Shown here: one piece after another, positions 1 to 64,000 of the stretch
Numbering within the stretch: the first letter of the stretch is position 1
Layout of the letters: each line of letters starts with the position of its first letter
Assembly: GCF_016432865.1 (NCBI RefSeq)
Contig: NC_067398.1
Coordinates: 55,490,001-55,554,000 of the forward strand
Direction: 5' to 3'
DNA: 64,000 bases
Origin: Antechinus flavipes
Lineage: Eukaryota
Made by a program: the position numbers and the translations under genes
The notes under the pieces: model-generated
Databases searched by the model: none
Told to the model about the DNA's origin: nothing
Seen by the model: the letters and a program-made list of their open reading frames with translations, nothing else

Positions 1-462
1 AAACTTAAAATATAGAGGGGGGCCACTTGTTAAATATTTGCCAGCATACCCCAGGTCACGTGGATAGTAATAACTTCATGAGGTTGATCAGATGAGCCTC
101 TGACAAAAGTAGCAAATGGCAAAGTCTGTTTTTGAACCTCAGTTCTTGATTCCAAATTCAGCGTTTTCTCTACTGTTCTGTACCAAAGTTCTAATGTTCT
201 GTGGTTCCTGGAGCCTTGAAAATGGGAAGGCTCTGGAGAGAGGAAGAAGCCGGAGAAGGGCATCCTGCTGAGGAGAAAGGAGTGAGCTTGGTTAATCAGC
301 TGGAACCATTTAATCACATCATAAATGAGCTCTATTTTTCTGTGGGTGACATCTGGAAAGTCATCCGGTGCATAAAATAGAAAACAACAACAACAAAATA
401 GAGGAGGATGGAAGGGGATGGCCAGTGGGTCTGAGACTGCAATTCTCTTGCTGTACCACCAG

Positions 463-550
463 GTGACACCTCTGACTGCCTTGAAATTTGCCGAGCTGAC
501 CGTGAAAGCTGGCATTCCCAAAGGGGTGGTGAACGTGCTTCCCGGATCAG
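463..550 (+). CDS. ALDH1L1: ALDH1L1 exon, [29 protein letters not shown](G)
   Basis: Acceptor ccaccag|GTG at 462/463; donor CAG|gtaaga at 550/551; 88 nt. Confidence 0.96.
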
Positions 551-2835
551 GTAAGAGGGCGGCAGAGAAGGGCGGTCGTTCTCTGTCTCCCTTCTCAGGA
601 AGAAAAAGCAGGGCATCTCGCCTGGCCAGCTTCCCCATCTGAAAGTCCTACAGAGTCTGATGTCTCCAAAGACCAAGAATCTGACCCTGGAAAAGGGCTG
701 ACTAGGAAAANNNNNNNNNNNNNNNNNNNNNNNNNNNNNNNNNNNNNNNNNNNNNNNNNNNNNNNNNNNNNNNNNNNNNNNNNNNNNNNNNNNNNNNNNN
801 NNNNNNNNNNNNNNNNNNNNNNNNNNNNNNNNNNNNNNNGAAGATNNNNNNNNNNNNNNNNNNNNNNNNNNNNNNNNNNNNNNNNNNNNNNNNNNNNNNN
901 NNNNNNNNNNNNNNNNNNNNNNNNNNNNNNNNNNNNNNNNNNNNNNNNNNNNNNNNNNNNNNNNNNNNNNNNNNNNNNNTACTATGTCTTCTTTATCTTC
1001 CTCCTCTCTTCCTCTTCCTCTTTCTACTACTCCTACTCCCACTCCTACCACCACCACTATTACCTTCTCATCCTTGTATTACTATTACTACTACTACTAC
1101 TAATAATAATAATAATAACAATGGGACAAAGAAGAGACAGCTGAAAGTTAGCCATTAGCCAAAAAAAAATGTAAAAAGAAATCCAAAGTCATGCTAAATC
1201 TTTGGGAGCTCAAGGTAAACTTATCCGCATCTACTCTCATCGGCCATCTTTTGCACAATCATACTTATCCTTCCATGTATACTCAGGGGCAGAGAATTCT
1301 AACCTTGGAGTCAGAAAGAACTGGGATCAACCTCAGAGTCGTGTGATGATGGGCAAGTCACCTGAATTCCTTTGGCCCTCAACTGCAAAATGAGGGGATT
1401 AACTCAATGATTTCTGGGGTTTCTTGTGACTCAAAATCTGTGATCCTATGATCATTCATGAAGCACCTGTGGTGTGTTAGGTGCTGTGTACAAGGAAGTA
1501 AGTAGTTGGAAGACATAGGTTTGAGTCCACATTCTGACATGTATCTTCCTTGTGATCATGAGCAAGACACTTATCCTCTCTGGACTTCATTTCCCCATTT
1601 GTAAGAAGACATGGGGCTGGATTCCTAAGGTCCCATCTAGCAACAGTTCTAAGTTCGAGAGAAAGAGCAAAATGTGGCAAAGCGATAATGAAATAGGAAA
1701 CAGTAGCCTGGGTCCTAGTCCTGACTTTGCCACCAACTTACACTGTGGCCTTAGTTCAGTAAGTTCCCTTCTCTGAAACTCAGTTTACTCTCTATAAATC
1801 TGGAACTAATGATCTCCAAGATTCTATGCAGCTCTAAAGTTTCTAGAATCCATCCCTATGTTTATTCCATTCTCCCTGAAACTGAAAGTTTCTTGGACCA
1901 AATGATAGCTGTCTCTCCACACACAGATGATGAATTGCACACAGCCACAGTCTAGCTGCTCACTTTCTTCCTTAATTAACTTAGCAGCCCTCCAGGAGCC
2001 AGTGGAAGGATCGGGGTGGGTGGGACATCCCTGTGGATCTGGCCAGGTGGTTCCCCCGATGACTCTTTCCCTCTCACCTGGTACAGTTGTAAACACATCT
2101 GACAGCAAAGGGGTAATTGAAATTGTAACTAGGACATCACGCAAGCACCCTTCTGTATCTCCTGACTTCTGCCCAAAGGAGATTGGGTTGGGGCGGCAGA
2201 ATTGGCCTGTACTTCTTTTCAACCTGCCCTGACTCTGTCACTGGCTGGGAATTTGCTGGATCGAGGGCAGGGAGGTATATGTCATCTGCTCAGGAAAAAT
2301 CCTCCAAGAGTCCTGGGATCGGTGCCCAGTTCTGCTATTGGCTTCTCTAATAAGAGTAATAACAATAACAGTGATGGGGATGATACCTCTACTTTATTTG
2401 TACTGTTCATTCACACCCATGACCTAATTTGTTGTTCATGAGACAATCCTGGAAGAGGAATTATCCCTTCTTACAGGCTGGGAAAGGGAATTCAGAGAAG
2501 TTGACTCGCCTAAAATCACATGGTGAAGGCAGCGGCAGCAGCATGCCCTAATGACAAATAATGTTAATGGAAAATCACAGATTTGAGACCAAGAGGACTT
2601 TGGCAACCGTTTATTTCAATCTACTTATTTACAGATGAAGAAATTGAGGGTCCAGGATGTGACTTGTCTAAAGTCACAGAGGTGTCAGAATAAGGATTTG
2701 AACCCAGGACCTTTGATTCCAAAGTCAATGTAGAATTCAACTCTCAAGGGACAGTGTAGGAAAAAAATTTGCCTCTTTTGCTCCTTATCCCTAATTTTTC
2801 TGCCCTGTTAGAAACTGGAGATACAAATACAAAAA

Positions 2836-2869
<34 letters not shown>

Positions 2870-5800
2870 TGTGAGTGTGTAGACAGAGAGAAACAGACAA
2901 AGAGACAAAAGACAGAGACAGAGAGAGAGAAAGATGATCAAAGAAAGATAGAGAGACAGATGAAGAGAAAGAGAGAGGGACAGAAACAGAAAGACAGAGA
3001 TGGAGAGAGAGGACATTGGCAAGCTGGGCGGTATTAAAACCCAAGAAGGGGAACCCTATGAGAATCAGGTACAAGACGTGGGAATGTCCATCCTGAGGAA
3101 GAGAAGATTTAAGGGGCACATCATATCTGTCTTTATAAGTATTTGAAAGATTGTCACGTAGAAGATGGATCAATAAGTAGTACCATAGTGCTGGAGTCAG
3201 GAATCTTCCCAAATTCAAATCTGGCTTATACAGATCCTTATGGGTGTGATTCTGGGTCAGTCAGTAACCCTGTTTACCTCAGTTTCCTTATCTGTAAAAT
3301 GATCTGGAGAAATAAAGGACAAGCCATTTAGTATCTTCGCCAAGAAAACCCCAAAAGGGGTCACAAAGAATTGCACACAATTGAAATGACTGCACAATAA
3401 CATATAGGAGATGGATTAGAAGGGGAGCCATATTGTAGGAGTCAGTGATAACTTGGCCTTGCTTCTGACACACATTAACTCTGTGACCCTGGAGGAGTAT
3501 TAAAGTCTCAATACTCTAAACAAGAAGGTGGCAACCTGCAATTGGTAGAGAAAGTTCCTCATCTGAGAGTTCCTTCTACTATTGAAAACATAGATCCAAG
3601 TTGGAAAGATCCAAGTCCAACCCTCATTTAATAGGGGGCCTCGAGATACTGCGACTAGTCCAAGGCCATATAGGATTTAAGTTGAAGAATCAGAATTCAA
3701 ACTCAGGTTCCCAAGTCCGGTGTTCTGCCTTCATTCAGAAAATTCAGTCCTTTGAAATAGGAGTTAAATTGAAGGATATATTTACTCCATTCCTTGAAGG
3801 ACAGAGTCACATGGTGTCCTCCAAACAGGGGAGAATGCCGTATGCCGTACCATTCTTGTGTTTGTCAGGGCTGGAAAGGGCTTCTGAGGGTCTCTCTTCT
3901 AACCTCCCTTCCACAATATCCAGAAGAGGCGACCCGTTTAGCTGCCTCTGTTTGGATTGGTTCCATGATAAAAAACTCTCCTTTTAGGTTTAAGTGACAG
4001 TGTTCCTTTGAGAGCACAAAGGATCAGAACTGTTCTCTCAGTACCCAGGTGTGCATCATGGGGCACAGACTGTTAAAGCTGGGGGATCTCAGAATTCATC
4101 TAGCTTAATCACCTCATTTTACAGAAGAGTAACCAAGGCCCAAAGACATCCAGTGATTTGTCTAAGGAGAAGGCAGAGCCAGAATTTGTACTCAGGTCTG
4201 GTGGCAGTAGGAACAGGGAAGTGAGGATCCTGCTTTTTTGTCCGGATTATACCACATCTGGAGTATCATGCTCATTTTACGGGGTATCTCGCTGGTACAA
4301 TGGATGGAGATCACTGAATTTATAACCCAACCTGAGACACTTGCTGACTGTGTGACCCTAGGCAAGCCACTTTAACCTCTGTCTGCCTCAGTTTCCTCAT
4401 CTGTAAAATAAGGGTAATAATGGCACCTACCTCCCAGGATTGTTGTGAGACTCAAATGAGATATTTGTGAAGGGTTTGTCATGTAATAAATGCATAATGT
4501 TTCCTTTCCTTCTTTTTAAGTACTACATTTAGGAAGAGCATTGATAAGTAGGATAGTCTGAGGAGTGTGAGCATCATGATAAAGGTCCATGAGACCATGT
4601 GAGAAACAGCAGAAAAATGTTTAGCCTCAAGAAGAGAAGGCTTAGGAGAAACATGAGAGTTGACTTCGAGGATTCAAAGTGCCATCATGGGGGCAAGCAG
4701 TAGCCAGAGGGCAGAGATACTACAAGAAACAGAGTAAAAAGACTAGACTAGACATGAGGAACAACTGATTTTTGAGCTGATACTGCCATAATCTCATTAA
4801 ATATTGCTTTATTTATATTTATAGTTATATTTTATTATTAATATAATATGATTTAATATTGTTATTTTAATCAAATATTTAAATTATGAATATGTAAAAG
4901 TAATAATTAACAAAAATAATTGTTTTGATAATATTATTATGATATAATAATAATGAATGTGATTTATTAATAACTATTTTATTTATATAAATATTGCTGT
5001 CACTATCTCCTTTAATCCTAACAGCAACCCTATAAGGCAGTTCCCATATCCCCATTTTACAGGTGTAAAGTAGAGACTACTTGCTCATAGTCACACATTT
5101 TAGTAAGTGTCAGAGGTTCCAATGGAAGCCAGCTCTTCCTGGCTCAAAGCCCAGTACTTGATTCAGTGGCCTATTTTCAAACCACTATAAATTAAAAATT
5201 CCAAGTTCCATCTTCGAGAATGGAAGAGCTAAAGTCCAAGGTGCCCTTTCAGCTCTAAATCTATGACCTATGATCCCCATCATCCATAGTGTCTAATTGA
5301 CAATGGGCTGACTCAGAAAGTAATGGCTTCTCTTTCTCTTAAAGTCTTCAACTGTGGCTGATCCTGGAAAACATTTGTATGCATTATTGGGGGAGAGATA
5401 TTCTTGCTCAGGCCCCTCTAATTTCCTCTAAATCTGAGAATCTATGCTTCATTATAATATTGGAACAAATCCTAAACCACAACCATGGGAACTTCCAGCG
5501 TGTGAAGAATCCATCCTAAGCTTTTAGGTAGCCTGCTGACTCTCCTTGTGATGGCTGCTCCTGGTTCAGCCAAGGCTCCCAAGCCTTCCCATCCTCATCA
5601 GACAAATCTATCTAGGATTTTAGGGCTCTGGGGGAACCAGATCTTTGGTAACCTTTATTGTGCTGCAGACCAATAGTATCAAATGGAAAAGGGGGTCACT
5701 AATTGGTTCATAAGGATCCCTGCTAGCTTGTTAAAATGTTACTTATGCTTTATTATATTTTTATTTATTTTGTTCAATATTTTCCGATTGCATTTTAATC

Positions 5801-8800
5801 TGATTCAGGCTATATTCGGGAAGGTGGTGAGTCCCATGTGTATGACACTTCTTCTCCAAAACCTTTCAGAGTTAGGACTCGGGGGAAATATTCCAATTTA
5901 TGGGGATTATGGAGGAGTGGAGGAGATGACAAACTCTTTCCCTCCTTCCCTCACCTTACTAGGAACAAACCATCTAGCTAATGATGGGAATGGGCTGTTA
6001 ATGTGTAAGATAATGAAGAGAGGGCTCAGGATTTGGCACTGGGAGACCAGTGATCTCCTCTACTTGCTACATGTACAACATTAAGAAAGTTATTTAACAT
6101 GTCTGAGGTTTGGTTTCCTCCTCTCTAAAATGAGGAAATGACTTTTGTTGTCCTTTGTAGCTCTAAATCCTATATTAAGCTACCCTTTCATTATGAGAGT
6201 AATTCTCTTCTGTCTGCAGGGAATTCTTTACAGACTCAGAGAGCCAGAGGAACAATGGTTTGGCTTGCTGAGTAAACCTGGCCTGGCATATCTGTTTCTC
6301 TTGTTGAAAGCTGCCTAAAAATGGGAAATGACAGCCTCCCTTTACACTGTAGGCCAAGGAAACTCACCTTGTACATCAAGGTTCCATTGGCATTTCAGTC
6401 AAAGAGAGATGTCAAGTAGGGATCAAAAGGAAAGCAAATGTGGGCAGTAAAATTGCCAGGAAAGCAAACCCATCTTCATCAATCCATGGGTTATATCATT
6501 TAGAGGTCTCGGGGACCTCCAGAAGCCTTTCTCTCACACTGTTACCCCTCTTTTGGACAGGTTCCTTAGTTGGGCAGAGGTTATCAGATCATCCAGATGT
6601 AAGGAAAATTGGGTTCACAGGCTCCACGGAGATTGGAAAACACATCATGAAGAGGTAAGCAAGTTGGGGGATCAGGGTGCAGATATACTCGTATATATTG
6701 AACAACCAGTTTTCTGAGGGCATAATACATTTCTAAGCTTCATCTGCACTGTTAACGTTTTCTCTGTCACTCTCAAATCTAATAATAATCTAGTAATAAG
6801 ATCAACAACAACCAAGTCCTGATTTATGGCACTTAGCCGTTTATGAGGTATAAATGCTCATGCTGAAATTTAATAATCAGCTCCAGATAGCCCTAGGAGC
6901 TGACTCCGATACAAAAAAGGCATACTAAGATTGTTGGGTTACTTTTTGGCTTCTAAACTCAGTTCTTCCTAATAACAAAACCTTGTATTTGTGTAGGAAT
7001 TTTGGAGATGTGGTTTAGTTTATTTTTCAAGAATTATAGCGAAAAGATCCATTTTTAAAGTTTCTGAGCACTTGTCCAGACTCTGCCTCTTTCTAGCTTT
7101 ATGATCTTGGTCAATTCCCCTTATCTTTTTTTAATCTATAAAATGGGGATAACAACCCCTATCCAGTTTCCAGAGCTGTCATAAGCATTTTCCATCTGTC
7201 AAATCTCATCTGGATGTGAGGGATTGTTATTGTTTAACTCAGACAGCACTCCTGTCAGGTCAGAAGAATAAATAGTAATATCCTCCATTAGGCAGATGGG
7301 GAAACTGAGGTCCAGTAAGATCGTCACAGGTATCTAAGTCTAAAAGACTATATAGAATTGGGCTGTGGTGTCCACCTGAGGGGAATGGTCGTTTGAATGG
7401 CCAGGAATTATTCACCTTTTGGCTGTGTCCTGGTCCTCTTGGGAAGTCTGGTGAAGTCTACGGGCCCATTTTGAGAATAATGTATTTAAATGCATAAAAT
7501 TAAATAGATCATTAAAATGAAAGTAATAAAATTAAATTAAACTAAACATAAGGTTGCAAAGGAAACCAATTATATTCAAATACAATTTCCAAAAAAAATT
7601 TTTTTTAATTCAGCCCAGATTAAAAACACTTGCTCTAGGAGCTCCTAAATTCTATCCCCTTGTGTAAAAGAACCCTCCCCCAATACAGTACTAAAAGTTT
7701 TGAGAACTATTTGTATAAGTCCCTGGAAGGTGTATCCCTGAAAAAAGGAAGAAGAGATAGTTGAGAATCTTCTGTCTTTTTATTTATTTATTTCCTTTTT
7801 GGTCAGATATTCAGTGTCTTGGTACCCTGAGTGCTTAAGTGAGAGCTGAGGGCCCTTCTTCTTCATCATGACTACCCCAACATGAGCCAAATCCTAATGT
7901 TCCCAGGAGAAATCTGGAAAGGAAAGTACAAGAAAAGGCAAATTCAGAGATTCCCAGAGAAACCCCTAAGTGAGGACCACATAGCCAAGAGGGTTGAACA
8001 GCTTCCCCAAGGTTCTGGGCTGCACTTACATGGAATGATATAGCTGGAAGTAATCTTTGACGTTATTTAATATAATCTTCTCGTTTCATAGCATTGGAAA
8101 CTAAATCCTAGGGAAGAAAAGATGATCAGTATTAGATCACCTAAGGAAGAATTCAATCCTAGATCTTTTGACTTATTCATGTGAATATATTACTTCACCC
8201 CTTCTTTCAAAAAGATTTGCCTTCTTATTTGCATCTCTCAGAAAAGGTTTTTTCCCCTTGGGAAGGACATCTCAAGCATCAGTAAGCCATCAGGGAGGCA
8301 TTTGGGAGAGAGATTTCCCTTTCCTGGTTACTGAAATCTGTTTAGGCAGCCACCTATTTAACCAATATGGCTTAAATATTGGCCATCCCCAAGCAACTCC
8401 AAAGTATCTCATATCTCTCCAGCTTTTACTCATGGAAAATCTCCAAACATTGTGGTCATTGTCTACTACAATCATATAATGGCTTATGTTTACACAGAGC
8501 ACTTTAAAGTTTACTAAGCACTTTTCAAACATTATTTCATGCTACCTAGTGCAGCACAGGTGATGCAATCCTGGCCATTTTATAGGTGAGGTTACCAACA
8601 CTCAGGTCCAGTTAAACAGCTGTGAAATGTCTAAGGAGGATTGAAAATGAAGACTTCCTGATTCTGCAATGAGGGCTCTATCCACCACACTATCTGCCTT
8701 ACTTCCATAAAGAGAAATCTCCATGTTAATTATTTTAAAACTAAAGTGATAGTTTTAGGAAGAATATAAACATGTACAAAAAAACCCAGCAATTGGTCAT

Positions 8801-11800
8801 AGGTTATAAATAATCAGCTGGGCATTTGATACCACAACTATTTTTACTGAAATCCTTTCCTGGAATCCACAGACTTAGCAAAGCTGCCAACAGCCAGAGT
8901 CCAGGGGCTGAAGTGAAACTCTTCTGGACTGAAGGGGACACCTTAACATGCATGGCATGTTAATAGTGATCATGGCAACAGCTCACACTTAGTCATATTT
9001 TCCCCTTCAGAATTAGGAGTCCAATAGAGTTGGAGAATTCCTATTACGTCAGTTCCTTCCAGCAATACAGATCAGCAGCTGAACTATAGGAAGAATAGTA
9101 GAAAATTTCCCAGTGTCCCACAGCCAGGATGTTCCAGAGACCACAAGCTAGTTCTGGTCTTCCCTACTCCAAGACTGTCCACTCCATTCACTATACTACA
9201 CTGCCTCTCAGCTAGGGAATATAAATATTACTACCCTCATTTGAAAAAGGAAATTAAGCCTTATAAGATTGAGTACTTTGTTAAGCCAGGATTCAAGCTA
9301 ACATCTGTGTAANNNNNNNNNNNNNNNNNNNNNNNNNNNNNNNNNNNNNNNNNNNNNNNNNNNNNNNNNNNNNNNNNNNNNNNNNNNNNNNNNNNNNNNN
9401 NNNNNNNNNNNNNNNNNNNNNNNNNNNNNNNNNNNNNNNNNNNNNNNNNNNNNNNNNNNNNGAGACAGAGACAAAGGAAAAGGGGAAAAAGAAAGGGAGG
9501 GAGAATAAGAAAGAAGAGAGAGAGGAAAGGGGAAAGAGGAAGGGGAGGGGAGAGAGAAGAGGAAGGAGACCTATTTGCTCTTTTCTCTATGCCTTTGACT
9601 GGCTTTCCCCCCATTCCTGAAATAGGCTTCTTCTTCATTCTTCTGTTTCTTGGAATCCCTGACCTCCTTCAAAACCCAGTTCAAGAGTGAACTTCTTTAT
9701 AACACTTTTCTTCACACCTTCTGAAGCTAAGTTGGGACTGGGAATATGGTGTTAACTTTCTATAATAATAGGAAAGATAGAAGGTGGATAGAATTTAGAG
9801 AGAAAATAATGAGTTCCATTTTGAACATACTGAGTTTAAGATGTCTAATAGACATCTAGTATAAGCTACATCAGGGGTCCTCAAACTTTTTAAATAGGGG
9901 GCCAGTTCACTGTCCCTCAGATCATTGGAGGGCCAGACTATAGTAAGAACAAAAACTTTGTTTTGTGGGCCTTTAAATAAAGAAACTTCATAGCCCTGGG
10001 TGAGGAGGTAAATGTCCTCAGCTGCCTCATCTGGCCCGCGGGCCGTAGTTTGAGGACTCTTGAGCTATATGAAAGGCATTTGAAGGTACAAGATTGGAGA
10101 TTGGACCAGGACAAGTAGATTTGAAAATCTTTAACATAGAGATGATGATTAGATTCATGGGAGCTAATGAGATCATCAAGAGAAATAGTACAGAAGGAGA
10201 GGAAAAGAAAGCCCAGAACAGAACTCTGATGGACAACTATGGTTAGAGGGTATGATCTGGAGGAGGCGCCAGCAAAAGATTCAGAGAAAGAATGGTCAGA
10301 GAGGCAGGAGGAGAAAGAGAGTGTGGTATCCAGAAAACTTAGAAAGAAAAGAGTTTCAAGGAATTGAAAATGACCAACAGTGTCAAGGAAAATAAGGACT
10401 GAGAATGATACATTTGGCAACTAAGAGATCCTTAGTGACTGGAGAGAGAAGTTTCAGTGGAATAAGGTCAGAAATCATATTATAAGGAGTTGAGATAAGA
10501 ATGAGAGGAAGAAAAAGTGGAGGTCCTAGATGGTCTTTTTGAGCTGTAAAGGGCAGAAAAGATAGAGGATAATATTTATCAGAGATAGAAGATCAAGTAG
10601 CATCTTTTTTAAGATAGTGGAGGTATGGATATGTTTGTGGGCAACAAAAAATGAGCCTGTAGATAAGTAGAGATTAAAAATAAGTGAAACATGGCACAGT
10701 CTATTGGGGGAAATGGGAAGGAAGGGGATCGCTCGATCAAGTGGAAGAGTTAGCCTTGGTAAGAAAAAAGGTCACTCAGCAAAGTGTTAATGAAGATTGG
10801 CTCATTGGTTTGGATTAATAGAATACCAGATTACTCAGTTACTATATATAGTAATAGAAAGATAGAGAGATTTATAGGGTCACTGGTTTTATTTACTAAT
10901 GGAAGTTTTTATAACATTTTAAAGATCATATACAGTTGAACTTTTTCAGATTATTAAGTGCTGTAAATGCAAAATAGTCAATCCTGTATTAAATGTGTGC
11001 ACTTGGAAGTATATGCTTTGCTTGTATAGTTGTAAATAATCAGAAAAAAGGTACCCTAAAGAAAAATCTGATAAAAATTATTGTTATATTATGATATATT
11101 ATAAATGTTGCTTTGGGGCTGGATGTAGATAAACTATATGTTATGGTTCTAGTATTTTTTTAAAAAGGTCACTTCAGCATGTGAGATAGTCTTGCCAATT
11201 TTCTTTCATCTTACACTCATACATTTGATTTTTTGAACCCAAATATAAGGTTTCTCTTTATTTCCATTATATTTCATCTTTTTAAATTTGCTCCATTGTT
11301 CTAATTGGCTGAGGGGAGGGAGGAATAAAGATTTATATAGCATCTGCTGTGTACCAGACACTTTGCTAAGCATTTTTTACAAATATCTCAATTGAACCTT
11401 TAACAAACATGTAAGGTAGGTATTATTATTATTATTCCCAATATGCAGTTGAGGAAATTGAGACAAATAGAAGTAAAGTGATTTTCCCAGAGCTGGTAAG
11501 AATATGAGGCTGGATTTGAACTCAGATCTTCCTGATATCTAGCATTCATCCCCTATGCCACCAGATGTTTTGTTTGCTTTTATGATCCCTTTTCTCCTTC
11601 CCCACCCCCATCTTCCCAATAAGGTTGAGATCTTTGGATTTTGATTGTCCCTCAACGTGTTAGCTATTCCACCAAGCTTGTCATCTGCAATGTGACAGGC
11701 ATAAGTAATTCCTTCATCCAAGTCACTGTTAGAAGCATTAAATACCACAGCATCCCAATAGAAACCAAGGACACTCTACTATTTGGTTCAAAAACAGCAA

Positions 11801-14800
11801 TAAAGTTTCTTTTTAGACACTTCAATCCAGCTGATATCTCCATCTGCTGATTCATTTTAGGGCTCCTCTAAAGCATTATGTCTGTAATTTTAAGGACCCA
11901 ATATTCATTAAATGCTGTGCTAGACACTAGGAACCAAAATACACAGAATAAAACCATTCCTACTCTCAAGAAGCAGACGAGTACATATAAAAATAATGCA
12001 GCACAAATATGAAGTGAATAAATACAGATACAAACTAGCTCAATCTAGGATTGTCTGAGATTTCCAACAGCCCAGTTTTGTGGCCCTTCAGTGTTTATAA
12101 CAATTTGACATTCTTATCCATTCTTTGCTTTATAAGCCTTGGCCAAAAGCAACAACACTCTGATCCAACACAGACAGCTGCTTCTAAGAGTCCTGTATCT
12201 CTGGGCCACGATCCACCATCTAGTGTGATCCCGACTCAGCGTTCTTTCCCTTTGGCTCAGTTTGACTTTTGCAAGATTTTCCAGATTTCCCAGGGCTCTT
12301 GAATCCATCCCAGCCTTACTTATTCTTCTCTATTTTTTCTTGCAGCTGTGCGCTAAGTAATGTCAAAAAGGTTTCTCTGGAACTGGGAGGAAAATCTCCC
12401 CTCATCATCTTTGCAGACTGTGATCTGAACAAGGCTGTCCAAATGGTAATTTTACTGATCTTTTATTAATAGGGGTAGATGTGGGTGACCTAGATGGAGC
12501 CCAAAGTGGGAAAGGAAGAGCTCAAGTGAGGCTGTAGGGAAAACAAATGAGGTATGCAAATCCCAAATAAGCTACTGGTGGTGCCATAGTGCACAAAGTA
12601 CAGGACCTGGAGTCAGGACAGTTCATCTTCATGAGTTCAGATTGACCTCAGATATTTACTATGTGACCCTGGACACAGTTTTGGGTCAGTCCACCATGAC
12701 ACTCTGCCTTGTATATCTTTTCCTTCATCCTTTCCCCATGCCTTATGGTATCTCCTTGCCTCAGTTTCTTCATCTGCAAAATGAGCTAGAGAAGGAAATG
12801 GCAAATCACTGCAGTATCTTTGCCAAGAAAACCCCAAATATCACAAAGAGTCAAATACAACTGGAAAATAATTGAAAAACAGCAAATCCCTAGAGAGTTG
12901 GCATTAAGTTTATAGAATGCTAAGCTATAATAATAATACTATTATTAATTATTGTGATTGAGGTACCAACTGATGTGGTTTGTAGACACTAGGTAATATG
13001 AGTTAGGAGAGCACCAAATGTTGGAGTTCAATCATGTGAAGAATTCACAATGACCATTCTCTTTAGTAAAAGGTAAGTTTATTTAAGAGAAAAGGTTACA
13101 GACAAAATGAAGAGGTACAGAAGACACCAGAAATGGTAAATATGAAATAGACTTGGGAGAGTATATAGTTAGTAAAGAAATTTTAGACATTTCAGGGTTA
13201 GAGAAGAGATACCATAAGGCATGGGGAAAGGATGAAGGAAAAGATATACAAGGCAGAGTGTCATGGTGGACTGACCCAAAAGTTCAGCAAGGATGATGTG
13301 AGTCATAGCCATATTTATAGGGGAAATTTAACCTCAGGGATTTGATATAACTTGAATTTCTTGACTAGACACAGCAAGATGGGGCTATCCATTGCTAGGG
13401 GGAGACCTCCACAGAGGGTGAGACTACGAGGCTAAACTGATTCCTATCAATGCCCTTCCCCAAGGAGCAATTCCATCAATGCTTCATTCTTTCTCTGCTA
13501 ACAGTATCCAGGAACTCATTATAACTAATAAATAAATAAATAAATAAAACAATAATATTTATATAGTACTTTAAGTTTTACAAATATTATCTCACTTTAT
13601 CCACACAACAATCCAGGGTGGATGGGTAGATACAACTATTATGCCCATTTTAAGATGAGGAAATCAGAAGATAAATTAATCAGTTTAACGCCTTCATTTT
13701 ATATAGAGAGAAACAAGCCCAGAGAGGAAAAGTAAGTTGCCTTAGATCATTCAGCCATGTAGTGGCCAACCCAGGATTACAGTCCAGCTCACAGAAGCAT
13801 GGATCTTGGAATCAGGGGTCAGTATGGCATGGTAGGAAGAACACTGGATTTTAAGTCAAAGGATCTTAGATCCAAACCATGAGGTCCTAGATCTACAGCT
13901 GGAAGGGATGTCAGAGGAGACTCATTTTACAGATGGGGAAACTAAGGCCCAGAGAGGTCTAAGTGACTTATTTCAGATCCCACAACTAGTTGGCATCAGA
14001 AGCAAAATTTTATCCCAGATCCTCAGACCCTGGAGACACAGTCCTTTCTACTATACTCCATGGGAGTTTGCATTATGACTCCTAAGTTGGTTTCCAACTG
14101 TAGAATCTGTGAATCTGTGGCCTAATTGGACAATCTTGTCTTCTAACATTGCTTTTCATCCATGTTGGCTGCATAAAAGGAGAATGGTGGTGGTGGTGGT
14201 GGTAATAGTTTAAGTTGGTGGGAGGAAACATGTTTAGCGCCTCCCTCACAAAGACCATTCTCTTCTGATCTGCTCTCATTATTGTCCAAACTCGGTCCAA
14301 CATCTGTCTCCAATAATGTTAATCAGCCTGCCTCGCAATTCCTTCGTGGAGAAATGCTTCCTTCCCAAAATGCAGAAAGGAAATGAGATCTCCAGTCCTG
14401 AGTCTTGCTGGGAAATGAAAGTAATAGAATTCTAGAAACTCAGGATTGGAAGAGCCCCCAGAGGTCTAAACCTAACCCTCACCAGCGGAGAGGAGGTTAG
14501 TGCTCCCCTGCATTTGGGAACAGTTACTTTGCATGCCCTATTTTCCTCCATGGGAAATTTCCCAGCCCTCTTTTCTCTACCTCAGTCAATAGAGAAGAGG
14601 AGGGACAAGGAAGGGGCAGCTTCCAGACTTCCCAAGATCCTGTTCTCTGCGTACTTGAGGGAAGAGGAGGAGGGAGCTGAGAAAGCTTTAGTTTGGCTGT
14701 ATTAAAAGTAACAAGTTATACTTCCCCAGCACTACAATGACAACTTTGTAACTCTACAGTTACAAAGTACTTGAATATCCATTTTCTAATTTGATGTTTA

Positions 14801-17800
14801 CTACAGCTCTCTGGGAGGGACATACAAGTGTTGATCCCTATTTTCCTTATGAGAAAACTAAGGTTCAAAGAAATTAATACTTGCCAAAATCACACATCTA
14901 GTAAGTGGTGAAGATAGACTTAATCTCAGTCCTCCTGATGCAAAGTCCAGTGTTCTTTCCACTGATAACAATAAAAATTGGGATAAAGATAAGGCTAGAG
15001 AGTGGATCTGTGCTCTCATTGATATGAGGAATCCCAAGTGAGAAAACTCCAAACCAAAGCAGAGTGGCACTTTCTCTGAGACTTGCAGCTTTATAAAGTT
15101 GCTTAAGGCACTGACAGATGAAGTACTTTTCCCAGAGTCACACAGCCAATATGAGAGACATAGCAGTATCAAAGGAGACATTGAGAGATCAAGCCAAGAA
15201 CAATAATAATAATGGGCATTAATATAGGGTATCCCAAAAGTCTCAGTGCAGTGCTTTTAAATATTGAAGCCTAAAACTGCATCATTTGGAACAGTCTATA
15301 ATGTTTTCTTTAGCTATAACACTTTTTTGTAAGTTTATTTATTTTTAATACATATTACTTTATGAATCATGTTGGGAGAGAAAAACCAGAGCAAAAAGGA
15401 AAAATAATAGGAGAGATTTAAAAACAGAAAAAAGAAGTGAATGTAGCATATGTTGATTTACTTTCACTTTCCTTAGATTTTTTTTGGATGCAGATGGCAT
15501 TTTCTGTCCAAAGTCTATTGGGATTGCTTTGGGTAACTAAAACACTTTATATACTTGTCCCTAACAACCCTGTAGGAGGAGGTAATACAAGTGTTATTAT
15601 TCCCATTTTACAAATGAGGAAATTGAAGCTCAGGGAAATTAAATTACTTGTCTGTAGCCACACAGCTACTAAGCAAACAGACCTAGGAATGTGTGTGTGT
15701 GTGTGTGTAGGTGTATATGTAATATGAATATATATACATATACACACAATATATATAGTGTGTGTGTATACAGAGAGAGAGAAAATAAATCAAGGTTAAG
15801 TGACTTGCCCAGAGTCACACAGCTAATAAGTATTTGAGGTTAGATATGAACTGAGGTCCTCCTGGTTGGTGTTCTATCTACTGTACCACCCAGCTATCCC
15901 TAGAAGCATATATTTAGAACTGAAAGGGGCCTTAGAAGAGACTTTGTCATTTTGCCAGTGAAGTATTATAGCCCAGCATCTTTCCAAGATCACATAGATA
16001 TAACATGGCAGAGCTGGAGGTTTCAAGCTGTAGCCTCTTGTGGTCACTTTTAGCGTATCTTTAAAACAGAAAACTGACTCCTGAAGTTGTCAGAGTGGAA
16101 GAACACTGGCTTTGAGGTCAGCAGATCTGAGTTCAAATCATCCCTCTGTCACTTTGGACAGGTTACTTGAAGAGCTTAGTTCTATTTCTTGTATCAGTAA
16201 AATGGGCGAGGGGGAAGAGTCAGACCATATGAGTCCAAGGTCCCTTCTGGCTTTAAGTCTAGAGTTGTGTGACCACAAAAGGAGGGAACGAGTCAGGGAT
16301 AGCCCCTCATAAAGGCTGCCCTCAGATTTGGGTTTTTGAGCTCTGCCAAGCTCTCCAGCACCCCTCTTCCCTGCAGGATACCTGGTTGCAGCTGCCTCTA
16401 TACCATGATGTTTCATTAAGGTAGTTGGAGGCTCTGGGTAGTACAGAGATTGGGGTGGATTTTTGGTCAGGCACTTGTGGTTAGTTTCCTGTCTGTTATG
16501 GTACCCCTAGGTGTTGGCTAATGTCGGAGACCCAGCTGAAACAGAGTGTGAGCATGTGAATGGAGGTTTTAAGAAAAAGTTAGGGCAAGGGTACTGTTAT
16601 TTCTTAGTCATTTTCAGCCATGCCTGACTCTTTGTGACTCCATTTGGGGTTTTCTTGGCAGAAATGCTAGAGAAGAGTATCATTTCTTTCTCTTGGTTCA
16701 TTTCACACGTGAGGAAACTGAGGCAAACTGGGTTAAGTGACATGCCCATGGTCACACAACTAGTAAGTGTCTGAGGTCAGATTTGAACTCAGTAAGAGGA
16801 GTCTTCCTATCTTCTATTGTACTAACAGCTATTTAAGGTGATCTAAAAACAAAATGTCAATTTAAAAAATAGCAATTATGCCTCTTTACCAACAATGAAG
16901 TGGTTTGTGGGCCCTGGAAAATGGACTCATTGCTTTGATAGAGGGAGGAAGGCAGATAAAGATCATGGGGAAATGCTTTCTCATCTGCCCAGCGATTTAA
17001 TACTTGTTCTTCTGTCCAAAGGGGATGAGTTCTGTTTTCTTCAATAAAGGTGAAAATTGCATCGCAGCAGGACGCCTATTCCTGGAAGATTCAATTCATG
17101 ACCAGTTTGTCCAGAAAGTGGTGAGTTCTGACTCCACCTTTGAAGGTGGACACATTTCATTTGGGATCCTGCCCATGTCCTGGTAACATCCTCCAAGAAG
17201 CCCATCCTGATTTCCAGCCCTGCCCCCACTAACTCCACAAATTTGTGACAGTCTTTCCCTTTCACATAATGCTTAGATGCTTCTCCAGTGCTTTTAATGT
17301 AACACTGTCTATTATAATCACCTTTTTGGAGTATCTCATTACTCACCTACTGGATGATATATCCTTGCAGGATAAAGACAGTGTCGGATCTAATCTACCT
17401 CCTCCAATATTTAAAACAGTGGTTTATTCATAGTAGATGCTTAACAAATAACATTTATTACTGTTAATCAATTGTCCAATAATTTTGAACATTTATTATG
17501 TACAAGGCCCTATGCTAAGCATTGAGCCTGCCCTATTACAGTCTGATGGGAAAAATTTTACCTATTATGTGTGTATATACACATGTCTATTATATACAAA
17601 TATACATTTATACACATAGTGCATCTATGCACACATACAAATACAAAAGTTTGTATACATATAAGTGTGCATATATTTATATATACATATGTATATTTAT
17701 GTAGGGGTGTGTGGTGTAGATAACTGTCATATCAGAAAGTATAGTCAAGTCCCAAATGAGAGTACAGAAGAGCTCACAGAATGGAGAGATCAGGTTAGAA

Positions 17801-17854
17801 GATGGACCTGGCCTCCTAATTCAAAGTCCTTAATTCTCATGACCTGTACATTCA

Positions 17855-17904
<50 letters not shown>

Positions 17905-19017
17905 CTTGATCACCATTACTCATAAAGGTTCCACTTCCATTATCAAATAGCTAGCAGTTCTTCTCTTGGAGTGCACACAACTTCCTCCCTATCCATCCTT
18001 TCCTGTTCTCTCATGCCATCATCCCTGCACTGAATTTACTCCTCTTCCTTCTCACATTCAACAATATGACTCTTTACACTGCATGCTCTATTCTTAAATC
18101 CCCTGCCTCTTTATCCCAACACCACTTATGTCTGGATGAAGCCCAATCTTCATTGTTTCTCCCATACGCCTTCTGTGCTCCTTCTTACTTGCTGCTGAAT
18201 TATGCTGGCCTCTGAGTCTGCTACTAATTTATTTGTTCTCCCAAGCCTGGGCTGTACTTTCTTCTCACCTCCTCCATCCCTTCAAATCTCCAAACTTCCT
18301 TCAAGGTGACCCCCCTCCTACAAGAAGACTTCCCTACACCCTTCAGCTAGTAGAGTGTTCTCACTCTACAAAATCTCCTTGTATATACTTTGCATTGATT
18401 TTGTCTGTGCATGAATTATATTCTTTCTTCTCAGGCTCCATCCTTCTTGCGAACAGAATCTGTTTAATTTTTGGCTTTTTATTTCCAGAACCTATAACAG
18501 TGGATGGTACATATTAGGTACTTAATATTTGATTAATTGAATGAAAGCTAATTTATTCCAACTTTAAGGAAGGATCAAAATTAGATAAATAGATGGGGAG
18601 AAAGAAGGAAACTCCCATATGAGAATAACAGCTCCAACAAGCTTAGGGCTGTGGTTGTAGAAGATAACAACTCACATTTATGTAATGCTTTATGGTTAAC
18701 AAACTGCTCCCAAAGTGCCGGTTGAGCCCTAGGGCTGCTTTGCAAAAAGAGCTAAAGACGAGTTCTTAAAAGGTCAAGAAGCTCACAGCTCTGTTAAATC
18801 AAATCCATTGGCTAAAGAATGAGAGGTGAGACTCCATCCAGCCGGCAATAAGCTTCAGACTGAGAACCAACTTTAGAAGGGGCAGGGGCCAGCCACACAA
18901 AGGAAGAGCAACCAAGGAAGAAGAAGGCCTAATTTTCTGGAAGCAAAAGATAAAGTTGGAGAGAAAAGACACTATAAATGTTTTCACTTTCCCCAGTGAT
19001 TACTATCTTTCCACACA

Positions 19018-19052
<35 letters not shown>

Positions 19053-22000
19053 CCCATATCCCTACATTGACTAACAGATAATAAAAAAAAACCCTTTTAG
19101 ACATCTAACAAACTGCTTTTCCCATAACAATTTTATTAGATAAACAGTGCAAATGCTATTAGTTCCATTTTACGAAGCAACCTTGATACAAGTTACGATT
19201 ACAAGACTTTATTATGGTTATAAAGCTAGTAAGCATCAGAGTCAGACTTCAAAACCAGGTTTCATGGTGGTATGTATATTTGGTGAGTTGTCTAAACTGG
19301 CCAGGGTAGATCATAGAGAAGAATGAATGAAGTATTTATTAAACACCAACTATGTGCCAGGCCCTGTGATAGGTACTTATAATAAAATTCAGTTCCTGCC
19401 CTCAAGAAGTTAACATTCTATAAAGAGAAGATGGTACCTAGGGGTGGGGGTGGGGGGCAGCTAAATAGTACAGTGAATAGAGTACCAGCCCTGAAGTCAG
19501 GAGGACCTGAGTTCAAATGTGACCTCAGACACTTAATACTTCCTAGCTGTGTGACCCTGGGCAAGTTATTTAACCCCAATTGCCTCAGCAAAAACAAAAC
19601 AGAAAGCTAGGTGAGTGTCACGTTGTTCAGACTGGGATAGGAAACTAAGAAATTTAGTTTTTTCACTGCAGGCAATAGGGAATATTCTAGAGCAATGGAG
19701 TATAGCATGACAAAAGTGTTGTTTTAGAAATAATAATCTGTCCTTAAGATATAGAGTGGATTGGAGAGGGGAGAGATTGGAAGCAGAGAAACCAATTCTG
19801 ATACTATCTTAAGTGCTAGATGAGAAATTATGAAGCATTAAAGTTCATAGGGCTGGTGGAAATGAAAATGAAGAAGGCGAGATGGTGGTGATCCTACAGA
19901 TATAGAAAATTAGATTTAATCATAATAATAGTCAACATTTGTATAGCATTTTAAAGTTTGCAAAGCAAATAAGATTTAATCACAATAAAAGTCAATATTT
20001 ATACAGCATTTTAAAGTTTGCAAAACACTATTCCAATTTTATCATCACAACAATTCTGAGAATTAGGTAATATTATTCCCATTTTCCAGTAGAAGAAACT
20101 GAGGCAGGCTGAGATTGGGTCCCCAAAGTCACACAGCTAATAAGTGTCTGAGATTGGATATGAACTCATCTTCCTGACTCCAGATCCAGTATCTGTCTAT
20201 CAGTTGCCTCATTGACTTGGCAAATGATTGGACAGGAAAGGGGGTGGGTGGGAAAATAATAAAAGTCTCAAAAAATGACCCAGACTTGTATGACTGGGAG
20301 GAACAGGGGAACTATTGATGAAGATAGGGAAATCCACAGGAAGAAAAGACTAGATTTGAGCTGTTTCTGACCTTGAACAGGTAGGAGAAGTAAAAAAGCT
20401 AAAAATTGGTGATCCTCTGGACCGGGCTACCAATCATGGACCTCAGAACCATCAGGCCCATTTACAAAAGCTGATTGAATACTGCCAGAAAGGAGTGAAA
20501 GAAGGAGCTACACTAGTCTATGGAGGAAAACAAGTTCCGAGACCAGGTAAGCAAAATAACAAGACAACCTTGTACGGTTGTACTGCGTTAGTAAGGAAAC
20601 AGATTCCTGAGTCCATACTGCCCATTTCACAGAGCAAAGGAAGATTGGAGTGAAGGGGTTTGGGAACATTGAGTGTCAGAGCTGAAAGCCCAGCCCTCAC
20701 CCATCCCTGAGAAGGGGTGCAACTTGCCAGGAGTTACACAGCTCGTTACAGGGAGGGTTGGGATTGGAACCCCAGTTTCCTGAACCCAGAGTGAACACTC
20801 TATTCATTATACTACCCACCTGCTACATTAAGGGCAGCTAGGTGGTACAGTGGATAGACTGCTGGCCTAGAATAGGAAAAAAAAATCTTACTAGAATATA
20901 TGGCCGTGAGCAAGTCACTTAATCTCTGCCTCAATTTCCTCAATTATACCATAGAGTTAATAATAATAACAGCGTCGACCTCCCAGGGCTTTCATGAGAA
21001 TCCAATAAGATAATATTTGTAATGTGCTTAGCACAGTGCCTAGGGCATAATAGGTGCTTTTAAAATATTTGTTCTTCTTCCCCTTCATTTTATAGATGAA
21101 GGAAATGAAGTAGAAAAAAGTGATTTTCTCAAGAGCACCAGCTACTAAATGGCAGACTCAGACTGGTTGAACCTTTGTCCTCTGAATCCAAAATATATTT
21201 GTTCCACAGTACCATTCCTAATATAAATACAGCCATGAAATCCTCTGGACATGGACCCTTTTTACAAGATGGTCCTGAATCAGGAGAATAGTTCTCTCCT
21301 ATTTTTAGTGACTTACTCACAGTTGGTGTTCAATAATTGTTTTCTAAATGAATAAATGATTCCACCACTTTTCTTTTCTCTCTATAGGGTTTTTCTTTGA
21401 ACCGACCATATTTACCAATGTGCAAGATCACATGTTTGTGGCCCAGGAAGAGTCTTTTGGACCCATCATGATCATCTCCAGGTTCCCTGATGGGTATGAA
21501 TCATTGTAGGGTTTTCTCTGACTTTCCTGACACTTTGCCATTTTTATTTGGAACAAGAAAGTGACTTCTCCTAATACATGGTGAGAAAACTGCCATGGGG
21601 TGAGTGATAGAAACTTCCTCCCTAGCTCTCACCCAGAGCATCTTTCTTCCACCCAAATCTTCACAGACTTTCTAGGTCCTAAAGTCTTATGGACCTCACC
21701 ATCTTAGGGCTAGTTAGGACCAACATGGGACTGGAGCCAAGGAAGACTTAATGGAGGCCTTGATACCACTTTCTGTAGGATGAAAGAGCCTTAACAATGA
21801 ATTTGCCCAATGCCCTCATTTTACAGAGAAGAGAACTGGAGGTAACAGATGGATCATGTTCAAGGTCACAAAGATAGAGTCAGGATCTGAACTGTCTTCA
21901 GACTCCAAATCCAAACCTCCCTTTTTTTTTTTTTTTTTTTTTGAATAGGAAGGAAATTCTCTGTGCAGTCTCCAGAAGTTTTCCCAGTATTATTTTCTCC

Positions 22001-23540
22001 TTAGAAATCATTCTCACTATATTCTTCTTTTCCATTATCCTTCCTTCCTTCCTCCCTCTGTCCCTCTCTTCCTTCCTTCTTCCTGTCTTCTCCCAGCCTT
22101 CTTCCTTCCTTCCATTCTTCCTGTTTTCCTTCCTCCCTCCTTCTGTCCCTTTGNNNNNNNNNNNNNNNNNNNNNNNNNNNNNNNNNNNNNNNNNNNNNNN
22201 NNNNNNNNNNNNNNNNNNNNNNNNNNNNNNNNNNNNNNNNNNNNNNNNNNNNNNNNNNNNNNNNNNNNNNNNNNNNNNNNNNNNNNNNNNNNNNNNNNNN
22301 NNNNNNNNNNNNNNNNNNNNNNNNNNNNNNNNNNNNNNNNNNNNNNNNNNNNNNNNNNNNNNNNNNNNNNNNNNNCCTTTGTCCTTTCTTTTNNNNNNNN
22401 NNNNNNNNNNNNNNNNNNNNNNNNNNNNNNNNNNNNNNNNNNNNNNNNNNNNNNNNNNNNNNNNNNNNNNNNNNNNNNNNNNNNNNNNNNNNNNNNNNNN
22501 NNNNNNNNNNNNNNNNNNNNNNNNNNNNNNNNNNNNNNNNNNNNNNNNNNNNNNNNNNNNNNNNNNNNNNNNNNNNNNNNNNNNNNNNNNNNNNNGTCTT
22601 CCCCTGCCTTTCTTCCTTCTTTCTTTCTTCTTTCTTTCTTCCTTCTTTCTTCCTTCCTTCCTTCCTTCCTTCCTTCCTCCCTCCTTTATTTCCTTCCTTC
22701 ATTCATTAATTAATTTGGTTATTTGGTTAACTTGGAAGCAATAGCAATTTGCCTACTGTTGAGAAAATCAAATGAGATAATGAGTATGAAAGTGCTCTAC
22801 AACCATAAAATGCTACAGCAATATAAGATTTTTTTTTTTACATCTTCCCAGGGATATTGATGGAGTGCTGCAGCGTGCCAATGCCACAGAATTTGGACTG
22901 GCGTCTGGGGTCTTCACCCAGGATATTAACAAAGCCTTGTATGTCAGTGATAAACTTCAGGCGGGGACTGTGTTCATCAACACCTACAACAAGACAGATG
23001 TGGCCGCCCCATTTGGCGGTTTCAAGCAGTCTGGATTCGGGAAGGACTTAGGTAATAACAAGATGCTGCACTTCTGTTTTAGTGGAAGCCGCAGTGAATC
23101 TGGAGTCTCTGGATAATTACCAGCTTTTGTGGCTCTAAACAAGTCACTTAACCTTTGTTTGCCTCAGTTTCCTCATCTGTAAGATGCAGATAGCAGTGCT
23201 ACCTCAGGGCCATTATGAGAATAAGAGGAGATAATATTTGTAAGGTACTTTGTAAATCTTAAAGAGTTAAGTTGTAATTATTATTAATTCTGACTTTGTG
23301 ACCCTGGGAAAGTCACCTAATCTCTAAGTATTCTGGACAGCTTTCTCAGACTGGAAGCAGGGAAGTGAGAAGTGCCAGTGAGAAAGTGCCCACTTGCATT
23401 TTTAGAGATTTCCTCACCTGAAAGTTATCTCTAATAATGAAATCTCAGGTGCGGTCCCTGTCCTTTCCTTAGGTAGACAAAGCATGTGAAATTATAGCTA
23501 TTTTACAGAAAGAGAAACTGTAAGCTCAGAGAGCTGAAAC

Positions 23541-23589
<49 letters not shown>

Positions 23590-25804
23590 CTTTCTATGTT
23601 CCACATCCCACTAAGGTGTTTGCAGAGGTCACCAATCCACCTCACTAGAAAACAATGCTCTGGTCTTATGTAGCTTATGTCAGGATGGGCAAAAGGAAGC
23701 AAAGTATTATCTAAATCTTGGTTGAATGAATGTTCCTAGAGATACACCCTAGCTGCATAATTCAGGCCATTATGTCCTTTATCTCAAAGGCCTCTGGTGT
23801 ACAGTTTGAGTTATCTATATGATAATAACTGTTGTTGTTCAGTCCTTCCAGCCATGTTGACTCCCTGTGACCCCTTTTGGGGTTTTCTTGGCAGAGATAC
23901 TAGAGTGTTTTATCATTTCCTTTTCCAACCCATTTTACAGATGAAGAAACTGAGGCAAACAGGGTTAAGTGACTTGTCCAGGGTCACACAGCTAAGAAGT
24001 ATAAAACAGTATCTGAAATCACAAAGATGAGTCTTCTTGACTTTAGGCCCAAAGCTTTATCATTGTATCATCGTATAGGACATCATATGTCCTATAATCA
24101 TAATAATAATTCCCATATATCACTTTTAGCTCTTATAAATCCATTCTTTACAACAAGATAGAGCATGAGGAGGTATTATGGTGCCTATTTTGGAATAAAC
24201 TGAGGCTCCGAGAGGTCAAATGACTAATCCAAGGTCTTAAAGCTAGTAAATGTTAGACATAGCATTTGAATCCAGATCTCCTGATTCTACTCTCTTGCTG
24301 CTCCAAGGGAAGACACAGATAGTCAGATAGGAGCACAGTGAGAAGATATCACAGGCTGCATGATGTGTGGTGAGACAGCACTGGTCTGGCTGGGGAGGCC
24401 CGGGGCCGAGAACCAGCTCAAACATTTACTGGCTGTATGACCTACAGTGAGAGTTCCAATTCACTTGGGATTCATTTTGCTCATCCATAAAGTGGATTCA
24501 TATTTCCCCAGGTTATTGTTAGGCAAGGGCTCTATAAACTGTAAACCATTTGGAAATATCAATTATCTCTGAAGAAAACCCAAACTGCCCATTTTCATAA
24601 TTTTTCTGAGAGCCAGGCCCATAGCCCTGTTCTCAGTGGTTATTCAATGAAGCAGAGATAAGGAAAATCACCACTTCTGGTGGTTGTTAGAGGTGAGGAA
24701 AGAACAGCAGAACTAGGACTCTGGAGGCCATTTGGGCCAACCTCTGATTGTCCTGGACTGAAAAAGAAGTCCAGACTGGCCTGGCCTCCCTCCAAGGGTC
24801 ACCTCATTAGTGAAGCCTTCCTTGATCTCTCTCTCTCTTCCCTTTCCTTCTCTCTCTCTTTCTATCTCTCTTCTCTCCTCTCCTCTCCACTTCTTTCCCA
24901 TTCTCTCTCTGTCTGTCTCTCTGTCTCTCTGTCTCTCTCTCTCTCTCTTTCCCTCTGCCTTCCTTCCTCTGTTCTTCCCTTCCTCTGTTGGTCTGTCTTT
25001 CTCTTTTCCTACCTCCTTTTATACATAGACACACACACATACCTACACCCACACACAAATATACACACACTCACCCTTTGTATTTACTAAGTTATGTAAC
25101 TATTGTTATTCAGCCCTAGTACCGTGTAACCAACTAATAAGCTTTTATTAAGCACCTATATTGTCCTAGGCACTTAATATACAAAGAATGAAACCATGTT
25201 TATTCCCAAATGTGTATACACACATATACAATATAAATACAAAATTAGTAAATGCACATATGTCTTATGTAATTAAATACAAAGTAGTTTGGAGGGGAGC
25301 AGTTGAAAGTAGAAGTGGGAAGAATCCTAAGGTGTTGCCTAAGGTGGCTATTAAAGAAGAACTCTCTTCCTGACCCGGAGTTTAGTATCACCTGAGTAAG
25401 AGATGAGAGGGCAAGAAGGCAAAAGAGACAGATAGAGAGAGATGGAGGAAAGGAGGGAGAAGGAAGGAGACACAGAGATAGACAAAGACAGATAGGAAGA
25501 CAGAGAGAAAGAGGCAGAGAGACAAAGAGACAGAGAAACAGAGAGACAGAGACAGAGAGTCAGGGAGAGAAGGGGAGAGAAAGGTAAATTGGGAAGAGTT
25601 CTGCAGGTGGACTCAAAGGAACATACTACTGCTCAGGGACCTTGGGTAAGGTATTTTCTTTCTGAGCCTCAGTTTCTTGCTCCATAAAATGAGAGTTAAA
25701 CCAGATGTCCTCTAAGGTTCCTTCTGACTTGTGCATGTTTTCTTGCAGGTGAGGCAGCTCTCAATGAATACCTGAAGATCAAGACAGTCACTTTTGAATA
25801 CTGA
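463..25804 (+). CDS. ALDH1L1: Cytosolic 10-formyltetrahydrofolate dehydrogenase, 3' part (8 coding exons, ALDH domain; gene starts upstream of window)
   Basis: Exons 463-550, 6561-6654, 12346-12445, 17022-17120, 20381-20546, 21388-21493, 22852-23051 and 25749-25804 total 909 nt and splice in frame (AG/GT ends, phases 1,2,0,0,1,2,1) to 302 aa ending ...[18 protein letters not shown]. Residues [25 protein letters not shown] and EAALNEY...TFEY match ALDH1L1 rather than ALDH1L2 (recalled sequences). Confidence 0.96.
2837..3010. repeat. (TG)n microsatellite followed by AG-rich low-complexity tract
   Basis: Directly visible; other (CA)n/(TG)n runs at ~17857-17900, 19013-19051, 23540-23586. Confidence 0.95.
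4230..4780 (+). mobile_element. CR1/L3 3' fragment split by a MIR (~4290-4500)
   Basis: accacatctggagtat ... acatttaggaagagcattgataag ... tttagcctcaagaagagaaggctta motifs. Confidence 0.6.
5640..5860 (-). mobile_element. Old marsupial hAT-type DNA transposon relic; related sequence on + strand at ~30230-30400
   Basis: tttatttattttgttcaatattttccgattgcattttaatctg resembles the reverse complement of cagactagattaaaataaaattgggaaatac...aaataataaaaatac at 30240-30290. Confidence 0.5.
6561..6654 (+). CDS. ALDH1L1: ALDH1L1 exon, [30 protein letters not shown] (NADP-binding GFTGS motif)
   Basis: Acceptor ttttggacag|GT; donor AG|gtaagc; 94 nt. Confidence 0.97.
7402..7631. mobile_element. Old hAT-Charlie-type MITE; related copy at 36664-36845
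   Basis: Shared internal motifs (gaataatgtatttaaatgcataaaat, aggaaaccaatt) and degenerate ggttcttaacc / gattaagaa termini. Confidence 0.55.
9750..10780 (-). mobile_element. L2 LINE fragment, interrupted by the hAT MITE and an orphan insert
   Basis: Purine-rich antisense L2 motifs (gagttccattttgaacat, atgggagctaatgagatc, ggagagagaagtttcagtgga). Confidence 0.7.
9872..10062. mobile_element. Non-autonomous hAT MITE, OC1/OposCharlie1-like (191 bp)
   Basis: 16-bp TIRs caggggtcctcaaact / agtttgaggactcttg (14/16); 8-bp TSD agctacat (9864-9871) / agctatat (10063-10070); subterminal ggcccgcgggccg. Confidence 0.85.
11190..11780 (-). mobile_element. CR1/L3 LINE RT fragment split by a MIR-type SINE (~11310-11560)
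   Basis: Minus-strand ORF 11539-11748 reads ...DLDEGI...[13 protein letters not shown], a degenerate CR1 RT motif (DLDEGI...FADDTKLGG). Confidence 0.75.
12346..12445 (+). CDS. ALDH1L1: ALDH1L1 exon with catalytic Glu (ELGGKSP; GAA at 12380-12382)
   Basis: Acceptor ttttttcttgcag|C; donor ATG|gtaatt; 100 nt; [33 protein letters not shown]. Confidence 0.97.
12575..12885 (+). mobile_element. CORE-SINE with RTE-like tail (Mar1-type), carrying a 76-bp foreign insertion at 12679-12754
   Basis: tRNA-like head (ggtggtgccatagtg, gagttcagat), CORE (gcctcagtttcttcatctgcaaaatg), tail gagctagagaaggaaatggcaaatcactgcagtatctttgccaagaaaacc. Similar copies near 3180-3400(+), 16600-16815(-), 23825-24065(-), 28900-29150(-), 43060-43300(+), 59815-60020(-). 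Confidence 0.8.
12953..13527 (-). mobile_element. Probable solo ERV LTR, antisense to ALDH1L1
   Basis: ~570-bp non-SINE/LINE block with minus-strand TATAAA (13314-13319) upstream of AATAAA (13078-13083); ends approximate. Confidence 0.55.
15325..15525 (-). mobile_element. L1 3'-end fragment (marsupial type)
   Basis: T-rich tail then catgttgggagagaaaaaccagagcaaaaagg..., typical of marsupial L1 3'UTR antisense. Confidence 0.6.
17022..17120 (+). CDS. ALDH1L1: ALDH1L1 exon with catalytic Cys (GENCIAAGR; TGC at 17058-17060)
   Basis: Acceptor tctgtccaaag|GGG; donor GTG|gtgagt; 99 nt; [33 protein letters not shown]. Confidence 0.97.
17940..18545 (+). mobile_element. L2 LINE 3' fragment
   Basis: Pyrimidine-rich body ending in L2-type tail (tacatattaggtacttaatatttgattaattgaatg). 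Confidence 0.6.
19454..19604 (+). mobile_element. Short young CORE-SINE (WSINE1-like)
   Basis: ggggcagcta head, B box gagttcaaat, ends aaccccaattgcctcagc plus A-rich tail. Confidence 0.75.
20381..20546 (+). CDS. ALDH1L1: ALDH1L1 exon, [55 protein letters not shown](G)
   Basis: Acceptor ccttgaacag|GTA; donor CAG|gtaagc; 166 nt. Not in the supplied ORF track; translated by hand. Confidence 0.96.
21388..21493 (+). CDS. ALDH1L1: ALDH1L1 exon, [34 protein letters not shown] (EESFGP motif)
   Basis: Acceptor ttctctctatag|GG; donor GG|gtatga; 106 nt. Not in the supplied ORF track. Confidence 0.96.
21990..22700. repeat. CT-rich (TTCC/TTTC) low-complexity tract containing N gaps
   Basis: Directly visible; similar CT/AG tracts at 24825-25010, 25410-25590, 27178-27270. 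Confidence 0.9.
22852..23051 (+). CDS. ALDH1L1: ALDH1L1 exon, [66 protein letters not shown]
   Basis: Acceptor catcttcccag|G; donor TAG|gtaata; 200 nt. Confidence 0.97.
25749..25804 (+). CDS. ALDH1L1: ALDH1L1 last coding exon, [17 protein letters not shown] (TGA 25802-25804)
   Basis: Acceptor ttttcttgcag|GT; C-terminus typical of ALDH1L1. Confidence 0.96.
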
Positions 25805-26499
25805 AAAAGAAACTCAAAGTGAGGCAGATCCAGCAGTGAGTGAATCCCCTGCCTTCCCCTTCTCTCCCATTCTTCCTAATGTGAGAGCCGGGTCAGAGTT
25901 CCCTTGGAGGAGAAGACAAAGAAGAAAGGCTTTCAGTCACCTACATAATGTGAAATCCTCCTTACCTCATTTCTCCCTATCCTGGGTCTTTCCTTTCTAC
26001 TGGAGAAACACAACCCACCTTCCACACAGAATCCTGCCCAAGTTCAGGGGACAAACTAATAACTTGTTGGAAATTGAAGGACTACCTGGCCCTTTCTCTT
26101 GATTGGGATGAAGGTTAAAAAGAAACTAGCCTCTTTCTACCCCAGGAGCATCCTGCCTTCAAAGAGACCAGCCAACTAACAATACTCATCACTAATGAAC
26201 ATTTGGATGTGAAGGGCAAAAACATATTGGGTGTATGCTTTCCACTGGTATTCACATGGAGGCTAATGGTCCCACAGAAGCAATCACAGAATTGGAGTGC
26301 TGAAATTGAAAGGATTAGAGCTGGAAGAACCCTATAAATATAAAATATGGGAGATAGAAGAACCCTTAAAACAGAAAATGGGAGATGGAAGAAACTCTAA
26401 AGTATGGACTGCCAGAGCTGGAAGTCTCTATGGCATAGTTTCCATATCCCTACTCCTGATTTTCTAGGTTTTCTCTAACCATATTCTGAGCAATGATTT

Positions 26500-26505
26500 A
26501 ATAAA
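26500..26505 (+). terminator. Candidate ALDH1L1 polyadenylation signal (3'UTR ~0.7 kb)
   Basis: First AATAAA I found downstream of the stop codon. Confidence 0.5.
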
Positions 26506-27479
26506 ACTATTTGCAGTGTATACTATGTCAGAACTGGAGGACCTTAAAACATAGAACATTAAATGGCCTCTATTTTAGAGACCTTAAAGATTACCTATTC
26601 CAACCTTCTTAATCTGTAGATGAGGAGATTGAGGCTTAAAAAAGGGAAGGGTCATGCAATGGGAGGTTATTCCAATTGAAACTTAAAGCCGCATCTTCTG
26701 CTCACATACTACCTCTTTTTCTGCTATGTCATTCGGCCTTCCTAGAAATCCTTGCAAAAATTAATTAACCAAGAAGTCATTTTTGAATATTTACTATGTG
26801 CCCAACATCATTTGAAGCACTAAAGGAAATACAGAAGAAGGAGAATATATGAACTCTGCCCTCAGGAAACTTATAATAAAGATGGAAAGACAAGATTAAT
26901 ACTTGAGAAACAACTAGAGGATAACCAAAATAGTAAGTTGTGTGGATCAAAACTTAAGTGCTCCATGTAATCAAGAGAAGAAAAGAGGAGGGTAGACTGA
27001 AGGAATCACTGAAAACTTTCTGGAAAGGCACATCTTGCCAATCCATTGTTCAACACAAGAAAATAACCACCTGAAATGAAAATGTAGTACTTTGCGGTCT
27101 TTTGTTGTCATCATCCATATCTATGTGACATTTCTAAATCCAGAGGCTAGGGACCCCATCTTTCCAGATTGGAAAATCTCTCTCTCTCTGTCTCTGAGTC
27201 TGTCTCTCTCTCTCTCTGTGTCTCTCTCTTTCTCTCTGTCTCTCTCTTTCTCTCTGTCTCTCTGTCATCTTCTCTCAGATTCTTTAGGCACGATCTCATT
27301 ACTCATCCTCTCAACCTTCTCTTAAGAAGCCTATTCACAAAAACGTTATCTATCCCCACAGAAAGAACTAATGGTAACTAATGATAAATACAGCTAAATA
27401 CAGATTGACACAACCTTTTGATTACTTTTTTTTTGTTTTCTTAAGATTGGGTAATTTGTTGTTGCTGTTGCTGTTGTTG

Positions 27480-27680
27480 GTCTATCTTTTCTTTCCCAAA
27501 ATATCTAATATGGAACTGTTTTGCATGACTACACATGTGTAACCTATATGGAATTACTTGCCTTTTCAATACGGGAAGGGGGAGGGAAAGGAAGGGAGAA
27601 AATTCAGAACACAAAGTTTTAAAAACAAATGTTAAAATTGTTTTGACATGTAATTTGAGGAATATAAAATACTAAATAAG
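27480..27680 (+). mobile_element. Old marsupial L1 3' end
   Basis: gttttgcatgactacacatgt...cttgccttttc...ggagggaaagg...aatgttaaaattgttt; related pieces at ~35500-35680 and 35770-36100. Confidence 0.6.
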
Positions 27681-27849
27681 TAATTTATTTTTTAAAAAGA
27701 CTCCATAAAAGAAGATTATTTATATCTTGAACATTGGTTTTATATATATATAATATATATAAAACATTCAAGATATCTCCTGGTTTTTTTGGATGCAAAC
27801 CTTCATGGTTCTTATATCTTTAAAAAATCTTTTTATAATAATGTCCATT

Positions 27850-28480
27850 GATCTCAGCCCCTCTCATATCTTAAACTAATCCTCTTCTATATACAAGAGC
27901 CATATTTCTAGCCAAGCTGAAGCTCCAGTAGATTGAGTAAGAGATAACTCTAGAAAGCAAAACCATCTAGAAAAAAGCAAAAATAGTAACTATGCTGTAC
28001 AAACAAGGTGTGAGAGCAAGAAGGAATTAGATGGGGGAAGGGTGCTAGTAGTGTTAAAAACCTACTCACATCAGAAATGGGTTAAAGAGGGAACAATACA
28101 TATCTATATACCAAGAAGAGTCCAAAAACTATATAGAAACAATAGGGGAGAGGAATAGGAGAAGTGAAGTATAGGAGAATGTGTAAATCAACAGGAGGGG
28201 GATATAGTGTATAGATTAATGGGAATGAAGATAAAGAGGAAAAGAAAAGGGGGCTGGGGAGATAAGGGAGGAATCCATTGTGGAGGGAGGGAAGGGGAAA
28301 AGTTAAGTAATAATGTAGATTAAGGAGTAAAACCAAAGTAGAAGAGTTAGGATAGGAAATAAAATATATACACAAACACAGTAACAATGATCAGGAATAG
28401 AATTTATTAGGAAAAAATAGGAGCAGTAATCATTGTTGCTAAAACAACAACTGAGTGACATCAATTAAACAAGACACTGA
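27850..28480 (+). mobile_element. Possible L1 ORF1-end / inter-ORF fragment
   Basis: Purine-rich, contains acctactcacatcagaaatgggttaaagaggga resembling the recalled marsupial L1 inter-ORF spacer. Confidence 0.45.
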
Positions 28481-31214
28481 AAGAATTTCTGGTAAGGAAT
28501 GGTCTCTAAGTTAACAACAACAGCAAACTACCAATCATGTGCATGTATACACCCAAAGTCAAGTGTTACACACAAACTTATGTGTTCATGTACACACAAA
28601 TAAGCCCACATTTATGGTTATACATTTAACAGGTAGAAACACAGGGAAAAACAAAGACTATTCAGCAAAAATGTTAACATTTCTTCCAACTTGTAGATTT
28701 AGCAATAAAATCATCAAAAATGAAAACAATTCTCAAATCAGGGGGGGAAATAATGGAACTAGGGCAAGAAAGGGAACTAGCTAATCAACATTATCAAAAA
28801 CAAAAACTGGGTCTTAGGAAAAGTGAAGAAAATCATTCTTTAGCCAAACCAACTTTGAAAGTTCACAATCTCAGAAAACGGCAAAGCTAAAAGGATGCTT
28901 CTTATTGTTTTCAATTGCTTTTCAGTCCCTTCTGACTCTTTGTGATCCAAAACTTTTGGGATTTTCTTGGCAAAGATACTGAAGTGGCTTACAATTTCCT
29001 TTCCAGCTCATTTTATAGATGAGAAAACTTAGACAGAGTAAAGTGACTTGTCCAGGGACACACAGCCTAAAAAGTGTCTGAGGCTAAATTTGAACTCAAG
29101 AAGAGTTCTCTTGACTCCAAGTCTAGAGCTCTATGCACTATGATGTCCCATAGCTGCTCAGAAGGACCTTTATTGATCCTTAATAAATTATTATTTTTAG
29201 AATCATAGGGTCTAGACAGAAAGCTAAAGAAGGCCTTAGAAGTCATCGAGTTAAAATCTCATTTTACATGAAAGAGAAATAAAGGCCTTCATTGAAAAGT
29301 CACTTTCCCAAGTAACACAAATAGTAAGCATCACAAGTATCCTTTGAACCCTAGTTCTCTGATTCAAATCTAGCACACTTTTCATTGTACCAAGTAGACT
29401 ATCCTCATTGTACAAATAGAGGAACCAAGGCCAAAAGAAAAGATGGAATTTTCCCAATGTCATACAATGAATTAATGGCAGAATCAGGACATTTCCAATA
29501 CATAAAAATAAAAATTATCAATAAAGGTAATGCCATAACAATAAATAAAATTTTTCAGTTTTCAAAAGCTCCATGGACATATGCATACACATATATGTAT
29601 ACATATATAGACATATTCAATGAAATGTGAAATACCAGAGGGTTTGTTTTGTTTTGTTTTGTTTTTGAATGTCAGAATCACAGAGCTGAAAGGACTATTA
29701 AAAATCCAGCCTGTCTCCTTATTCAAGCAGATGGTCATCCAGCCACTGCTAAAACACTTTTCTGGATCCATGCAACTGCTCCAGAGCTGACCAGTGACCC
29801 ATAAAGTAGCTAAATGCTTCTCTAGGATATGAAGAAGTTAAAATAAGCCCCCAAACAAAACCCCAGGACCAGAGAACCATAGGAGAAAATGAGATCAATC
29901 CCAATAGGGCCTGATCCTGTCCATATTTTACAAAATATTCCCACCTATTCTGAGAAGTATTCCCTAATATAGTTTATGAAATACTTCAAACTCTGATCTT
30001 GATGTCAGGAAACATTATAAGTCAGAAAGAAAATTATGTTCACTAGATTAGCCATACTTACATAATATAGTCATTAAAATATACTTTATTACATTTATTA
30101 TTACACTTAAAGGTATAGTGGCTAGGTCTGTGATATCATTGCTGTAGAGGAATTCCTCGGATAAAGTAATTAGCTCTGCCAGTTCCTTTCTGTGTAGAGC
30201 AGAGGCAGTCAGCTGCAACTACCTACTCCTGAGTAAGGCCCAGACTAGATTAAAATAAAATTGGGAAATACCTGATGAAATAATAAAAATACAACAACAA
30301 TTAATTTAGATTTATATTTATAAATTATTTAATTATAATAATAATTTAATAAAATAATAAAAAGTTAATAGAATATAAATAATGTTAATATGTGCCTTTC
30401 TGAGTAAGGCAGGCAGGATTCCTGATGTGAACCATTATTTTTATTTGAGTTGGACAACACTGGATGAGATAATGAAGTGCCTTATTTAAGATTACATAGT
30501 ATGTTTCAGAGGTAAGACTTGAACCCAGTTCTTCTTGACTTTGAAGCCACCTCCCTATCTACTACGTGATATTTATGTCATACAAATGTGTTCAAATTGA
30601 AGAACTCTACCTACGCTGTACATGGGCAAAGATTATTCAACATTTAAAAGAAGGTCAATATAATCACTCGCGTGTAGATAGCTCTTTAAATGAGATAAGA
30701 TACCAAAATTTATGGGATGCAGCCAAAGTGGTACTTAAAGGAAAATGTATATCTCTAATTGTTTACATTAATAAAAAATGAAATAGCAGATCAATGAATT
30801 GGTCATGTAACTAAAAAAAAAAAAAACTGGCAAAAAATTAAAAATCCCCAATTAAAAACCACATTGGAAATCCTGAAAATCAAAGGAGATTAATAAAATT
30901 GGATGTTTTTTTTAAAAAAAAGAAAGAAGAATGAAGTCTACAAAAATTTTTATGTGCATTGTTTTAGTAGTACCTCACCAAAGCCTTTGGAGGTAAATAA
31001 GGCAAGTACTCATAACCCCTCTTTAACAAATTATAAAACAAGCATCTAGAAAATCAAAGCGATTTGCTAAAATCATGTGATTAGCAAATGGCAGATCAAA
31101 GATTCCAAGTCAGGTTCTCTTATTCCAGACTTAATGTTTCAAATATAAGAACAATAAGAATTAATATTAGCAAGAAAGGCTGACACAATGGATCAAGTGC
31201 TAGTCTTGAAATCA

Positions 31215-34200
31215 GCAGTACATGGCATCTATACAAAAAATTGATCATACATTAGGACATTCAAGGACATTAAAAACCTTACAATCCAATGCAGAAAAAC
31301 AGAAATAGCAAATGCATCCTTTTCAGATCATAATGCAATGAAAACTATACTTAATAATGGGCAATGTAAAGAAAGGTTAAAATTAATTAGAAAATAAATA
31401 TCTAATCCTAAAAAAAGTGGGCCAAGGAAAAAAAATCAAAGAAATAAATAATAATTTCATTAAAGAAAATGATAACAATGAGACAAGATATCAAAATCTA
31501 TGGTATGCATCCAAAGTGGTACTTAGGGAAATTTTTTATATTACTGATTGCTTACTTCAAGAAAATAGAGAAAAAGCAGATCAGTGAAATTGAATTGCAT
31601 AACTAACTTAAAAAAAAAAAAGCCTAGAAAAAGACCAAATTTACAATCCCCAATTAAAAATTATATTGGAAATCTTTAAAAATCAAGGAAAAATTAATAA
31701 AATAGAAAATAAGAAAACCACTGAACTAATAAATAAAACTAGAAGAAAATACCAATAAAATAGACAAACCATTGGTTAATTTAATTTTTAAAAGAAAAGA
31801 AGAAAATTGAATATTCAGTACCAAAAATGAAAGAGGTAACTCACCACCAATGAAGAGGAAATTAAGACCATTGTTAGGAATTACTTATTATGTACCAATT
31901 ATTTACCAATAAACTTGAAATCTAAGTGGATGAATATTTACAAAAATATAAATTATCCAGATTAACATTAAAAAAAAACAAAATGTTAAATAACTCAATC
32001 TTAGAAAAAACAAATTAAACAAGCCATCAATAAACTTCCTAAGAAAAAATCCCCAGGACCAAATGGATTCACAAGCAAATTCTACCAATATTTAAAGAAC
32101 AATTAATCCCAAAACAATATAAACTATTCAGAAAAATAAGTGGAGTCCTGTCAAAATCTTTCCACAACACAAACATGATGTTAATACCCAAACCAGGAAG
32201 AACCAAAACAAAGGAAGAAAATTATAGATCAATTTCCTTAATGAATACTGTTGCAAAAGGTTTAAATAAAAAACTAGCAAAGAGATTACATCAATATATC
32301 ACCATAGTAATAAACTATGACCAGGTAAGATTTATACCAGGAATTGGTTCAATTTTAGGAAAACTATAAGCATTACTGACCATATCAATAACAATACCAA
32401 TAGAAATCCTATGATTATCTAAACAGATGCAGAAAAAGCCTTTGACAAAATACAGCACCCGTTTCTATTTTTAAAAAATTCTAGAAGGATTGGAATAAAT
32501 GGAGCTTACCATAAAATTATAAATAGTATTTATCTAAAACCATCAGCAAACATTTGTAATAATCTGAGGTAAAGCAAGAATCCCCATCATCATTTCTATT
32601 ATTTAATATTATACTAGAAATGTTAACTATAGGAATAAGAGAAGAAAAGGGAATTGAAGAAATTAAAATAAGCAGATAATATGATGGCATACTTAGAAAA
32701 TCCTAGAGATTCAACTAAAAACTAATTGAAATTATAAGCAACTTTGGCAAAGTTGCAAGGTACAAAATAAACCCAAATGTCATCAGCAAAATCCAGCAGC
32801 AAGAGATAGAAAAGGAAATTCTTTTTAAAATAACTATAGATAATAAAATTATGTGGAAGTCCAGCTACTGAGACAAACCCAGGAACTATATGAACACAAC
32901 CAAAAATCACTTTTTGCACAAATAAAGTCACATCTAAACAATTAAAAAATATTAATTGCTCATGGGTAAACTGAGCCAATATAATAAAAATGAATCTATT
33001 TATTCAGTGTCATACCAAGCACACTATCACAACATCATTTTATAGAGCTAGAGAAATAATAACAAAATGAATCTAGAAGAACAAAAGCTCAAGGATATCA
33101 AAGGAATCAATGAAAAAAATGCAAAAGAAGATAGTCTAGCTATATCAGATCTCAAACTCTATTACAAAGTGGTAACTACCAAAACAATCTGGTACTGGCT
33201 AAGAAATGGAATGGTGGATTAGTGGACTAGATTAGCTACAAATTACATCATAGTAATATAATAGTTATATATGATATAGTTTATATTATATGTAATATAT
33301 ATAGTATTCTATATGACAGCATATCATATAGCATATATAATATGTATTATATAATATATAGTATATATCATTGATATAGTATAATATCTACAATAATATA
33401 TGATAAATCCAAAGATCCAAGCCTTGAATAAAAACTCATTATTTGACAAAAACTTCTGAGAAAACTGGAAAACAAGATGGCAGAAACTAGGTATAGACCA
33501 ATATCTCATACCATATACCTAGAAAAAATTAAAATGGGTGCATGATTTATACATAAAAAGTTATACCATAAGCAAATTAAGAAAGCATGGAATAGTTTAT
33601 CTGTCAGATTTATGGATAAGGTAAGTATCTGGAACCAATGAAGATATAGAAAGCATTACAAAATGTAAAATAGATAATTCCGACTATATAAAACTAAAAA
33701 GTTTTTGCACAAACAAAACTAATGCAACTAAAATTACAAGGAAACCTGAAAACAGGGTCAGGGTAGAATTTGCAACAAATACAAAGGCCTCATTTATCAA
33801 ATATATAAAGAACTGAATCAAATTTATAATTTGATAAATTGATAAATGTTTGAAGGATATGAACAGGCAAATAAACAGGCATTTTTCAAATAAAGAAGTC
33901 AAAGCTATAGTCACATAAAAATGCTGTAAATCATTATTGATAAGAAAAATACAAATTAAAACTATTCTGAGGTATCACCTTCTATCTATTAGAGGATGAT
34001 ACGACTGAAAAATAAAATGTTGGATATTGGAGGGAATGTAGGAAAAATGGAACACTAATATACTCTTGGCAGAGTTGTGAACTGATTCAGTCATTTTGGA
34101 GAACAATTAGGAACTATGCCCAAAGGGTTATAAAACTGTGCATATGCTTTGATTCAACAATATTAGGTTTATATCCCAGATATCCAAAAAAAGGAAAAGA

Positions 34201-34520
34201 ACCTATTTATACAAAAATATTTATAGCTGATCTTTTTGTATGACTAAGACTTGGAAATCAAAAAGATGCCCATCAATTGGGGCATGACTAAACAAGCTGT
34301 GATATATGATTGTAATGGAATGTTATTATGCTAAAAGAAATGACAAACAAGATGATTTTAGAAAAACCTAGAAAGACTTACATGAACTGGTGAATAGGGA
34401 AGTGAACAGAACCAGGAGTATATAATATACAGTTGGGTCTATATACACATGTTATTTGATAAAAACCTATGAATTATTGACTCTTCTCAGCAATATAATG
34501 ATCCAAGAAAATCCTAAAGG
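31215..34520 (+). mobile_element. Degenerate L1 ORF2 (end of EN domain, RT, C-terminus, 3'UTR); additional L1 pieces at ~29890-30045 and 30680-30905
   Basis: Translations include [23 protein letters not shown]...YDQVRFIPG (32175-32369), [12 protein letters not shown]-like (32427-32460) and ADNMMAYLENP at the YADD position; many stops and frameshifts. Confidence 0.9.
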
Positions 34521-34914
34521 ACTAATGATCAAGCATATTATCTGCCTCTTAATTCTAATGCCTTCTCTTGTTCATTATGTCTTATTTATTCTGTCCATAC
34601 CTTGCTTTGTATATATTTGCTTGCATGTTGTCTTCCCCATCAGACTTTAAGCTCCTTGGCAGAGACTTCCTTTTGCCTCATTTTACATCTCTAGCACTTA
34701 ACACAGTGTCTAGCACATGGTAGACACTTAATAAATGTTTATTGATTAATCAGAAACGGGGAGAGGGGGTGTAGTGAAAGTGAAGAGCTAAAGATGATTC
34801 TGAGGTGGTTGCAAAACTGGAAGACTAGTAGGATATATTTAGAATCACAGAATCATATATAGAATCTAGAATCATAGAAACATCATGGGAAGTTTAGCTA
34901 GATATCTTTCTTAT

Positions 34915-35460
34915 GGACAAGGCCTTAAACCAAAACCAATCTGATTCTTATTAACCATTAATAGATCCTAGGACCAAGCCCCATTTGGTCATTTTTTGGC
35001 TCCTGATTAACTCAGATTAAATGTAAATAGCTATCATTTCTGTTTTGGCCAGAAACCCTAAGGATCTTCCCCTTCCAGATTTATTTATTTTTTAGAGGTT
35101 TTTTTTTTTTTTTGGGGGGGGGTTAGGGGGGTGGGAAGGAGGCAGGGGAAAACCAGGTGAAAGAGGAGATTCTTTGCCTCAATGGCCACCTAACCCTAAT
35201 TACTGACCGGGTGCAGCTTCAGTCAAACTGAGACTGTTGAAGACTTCAGCTTAAAATAGCCAACTTCTCCCATTGTATCCATGGTTATCTCCAATAGTTT
35301 TGATCTATATCAGGCCACTGGACCCAGATGTCTCTGAAGGGGAAAGTGAGGTAGATGACCTTACACAGCACTCCTTCATTTAAATCCAACTCATTTGCAT
35401 GTCATGATATCACCTTCTTGATGTTATGATCTTCTTCAAGAACAAAAGTCAAACAACATT
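34915..35460 (-). mobile_element. RTE-derived SINE (WALLSI-like)
   Basis: ggccagaaaccctaagg...cagtcaaactgagac...ccactggacccagatg...caagaacaaaagtcaaacaaca. Confidence 0.65.
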
Positions 35461-36663
35461 TACCTCCAAAGAACTAATGTTGATTGAATATACACTGAAC
35501 AATACTATTTTTCATTTTCTTTCATTTTTCTTATATAAAATGACTCTATGGAAATATCTTATATAACTGCATATGTATAACTTATATCTGATTGTTTACT
35601 GTCTCAGGGAAGAGGAGGAGAGGGAGGGCTAGAATTTGGATAGAAAATTTTAAATAAAAATATTTTTTAAAACTTTTTAATGAGCTGGAGAAGTTAATAC
35701 CGAACAACTCTGCTATCTTTGCCAAGAAAACATCAAATGGGGTCCCAAACAGTCAGGCACAAATGAACAACAACAACTTTGTTTTTTTTTTATTTTTCCC
35801 CAATTATATGTTGAAATATTTTTAACATTTGTTTATTATTTTTTAATATTTTGAATTCAAAATTCTATCACCCCCCCCATCTTCCCCCACCCTCCAATCA
35901 ATAATTTGATATAGGTTACACATGTTCAGCAACTCAGTTTTTAAAAAATTTTAGAAGATGTTTGTTGAATAATATGGAAATGTTTTGCATGACTTTATAT
36001 GTATAATTGATATCATATTCTTGCCTTCTCAGTGGGTGAGAAAGGGACTAAAGAGAGAGAATTTGGAATTCAAAATGTAAAAAAAAAATGTTATAAATAA
36101 ATTGAAAGATAGACAACTTGTTTGTTGAATTGAATTCTTGGGAAGGAACTGGAAAGTTGCCCTGCTTCATCCATTTAAGTATCAAAATATTCTTATTGAC
36201 TCTCCTCATGTTTGACATGGACAGTGGGACAATGAATACTCACATGAATCAACTGTGGTCTAATTCCCCATTATTTACACATTGAGCAATTCTGTTCACC
36301 ACAGACAGAGTGATGCAAATGAAACTTTGAAAACTATTGAGTCATTTCCAGTCCCTGAAAATAAACAAGGAAAAACCAGAAGCAAAGGTTATTGTGCACA
36401 AATGTGTATTTAAAAAATTCAGGTGGAAAACTACTTTGATAGACCTGGACAAGTATACTGATAGTAAGGCGACTCTATGCCCCAGAGCAAGCACCAATAT
36501 CAGTCATAATCCAAATGATATCTGGAAGAGAAAGAAATATAGAGACACAATAGCTCTTGATAGCTGCTTTCCCTGATCACTGGCAAAGGCTCTGGGATCT
36601 TATCCAAGTCTCCCCTGTTTCGTACCTCAGTGGCTTCATATATAACAGAAAAGTGGACTAGAT

Positions 36664-36845
36664 TGGAGGTTCTTAACCTTTTTATGTGTTTTGGACCTTT
36701 TTGGCAATCTAATAAAGCTTATGGATCCTTTCTCAGGATAAAACGTTTATTTGCATAAAATAAATTGAACAAAGTCACTAGAGAACTAATCATATTTAAG
36801 TGTTTTTTTTTTTTTAATTCATGGACTTCAGATTAAGAAGCCTCT
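36664..36845. mobile_element. Old hAT-Charlie-type MITE
   Basis: Termini ggaggttcttaacc ... agattaagaagcctc; related to 7402-7631. Confidence 0.55.
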
Positions 36846-37568
36846 CTTAGTTGTAAGAACTATAAGTCTATAATTTAAGATAGCTGCAGTTGTGTCCTTT
36901 TCCATGTGCCATTATTTGGGTTAGTCCCCTCTCTTCTACTAAATCAATTTTGTCCAAAGATTACAAGTTTATCATTAGTCTTACATTCACCAGGAATAAT
37001 AATTACTGAATAATAATTACTCTTTCTACTTCTTAAAAACCTTAACTAAATGCTGTCTCTGCACATTGAAATGACAGGTGCAATCATTTTCAAAGTCTTC
37101 ATAAGCTTCCTTGGATTCCATTACTCTGCTGTTTCGCCTTCTATTTTCTCCCACTATTCCTCTCTCTTTATTTCTCCTACTCTCAGACCACCCACAGAAG
37201 GTGAGGGATATGGGACTTATCTGATGCAGAACAAGAATATTTATTCCTGATTCCCTAAGCCATCCTCCTAGCCAAAGATAACCTTTTCAATCTATGAAAC
37301 AATATCCCTGTTCTCATTTCTGCATACAATCTAAAATCTCCTGAGTTTCATTATCCTCTCTGGAGCTTACCTGCACAGCAGCAAATTGGTCCTGTGTTGC
37401 CATGGAAACTCAGGAGATACCAGATAGTATGAGAAATGAAGAGTGGAAAACTAGGTGAATCTTTCAGGTTAGTCCACTTGACAAGTCCCTTCTACAGAAA
37501 TATGAAATCTAGCCAAACATGACCTCTGGAGTTGAGGAGTGAGGAAGAATTCCACTCACAATTGGAGC

Positions 37569-38260
37569 NNNNNNNNNNNNNNNNNNNNNNNNNNNNNNNN
37601 NNNNNNNNNNNNNNNNNNNNNNNNNNNNNNNNNNNNNNNNNNNNNNNNNNNNNNNNNNNNNNNNNNNNNNNNNNNNNNNNNNNNNNNNNNNNNNNNNNNN
37701 NNNNNNNNNNNNNNNNNNNNNNNNNNNNNNNNNNNNNNNNNNNNNNNNNNNNNNNNNNNNNNNNNNNNNNNNNNNNNNNNNNNNNNNNNNNNNNNNNNNN
37801 NNNNNNNNNNNNNNNNNNNNNNNNNNNNNNNNNNNNNNNNNNNNNNNNNNNNNNNNNNNNNNNNNNNNNNNNNNNNNNNNNNNNNNNNNNNNNNNNNNNN
37901 NNNNNNNNNNNNNNNNNNNNNNNNNNNNNNNNNNNNNNNNNNNNNNNNNNNNNNNNNNNNNNNNNNNNNNNNNNNNNNNNNNNNNNNNNNNNNNNNNNNN
38001 NNNNNNNNNNNNNNNNNNNNNNNNNNNNNNNNNNNNNNNNNNNNNNNNNNNNNNNNNNNNNNNNNNNNNNNNNNNNNNNNNNNNNNNNNNNNNNNNNNNN
38101 NNNNNNNNNNNNNNNNNNNNNNNNNNNNNNNNNNNNNNNNNNNNNNNNNNNNNNNNNNNNNNNNNNNNNNNNNNNNNNNNNNNNNNNNNNNNNNNNNNNN
38201 NNNNNNNNNNNNNNNNNNNNNNNNNNNNNNNNNNNNNNNNNNNNNNNNNNNNNNNNNNNN
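37569..38260. other. Assembly gap (largest); other N runs at ~711-979, 9313-9461, 22154-22595, 45896-46119, 46405-46595, 47680-47862
   Basis: Runs of N, mostly abutting simple repeats. Confidence 0.99.
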
Positions 38261-41200
38261 AAAAAACAGCTTGCTTTCCACATTGCTCTTCAACTCTGGT
38301 CCCAGCTTGGATAGATTGTCCAGTGTCTGGAACACTGCAGGTACTTAATAAATGTTGATTGATTAGTCAAGATCCTAAGTTACCTTCTACTTCCAAAAGA
38401 ATGTAAATTCTTCAAAGGTAGGGACTATATCAATTTTTGTCTTTATACTCTCAGATTGAAATTTACTTAGCACATAGTAGATATTTAATAACTGCTTGGT
38501 GTCTGTGAATGATTCTGGCTGCTAAATACCCTCTCACTGTTTTAATCTTCTCACAGTAAAATACCGACCTTCTGCGCTAATGGCTATTTTTTTTTCTTTA
38601 CCCAGTCACCTATAACTTCCCTCTAAGCTCATTTCAATCCCTCCCACAATGACTTTTTGGTGCTTTCTGGCATCATTTGTGCAGCTGAAGCTTTGTAGAT
38701 GTCCCTTGAGGCACCCTAGTTACATATAGTTTCTAAGATTTTACTATCAGAAATTTCAGGGCATACAATGGCATCTTCTGTTTGAAGAGTTGGTTTATAA
38801 GAGCAATATTAATGACTAAATGCCTACTGAAATAATCCAGGAAGGACTAGAAGCATTCTTCCTGAAGAGTACTCAAAGGTGAAGAAAGTAGAGTTATAAA
38901 GGAGAAAAAAACATTGCTTTGAGGACCTGAATTCAAATCCTCTCAATGCTATTTGCTACCTATATGACTTTGGACAGATCCCTTTATCTATCTGAGGTTC
39001 AATCTCTTCATAATATGAGAGAGATTGGATTACATGGTTTCTGATATTCCTGATAGCCACATATCTATGATTCCAACGAGCATCAAGATCCATTCATTCA
39101 TATTATTGTTTGACATAACATTTTTTTGACATGAAAAAGAAACTTGCCCTAAGGAAAAGAAGGACTTTTTGACCCTCAGAAAAACATATGCATTGTTGAT
39201 GAACTGGTGAAAATGAACACAGGTAATGAGTTCTTCCAAAATTAGTGTAAATAATATTCCTAGATGGAGCAATAGAGAATCTAAGGACTCTGGGTAGCAT
39301 CTCAGCTCTTCTGCTTCTGACTTGAGTGAATATCACTTGGTCTCATCACTTGGACAAATATCACTGGTCTCAGTGTTTTTCAACTGTAAAATGAGAACAC
39401 TGGATGAGAGAATATTTAAGTCTTCTCCAACTTCTAAATCTATGATCACATTGAAGAGAAATAATCTTGAGAAGGAAACAACTAAGAGAAAATGAGGGTT
39501 TTTTGTAGCTGTCAGATGTAGATGTGAATTCTTCTTCTCTGTGAGATGAAATATCCTTACTTCTTTGTCCTTGATCCCACAACTTATGTTTGGGGGAACA
39601 ATCAGGGAAATATAGGGAAATACTAAAGCACAGAGATAATAGGAATTTATTATATTTTCCCAAAAAGTCTGCTTCAGTTGACTGTGTCTCCAACAGCAGC
39701 AGCACCATTGGTCTGGGTTACAATCTTCAAAACTTTGGCTATTAGCTTTGGTTCTTCTTACTCCTATATTCAGTTAATGGGAAAAGTCCTACCAATTCTA
39801 AAACTAGGATCTCTCTCTCAAATCCATGTCCCTCCCTGCTCCCTACCCAAATTAGGAGAATTAGGCTGTATAATAAGTACTAAAGTCCTAGATTTGGAAT
39901 CAGGAAGACATGAATTCAAATCCTGGTTTAGATATTTGTGAATTGTGTGAATCTGTATGTCACTTACTTTCTCTCAGCTTTAGTTTCCTCATTTGTAAAA
40001 TTGGGGTAATAATAACACCTACTGCACATAACTGTTATAAAGATCAACTGAAATAACATCTAAAGTGTATTAAAATCCTTATAATGCTATATCAATACTA
40101 GCCATTAATGATTCCATCGATGTCATCTAACATGGGCCCTTGTTAATGTTAGGTCCTCCTGCCCCAGTCTGGGGCAATAGCACTTAAGTAGCTTGCAATT
40201 CATGCACTATTTTTCATAAATATTTTCTATGTTCTATCTCCTCCTACTAGAATATAAATTCTGGGAGGGCCTTGAATGTGGCATCTAAATGCTATACTTC
40301 TCTCATAATTTAATCCAACATAGTGTCTTGCATACAGTGATTGCTTAGTAAAAGTTTCATTAAACTGGTAAAAAGAAAAAAAGTTTGGGTTTTGAGGAAG
40401 GGCTGGAATTTTAAAAAAATAATGATGATTTAAGAGATGATAAAAGATTTAATAAAGGCAAGGAATAAGGATTTACATAATTAATTTGATCAATAGGCAT
40501 TAGGGAGTCACTGAGGCCTCGGTTATCTCACAATAACTAGGTGAGGCTTATAGGAAAAGCCTTAAGTCCATTTTACAGAAGACTAAACTGAACTCCAGGA
40601 GTTAATAAGTAACCAAGTTCCTATAAGTCTTAAACTAATGAAAATAAATCATCCACAGAGTAAAATGCCTCTTCCCCACCACCTTCACCCAAACCCCCCC
40701 CCCAAACCCTTAAAAGTTTATTGTTCTTTTATTTAAAATTTAAAAAGCCAAAGATAATGTGATGATTTGAGACTATAAGTCTTGTAGGGGGGTGTTGATT
40801 GAATTAATCCTTGCACCCCATTTAAGCCTTCTTTTTTTTATATAAGTAAGAATATATATATCAGTTGCATGGCTCGAATCAAAGGTGTGAGCTAGGTACA
40901 AATATGGCCTAAAGTTCCTTAATGAATTAATCAAAGGTTTTATACAAGGTAGAGGACAATTTTCTTGATCAATTTGGAAGGAGTCAGTGAATCAGTCAGT
41001 CAATAAACATTTGTTAAGCATCTACTATGCAATAGGAACTGTGCTGAATGATTATTGGATTTTATAAAATGACACCAAATAAGATTATTTGGATCCACTG
41101 AGGAGAATGATAACATTCTATAACATAGTAGGACAGTACATGAAAACCAGGATTCTATCATATGTATGTGGGTGAGAAGCCTTCTGGCCAAGCCCCTAAG

Positions 41201-43614
41201 ATAAATCATTTGGGAGGAAGGATGCATGGGAAAGTAGCAGAAAGTTTCACCCTTACCTCCCTCTGCATCCCTCATATATTTCATAAACTTCAGAAGGCAA
41301 GAGAATTAGACTTTTTAGCATCAGCATCAGCACCTTGGAACAACAGTAGCTTGCATCAGTGACTGTATCAGAACAGAATCAGGGACATATGAGACACTGA
41401 AAAAGGGCATCTTCACAACTCAATAAGGGGTCTGACAGAAGCCATGCCATATGTAAAGGGAATTTCATAAGATGCCCACAAAGGAGAGAAAGGGCATCCA
41501 GCAAGGAGAAAGCTTTGAATCATCCCTTTGCCATAAAGTACTCCAACCTTGTACCCACTTTCCCCTGGATTCCATATGTTACAAGCTTGGGGGGGAGATG
41601 GGAGAGATAACTAACTATAGTAATAGTAAATATCCATTTCTAAAAATGATTTAAATCAGGCTAATAGATATCACTCGTACTCAGAGAGGAGGGCACATTT
41701 ATGAACTAGAGAACAAGAAAATACCACCCCCAGAGCTGCTTCTAGACTGAAGGGATAATTAGGAGCTGAGCACTTGAGACCCCATCTGCCAGCACAAGTC
41801 AGGGTTCCGAAAATAATTCCACATCTTGTGCTCCACAGGATAATAAAATTTCAGACTAGAAGGAACCTTGGAGATTATCTCATGCAAATACTTTATTTCA
41901 CAAAGGAGGAAACTGACTAGCCTAAAGTCACATATCTAATCGGAAACAGAGCCAAGATTTCAAAACAAGACCTGACTCCAGATAATCTTTCCACTAAATG
42001 TGAGGTAAATGTGCGTCTTTCCATACCATTTCATGACCCTGATTTGTCAGATCTGTTTGACCTTTTTTCTTTTACAATTTCAGGAATATCTAGACATTGG
42101 ACTATAAATAATCAGAATAATAACTTCTAAGGTTTTTCTATTTACATCTAAAGAAATGCTAAATTGTGCTTAACAAATTGTTTTAGCTCCCATTGTCAGC
42201 CAATGGTATTGTTGAAATCAGACAGGAAGTTGGGGAAATTCATACACAGCTGCATTCCTGATTGACTTTCCTTTTCTAATATGTCCTTAGAATTCTCCTC
42301 TCACCTGTGGGGGTAAAAGGGTAGGGGAGGAATATGGGAGTGGTCAAAGGAAAGGAGAAGAGGAAAAGAATGAGAAAACTAATAACTTATATTCCTAAAG
42401 GGTTAGTCTGATTATTGTTTCTACAGTAAAAGACAAAAATATTAGTGCTGTTTTAAGCAATTAAACCAGCACTAAGTCTTTGGGGGCTTACTGTATAAAC
42501 TACTGTTAAGCTTTTTTAGGCCCTTTTATTAATCCAGCTCCAAACCAACTCTCCTTCACATACCTTACATTCCAAGAAAATGCATTTACAATCTATCTCC
42601 CATACACAATATTCCGTCTCCCTTTTCTAAAGAAGCTATTCTCATGCCTAAAATATGATAGTTCTCTCTCCATCCTCTACAAAATGCAACTCAGATGCCA
42701 TTTCCTAGTGGAGGCTTTCACTGATCTCCCAGATTGACAACATTCTGTCCCACAAATGATATTGTATTTACTCTGCAAATATTTTGTAGCTAGCTAGCTG
42801 AATAGATATTGTTTTCTCCCAGAAGAATGTAAGCTTCTTTTAGCCAATTACAGCATGATTTTTGTCTTTATATTCCTAGTAGTGTCTAGCACATAATAGG
42901 TACTTTAAAAACTCCAGTACTCCAAGGGATCTATGATCCTCAAGATGGTGAGAACCTCAAGATGCTCCAGTGGTAAAAGACATTGACTATTAGTTGTATT
43001 AAGACCGTATTAAGACTGACATCAGTGTAGGAATTAGTGTTTGATTCTTCCATGAGGCAGTTAGGTAGCACAATGGATAGACTACTGGACCTGGAGTCTG
43101 GAAGATTCATCTCTGTGAGTTCAAATTTGGCCTCAGGCACTTATTAGTTGTATGATCCTGGACAAGTCATTATTTGCCTCAGTTTTCTCATCTGTAAAAG
43201 ATGGTAGGAAATGGTACACCACTTTAGTATCTGCTAAGAAAACCCTCAATGGTGCTATAAAGAGTCAGGCTGTAACTAAACAACAGCTTCCATATAGTAG
43301 GCTGTGAAAGTTCATTTCTATGCAAAAGATAAATTTGTTGTAAACACACAAAAATTATCAATGCATCCCTGATTCTAGCATTTGCAACATTTGTGATTCT
43401 GGACAAGTTACTGTGGCTCAAGAAGTCTCAGTTTTCTAATTTGTAAAATTAGAGGGTCTGATGAAATTATTACTCAAATCTCCTCTAGCTCCAACTCCCA
43501 TAATTCAATCTTATTTATAAGGCTTTTGCCCAAATCTTTAATGTGCCTTTTAAAAAATGGGAAAAACAAGTTTAATGCTTAATAAATCAAATATAGATGT
43601 GCTTAATGGATACT

Positions 43615-45050
43615 TTTTTTAAAATAATAGCTTTTTATTTTCAAAACATTTGCAAAGATAGTTTTCAATATTCACCCTTGCAAAACCTTGTGTTCCAATT
43701 TTTTTTCTTGCTTCCTACCTTAGACAACAAGTAATTCAATAAATATTAAACATGTGCAATTTTTCTATATATATTTCCACATTTATTACACTGCACAAGA
43801 AAAGTCAGATCAAAAAGGAAAAAAATGAGAAAGAAAACAAAAAGCAAGCAAACAACAAAAAAGGTGAAAATGCTGTCTTGTGATGCATACTCAGTCCCCA
43901 TAGTCCTCTCTTTGGGTGCAGATGGCTCTCTTCATCACAAGTCTATTAGAACTGGCCTGAACCCTTTCCATAGTGGCAAGAAACTAGAAACTGAGTGGAT
44001 ACCCATCAGTTGGGGAATGCTGTATAAGTTATGGTATAGAAATGTTATGGAATATTATTGTTCTATAAGAAACGACCAGGAAGATGATTTTAAAAGGGCC
44101 TGGAGAGACTTACATGAACTGATGCTGAGTGAAATGAGAAGAGCTAGGAGATCATTGTATACGACAACATCAATATTATACGACAATCAATTCTGATGAA
44201 CATGACTCTTTCCAACAATGAGATGATTGATGCCAGTTCCAATGATCTTGTGATGAAGAGAGCCATCTACACCCAGAGAGAGGACTATGGGAACTGAATG
44301 TGGATCACAACATAAAATTCTCACTCTTTTTGTTGTTATTCATTTGAATTTAGTTTTCTTACTCATTTTCTTTCTTTTTTGATCTGATTTTTCTTGTGCA
44401 GCAAAAAAATTGTATAAATGTTTACACATATTGGATTTAACATATATTTTAATATGTATAACATATATTGGATTGCTTGCCATCTAGGGAAGGGGATGGA
44501 GGGAAGGAGGAAAAAAATCTGAAACACAAGGCAATTTTGAAAAATTATCCATGCATATGTTTTGAAAATAAAAAGCTTTAAAACAAAAGGAATTGTCTTG
44601 AACTTTCTCATTGTTGAAAAGAGCTACATCCATCAGAGTTGATCATAATCTTGTTGTTGCTGTGTATAATGATCTTCTGGTTCTGCTCATTTCACTTAAC
44701 ATCAGTTCATATAAGTCCCTCCAGGCCTCTCTGAAATCATTTTGCTGATGGTTTCTTACAGAACAATAATATTCCATAACATTCACATGCCATAATTTAT
44801 TCAGCCATTCTCCAACTGATGGGCATCCACTCAGTTTCCATTTCTTGCCACTACAAAAAGGGCTGTCATAAACATTTTTGCACATGTGGGTCCCTTTCCC
44901 TCCTTTAAGATTTCTTTGGGATCCAGGTCCACTAGAGACACTGCTGGATCAAAGAGTATGCACAATTTGAAAGCCCTTTGGGCATAGTTCCAAATTGTTC
45001 TCCAGAATAGCTGGATAAGTTTACAATTTTACAACAATGTGTTAGTGTCA
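43615..45050 (-). mobile_element. L1 3' fragment (minus) interrupted by a plus-strand L1 3' end at ~43963-44589
   Basis: Minus-strand L1 3'UTR/ORF2-end on both flanks; plus-strand copy ending in an A-rich tail between degenerate direct repeats at 43949-43962 and 44590-44603. Confidence 0.85.
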
Positions 45051-47059
45051 ATGGATATATTTTAGAAGAGCATTCTTTTTACAGACAGCAGTGTCTTGTA
45101 ACTAATTTTCAAAAGAAAAAAAATCCAAGTTATTGACAATCACTCAATTAGTGAGAATAGGAGGTAGTATTGGAAGGACAGGTTAATTAAAAAAAAAATA
45201 CTTGTGAGGAAAATGCAAGTACTTATGGGAGGATTAACAAAACAACAATAAAGAAAATAGGAAGATCAGTTTAAATACTTAGCCAAATAAAATGCAGAAG
45301 AGATAGATGAATATATTTTAGGAGAGTAGTCTAACAGGCAGGATGACATAGTAAAAAGATTGCAGCCTCAGATCTGAGATGACCTAGGTTCAAGTCCCCA
45401 TTCCTGACCTACCCTGATTATGTGACCTTGAACAATCCTTTGTATTTCTCAGTATTTGGAACTGCTCTCAATTTGGAGAGAAGGCCCTGACCTGTTTTGG
45501 TTGAGAGTTTTTTCACTCAAGGAATTCCCTATACCAGTGAAATCATAGGTCTCTATCCCTATTTATTCATCAATGCTGAACCTACAATAATAATAATCAT
45601 TGGTAGATAAAACTATCCATAGAAACATAGATTTAGAACTGGAGGGGACCATAGAAATGACCTAATCCAACCTTTTCATCTTACAGATGAGAAAGCTGAG
45701 GCCCAGACAATTTAAGTAACTTGTCTAAAGTTACATAAGTCACAAGTAGTAAGGATGGCTTTTGAACCTTTGCCCTCTGACTCCAAATTTATTGATCTTT
45801 CTATTGAACCATACTGCCTCTAGTTACATACAGTTTGTATTCTCTCAATAATTATGTTATTTAATCCCAATATGTTCATGTTAGTTAACACTAGANNNNN
45901 NNNNNNNNNNNNNNNNNNNNNNNNNNNNNNNNNNNNNNNNNNNNNNNNNNNNNNNNNNNNNNNNNNNNNNNNNNNNNNNNNNNNNNNNNNNNNNNNNNNN
46001 NNNNNNNNNNNNNNNNNNNNNNNNNNNNNNNNNNNNNNNNNNNNNNNNNNNNNNNNNNNNNNNNNNNNNNNNNNNNNNNNNNNNNNNNNNNNNNNNNNNN
46101 NNNNNNNNNNNNNNNNNNNTATAGTTGGTGATGAAGCCAAGTATTTGGCAGTGGTAATAGGAAGAGAAAGGAAACGACTGGTGTGACAGAAATAGAATTA
46201 ATAAAATCTGGCAGTTCATTAGTCTTCTGAGGTAAAGGAAAGGGGAAGAGTCAAAACTCATGTTGAAGTTTGGGGTGTAGGTAGCTAAGTAAATGGGGAT
46301 GCTACCAACAAAGACAGATTTGGTGGTAAATATAGTCATCTTGGCTTTAGACATGATGAAGGTAAGTGATCACTGGGAGAAAAAGGGGGAGAGAAAGAAA
46401 AACGNNNNNNNNNNNNNNNNNNNNNNNNNNNNNNNNNNNNNNNNNNNNNNNNNNNNNNNNNNNNNNNNNNNNNNNNNNNNNNNNNNNNNNNNNNNNNNNN
46501 NNNNNNNNNNNNNNNNNNNNNNNNNNNNNNNNNNNNNNNNNNNNNNNNNNNNNNNNNNNNNNNNNNNNNNNNNNNNNNNNNNNNNNNNNNNNNNNGGAGA
46601 TTTAGAAAAAAGGGCTAAAGAAATGTTCATTTGAATATAAACGATCTTGAATACCCATGTAGGCTGAATTTGAATTAGTAGGCAATGAGGAGCCACCAAT
46701 TTGCAAAGTATTCAAGTTAGAGGAAAAGCAGAGGCAGCAAATGTGGCCAGTTTTGATTTGATCTGGTTTAGTTTTCCCTAGGGTTTGACTGAAAATGGAA
46801 GAGATATAGAATGGCAGTTTGAGGGGATCATAAGGTTATATGTCTATGAAACCTGGACAGTTTATCAGGGCCATGACACGAAACTGAATCATTTCCATTT
46901 TAATTGTTTAGGAAGATTCTAAAGATCATCTGGCAAGTTAAGGTATGGGACATTAAGGTAAACTGCCAATCATTCAAACTTTACTGTAAAAGGTGCAGCT
47001 CCCATGAGCTGGCCACATTATTCCAAGCTCAAACTTAACATTTGCCTAAAAGATTATTT

Positions 47060-47260
47060 TACAGAAAACTTCCACAAGGCAAATGTTCACATGGAATCAG
47101 AAGAAGCAATACAAGGACACTTTCAAAGTCTCTCTGAAGAATTTTGGAATCGATTGCTGGACATGAGAGACAGTGGCACAGAACTATCCAACAAACATGG
47201 TGTACCCAAATCAAAGAAGGCGCTGTGGATCTATGGGCAAAGCAGAATTACAGCATCTGA
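47060..47260 (+). mobile_element. RTE-clade LINE ORF C-terminal fragment
   Basis: An alternative frame reads QKKQYKDTFKVSLKNFGIDCWT*ETVAQ, matching the RTE C-terminal motif (QKKRYKDTLK.SLK.FGI...WE.LAQDR). Confidence 0.75.
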
Positions 47261-47442
47261 TCAGTCACAGATGAACACACTGTACCTTGACCTCATAATG
47301 TAATGTTATTTTGGCCCTCTCACATTTTCCACTAATCTCTGAGCAATCTTTTACATTACCCGGGTAGTTTTTATTTCTTCAAGGACAGAGCTATGGCCTA
47401 ATCTATGTTTAACCTTTACATGGTAAGCTCCTGGAGGGCAGG

Positions 47443-47446
<4 letters not shown>

Positions 47447-47516
<70 letters not shown>
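47447..47516. repeat. (TC)n microsatellite
   Basis: Directly visible perfect dinucleotide run. Confidence 0.95.
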
Positions 47517-47518
<2 letters not shown>

Positions 47519-48049
47519 CGCAGCATATAAGGTATGCTTATTAAATATTACTGAATGAATTCGTGCTTATACTTTGGTGCAGGCATTCTGCTAGGAGAAA
47601 GGAGGCTGTGACTCCCACTACTGTGGTTCCCAGGAAGAAAGCTAGCACAGGGAAGACAGAAGTTCCCCTACCGAGGTTCNNNNNNNNNNNNNNNNNNNNN
47701 NNNNNNNNNNNNNNNNNNNNNNNNNNNNNNNNNNNNNNNNNNNNNNNNNNNNNNNNNNNNNNNNNNNNNNNNNNNNNNNNNNNNNNNNNNNNNNNNNNNN
47801 NNNNNNNNNNNNNNNNNNNNNNNNNNNNNNNNNNNNNNNNNNNNNNNNNNNNNNNNNNNNNNNTATTTATTATAATAATTAATATATTATAAATTATTAT
47901 TATATTAGTATCATTATATTATAATATGATATAGTTATTAATAATATTAATATATTATCTGTTATATATATATATATTTAACAGATAATTATAAAGGAAA
48001 CCATATATAGGGGGTAACCTTTACAATCCTCTGTATTGTATTTTCTGCA

Positions 48050-49050
48050 TTTTGCCCCAGGATTCCGAGAAGGGGCCTCGGGCTTCGGCAGACTGCCCAA
48101 GGGGGTCGCCGGGGCACAAAGAAGGGGAAAGCAGAGCTCGGTCAAGGTTAAGGCTCGGGCTGTGCCCAGGCCAGCCCGGCTTCCAGCTCTCCTTTCTCTG
48201 GGGTAGAAGGGGCGGGGCAATCTGACTGTCTCCGGGACCGAAAGAGCTCGGAATGAAAAAGCCCGCGGAGCCCCAAGCCTAGGAGCAAGAGGAGGGAGAA
48301 CCGGGGGGCCGGCCGCTGGGCGTGGCTTGGAGGCGGGCGCGGTCACTCCTGGGCCCTCCACTCTGCACCTCTTCCCCGAAGCTCTCCAGGCTCGGGGCGG
48401 GGTTTGAGTTGTAGTGTTTGGGTTGCTCTATTCACCCCCGTCCCCACCGAATCTCCCCCCCACCAGTCGGGGGAAACGCGGGGCAACTCTTCCCCTCTTT
48501 GCCGGCGTTTCCCTTTTGGGCTCGGCCAGCCCGTCTGGCCCTGGGCATCCAGCCTCCGGACCTCCCGCTGCCCCGGGCCCAGCTTGCAGCTTGGAAGTAG
48601 AGCCCGCGACGTGGGCGGGGACGGGGATGGCCCAGCCGGCGCGGGCGCGAATTTAGGGCGCCAGCTCTCACTCCTGCAAGCAAGAGTTAGAGGTCCCCGC
48701 GCCCACCCACTGGCTGAGTACCTGCGGGAGGCTGGAGCCAGGGAACCGCAGGAGGTGCCTGGCGGCCTCCCCGACCGGACCGGAGTGGAGGGAGGAAGTT
48801 TTGGTGAGTGCCTCGGCAGGGACTAGGGGTAGCTCTGGTGAACTGGAGTACGAGGGTCCCAGGAGGGCACCTACATTAGGGGAGGGGGCAGAGCTGGCCA
48901 GCGTGAGGGCAGGAGGCGCCGGGGAAGTGGAGGGAACAGAGGTTGAGAGCTGCTCTTGGAGCCAGAGGTTGAGTTCAAATCCTCCCTCTCCCGCTGACTG
49001 CCTTTGCCTATATACTCAAGCGCGCCAAACGTAGTTTGAACTAAATGATC
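48050..49050 (+). promoter_or_regulatory. CpG-island promoter, most likely of SLC41A3, with Sp1/GC boxes and a probable non-coding first exon ending at 48803
   Basis: Only GC- and CpG-rich segment in the window; GGGGCGGGGC at 48209-48218 and GGGGCGGGG at 48394-48402; donor TTG|gtgagt at 48803/48804; next coding exon downstream is SLC41A3. Confidence 0.8.
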
Positions 49051-52034
49051 CTTGGGTCCCTTGGAACTCTGCCCATCCCATGGTGAGTAGATCCTCTTTC
49101 CCTCTTTGAACCTCAGTTTCCTTTCCTGTAAAGGGAGACATGTAGACAAAATGAAGCGGCGAGTTCATTCCGGTCACACGTCTATTATCCACTGACTCTG
49201 GCTTTGGTGGGTCTCCTGCCCTTCTCTTTACAGACTGCTTTTCCTGGGGGCACCCTGGGCCCCCCCCCTGCCCCTGCTAAAGTCGGAGTAAAGGGATCTG
49301 ATGAAATGCTTCACACTTAGGAGTTGTGACTTAACATGGAGAGGTAATGTGATGTTGTGGCAGAGCCCCAGCCTTGTCAGCAGGAGGCCTGGGTTAGAGT
49401 CTTGGCTCTGCCAGCCCGGAGTGGGCACTTAGCTTCTCTGAACCGCAGGCAACTCATAGTACTATTGGGATATTAATGAGGCACTGGATGAAAAAGCAGG
49501 AGACATATTACTCATTACCCAGGGTCCTAAATCAGTCACTTTTTCCTACGCCCCAATTGGGTCATTAATCATCTCCAGGATTTAAGATTTCTAAAGTCCC
49601 TTCCTGTTTCACATTGTTTCTAGTAAGTACTTGTATTAATTACTTCAATAATAGTCTTTATCATATAAATGTTGCTTGCTGGCAGAATCCATTTCCAGAA
49701 GGGCTTTGCATTTTAAAGGGGAGCCTAGAAAGTGGGGAAAGCAAGATGCTGGATCTAGAGCAGTGAATCCCCCTAATAATGCCACTTTGGTAGGGATTCT
49801 AGCTTTATAAGGCTATTTGGAAGACATAGAACCAACCTACTTTAAGACACTTATTTTATGCTACTTCCTTCTCTTCTACTACACAAAATGGACTTTTAGC
49901 TGCTCATTGGCCTTCTCTTATCTGCCTCTAGTTGGCTAAAACTGGAGCTTCCCCCCATGATTTGCTAGTTGAAATCTTTTTTCTTCCAGGCCCAACTCAG
50001 GTATGACAGGGTAACACTTTAATTTGTAAGAGATTAAGCCTATTGACTTAATTTTTATTTTTACAGGAGAGGAACTGAGGCTTCCAGAGATTATAAAACT
50101 TGGTCAATGTTACACTGGTAATAAGACTGGGATCAAGATATCACACCTTCTCACTCCAAATCCATATACCTGTCTCATACCTTACTCTTGTTCTCCTTTC
50201 CTTTCCCCAGTTGAAAGCACAATTTCTCTTATGTTTCTTAAAGTATTTTTTTCCAGACCTCTTCCTTCGCTCTTGCTACAGTCCACCTTCTATATTATTT
50301 GTCTACTGTCATAGTACCATCTTCATTACACTGTATTAATCACCTTTATTTTTTTTTCTGTCTCTATTTGGACACAATAGATATCATTTATATGGTGCCC
50401 TAAGATTTTCCTCTCTCATTTCATTTGCCTCTTTTATATTATTTGATCCTCACAATATCCACGTGAGGAAGTACCATTATTATCCCAGTTTTACAGATGA
50501 AAAAACTGAGACTGAGAAAGATTAAGGGATTTGCCCACTGTCACATAACTAGTATCTGAGGCAGGATTTGAACTTCATTCAGCCTTCCAGGCTCCAAGTC
50601 CACTGTACCATCTTACTGTCTCCTCTGTTACAATGTAAGCTTGTTTCATTCTTTGAATTTGTATGCTTAGAACATAACATAGTGCTTGCTGACACATGGT
50701 GGACACTAAGTAAATGTTTGTAGATTGAGTGTAAATGATTAGAGGTCTGTGCTTTTCTTTCTTGTATTCCTATCTTTGTCTTCCTTTTTTCCCAGAAGAG
50801 AGCAGCCTTCTTCATCCTGGATGCTTCAGTGTTTGCTCATGTGGATTCTTACAACCAAGCCAGCTGTTCTCTGTAGCCCAGGCCAGCATAGGTGCCTATG
50901 GTTAACCTCCCTGATATCAAATGGTGCTTATAATTGTAATTCATTATTAGGTTCATAACATCTGAGAGAAATCATCTAGTGTAACCCTTGACATTTTACA
51001 GAAGAGGCAGATGAGGTCCACTGAGGCAAATTGGCTTTTCTTAGGGTCACCATAACTAATGACAGAACCAATGAACAAATCAGGTGCTTTTCCCTCAACA
51101 TGCCATGTGGCTTTCCTTCCTGCTTCATTCCAAACTTGATCCCCAACTAGACTAGGATCAAGATTTAAGTCACACCTTCTCACCAAGACAATGCTTGAGG
51201 CATCCAGGAAGACCCTGGGATTTGTGAGTAGAACATTGGACAGGGAAGTCAGGAAGCTGGATTCAACCCCTGAATTTTGGTGTGAGTGTCACCTCTTTCT
51301 CTATAAAACAAATCTAACTCCCCTGCTCAATCTTCCAGGGAGGACCAAATTAGATACTGTACTTGAAAGTAAATCTGTAGATTTAAAACACTATCATTTA
51401 ATTTCTCTGCTACATGAGTGAATATGATTCCTACAAGACTAATGATGAGATTCCCTGTAATGGGAAAGTGCTCTGAAGCAGGACTCAAAGGATCTGAATT
51501 AAAATTTTGCCTGTAATACTTACTACCTGTGTAACTTGAAAAGTCACAGACTATATGATTTCTAGGATTCCTCCCAGTTCTAGATGCAGGATCCTCTTTA
51601 TCCCTCCCTAGTTTACCCTTTCTCTCAGGAAAAACCTCAAGCATTTACCCATGGCAACAAAGTTGGCTTTAGATCAAAGAATTGGAGAGTGAAGTCAACT
51701 TTTTATAGAAGACTCAGAATTTCCACCAACTCTTCATTTTCCACTAGTTGTTCTAAACATCACACCAATTCTGGGTACCCTTTGGCACCCAGCTTACTTT
51801 TATGTATTGTCTTACTTCATTTGATTGCAAGCTCCTTAAGGTCAGGGGCTGTCTTCCTTTTTCTTAGTTGTATCCCCAACGTTTAACATAATTCCTGGCA
51901 CTTAATAAATTTATATGGACTATTAACTACGCTGTATTACCCTAAGCAAATCACTTAAACTCTATCTCCATTTTCACATATGTAAAATGGGAATAATATA
52001 ATATAAGAATCGTACCTACCTCATTGAATTGTTG

Positions 52035-52594
52035 TGTGATATTTTTAAAAAGGTTCAAGAGACAGTTTTTGGGTAATTTAATGATTTTATTAATAAGGCC
52101 AACATGTTCTTAACAAAAGGATAGTAATTTGACCATCTCTCTTAGACCAAAAGCCCTTCATGATGGGCTCGAAATTTATATGCCCTTGGAAGAGTGTACC
52201 TGAGGATGGCAATCAACTCTGGTTGACAATGAGAAAATGAATATTATATAATGAAAGGGTAGGCTAAATATTACAACAAGGGTCTTGTGGTATGTGACTT
52301 GAAACACCCAAATTTTGGTCAAAAAGACTTAGGAAATTCTATATCACCTTTCAGTTAAAAGGGAGGATCCACATTTTCCCAGACCTCGTCTGAGCAAACA
52401 CAAAGAACAGGAATGTACCCATTAGGCCAGACTTAGAATTTATTTTACTAGTTGATTAAATCTTAACATAAGCAAATTTTTGCCTAAGATTTACCACACT
52501 GGTTGATTCTGAATAAGGAAGTAGACAAGTGAAAAGAACTTTCTTATTCAATAATCACTTAGTAAATACAAGAGAGAAATAGTCATTTCTCACA
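52035..52594 (-). mobile_element. Solo ERV LTR inserted into a MIR in SLC41A3 intron 1
   Basis: Termini tgtgata...tctcaca (TG...CA); 4-bp TSD gttg/attg; MIR resumes (tgaagatc) after the insert; minus-strand TATAAA 52175-52180 and AATAAA 52086-52091. Confidence 0.7.
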
Positions 52595-53745
52595 ATTGTG
52601 AAGATCAGATATGAGATATTTGTAAAGTGCTTAGTAAATCTTAAAGCACTATATGATGTTTTATATATAACATAATATAAAATAATTATAAGACTACCTT
52701 ATAATCTGCATTGGTCCCTGGGCTCCCTCTTTGTGTATTTTTACCCCACTCTCTGCCTGTGGAAGAAAAAACTGTACCTAAGTTAAAGCCAGTTTTTTTT
52801 TTGTTGTTGTTGTTTGTTTGTTTTGAGGATCAGAGTCTTCTCTAGAGTCCCCTTGAAACTACAACCTATGGGTCTTAAGACTGTGACTGATTTGACTCTT
52901 TTCTTTCAATCACTAATTTAGGAGAGAAAGCTGTTTAGCCCTACTTCTTCCCCTTTGAAGGTCAGTGTTGGGAAAATTGGGAAGGAAGGACAGCGGACAG
53001 CTGATGCTAGATTTATGGGTGCACTCTCTTTCTAACCTTACTTCATCTCAGGAAAATCAAATTAGGTAGTGTGTCATTGATCCTTCCCATTGCTTCTGTC
53101 AGCACCACATATTAGAGACTCTGGACCACGAGGGTTGCACTCACCAGTGTCAAAGGATCATTTTTATTATGGAAAATCAGCATGGGCTGTGGGCCTCTGG
53201 CCCACTTTTTTCTTTTTAACCACTAGTCCAACAAAAGGAGCTTTGTCCCTTAATGAAGTGGCCTTCAGGGCACCTTGACTAACTTGGCAAATGGTAGCGT
53301 AAAGGGAGAGCCCTGGCCTGGGAACTGCAGGATTCCAAACTTCATGGGATTAGGCCTAGCAAGAAGTCTTGTTGGGTTTGCAATAAAAATTCTTTAATGT
53401 AACTCAGGCATTAAATAACTGGGAGAATTTTATGAGTATTCAGTTATCCTGGGGTTCACAACACTTTGTTGTGGTGGTGGTTGTTCATGGAACAAAAATA
53501 AAAAATTAGGAGCCACTAATCTAGTAGAACCAGCTCATTTTGTAGAAGAGAAAAACTGAGATCTGGGGCTTCTGATTTTAGATCTATTTCAGAATCCTTT
53601 GTCCAGGTTTCATCTTTCTTAAACTGCCTCTGTTGACCAGGCCAACTGCTGATAACTCTTTTCACTCAACTTCTGAGATCCTCTGCCCTTTTATTTTGTT
53701 CGGGTTTTTTTCCCCACCTTCTCATCTTTTTCTCCTTTGTCTAAG

Positions 53746-53837
53746 TATAGCACCTGGTTTTCCTGGTGCTCTCCCATTCAAATACCAACCAGGCCTGACC
53801 CTGCTCAGCTTCCAAGATCAGATGAGATTGGGCTCGT
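53746..53837 (-). pseudogene. 5S rRNA pseudogene fragment (lacks ~24 nt of the 5' end)
   Basis: Reverse complement aligns by eye to mammalian 5S rRNA (~15 mismatches and 1 gap over ~93 nt, many CpG>TpG/CpA); degenerate box A (agctgagcagggtca) and box C (gaatgggagagcacc). Confidence 0.9.
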
Positions 53838-54075
53838 GTGGCCTCAGTCAAATTGAGACCTGTTAAAGACCTTAAATTTAAAAAGCAAACATCTCCCATT
53901 GCATCCAGGGCCCTCTCTGGTTGTCTGATCTAGATTTGGCCACTAGACCCAGATGGTTCTAGAGGGGAAAGTGAAGCTGATGACCTTGCCCAGCCTTCCT
54001 TTACTTAAATCTAATTCACTTGTATCACCTCCCTGATGTCATGGTCTTTTTTGAGAACAAAGGACAAATAACAAT
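53838..54075 (-). mobile_element. RTE-derived SINE / RTE 5' region (WALLSI-like), joined directly to the 5S fragment
   Basis: Similar to the copy at ~35210-35460 (cagtcaaactgagac...gccactggacccagatg...gaacaaaggacaaataacaa). Confidence 0.7.
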
Positions 54076-54594
54076 AACCTCTGTCAACTTCCATGGACTC
54101 CTCATCCTCTCCTCTGTGTTTTACTCTGCCTACTCATTCCCCCAGACCATGCTGTCTCTCCATTTTCCTTCTCACAGCTCTATCACTTCCATAAAGGTGA
54201 TTCCCTCCCTTCTCTCTCCAATCCCAATATCTTTTTAGAGCCCAAACCTGAATTTCCACCTGCCTCAAGGACATCTCTCTCTCTGGCTGCCCCCACCAGC
54301 TTCTCATACTTGGCATATTCAAATCAAAGCTCATTTTTCATCCCACCTAAACTATTGTCAACCTGCTTTCACCATCCTTGTCTGGTATCTCTATCTACCT
54401 GGCTTCTTGTATCTGTAACCTTGGGGCTGCTTCTGGCTATTCCCCTTCTCTCATCTGTCACCTATAATCATCAGACAGTCCCTAACAATTTCAGTTCTTG
54501 CACCAGCCACCTCCTTGATAGAGCCACTAACACCCTATTTGTTGTTGTTATTCAGTCATGTCCAATTCTTCCTGACCTCATTTCATTTCTTAAA

Positions 54595-54900
54595 TAGCAT
54601 TTTATTTTTCCAAATACATACAAAGATAGCTTTCAACATTCATTTCTGTAAAACTTTGTTTCTAAATTTTTCTCCCTCCCTCCCTTACTTTCCTCTTCTC
54701 CAAGATAACAAGCAATCTGATATAGGTTAAATATGTGCAATTCTTATAAACATATTTGCATATTTGTTGTGTTGTACAAGAAAAATGAGCTCAAGAGAGA
54801 AAAAAATATGGGAAAGAAAAAAAGCATACAAATAACAAAAAAGTGAAAATACTATGATCTGAACCACATTCAGTCTTTTTAGTTCTCTTTCTCCAGATTT
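54595..54900 (-). mobile_element. L1 3'-end fragment; similar copies at 56205-56530 and ~61950-62070
   Basis: ttttcaaaatacatgcaaagata...caagtaatccaatataggttaaacatgtgc, same type as 43615-43960. Confidence 0.75.
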
Positions 54901-57900
54901 TCCATCCCAAGCTTGACCCTGTTTTTTGGCAGAGATACTGCAATGGTTTGCCATTTCCTTCCCTCATTTTACAGATGAGGAAATTGAGGCAATCAAGGTG
55001 AAATGATTTGCCCACGGTCACACAGCTAGTATCTGAAGCTAGTCTTGATCTCAGATCTTATTGATTGCTGTTCCTCTATCCACCCCATTATACTGCTGTA
55101 TCATAGATCTCATTGCCACTTCTCTGGATTTTTATTGTAATAGTCTTTTTATAGGTCTCTTCATCTCCATTCAACCCTTCCTATCACAATCTGTAGATCT
55201 AGTTTTGTTTCTCCTATTCAGATGCTTCACTAGCTCTGCGTCTTTTTAAAGTTTTCACTGCTTCAAGACCCTCCAGATGATCTTTCCAACCTTGTTGAGT
55301 CATGTTTGTCCGCCTGTTAGTGACCCCATTTGGGAGGCATACATACTGGAATGGTTTGCCATTTCCTTCTCCAGCCCCTTTCCAGATGAGAAAAGAGAGG
55401 CAAATTGAGGGTTTCAGTGAGTTGCTCAAGCCACATACCTAGTAAGTGTTTTGACCTCAAGAAGACAAGCATTCCTGGTCTCAGGCCCTGCCACTATCTG
55501 CTATGATACCTCACTGCTGCCTTTCTAACCTTGTCTCATATATCCTTTTAATGTTCTCTATGTACCAATTAAACTGTCTGTCACTCTTCTCTAGCCATGT
55601 CCTGTGCTCTCAGACCTCCTGGCTTCTTTGATTAAGCTGCTTGCTGTTCCCTATAACAGGGATTCAGTTCAACAGACATGAATTAAGTTACTGTGTTTAA
55701 AATTAAATTAATCTATTTTTAAAATTAAGTTAAACTAATGTTTAAAATTAAATTATGTCCTGGGCACTTTTAGCTACAGAGCTCCAGGAGCTTACACTCT
55801 ATTCCAGGGATACTGATTTCAACTTATAAAGAAGATCTCAACTCAAATGCCATATTCTCTATGAAACCTTCCTTGATTCCTCCCTCCTCCTCCCTCCCCC
55901 CCCCCCCCAATTTGGTGTCTATCTTCCTCCTCACACTTCACCTAGCACTTGGTTTTGGAACCTTCCAATGTACATATCATGCAATATTGTATATTACAAT
56001 ATTGTAATGCTTAGAATATCTTACCCCCTAATTTAACTGTAAACTCCTTAAAAGCAGAGACCATATCCAACTGTGTCTTATTGAAATTAAAGCTCTTTCA
56101 AGGCACCTGTCCTATACTTAGCACACAATCGGTGGTTGAATTTGCACTATACTACACTCAAGCCCTGACTCTGCCTGTAGCTCAGAGGTTTATAGACTTT
56201 TTATAACAGTATCTTGTTATTTTTCAAAATACATGCAAAGATAACTTTCAACATTTGTCCTTGCAAAACCTTGTGTTCCAATTTTTTCTCTTTTCCTTTG
56301 TACCTTCCCTCTCCCCTAGACAGCAAGTAATCCAATATAGGTTAAACATGTGCAGTTCTTCTAAACATAGTTCCACATTTATCATGCTGCACAAGAAAAA
56401 TCAGATCAAAAACAGAAAAATGAGAAAGAAAAAAACAAGCAAGCAATAAAAAAGGTGAAAATACTACATTGTGATCCCCATAGTTCTCTTTATAGATATA
56501 GATGGCTCTCTCCATCACAAGTCTATTGGAATAGAGGTTCATAGATGTCAGAATTAATAGGGACCCAAGAGATTCTGGATGTTTTCAGGTTGCTCCTGTG
56601 TAACTAGAGATATAGACATATAATCTAGCAGTGCCAGAATTAGAAGCAATCTTAGAGAGCATTTAGACTAGACCTTTCCCTCTTTTTTAACAGAAGAAGA
56701 AACTGAAACTCAGAGGTGAAATGACATTAGTTTACTCAGGTGGTAAGTGGCAGATATAGAATTTGAACTCAGGTCCTTCCTCCTACCCTAGCATCTATTC
56801 CATGACAACATTCTGCTCATCAGCACTCCCTACTTCACAGTATTTAGATTAAATGAGACAAAGATTTAAAAATGCTTTGTGTGAGGGTGAGATATTTTCT
56901 TGAGATGGCATGGTAGCAGGAGAAGACCAGTCAGAAGACTTGGATTTAAAATCCACTTCTTATATTTATCATCTGGGTGATGTGCAAATCAGTTTATCTT
57001 CCCAGGTTTCAGTTCCCTCCTCTGTCCAATGAGGAGCTTGATTATGATGGACTCTGAGGTGCCTCCCAGCCTTATATGTATCATTATTTTCTTTATTGGA
57101 TCTTCTTGTATCATCAGTTTACGTCCCTATGAGATCCAGCAAGTCAAGTAAAAGAGTCACCTTTTGTCCTTCTGTCTGCAGATAACATGGCCCTTTCATC
57201 TCAGTTTCTCATTGGTGTATATGTCCTTGACTTCCAAATATTTTTGGTTTTCTTGATCACAGAGTGAACAGATATCTGTTTCTGAAATATGTCTATGATC
57301 TTTCTCTGATAGAAGTAAAGATAATGTAATCTCCATCTCTGTCTCCAACAGATAAAGAGAAAGTAATTTCTGTCTGTATCTTTAATTCTGTCTTTCTCAA
57401 AAAGAGATAAAATAATTTCTGCCTAGATTATCCAGACCTAGATTTTTCAGATATTCTCAAGGTTCTAACTCATCATAAACAGATATCATTATTTTCCCCC
57501 ATGAATAATCACTCCTTTCCTAGGTATCTCCTAACCACTTCTCATGTACTAGCAATGTCTCAAAGTTCACAATATTAGAGATTTTTTTGGTTTCATTTTC
57601 TCCTTCTCTCTTATTCCCTATTCATCACCAAATCTTCCCTTTTCTTCCTCTCTGATCTGTGGTTTAGCTTTGTGGGCTCACTACCTTAGTCTGGTCCTTG
57701 GCGACTTAGATTGGGCATATGGGTAGGTTCTCATTAATTCATTCTATCTGTGCTGCTTTTCAAGGACCTACTGTACACAGAGTCATACTAGGGGCTTAAT
57801 GAGGGAAGGTAGGGTCCCTGCCATCATAGAGATGACAATCTAGTAAGGGGTATAATGCATAATAAATTCTTGATAAAAATTAGTGAAGGACACGACAACA

Positions 57901-58759
57901 GCTTCCCTCTGTGGGCCTCCACATCATCTATGAAATGAGAGAATTAGATTGGATAGTCTCTAAGGTCCTTGTAGCTCTAATAGTCTGAAACTAATTAAGT
58001 TCCTCCATTGGAATAAAACAAGGACAAAAAGTCAAATTCATTTTGTTTCTAAATAGGTTAGAATGCTTGTATGTCATATTCTCAGCACCAAACTCAGGAA
58101 TTGGCATATAGTAGGTGCTTAATAAATGTTCATTAATTCAGGTCAAACACATCCTTCCCTCAATTGATCTCCCTCTTTTCATCACCTTCATTCGTCTTTC
58201 TCCAATTTTTCTTCTAATTTTTCTTCACTTTTTCCAAGATGGAGAACCCCACCTAAGTGCAGCCTTCTCGTTTTCTTAGATATATTTTGTTGCAGATTCC
58301 TGCCCCTGCACCTTTGCTTATACTCTTTCCTTACCCAGGATGCCTTTCCTGTTTTCCATATGTTGATTCATGAAGGCAAATTTGAAGTCTGATCTCTCAT
58401 GTAAAGCCTTTCCTATGGACTCTAGTCTTCACTCTTCTGAACTTCCAAAGCTCTTACAGGCTGAAAATCTATTGAGTAGTCGAGGCAGGCAGGGCTGTAG
58501 GAGTTCAGAGAGGGGAGAAGTCTTGACAGTCTGGAGTGAGATATAGTTTCTTGGAGGATATAATATTTGAGATACTTCTGAAGAAAGGATAGGCTAACAA
58601 AATGTTAGAGTTAAGTCAAAGATAGCTTCTATGAAATGGGGGCAGGAAGCATAAAACTATTCATTTATTCACTAATGCTTAAAATTTTATTACTAGATCT
58701 TCATTCCTTTAGCTTAAGGCTTTGGTCTGTCACTATTAAAAATACTTATTTACCTGGGA

Positions 58760-61100
58760 TCAGTCAATCAGCAGGTATTTATTTAGCACTTGTTATGTTC
58801 CAGGCATTATGGTAAGCAGCTACAAATAAAATGAATCATAATCCCTGCTAAGGATTAAGGAGTATTAGGAAGGAAATTTCTTGTAGAAGGTGGGATTTTA
58901 TCAGACTTGAAGGTGATGAGGAAGGAGAGAATTGTAAACACGGGCAGCTTGTGGAATTTCCTGGAGTGGAAAGAAAATGAAATGTCCTATGTAAGGAATA
59001 ACAAAGAGGCCAATGTCTTTGTATAGAGGTGTTTGTAGAGGAGGTAGAGAGATGTAAGGTGTGAAAAGATTGGAAAAGTAGGAAGGGAGGAAATGACAAA
59101 GAGCTTTCAGAGCCAGAGGATTCTGGGTAGAATAGGGAACCATGGAAATTTTCTGAATTGGGGAAGGTGGAAGGTGACATAGGCCTGTGCTTTAGGAAGA
59201 TCAATTTGACAAATGAGTAAGAGTAGGTGTGAAGGAGAGGGGACCATCATGAAGGCCTTTCATTAGTCTAAATGTGAGGCAATAAGAACCTCCCACAAGG
59301 GAGGTGCTGCCATGTGTCAGAGGAGAGAAGGGAGCACAGGTGAGAGATGCTCCAAAGGCAGAATCAACAGAACTTACCTCATTAAATATCAAGTAATGAG
59401 AGAGTGAAGAATTACTGAATGACACTGAGATTCCGAGCTTGGGTGAGTGGGAGGATAGTGGTGCCTTCAAATTAATTAGAAAGTTTAAAAATGAGTTTAA
59501 AAGAAAGTTTTTGGGGAAGGAAAATAATCAGCATAGTTTGATATGTTGAAATTAAGATGCCTATGGGATGTCCAGTTTGGGATGGCCAACAGGTAGTTGA
59601 GGTTGTGAAGAGAGAATCAAGAACTAGATAAATAGATCTGAGAAGCATCTGGATAGAAATGATTGTTTAGTCCATGGGAACTGATGAAATGGCTGAGTGT
59701 GTGAAAGTCATGCCTTAGAAACCTAGAGAGAAGAGGATAGCAAGAAAACTAGTGAGATCAAGAGTGCCAGAGGTAGTAGAGGTCAAGAAGGATGAGGATC
59801 GTTAAAAAGCCTTTTTTGTTGTTATTCAGTCATGCTGGACTCTTTGTGACCCCATTTGGATTTTTTTTTTGGCAAAGATCCTGCAGTGGCTTGCCGTTTC
59901 CTTCTCAAGTTCATTTTACAGATGAGGAAACTGAGGCAAAATGTGTTAAGTCACCTGCCCAGGGTCACACGGCTCGTAAGTGTTGGAGGCCAAATTTGAA
60001 CTGAGGATTTCCTGCCTCCAGAACCATCTTTCTGCCCCTGGGAAGATCATTAGATTTGGCAATTAAAACAGCATTGATAACTTTGTTTCCCCTGCTACCA
60101 TATTTAAGTTTTATGAAAAAGAAGCAAACAAAGTAGAGATTGTGAAAAAGCCTTTTTTAGTTCCAATGATATTGATAAATCCCAGAGAGAAGGAAGAGCT
60201 GCCAGGTGTTCACCAGGAAGAGCTCACCGGGATGGAGCAGGAGTGGGAACAGGTGTGCTTTTCTCCCCAGCTACCCACCATGCTTTGGGCTCTGGAGAAA
60301 GGGTCTCATTTGGTGCTGTGGCCCTGGGGGAAGGGTTCATGCAAACCTTGGGCATTCTTGGTGAGGTGCAGGTTGGATTCTAACCTAGGAATCTAGAATT
60401 TGGCGTGGAAGCAAGAGCTCCTGAGAAGACCAGGAAGGTATTGGGAGTAATTTGAATTGTATGATGAAGTTATAAGCCAGACTGGAAAGAGAGAGGAGAG
60501 GAAGAGGAAGGACTTAAATAAAGCAGCTTTAACAAGGAGTTTAGCCACAAAAGGGAGGAGAGCTATAGGATGCAAGCCAGCAGGGATGGTAGGATCAAAT
60601 AAGGATTTTTTGAGGATGGAGAAGATGTAGGCCTGAGTTTAGAAAACAGCTGTCAACAGGTGAAGATGAAAGATTTGGGAGAGAATGGAGGAACAGAGGA
60701 ACAATTCTCTGCTAGAGAAGACAGATTGGAAAGGGATCCATTGTGCATGAAGAAGGTTTTGCCTTGGCAAGGAGAACAGCCACTTTTTCACATGAAACAA
60801 GTAAAAGACCAAAAAGCCTGGCATCTTAGTGATGGAAGAAGTTCTTGGCAACAGGTCTTTTTTGAAGTGAAATATGAGGTGAAGTTCTTCTCTGAGAAGC
60901 CAGAAGAGGTTGGAGAAGGGATGGACAGGCTTGGAAAAATCTCCTGTGGGGATAGTGAAGTTGAGAAAGGGCATTGGCAGTTGGTGGGTGGGGGAGGGGA
61001 GTCAGGCAAGACTTCACATAGAAAGTAGTTTTTGAGATGCTTCTTGAGGGAAACTAGGGGTCGTAGAGGAGAGAGCGCATTCCAGACCCAGCAAATGACC
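58760..61100 (-). mobile_element. Long L2 fragment interrupted by SINEs
   Basis: L2 3' tail antisense (cagtcaatcagcaggtatttatttagcac) followed by purine-rich L2 ORF2-antisense body. Confidence 0.65.
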
Positions 61101-62667
61101 AGTGAAAGACAGGAACCAATTTAATAAGTATTTGTTTTGTTATTAAGGTATAAGATACTAGAATAGGGGGCTCTACAAATACGAAGATCAACAGGCCACA
61201 CAGTTCCTGCTTTCAAGTAACCTTCATTTTCGTGGTGGGGTGAGACACAAATAACTAACATAAGGAGTGTAAAAAGAGAAAAGAAATTACCTAAAAATGT
61301 AAAAGAAAAAAAAGCATCAATAAATCAAAAATGCTTGGAAAAAATAAAAAGACGGCCCAAACAGGATGATGTTTTTACTTTCTTATTAAATGTATCAGAA
61401 CCTAAACTATGTAACAGAAGTTCAATTTTATGTTATTCAGTTGTCATGTCTGACTGTGTTCATGGGATTTTCTTGGCCAGGGTATTGGAATGGTTTGCCA
61501 TTTCCTCCATTCACTTCCTCTATGATCTTTCCTGAGCCACTTCACTACTAACAGTCTCCCTTCCCAGCTACCTTGTAATTAATTGTTTTGTATCTCTTTG
61601 TATTTATTCATGTAATTATTACACTTTATATACTTTATTTCTTGTTTCTCTCTTAGATCATTAGTTTCTTGAGGACGGTTATTGTTTTATTCTTTGTCTA
61701 TATCCCTAAAGTCTACCACAGTGTCTGGTGCATAATAGGTGTTTAATGGTTCCTTAGTGATAGATGTTTAACATGCTATATTTATTTTACATTTACAGTT
61801 CTCACTTGCAGGGAAATGTTAGTTAAATCACAAATAGTTCCTGGGAATTTTTGATGAGAGCTCTAGACAAGGAGGAACCAGCCCAAGGTTAACAAAGACA
61901 AACATGACCCTTTACTAAGTGCTTGCTATGATTATTATTATTTTAGTAGTATTTTATTTTTTCAAATACATATATAGTTTTCAGTATTCATTTTTTGTAA
62001 AACTTAGGGTTCTAAATTTTTCTCCTTTTTTCCTTTACCTTCCCCTTCCCCAAGACAGCAAGTAATATGATCATTCTTAAAAAGACAGAACTAACTTTGG
62101 AACTAAAGACATGGGTTCACATCTCATCCCCTAGAGCCTTTGTGACTCTGGGCAAACAAATTACCTCGACCTCAATTTCCTCTTCTGTTGAATTGAGGGG
62201 ACTAAACTAACTGGCCTCTGAGATTCTTGGGATTTAATTCTGTGGGTCTGTGGTTCTCCTGAACTGTATATATGTGACTTCAGGCACTTCCCAAAAACTT
62301 TTCTCAGCCCCTATTAGAAATTGTGACTCTAAAGTGGGATTGCTATGGGACTCTGGTGAAATGATTACATCAGGAAACTTAGAAAAGCATGCAGCATTAT
62401 TATTAATATAAGAGATTATTGGTCAGAGAGTATCAGTCTTAGCATGGTGTACTGAAGAAAACACTGGATTTGGAATGGGAAGACCTGAGTTCAAATAGTA
62501 GCTCTGGGACTCTACACTGATCTTTTCTTCCTCTAGACCCTCCACTCCATTGACTTTTTCAATGAAACTTCTCTTCTGTGATATCTTATCCAAAACTCTT
62601 TTCTTTTTTTGTCTTGTTTTCTATAGGTCCAGGGTGAATGAATGACGTGATGTCAAAGTGACTCAAA

Positions 62668-62922
62668 ATGAGAGGAGAGGAAGCAAGACAGAGGCGGAAG
62701 GAAGGGCAGCTGGGAAGTGAGGAACAGCCCCTGCTCAGAGAGGAGAGCCCAAGGCAGCCCGCAGCTGGAGCTGTGCCATGGACCTCCCGGGAGAGACATC
62801 CCCTAGATACTGCAAAGCCACAGGAAGAAACAGCTTTGATCATCGGCCTCCAAGTGGTCATTCCATTTATGCTCGCAGGCATGGGAATGACCATGGCTGG
62901 AATGTGTTTGAATTACATTCAG
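62668..62922 (+). CDS. SLC41A3: Solute carrier family 41 member 3 (MgtE-like Mg2+ transporter), first coding exon (85 codons); gene continues beyond window
   Basis: Exon 62627-62922 (long pyrimidine tract + ctatag| acceptor; CAG|gtaaga donor). MRGEEARQRR...EETALIIGLQVVIPFMLAGMGMTMAGMCLNYIQ resembles the recalled SLC41A3 N-terminus (RQRR ... IGLQVTVPFMFAGLG...LDYFQ); position downstream of ALDH1L1 matches known synteny. Confidence 0.9.
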
Positions 62923-64000
62923 GTAAGAGGGAAAAAATTAGGCAGATAGTCCCTTTGGGGCCATAATTAAGCCTTGATGCAGGAGAAGGCCTTCCAGCCC
63001 AAAGATCAATTGAATCACCTGTTCTCCAACCATTCTAGTTGCATTTCTTTGGGGTTTTAAAATATCCTGTTGCTGTTATGAAGAAAAAATAATATATGTA
63101 AAGTATGTCATAATCAATGGGGCCCCAATTAAATACCTACTATGTTCCAGGGGACTATATTGGGCAAAAGTTTATAGACTTTAGAGCACTGTGTAAATTA
63201 TGAGCTGCTATGTCATCATCATCATCAAACTGAAATTATTGGTGAATGCTTTCATCGGTTAGTTGACAATTAGCTATAATCAAAGCTGTACACAAATAAG
63301 GAGACTGGAAAGGCACTTGGAAGGGATAGAGAAGGAAGACAGTAAAAGGATCACTAATTTGGGAAATAGGCAGATGCTACAGGCAAATTCAGCAGTTTCA
63401 CAGGCTCACTATGCAATTGGTGGGTACGGCTATTGGGTAAGGCATTGTTTCGTTTTTGTATAATCATTTTCTTTTGGTCAATGGATTGAGGAAATAAGTG
63501 ACCCATAAGTACTATCTCCTCTAAGGTGGTTTTCCTGGTGTCTCCCACCTGTTTGTCCCTCCCCCCCTCATACTGTCTCCCTTGTCTCTGCTTGGCTAAA
63601 TCTGATCTAATCTTCAGCCTCCCTGTGATGCAAATAAAGAGAAGAAACAGCCAATTCTTTTTTTAAAAAAATTCTATGAAACAACTGAAATATGACAGGA
63701 GCAGGAATAATGCATATGGGGAAAGCAGCGTTTCTAGCTAGGCTGAGGGTTCCCAAATCCATCACCAAGACTTACTAAGCACCTGAAGTACCTTTTGTCT
63801 AGTCTAAGATCCTGCCTAGTAGAGGGGCTTTTTAGCATTATTGGGGAAGGAGATTTTTCTGATGGGCCTGGATCTTCTGCTCCTCATTTTGCTTTGAAAG
63901 ACCCTCTCTCAATTAAAGAAGAAAAGAAGGGATGGTGATATGAGGTCAAAAGGTGGGGTCAGGATCTCTCCTGAGAGTGAGCCAGGAAAATTCCCCAACT

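Follow-up and report, generated by a model that had tools for sequence, protein, structure and literature searches.

Short local duplications left by the repair of broken DNA have been described as a class of their own, the repair-mediated duplications; the defining survey reports, in its main text, 824 of them in human, 295 in introns, with seven identical pairs and one polymorphic case among the ten tested (Pace 2009, PMC2671141). The commonest of the breakpoint classes given there (10 of 39) combines a deletion with filler and microhomology and lacks poly(A). Fold-back priming at yeast breaks, followed by displacement and then by end joining, has been reported to give inserts of 10 to >150 bp (Yu et al. 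2024, PMC11724301). Here we describe an inverted copy of an LTR segment that lies inside a neighbouring SINE in an intron of ALDH1L1, within a window of 64 kb (C1:55490001-55554000 of a 3.19-Gb assembly; positions without a prefix are those of the window). The 76-bp inverted copy is real, recent and ordinary, and we put at about two in three the probability that it stems from a recent inverted copying of the neighbouring LTR, likely through DNA-break repair in the SINE, and is probably functionless.

The two arms, 12679-12754 and 13206-13281, were re-derived as exact reverse complements (76/76) across a 451-nt spacer, just as the earlier note had reported, and the match extends at neither end (Table 1). 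A perfect 76-bp arm pair has a chance expectation of ~10^-36 in 64 kb, and a chance match is therefore excluded. Because the right arm is colinear within the LTR family and the left arm interrupts a SINE, the donor is the copy in the LTR, and the one in the SINE was inserted.

Table 1. Features of the locus and local inverted pairs recovered in the census.
Feature	Position	Strand	Evidence
Coding exon of ALDH1L1 (reference residues 662-694, Glu673 among them)	12346..12445	+	33/33 identity, E 7e-16
Host intron, 4576 nt, GT...AG	12446..17021	+	Next exon, from 17022, carries a GENC motif
Acceptor SINE, 5' half	12570..12675	+	77-85% identity to numerous genomic copies, whose alignments break off at 12675 or slightly beyond
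Junction bases, 3 (either filler or a single added base together with SINE bases left in place)	12676..12678	+	Unlike the donor flank and, in register, unlike sister SINEs
Inserted inverted copy, 76 bp	12679..12754	+	76/76 against 13206-13281; double depth in X1, single in X2-X4
Single extra junction base, repeating the arm's terminal base	12755..12755	+	Comparison with sister SINEs
3' half of the interrupted SINE	12756..12878	+	Shares its first 2 bases with the donor flank (2-nt microhomology)
Primer-binding-site-like start (13016) with a short remnant of leader	12953..13018	-	Family homology to 13010-13011 in most copies, to 12953-12964 in 2 of 19
Old LTR-like repeat, TG...CA, 485 bp, antisense to the gene	13019..13503	-	Of 3739 candidates, 40 scored; identity of the best other copies 70-88%
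Donor segment, predicted R region of the LTR	13206..13281	-	Colinear with family copies at 73-81%; single in X2-X4
Inverted pair	L036:7278-7355/7887-7966		80 bp, 95%, spacer 531
Inverted pair	L044:8724-9134 and L044:9691 to L045:101 (C1:55428724-55430101)		~410 bp, 99%, spacer 556
Inverted pair	L073:1672-1972/3398-3698 (C3:70001672-70003698)		301 bp, 99.7%, spacer 1425
Inverted pair	L086:851-1175/1961-2285		325 bp, 98.5%, spacer 785
Inverted pair	L125:2618-2681/2914-2977		64 bp, 96.9%, spacer 232

The donor had been described as an integral part of a putative LTR, and its colinearity with other family copies agrees with this. On the minus strand the LTR carries TATAAA starting at 13319, AATAAA at 13083 and the primer-binding-site-like start at 13016; as the latter has ~60 bp of leader behind it, the element is read as a truncated 5' end rather than a clean solo LTR. 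The copied segment had been placed ~35 nt downstream of the TATAAA and was measured to begin 38 nt past its first T, which is 7 nt inside a transcription start predicted at 13288 from the usual spacing between TATA box and start. Of the 40 matches scored (105 candidates) in a genome-wide search with 70 nt of the arm, the donor and the insert stood at 100% and the remaining 38 at 80-93%, the highest of these being partial alignments. This comparison of LTR-family identity, which the earlier note had proposed, led us to reject, among the matches scored, a donor elsewhere in the genome and to regard the template as local. Elsewhere, a 128-bp part of the same LTR family (L002:1331-1458) lies beside a copy in the opposite orientation (L002:1501-1944).

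The acceptor SINE, presumably of the Mar1 type as first labelled, is split into halves that are 73-89% identical to sister copies, with homology to the sisters stopping at 12675 and resuming at 12756. Between the equivalents of these two positions, 10 of the 13 sister copies that passed the alignment score filter hold 16 bases (the other three hold 9, 12 and 17). At the locus, 80 bases (3 + 76 + 1) stand in place of ~16 SINE bases, or of ~13 if the bases beside the 5' junction are SINE-derived, close to the 'roughly a dozen' replaced bases of the initial description; these sizes, like those of the filler and the microhomology, are inferred from sister copies and from the related sample X3, not from an empty allele of the same species. 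At the 3' junction, the SINE and the donor flank overlap in 2 exact bases and are alike in 5 of 8; the 5' junction shows likeness in 2 of 8, no more than chance would give. Neither a target-site duplication nor a poly(A)/poly(T) tail of at least 5 was found at the two insert ends, the four T at 12679-12682 belonging to the donor copy and forming no tail. That the arm might be a normal part of the SINE subfamily, a reading on which the original interpretation would have fallen, was rejected: a query of SINE plus arm was spanned end to end by the locus itself and by no other copy among the 40 scored of 717 candidates.

The presence of the insertion was evaluated in four of the 20 runs listed, all from a single study, compared as contigs over 12300-12748, a region that covers the 5' junction; this comparison drops rare variants and filters some records, and the pieces described are among those listed. 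Runs X1 and X2 come from two samples of the same species (organism A), and X3 and X4 from the relatives organism B and organism C, respectively. The X1 contig (12300-12708; depth 29.8) shows 0 differences, X1 being possibly the assembly's own sample, and crosses the 5' junction, running 33 letters past 12675 and 30 past 12678 (one short of the bridging rule at 12678) to a stop that fits entry into a two-copy repeat. Furthermore, the X1 arm piece (12680-12738) has a depth of 59.3, or 2.0 times that of the flank, the value anticipated if each chromosome carries both copies. Arm and flank depths were 23.6 versus 28.4 in X2 (0 differences in 66 arm bases and 5 in 373 flank bases), 16.5 versus 19.8 in X3 and 19.7 versus 19.8 in X4. 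The arm contigs of X2, X3 and X4 run unforked for 80, 74 and 81 letters past 12748; two copies would fork after 6 letters, and each of these samples is therefore taken to hold a single arm copy. In X3, the flank contig leaves the window sequence at 12675 with 24 other letters, which is the empty site that was to be sought in related species, and loose ends at 12675 (4 contigs) read as SINE core. For X2 and X4, where the flank contigs end at 12672, that end was weighed only in combination with the arm contigs.

The insertion is present in X1 and most likely absent from X2-X4; it arose within organism A and carries organism A's donor version. The earlier claim of a recent, locally templated event is upheld by this absence and by the unambiguous donor, and the locus can serve as a presence/absence marker to distinguish populations of organism A. 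In the same runs, the donor segment (compared over 12679-12748) showed 4 differences in 70 bases in X3 and in X4 each, at positions mostly hidden under other LTR copies; flank differences numbered 8 of 376 in X3 and 2 of 373 in X4.

Repair of a break is indicated by an abrupt and exact local match, the loss of ~16 SINE bases, the extra bases, the 2-nt overlap on the 3' side and the lack of poly(A). A germline double-strand break in the SINE would have been followed by resection of the right-hand broken end by >500 nt, after which the minus-strand 3' tail of this end could have found 2 nt to prime on at 13204-13205, through a fold-back or through an SDSA-like invasion of the sister chromatid, with the same product. 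From there, 76 nt would have been copied away from the break, up to 13281, before release of the new strand and its end joining, with filler, to the left side of the break. The right-hand end is the probable primer, since priming from it would leave an inverted copy with its donor on the right; the 2-nt microhomology, split by one extra base, is weak evidence for priming. A template switch at a replication fork (FoSTeS/MMBIR), in which the nascent minus strand stalls in the SINE, copies 76 nt of what it had itself synthesised before and resumes ~16 nt on with no resected break, has the same geometry and product, and the sequence of one locus cannot tell the two apart. Such switches occur in germlines: ~100 calls of at least 25 bp per person, 10-11 of them classical, are reported for human inverted templated insertions with microhomology (PMC8421209), and 4017 short switch events for great apes (PMC7954356). 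We nevertheless consider this origin unlikely, as extra bases at both junctions favour end joining, the 451 nt here fall outside the range surveyed with the 100-bp window of MMBSearch (PMC8421209), and the gold-standard ape tracts are given a median of 12 nt and a maximum of 128 (PMC7954356).

Copying from RNA, which would have a transcript of the LTR promoter running toward the break and reverse-transcribed in cis from the right-hand end to near its own 5' end, appears quite improbable. It draws on the position of the copy end, 38 nt after the TATA box and 7 nt inside the predicted start, a proximity that chance would give to a donor end in ~1-3.5% of cases by a post hoc estimate, and on a polarity that agrees with priming from the right-hand end. 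Break insertions in human cells are reported to favour transcribed donors and RNA:DNA hybrids (bioRxiv 2022.09.30.509517), and class 2 TSIPs have been proposed as RNA patches (PMC5110952). Against this, the LTR is old (70-88% identical to other copies), the copy end lies off the predicted start, poly(A) and a target-site duplication are lacking, and the TSIP donors described are distant whereas the donor here is adjacent. Moreover, four of the five other local inverted pairs found in the census below have no matches beyond the pair, so that DNA templating alone suffices for the class. For the RNA/cDNA capture suggested in the earlier note, the copy does end near the predicted start, but ~7 nt short of it, and poly(A) and a target-site duplication are missing. 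An extended version, namely germline RNA-templated repair in cis from the transcript of an old LTR 600 bases from the break, giving a segregating allele that adds an edited duplex to the ALDH1L1 pre-mRNA, is a shade less credible still. A by-product of LINE-1/SINE retrotransposition, with local DNA captured at SINE integration or by L1 ORF2p, is very improbable: the SINE is old (77-85% to its sisters) and insert-free in X3, which means that the copy came long after it, and bases were lost while neither a poly(A) tail nor a target-site duplication, the features of class 1 (L1-mediated) TSIPs, occurs at the locus. The empty site in X3 largely refutes this origin. An assembly artefact might be suspected from the perfect identity of the arms, from X1 possibly being the assembly's own sample and from a run comparison that reaches the 5' junction only; it is scarcely credible, as an independently built X1 contig spans the 5' junction, the arm stands at 2.0 times the flank depth and a mis-join would not give extra junction bases. 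The concern over short-read misassembly voiced at the outset is in this way met by the X1 contig and its doubled arm depth.

The intronic setting in ALDH1L1 was borne out by translation of the exon at 12346-12445, whose 33 residues are all identical to cytosolic 10-formyltetrahydrofolate dehydrogenase/ALDH1L1 in the PDB (the family member compared); we take Glu673 in this exon to be the catalytic Glu. Both arms share one intron and span 233 to 836 nt past its splice donor site, so that the left arm, put at ~230 nt after the exon in the earlier note, begins 233 nt into the intron. In the pre-mRNA the arms, put forward in the earlier note as a potential ADAR or small-RNA substrate, are predicted to pair with -150.6 kcal/mol and a mean pair probability of 0.998, and they contain 11 and 31 A, the 31 on 13206-13281. 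Long duplexes are generic ADAR substrates, and A-to-I editing of the predicted duplex is plausible. The 76-bp duplex would nonetheless be a by-product of repair and any editing incidental. It brackets no exon, the splice donor 233 nt away is unpaired with it, the acceptor is 3.7 kb off, and its energy ranks 14 among the 46 inverted pairs in the window. A new cryptic 3' splice site from the pyrimidine tract of the arm found no support by a crude count, in which the AG that follows scores 11 pyrimidines in 16 versus 15 and 13 at the two true acceptors; by the same count, 9 AGs of the intron carry at least 12 of 16. Conservation is not seen in so young an allele, which a second sample of the species lacks; the insertion is probably neutral. 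Elsewhere in the window, 43629-44862 holds two overlapping inverted pairs (263 bp at 81% and 358 bp at 72%, spacers <400 nt) with a predicted duplex of ~-313 kcal/mol, stronger than that of the arms.

The frequency of comparable copies was determined in 180 stretches of 10 kb (1.8 Mb), 20 flanking the window and 160 spread over C1-C7, by collecting pairs of at least 40 bases and at least 95% identity; the 12679/13206 pair was recovered as a positive control. Beyond the control, 10 inverted pairs were found in 9 of the 180 stretches. Five of these (L062, L101 twice, L104 and L155) are 90-99% identical to young repeats found in other parts of the sample and were set aside, and some of them may still be local copies. 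L062:2641-3312 and L101:2574-4326 are mosaics in which pieces of young repeats lie in either orientation, possibly complex retrotransposon insertions, with 161 bp at 100% in L062 and many short exact inverted pieces in L101. The other five pairs are given in Table 1. Genome searches with L036, L044/L045 (part searched), L073 and L125 matched only their own two local copies, and L086 matched at 97% locally versus at most 86% elsewhere. Three of the five have longer arms, with exact runs >76 bases. The L044/L045 pair lies ~73 kb upstream of the 76-bp arms and has one arm ending inside a SINE; in L073, unique DNA is inserted, inverted, in the middle of a TTC microsatellite. Clustering near the locus (two of the five pairs in the flanking 200 kb) was not significant (P = 0.10).

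These five pairs in 1.8 Mb correspond to 2.8 per Mb (95% interval 0.9-6.5), and the spread stretches alone, with 3 in 1.6 Mb, to 1.9 per Mb (0.4-5.5), a density that implies thousands of local inverted copies per genome. By the census and the pairs of the window, duplex-forming inverted pairs are common in this genome. Direct orientation accounted for 18 pairs in 13 stretches, of which five have a spacer >50 bp and match nothing else in the sample over their full length (L174:553-1026/2429-2902; L081:2787-3117/4723-5053; L206:7912-8033/9818-9939; L068:1-88/2802-2889; L108:4230-4281/4751-4802); at 52-474 bp, 97.5-100% identity and spacers of 469-2713, they are candidate repair-mediated duplications by this within-sample comparison. 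The values reported for mammals are 0.18-0.65 repair-mediated duplications per Mb of repeat DNA, obtained by a stricter method than ours (PMC2671141). This hints that local duplications are denser here than in the surveyed mammals, although the methods differ and n = 5; were the gap to persist in a like-for-like census, the lineage would be unusually prone to local duplications (about one chance in four). A single locus leaves knowledge of repair unchanged, and this lead from the census matters more.

The locus can be set against each of the described systems in turn. As in the yeast fold-back insertions, the inverted copy comes from the side of one broken end; those reported were joined with 0-5 bp of overlap and primed on a 10-bp inverted repeat across a 41-nt loop, most inserts being 5-34 bp, compared with 2 nt and ~450 nt here (PMC11724301). 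The inverted insertions termed TINS, in which hairpin priming on short microhomology is attributed to polymerase theta, bear a likeness to the locus, but their template typically lies within ~30 bp and their first tract is rarely >10 bp (PMC7165422), whereas here the distance is 451 bp and the 76 bp come in one piece. Polymerase theta, proposed earlier as the maker of the copy, could have made the final join; as the source of the tract it fits poorly on account of these typical distances and lengths. MMBIR insertions (PMC8421209) and short-range switches in apes (PMC7954356) are likewise inverted copies that replace a few bases and derive, in the germline, from DNA close by, in surveys that searched within 100 bp and report mostly short tracts, unlike the 451 bp here. 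Class 2 TSIPs are described, too, as polymorphic break patches with microdeletion, microhomology and added bases, from donors that are distant and proposed to be RNA (PMC5110952), as opposed to the adjacent donor found here.

The closest resemblance is to the repair-mediated duplications, a named class that the earlier note had missed and that the case fits on the evidence of its sequence (PMC2671141). By the definition given in that survey, a transposable element is split by at least 50 bp with its halves within 30 bp of each other in consensus register; here 80 bases split the SINE, and the halves are 16 apart in 10 of 13 sisters. The donor lies >50 bp and <5 kb away on the same chromosome (451 bp here), and a poly(A)/poly(T) tail of at least 5 is lacking, as it is here. 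Breakpoints show a deletion of 1-15 nt, filler of 1-68 nt and/or microhomology of 2-9 nt, and the locus has ~13-16 nt deleted (16 being just above that range), 1-3 + 1 nt extra and a 2-nt overlap. The orthologous site is empty in relatives, as seen here in X3, with single-depth unforked arms in X2 and X4. The sixth feature is a donor filter of at most 2 BLAST hits, which a donor LTR with many relatives would literally fail, although identity, at 100% locally versus 80-93% in the other 38 of 40 scored, sets this donor apart. The published pipeline also drops acceptors that are repeat fragments, and this locus would probably have been filtered out; its copies have a median of 147 bp compared with 76 bp here, and the main text gives no count by orientation. 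Marsupials are absent from the species tables of the survey, and no marsupial case was seen by title or abstract among the papers listed in a literature search. Five of the six features of the class as there described are found at this locus, which offers a clean, datable repair-mediated duplication in a marsupial.
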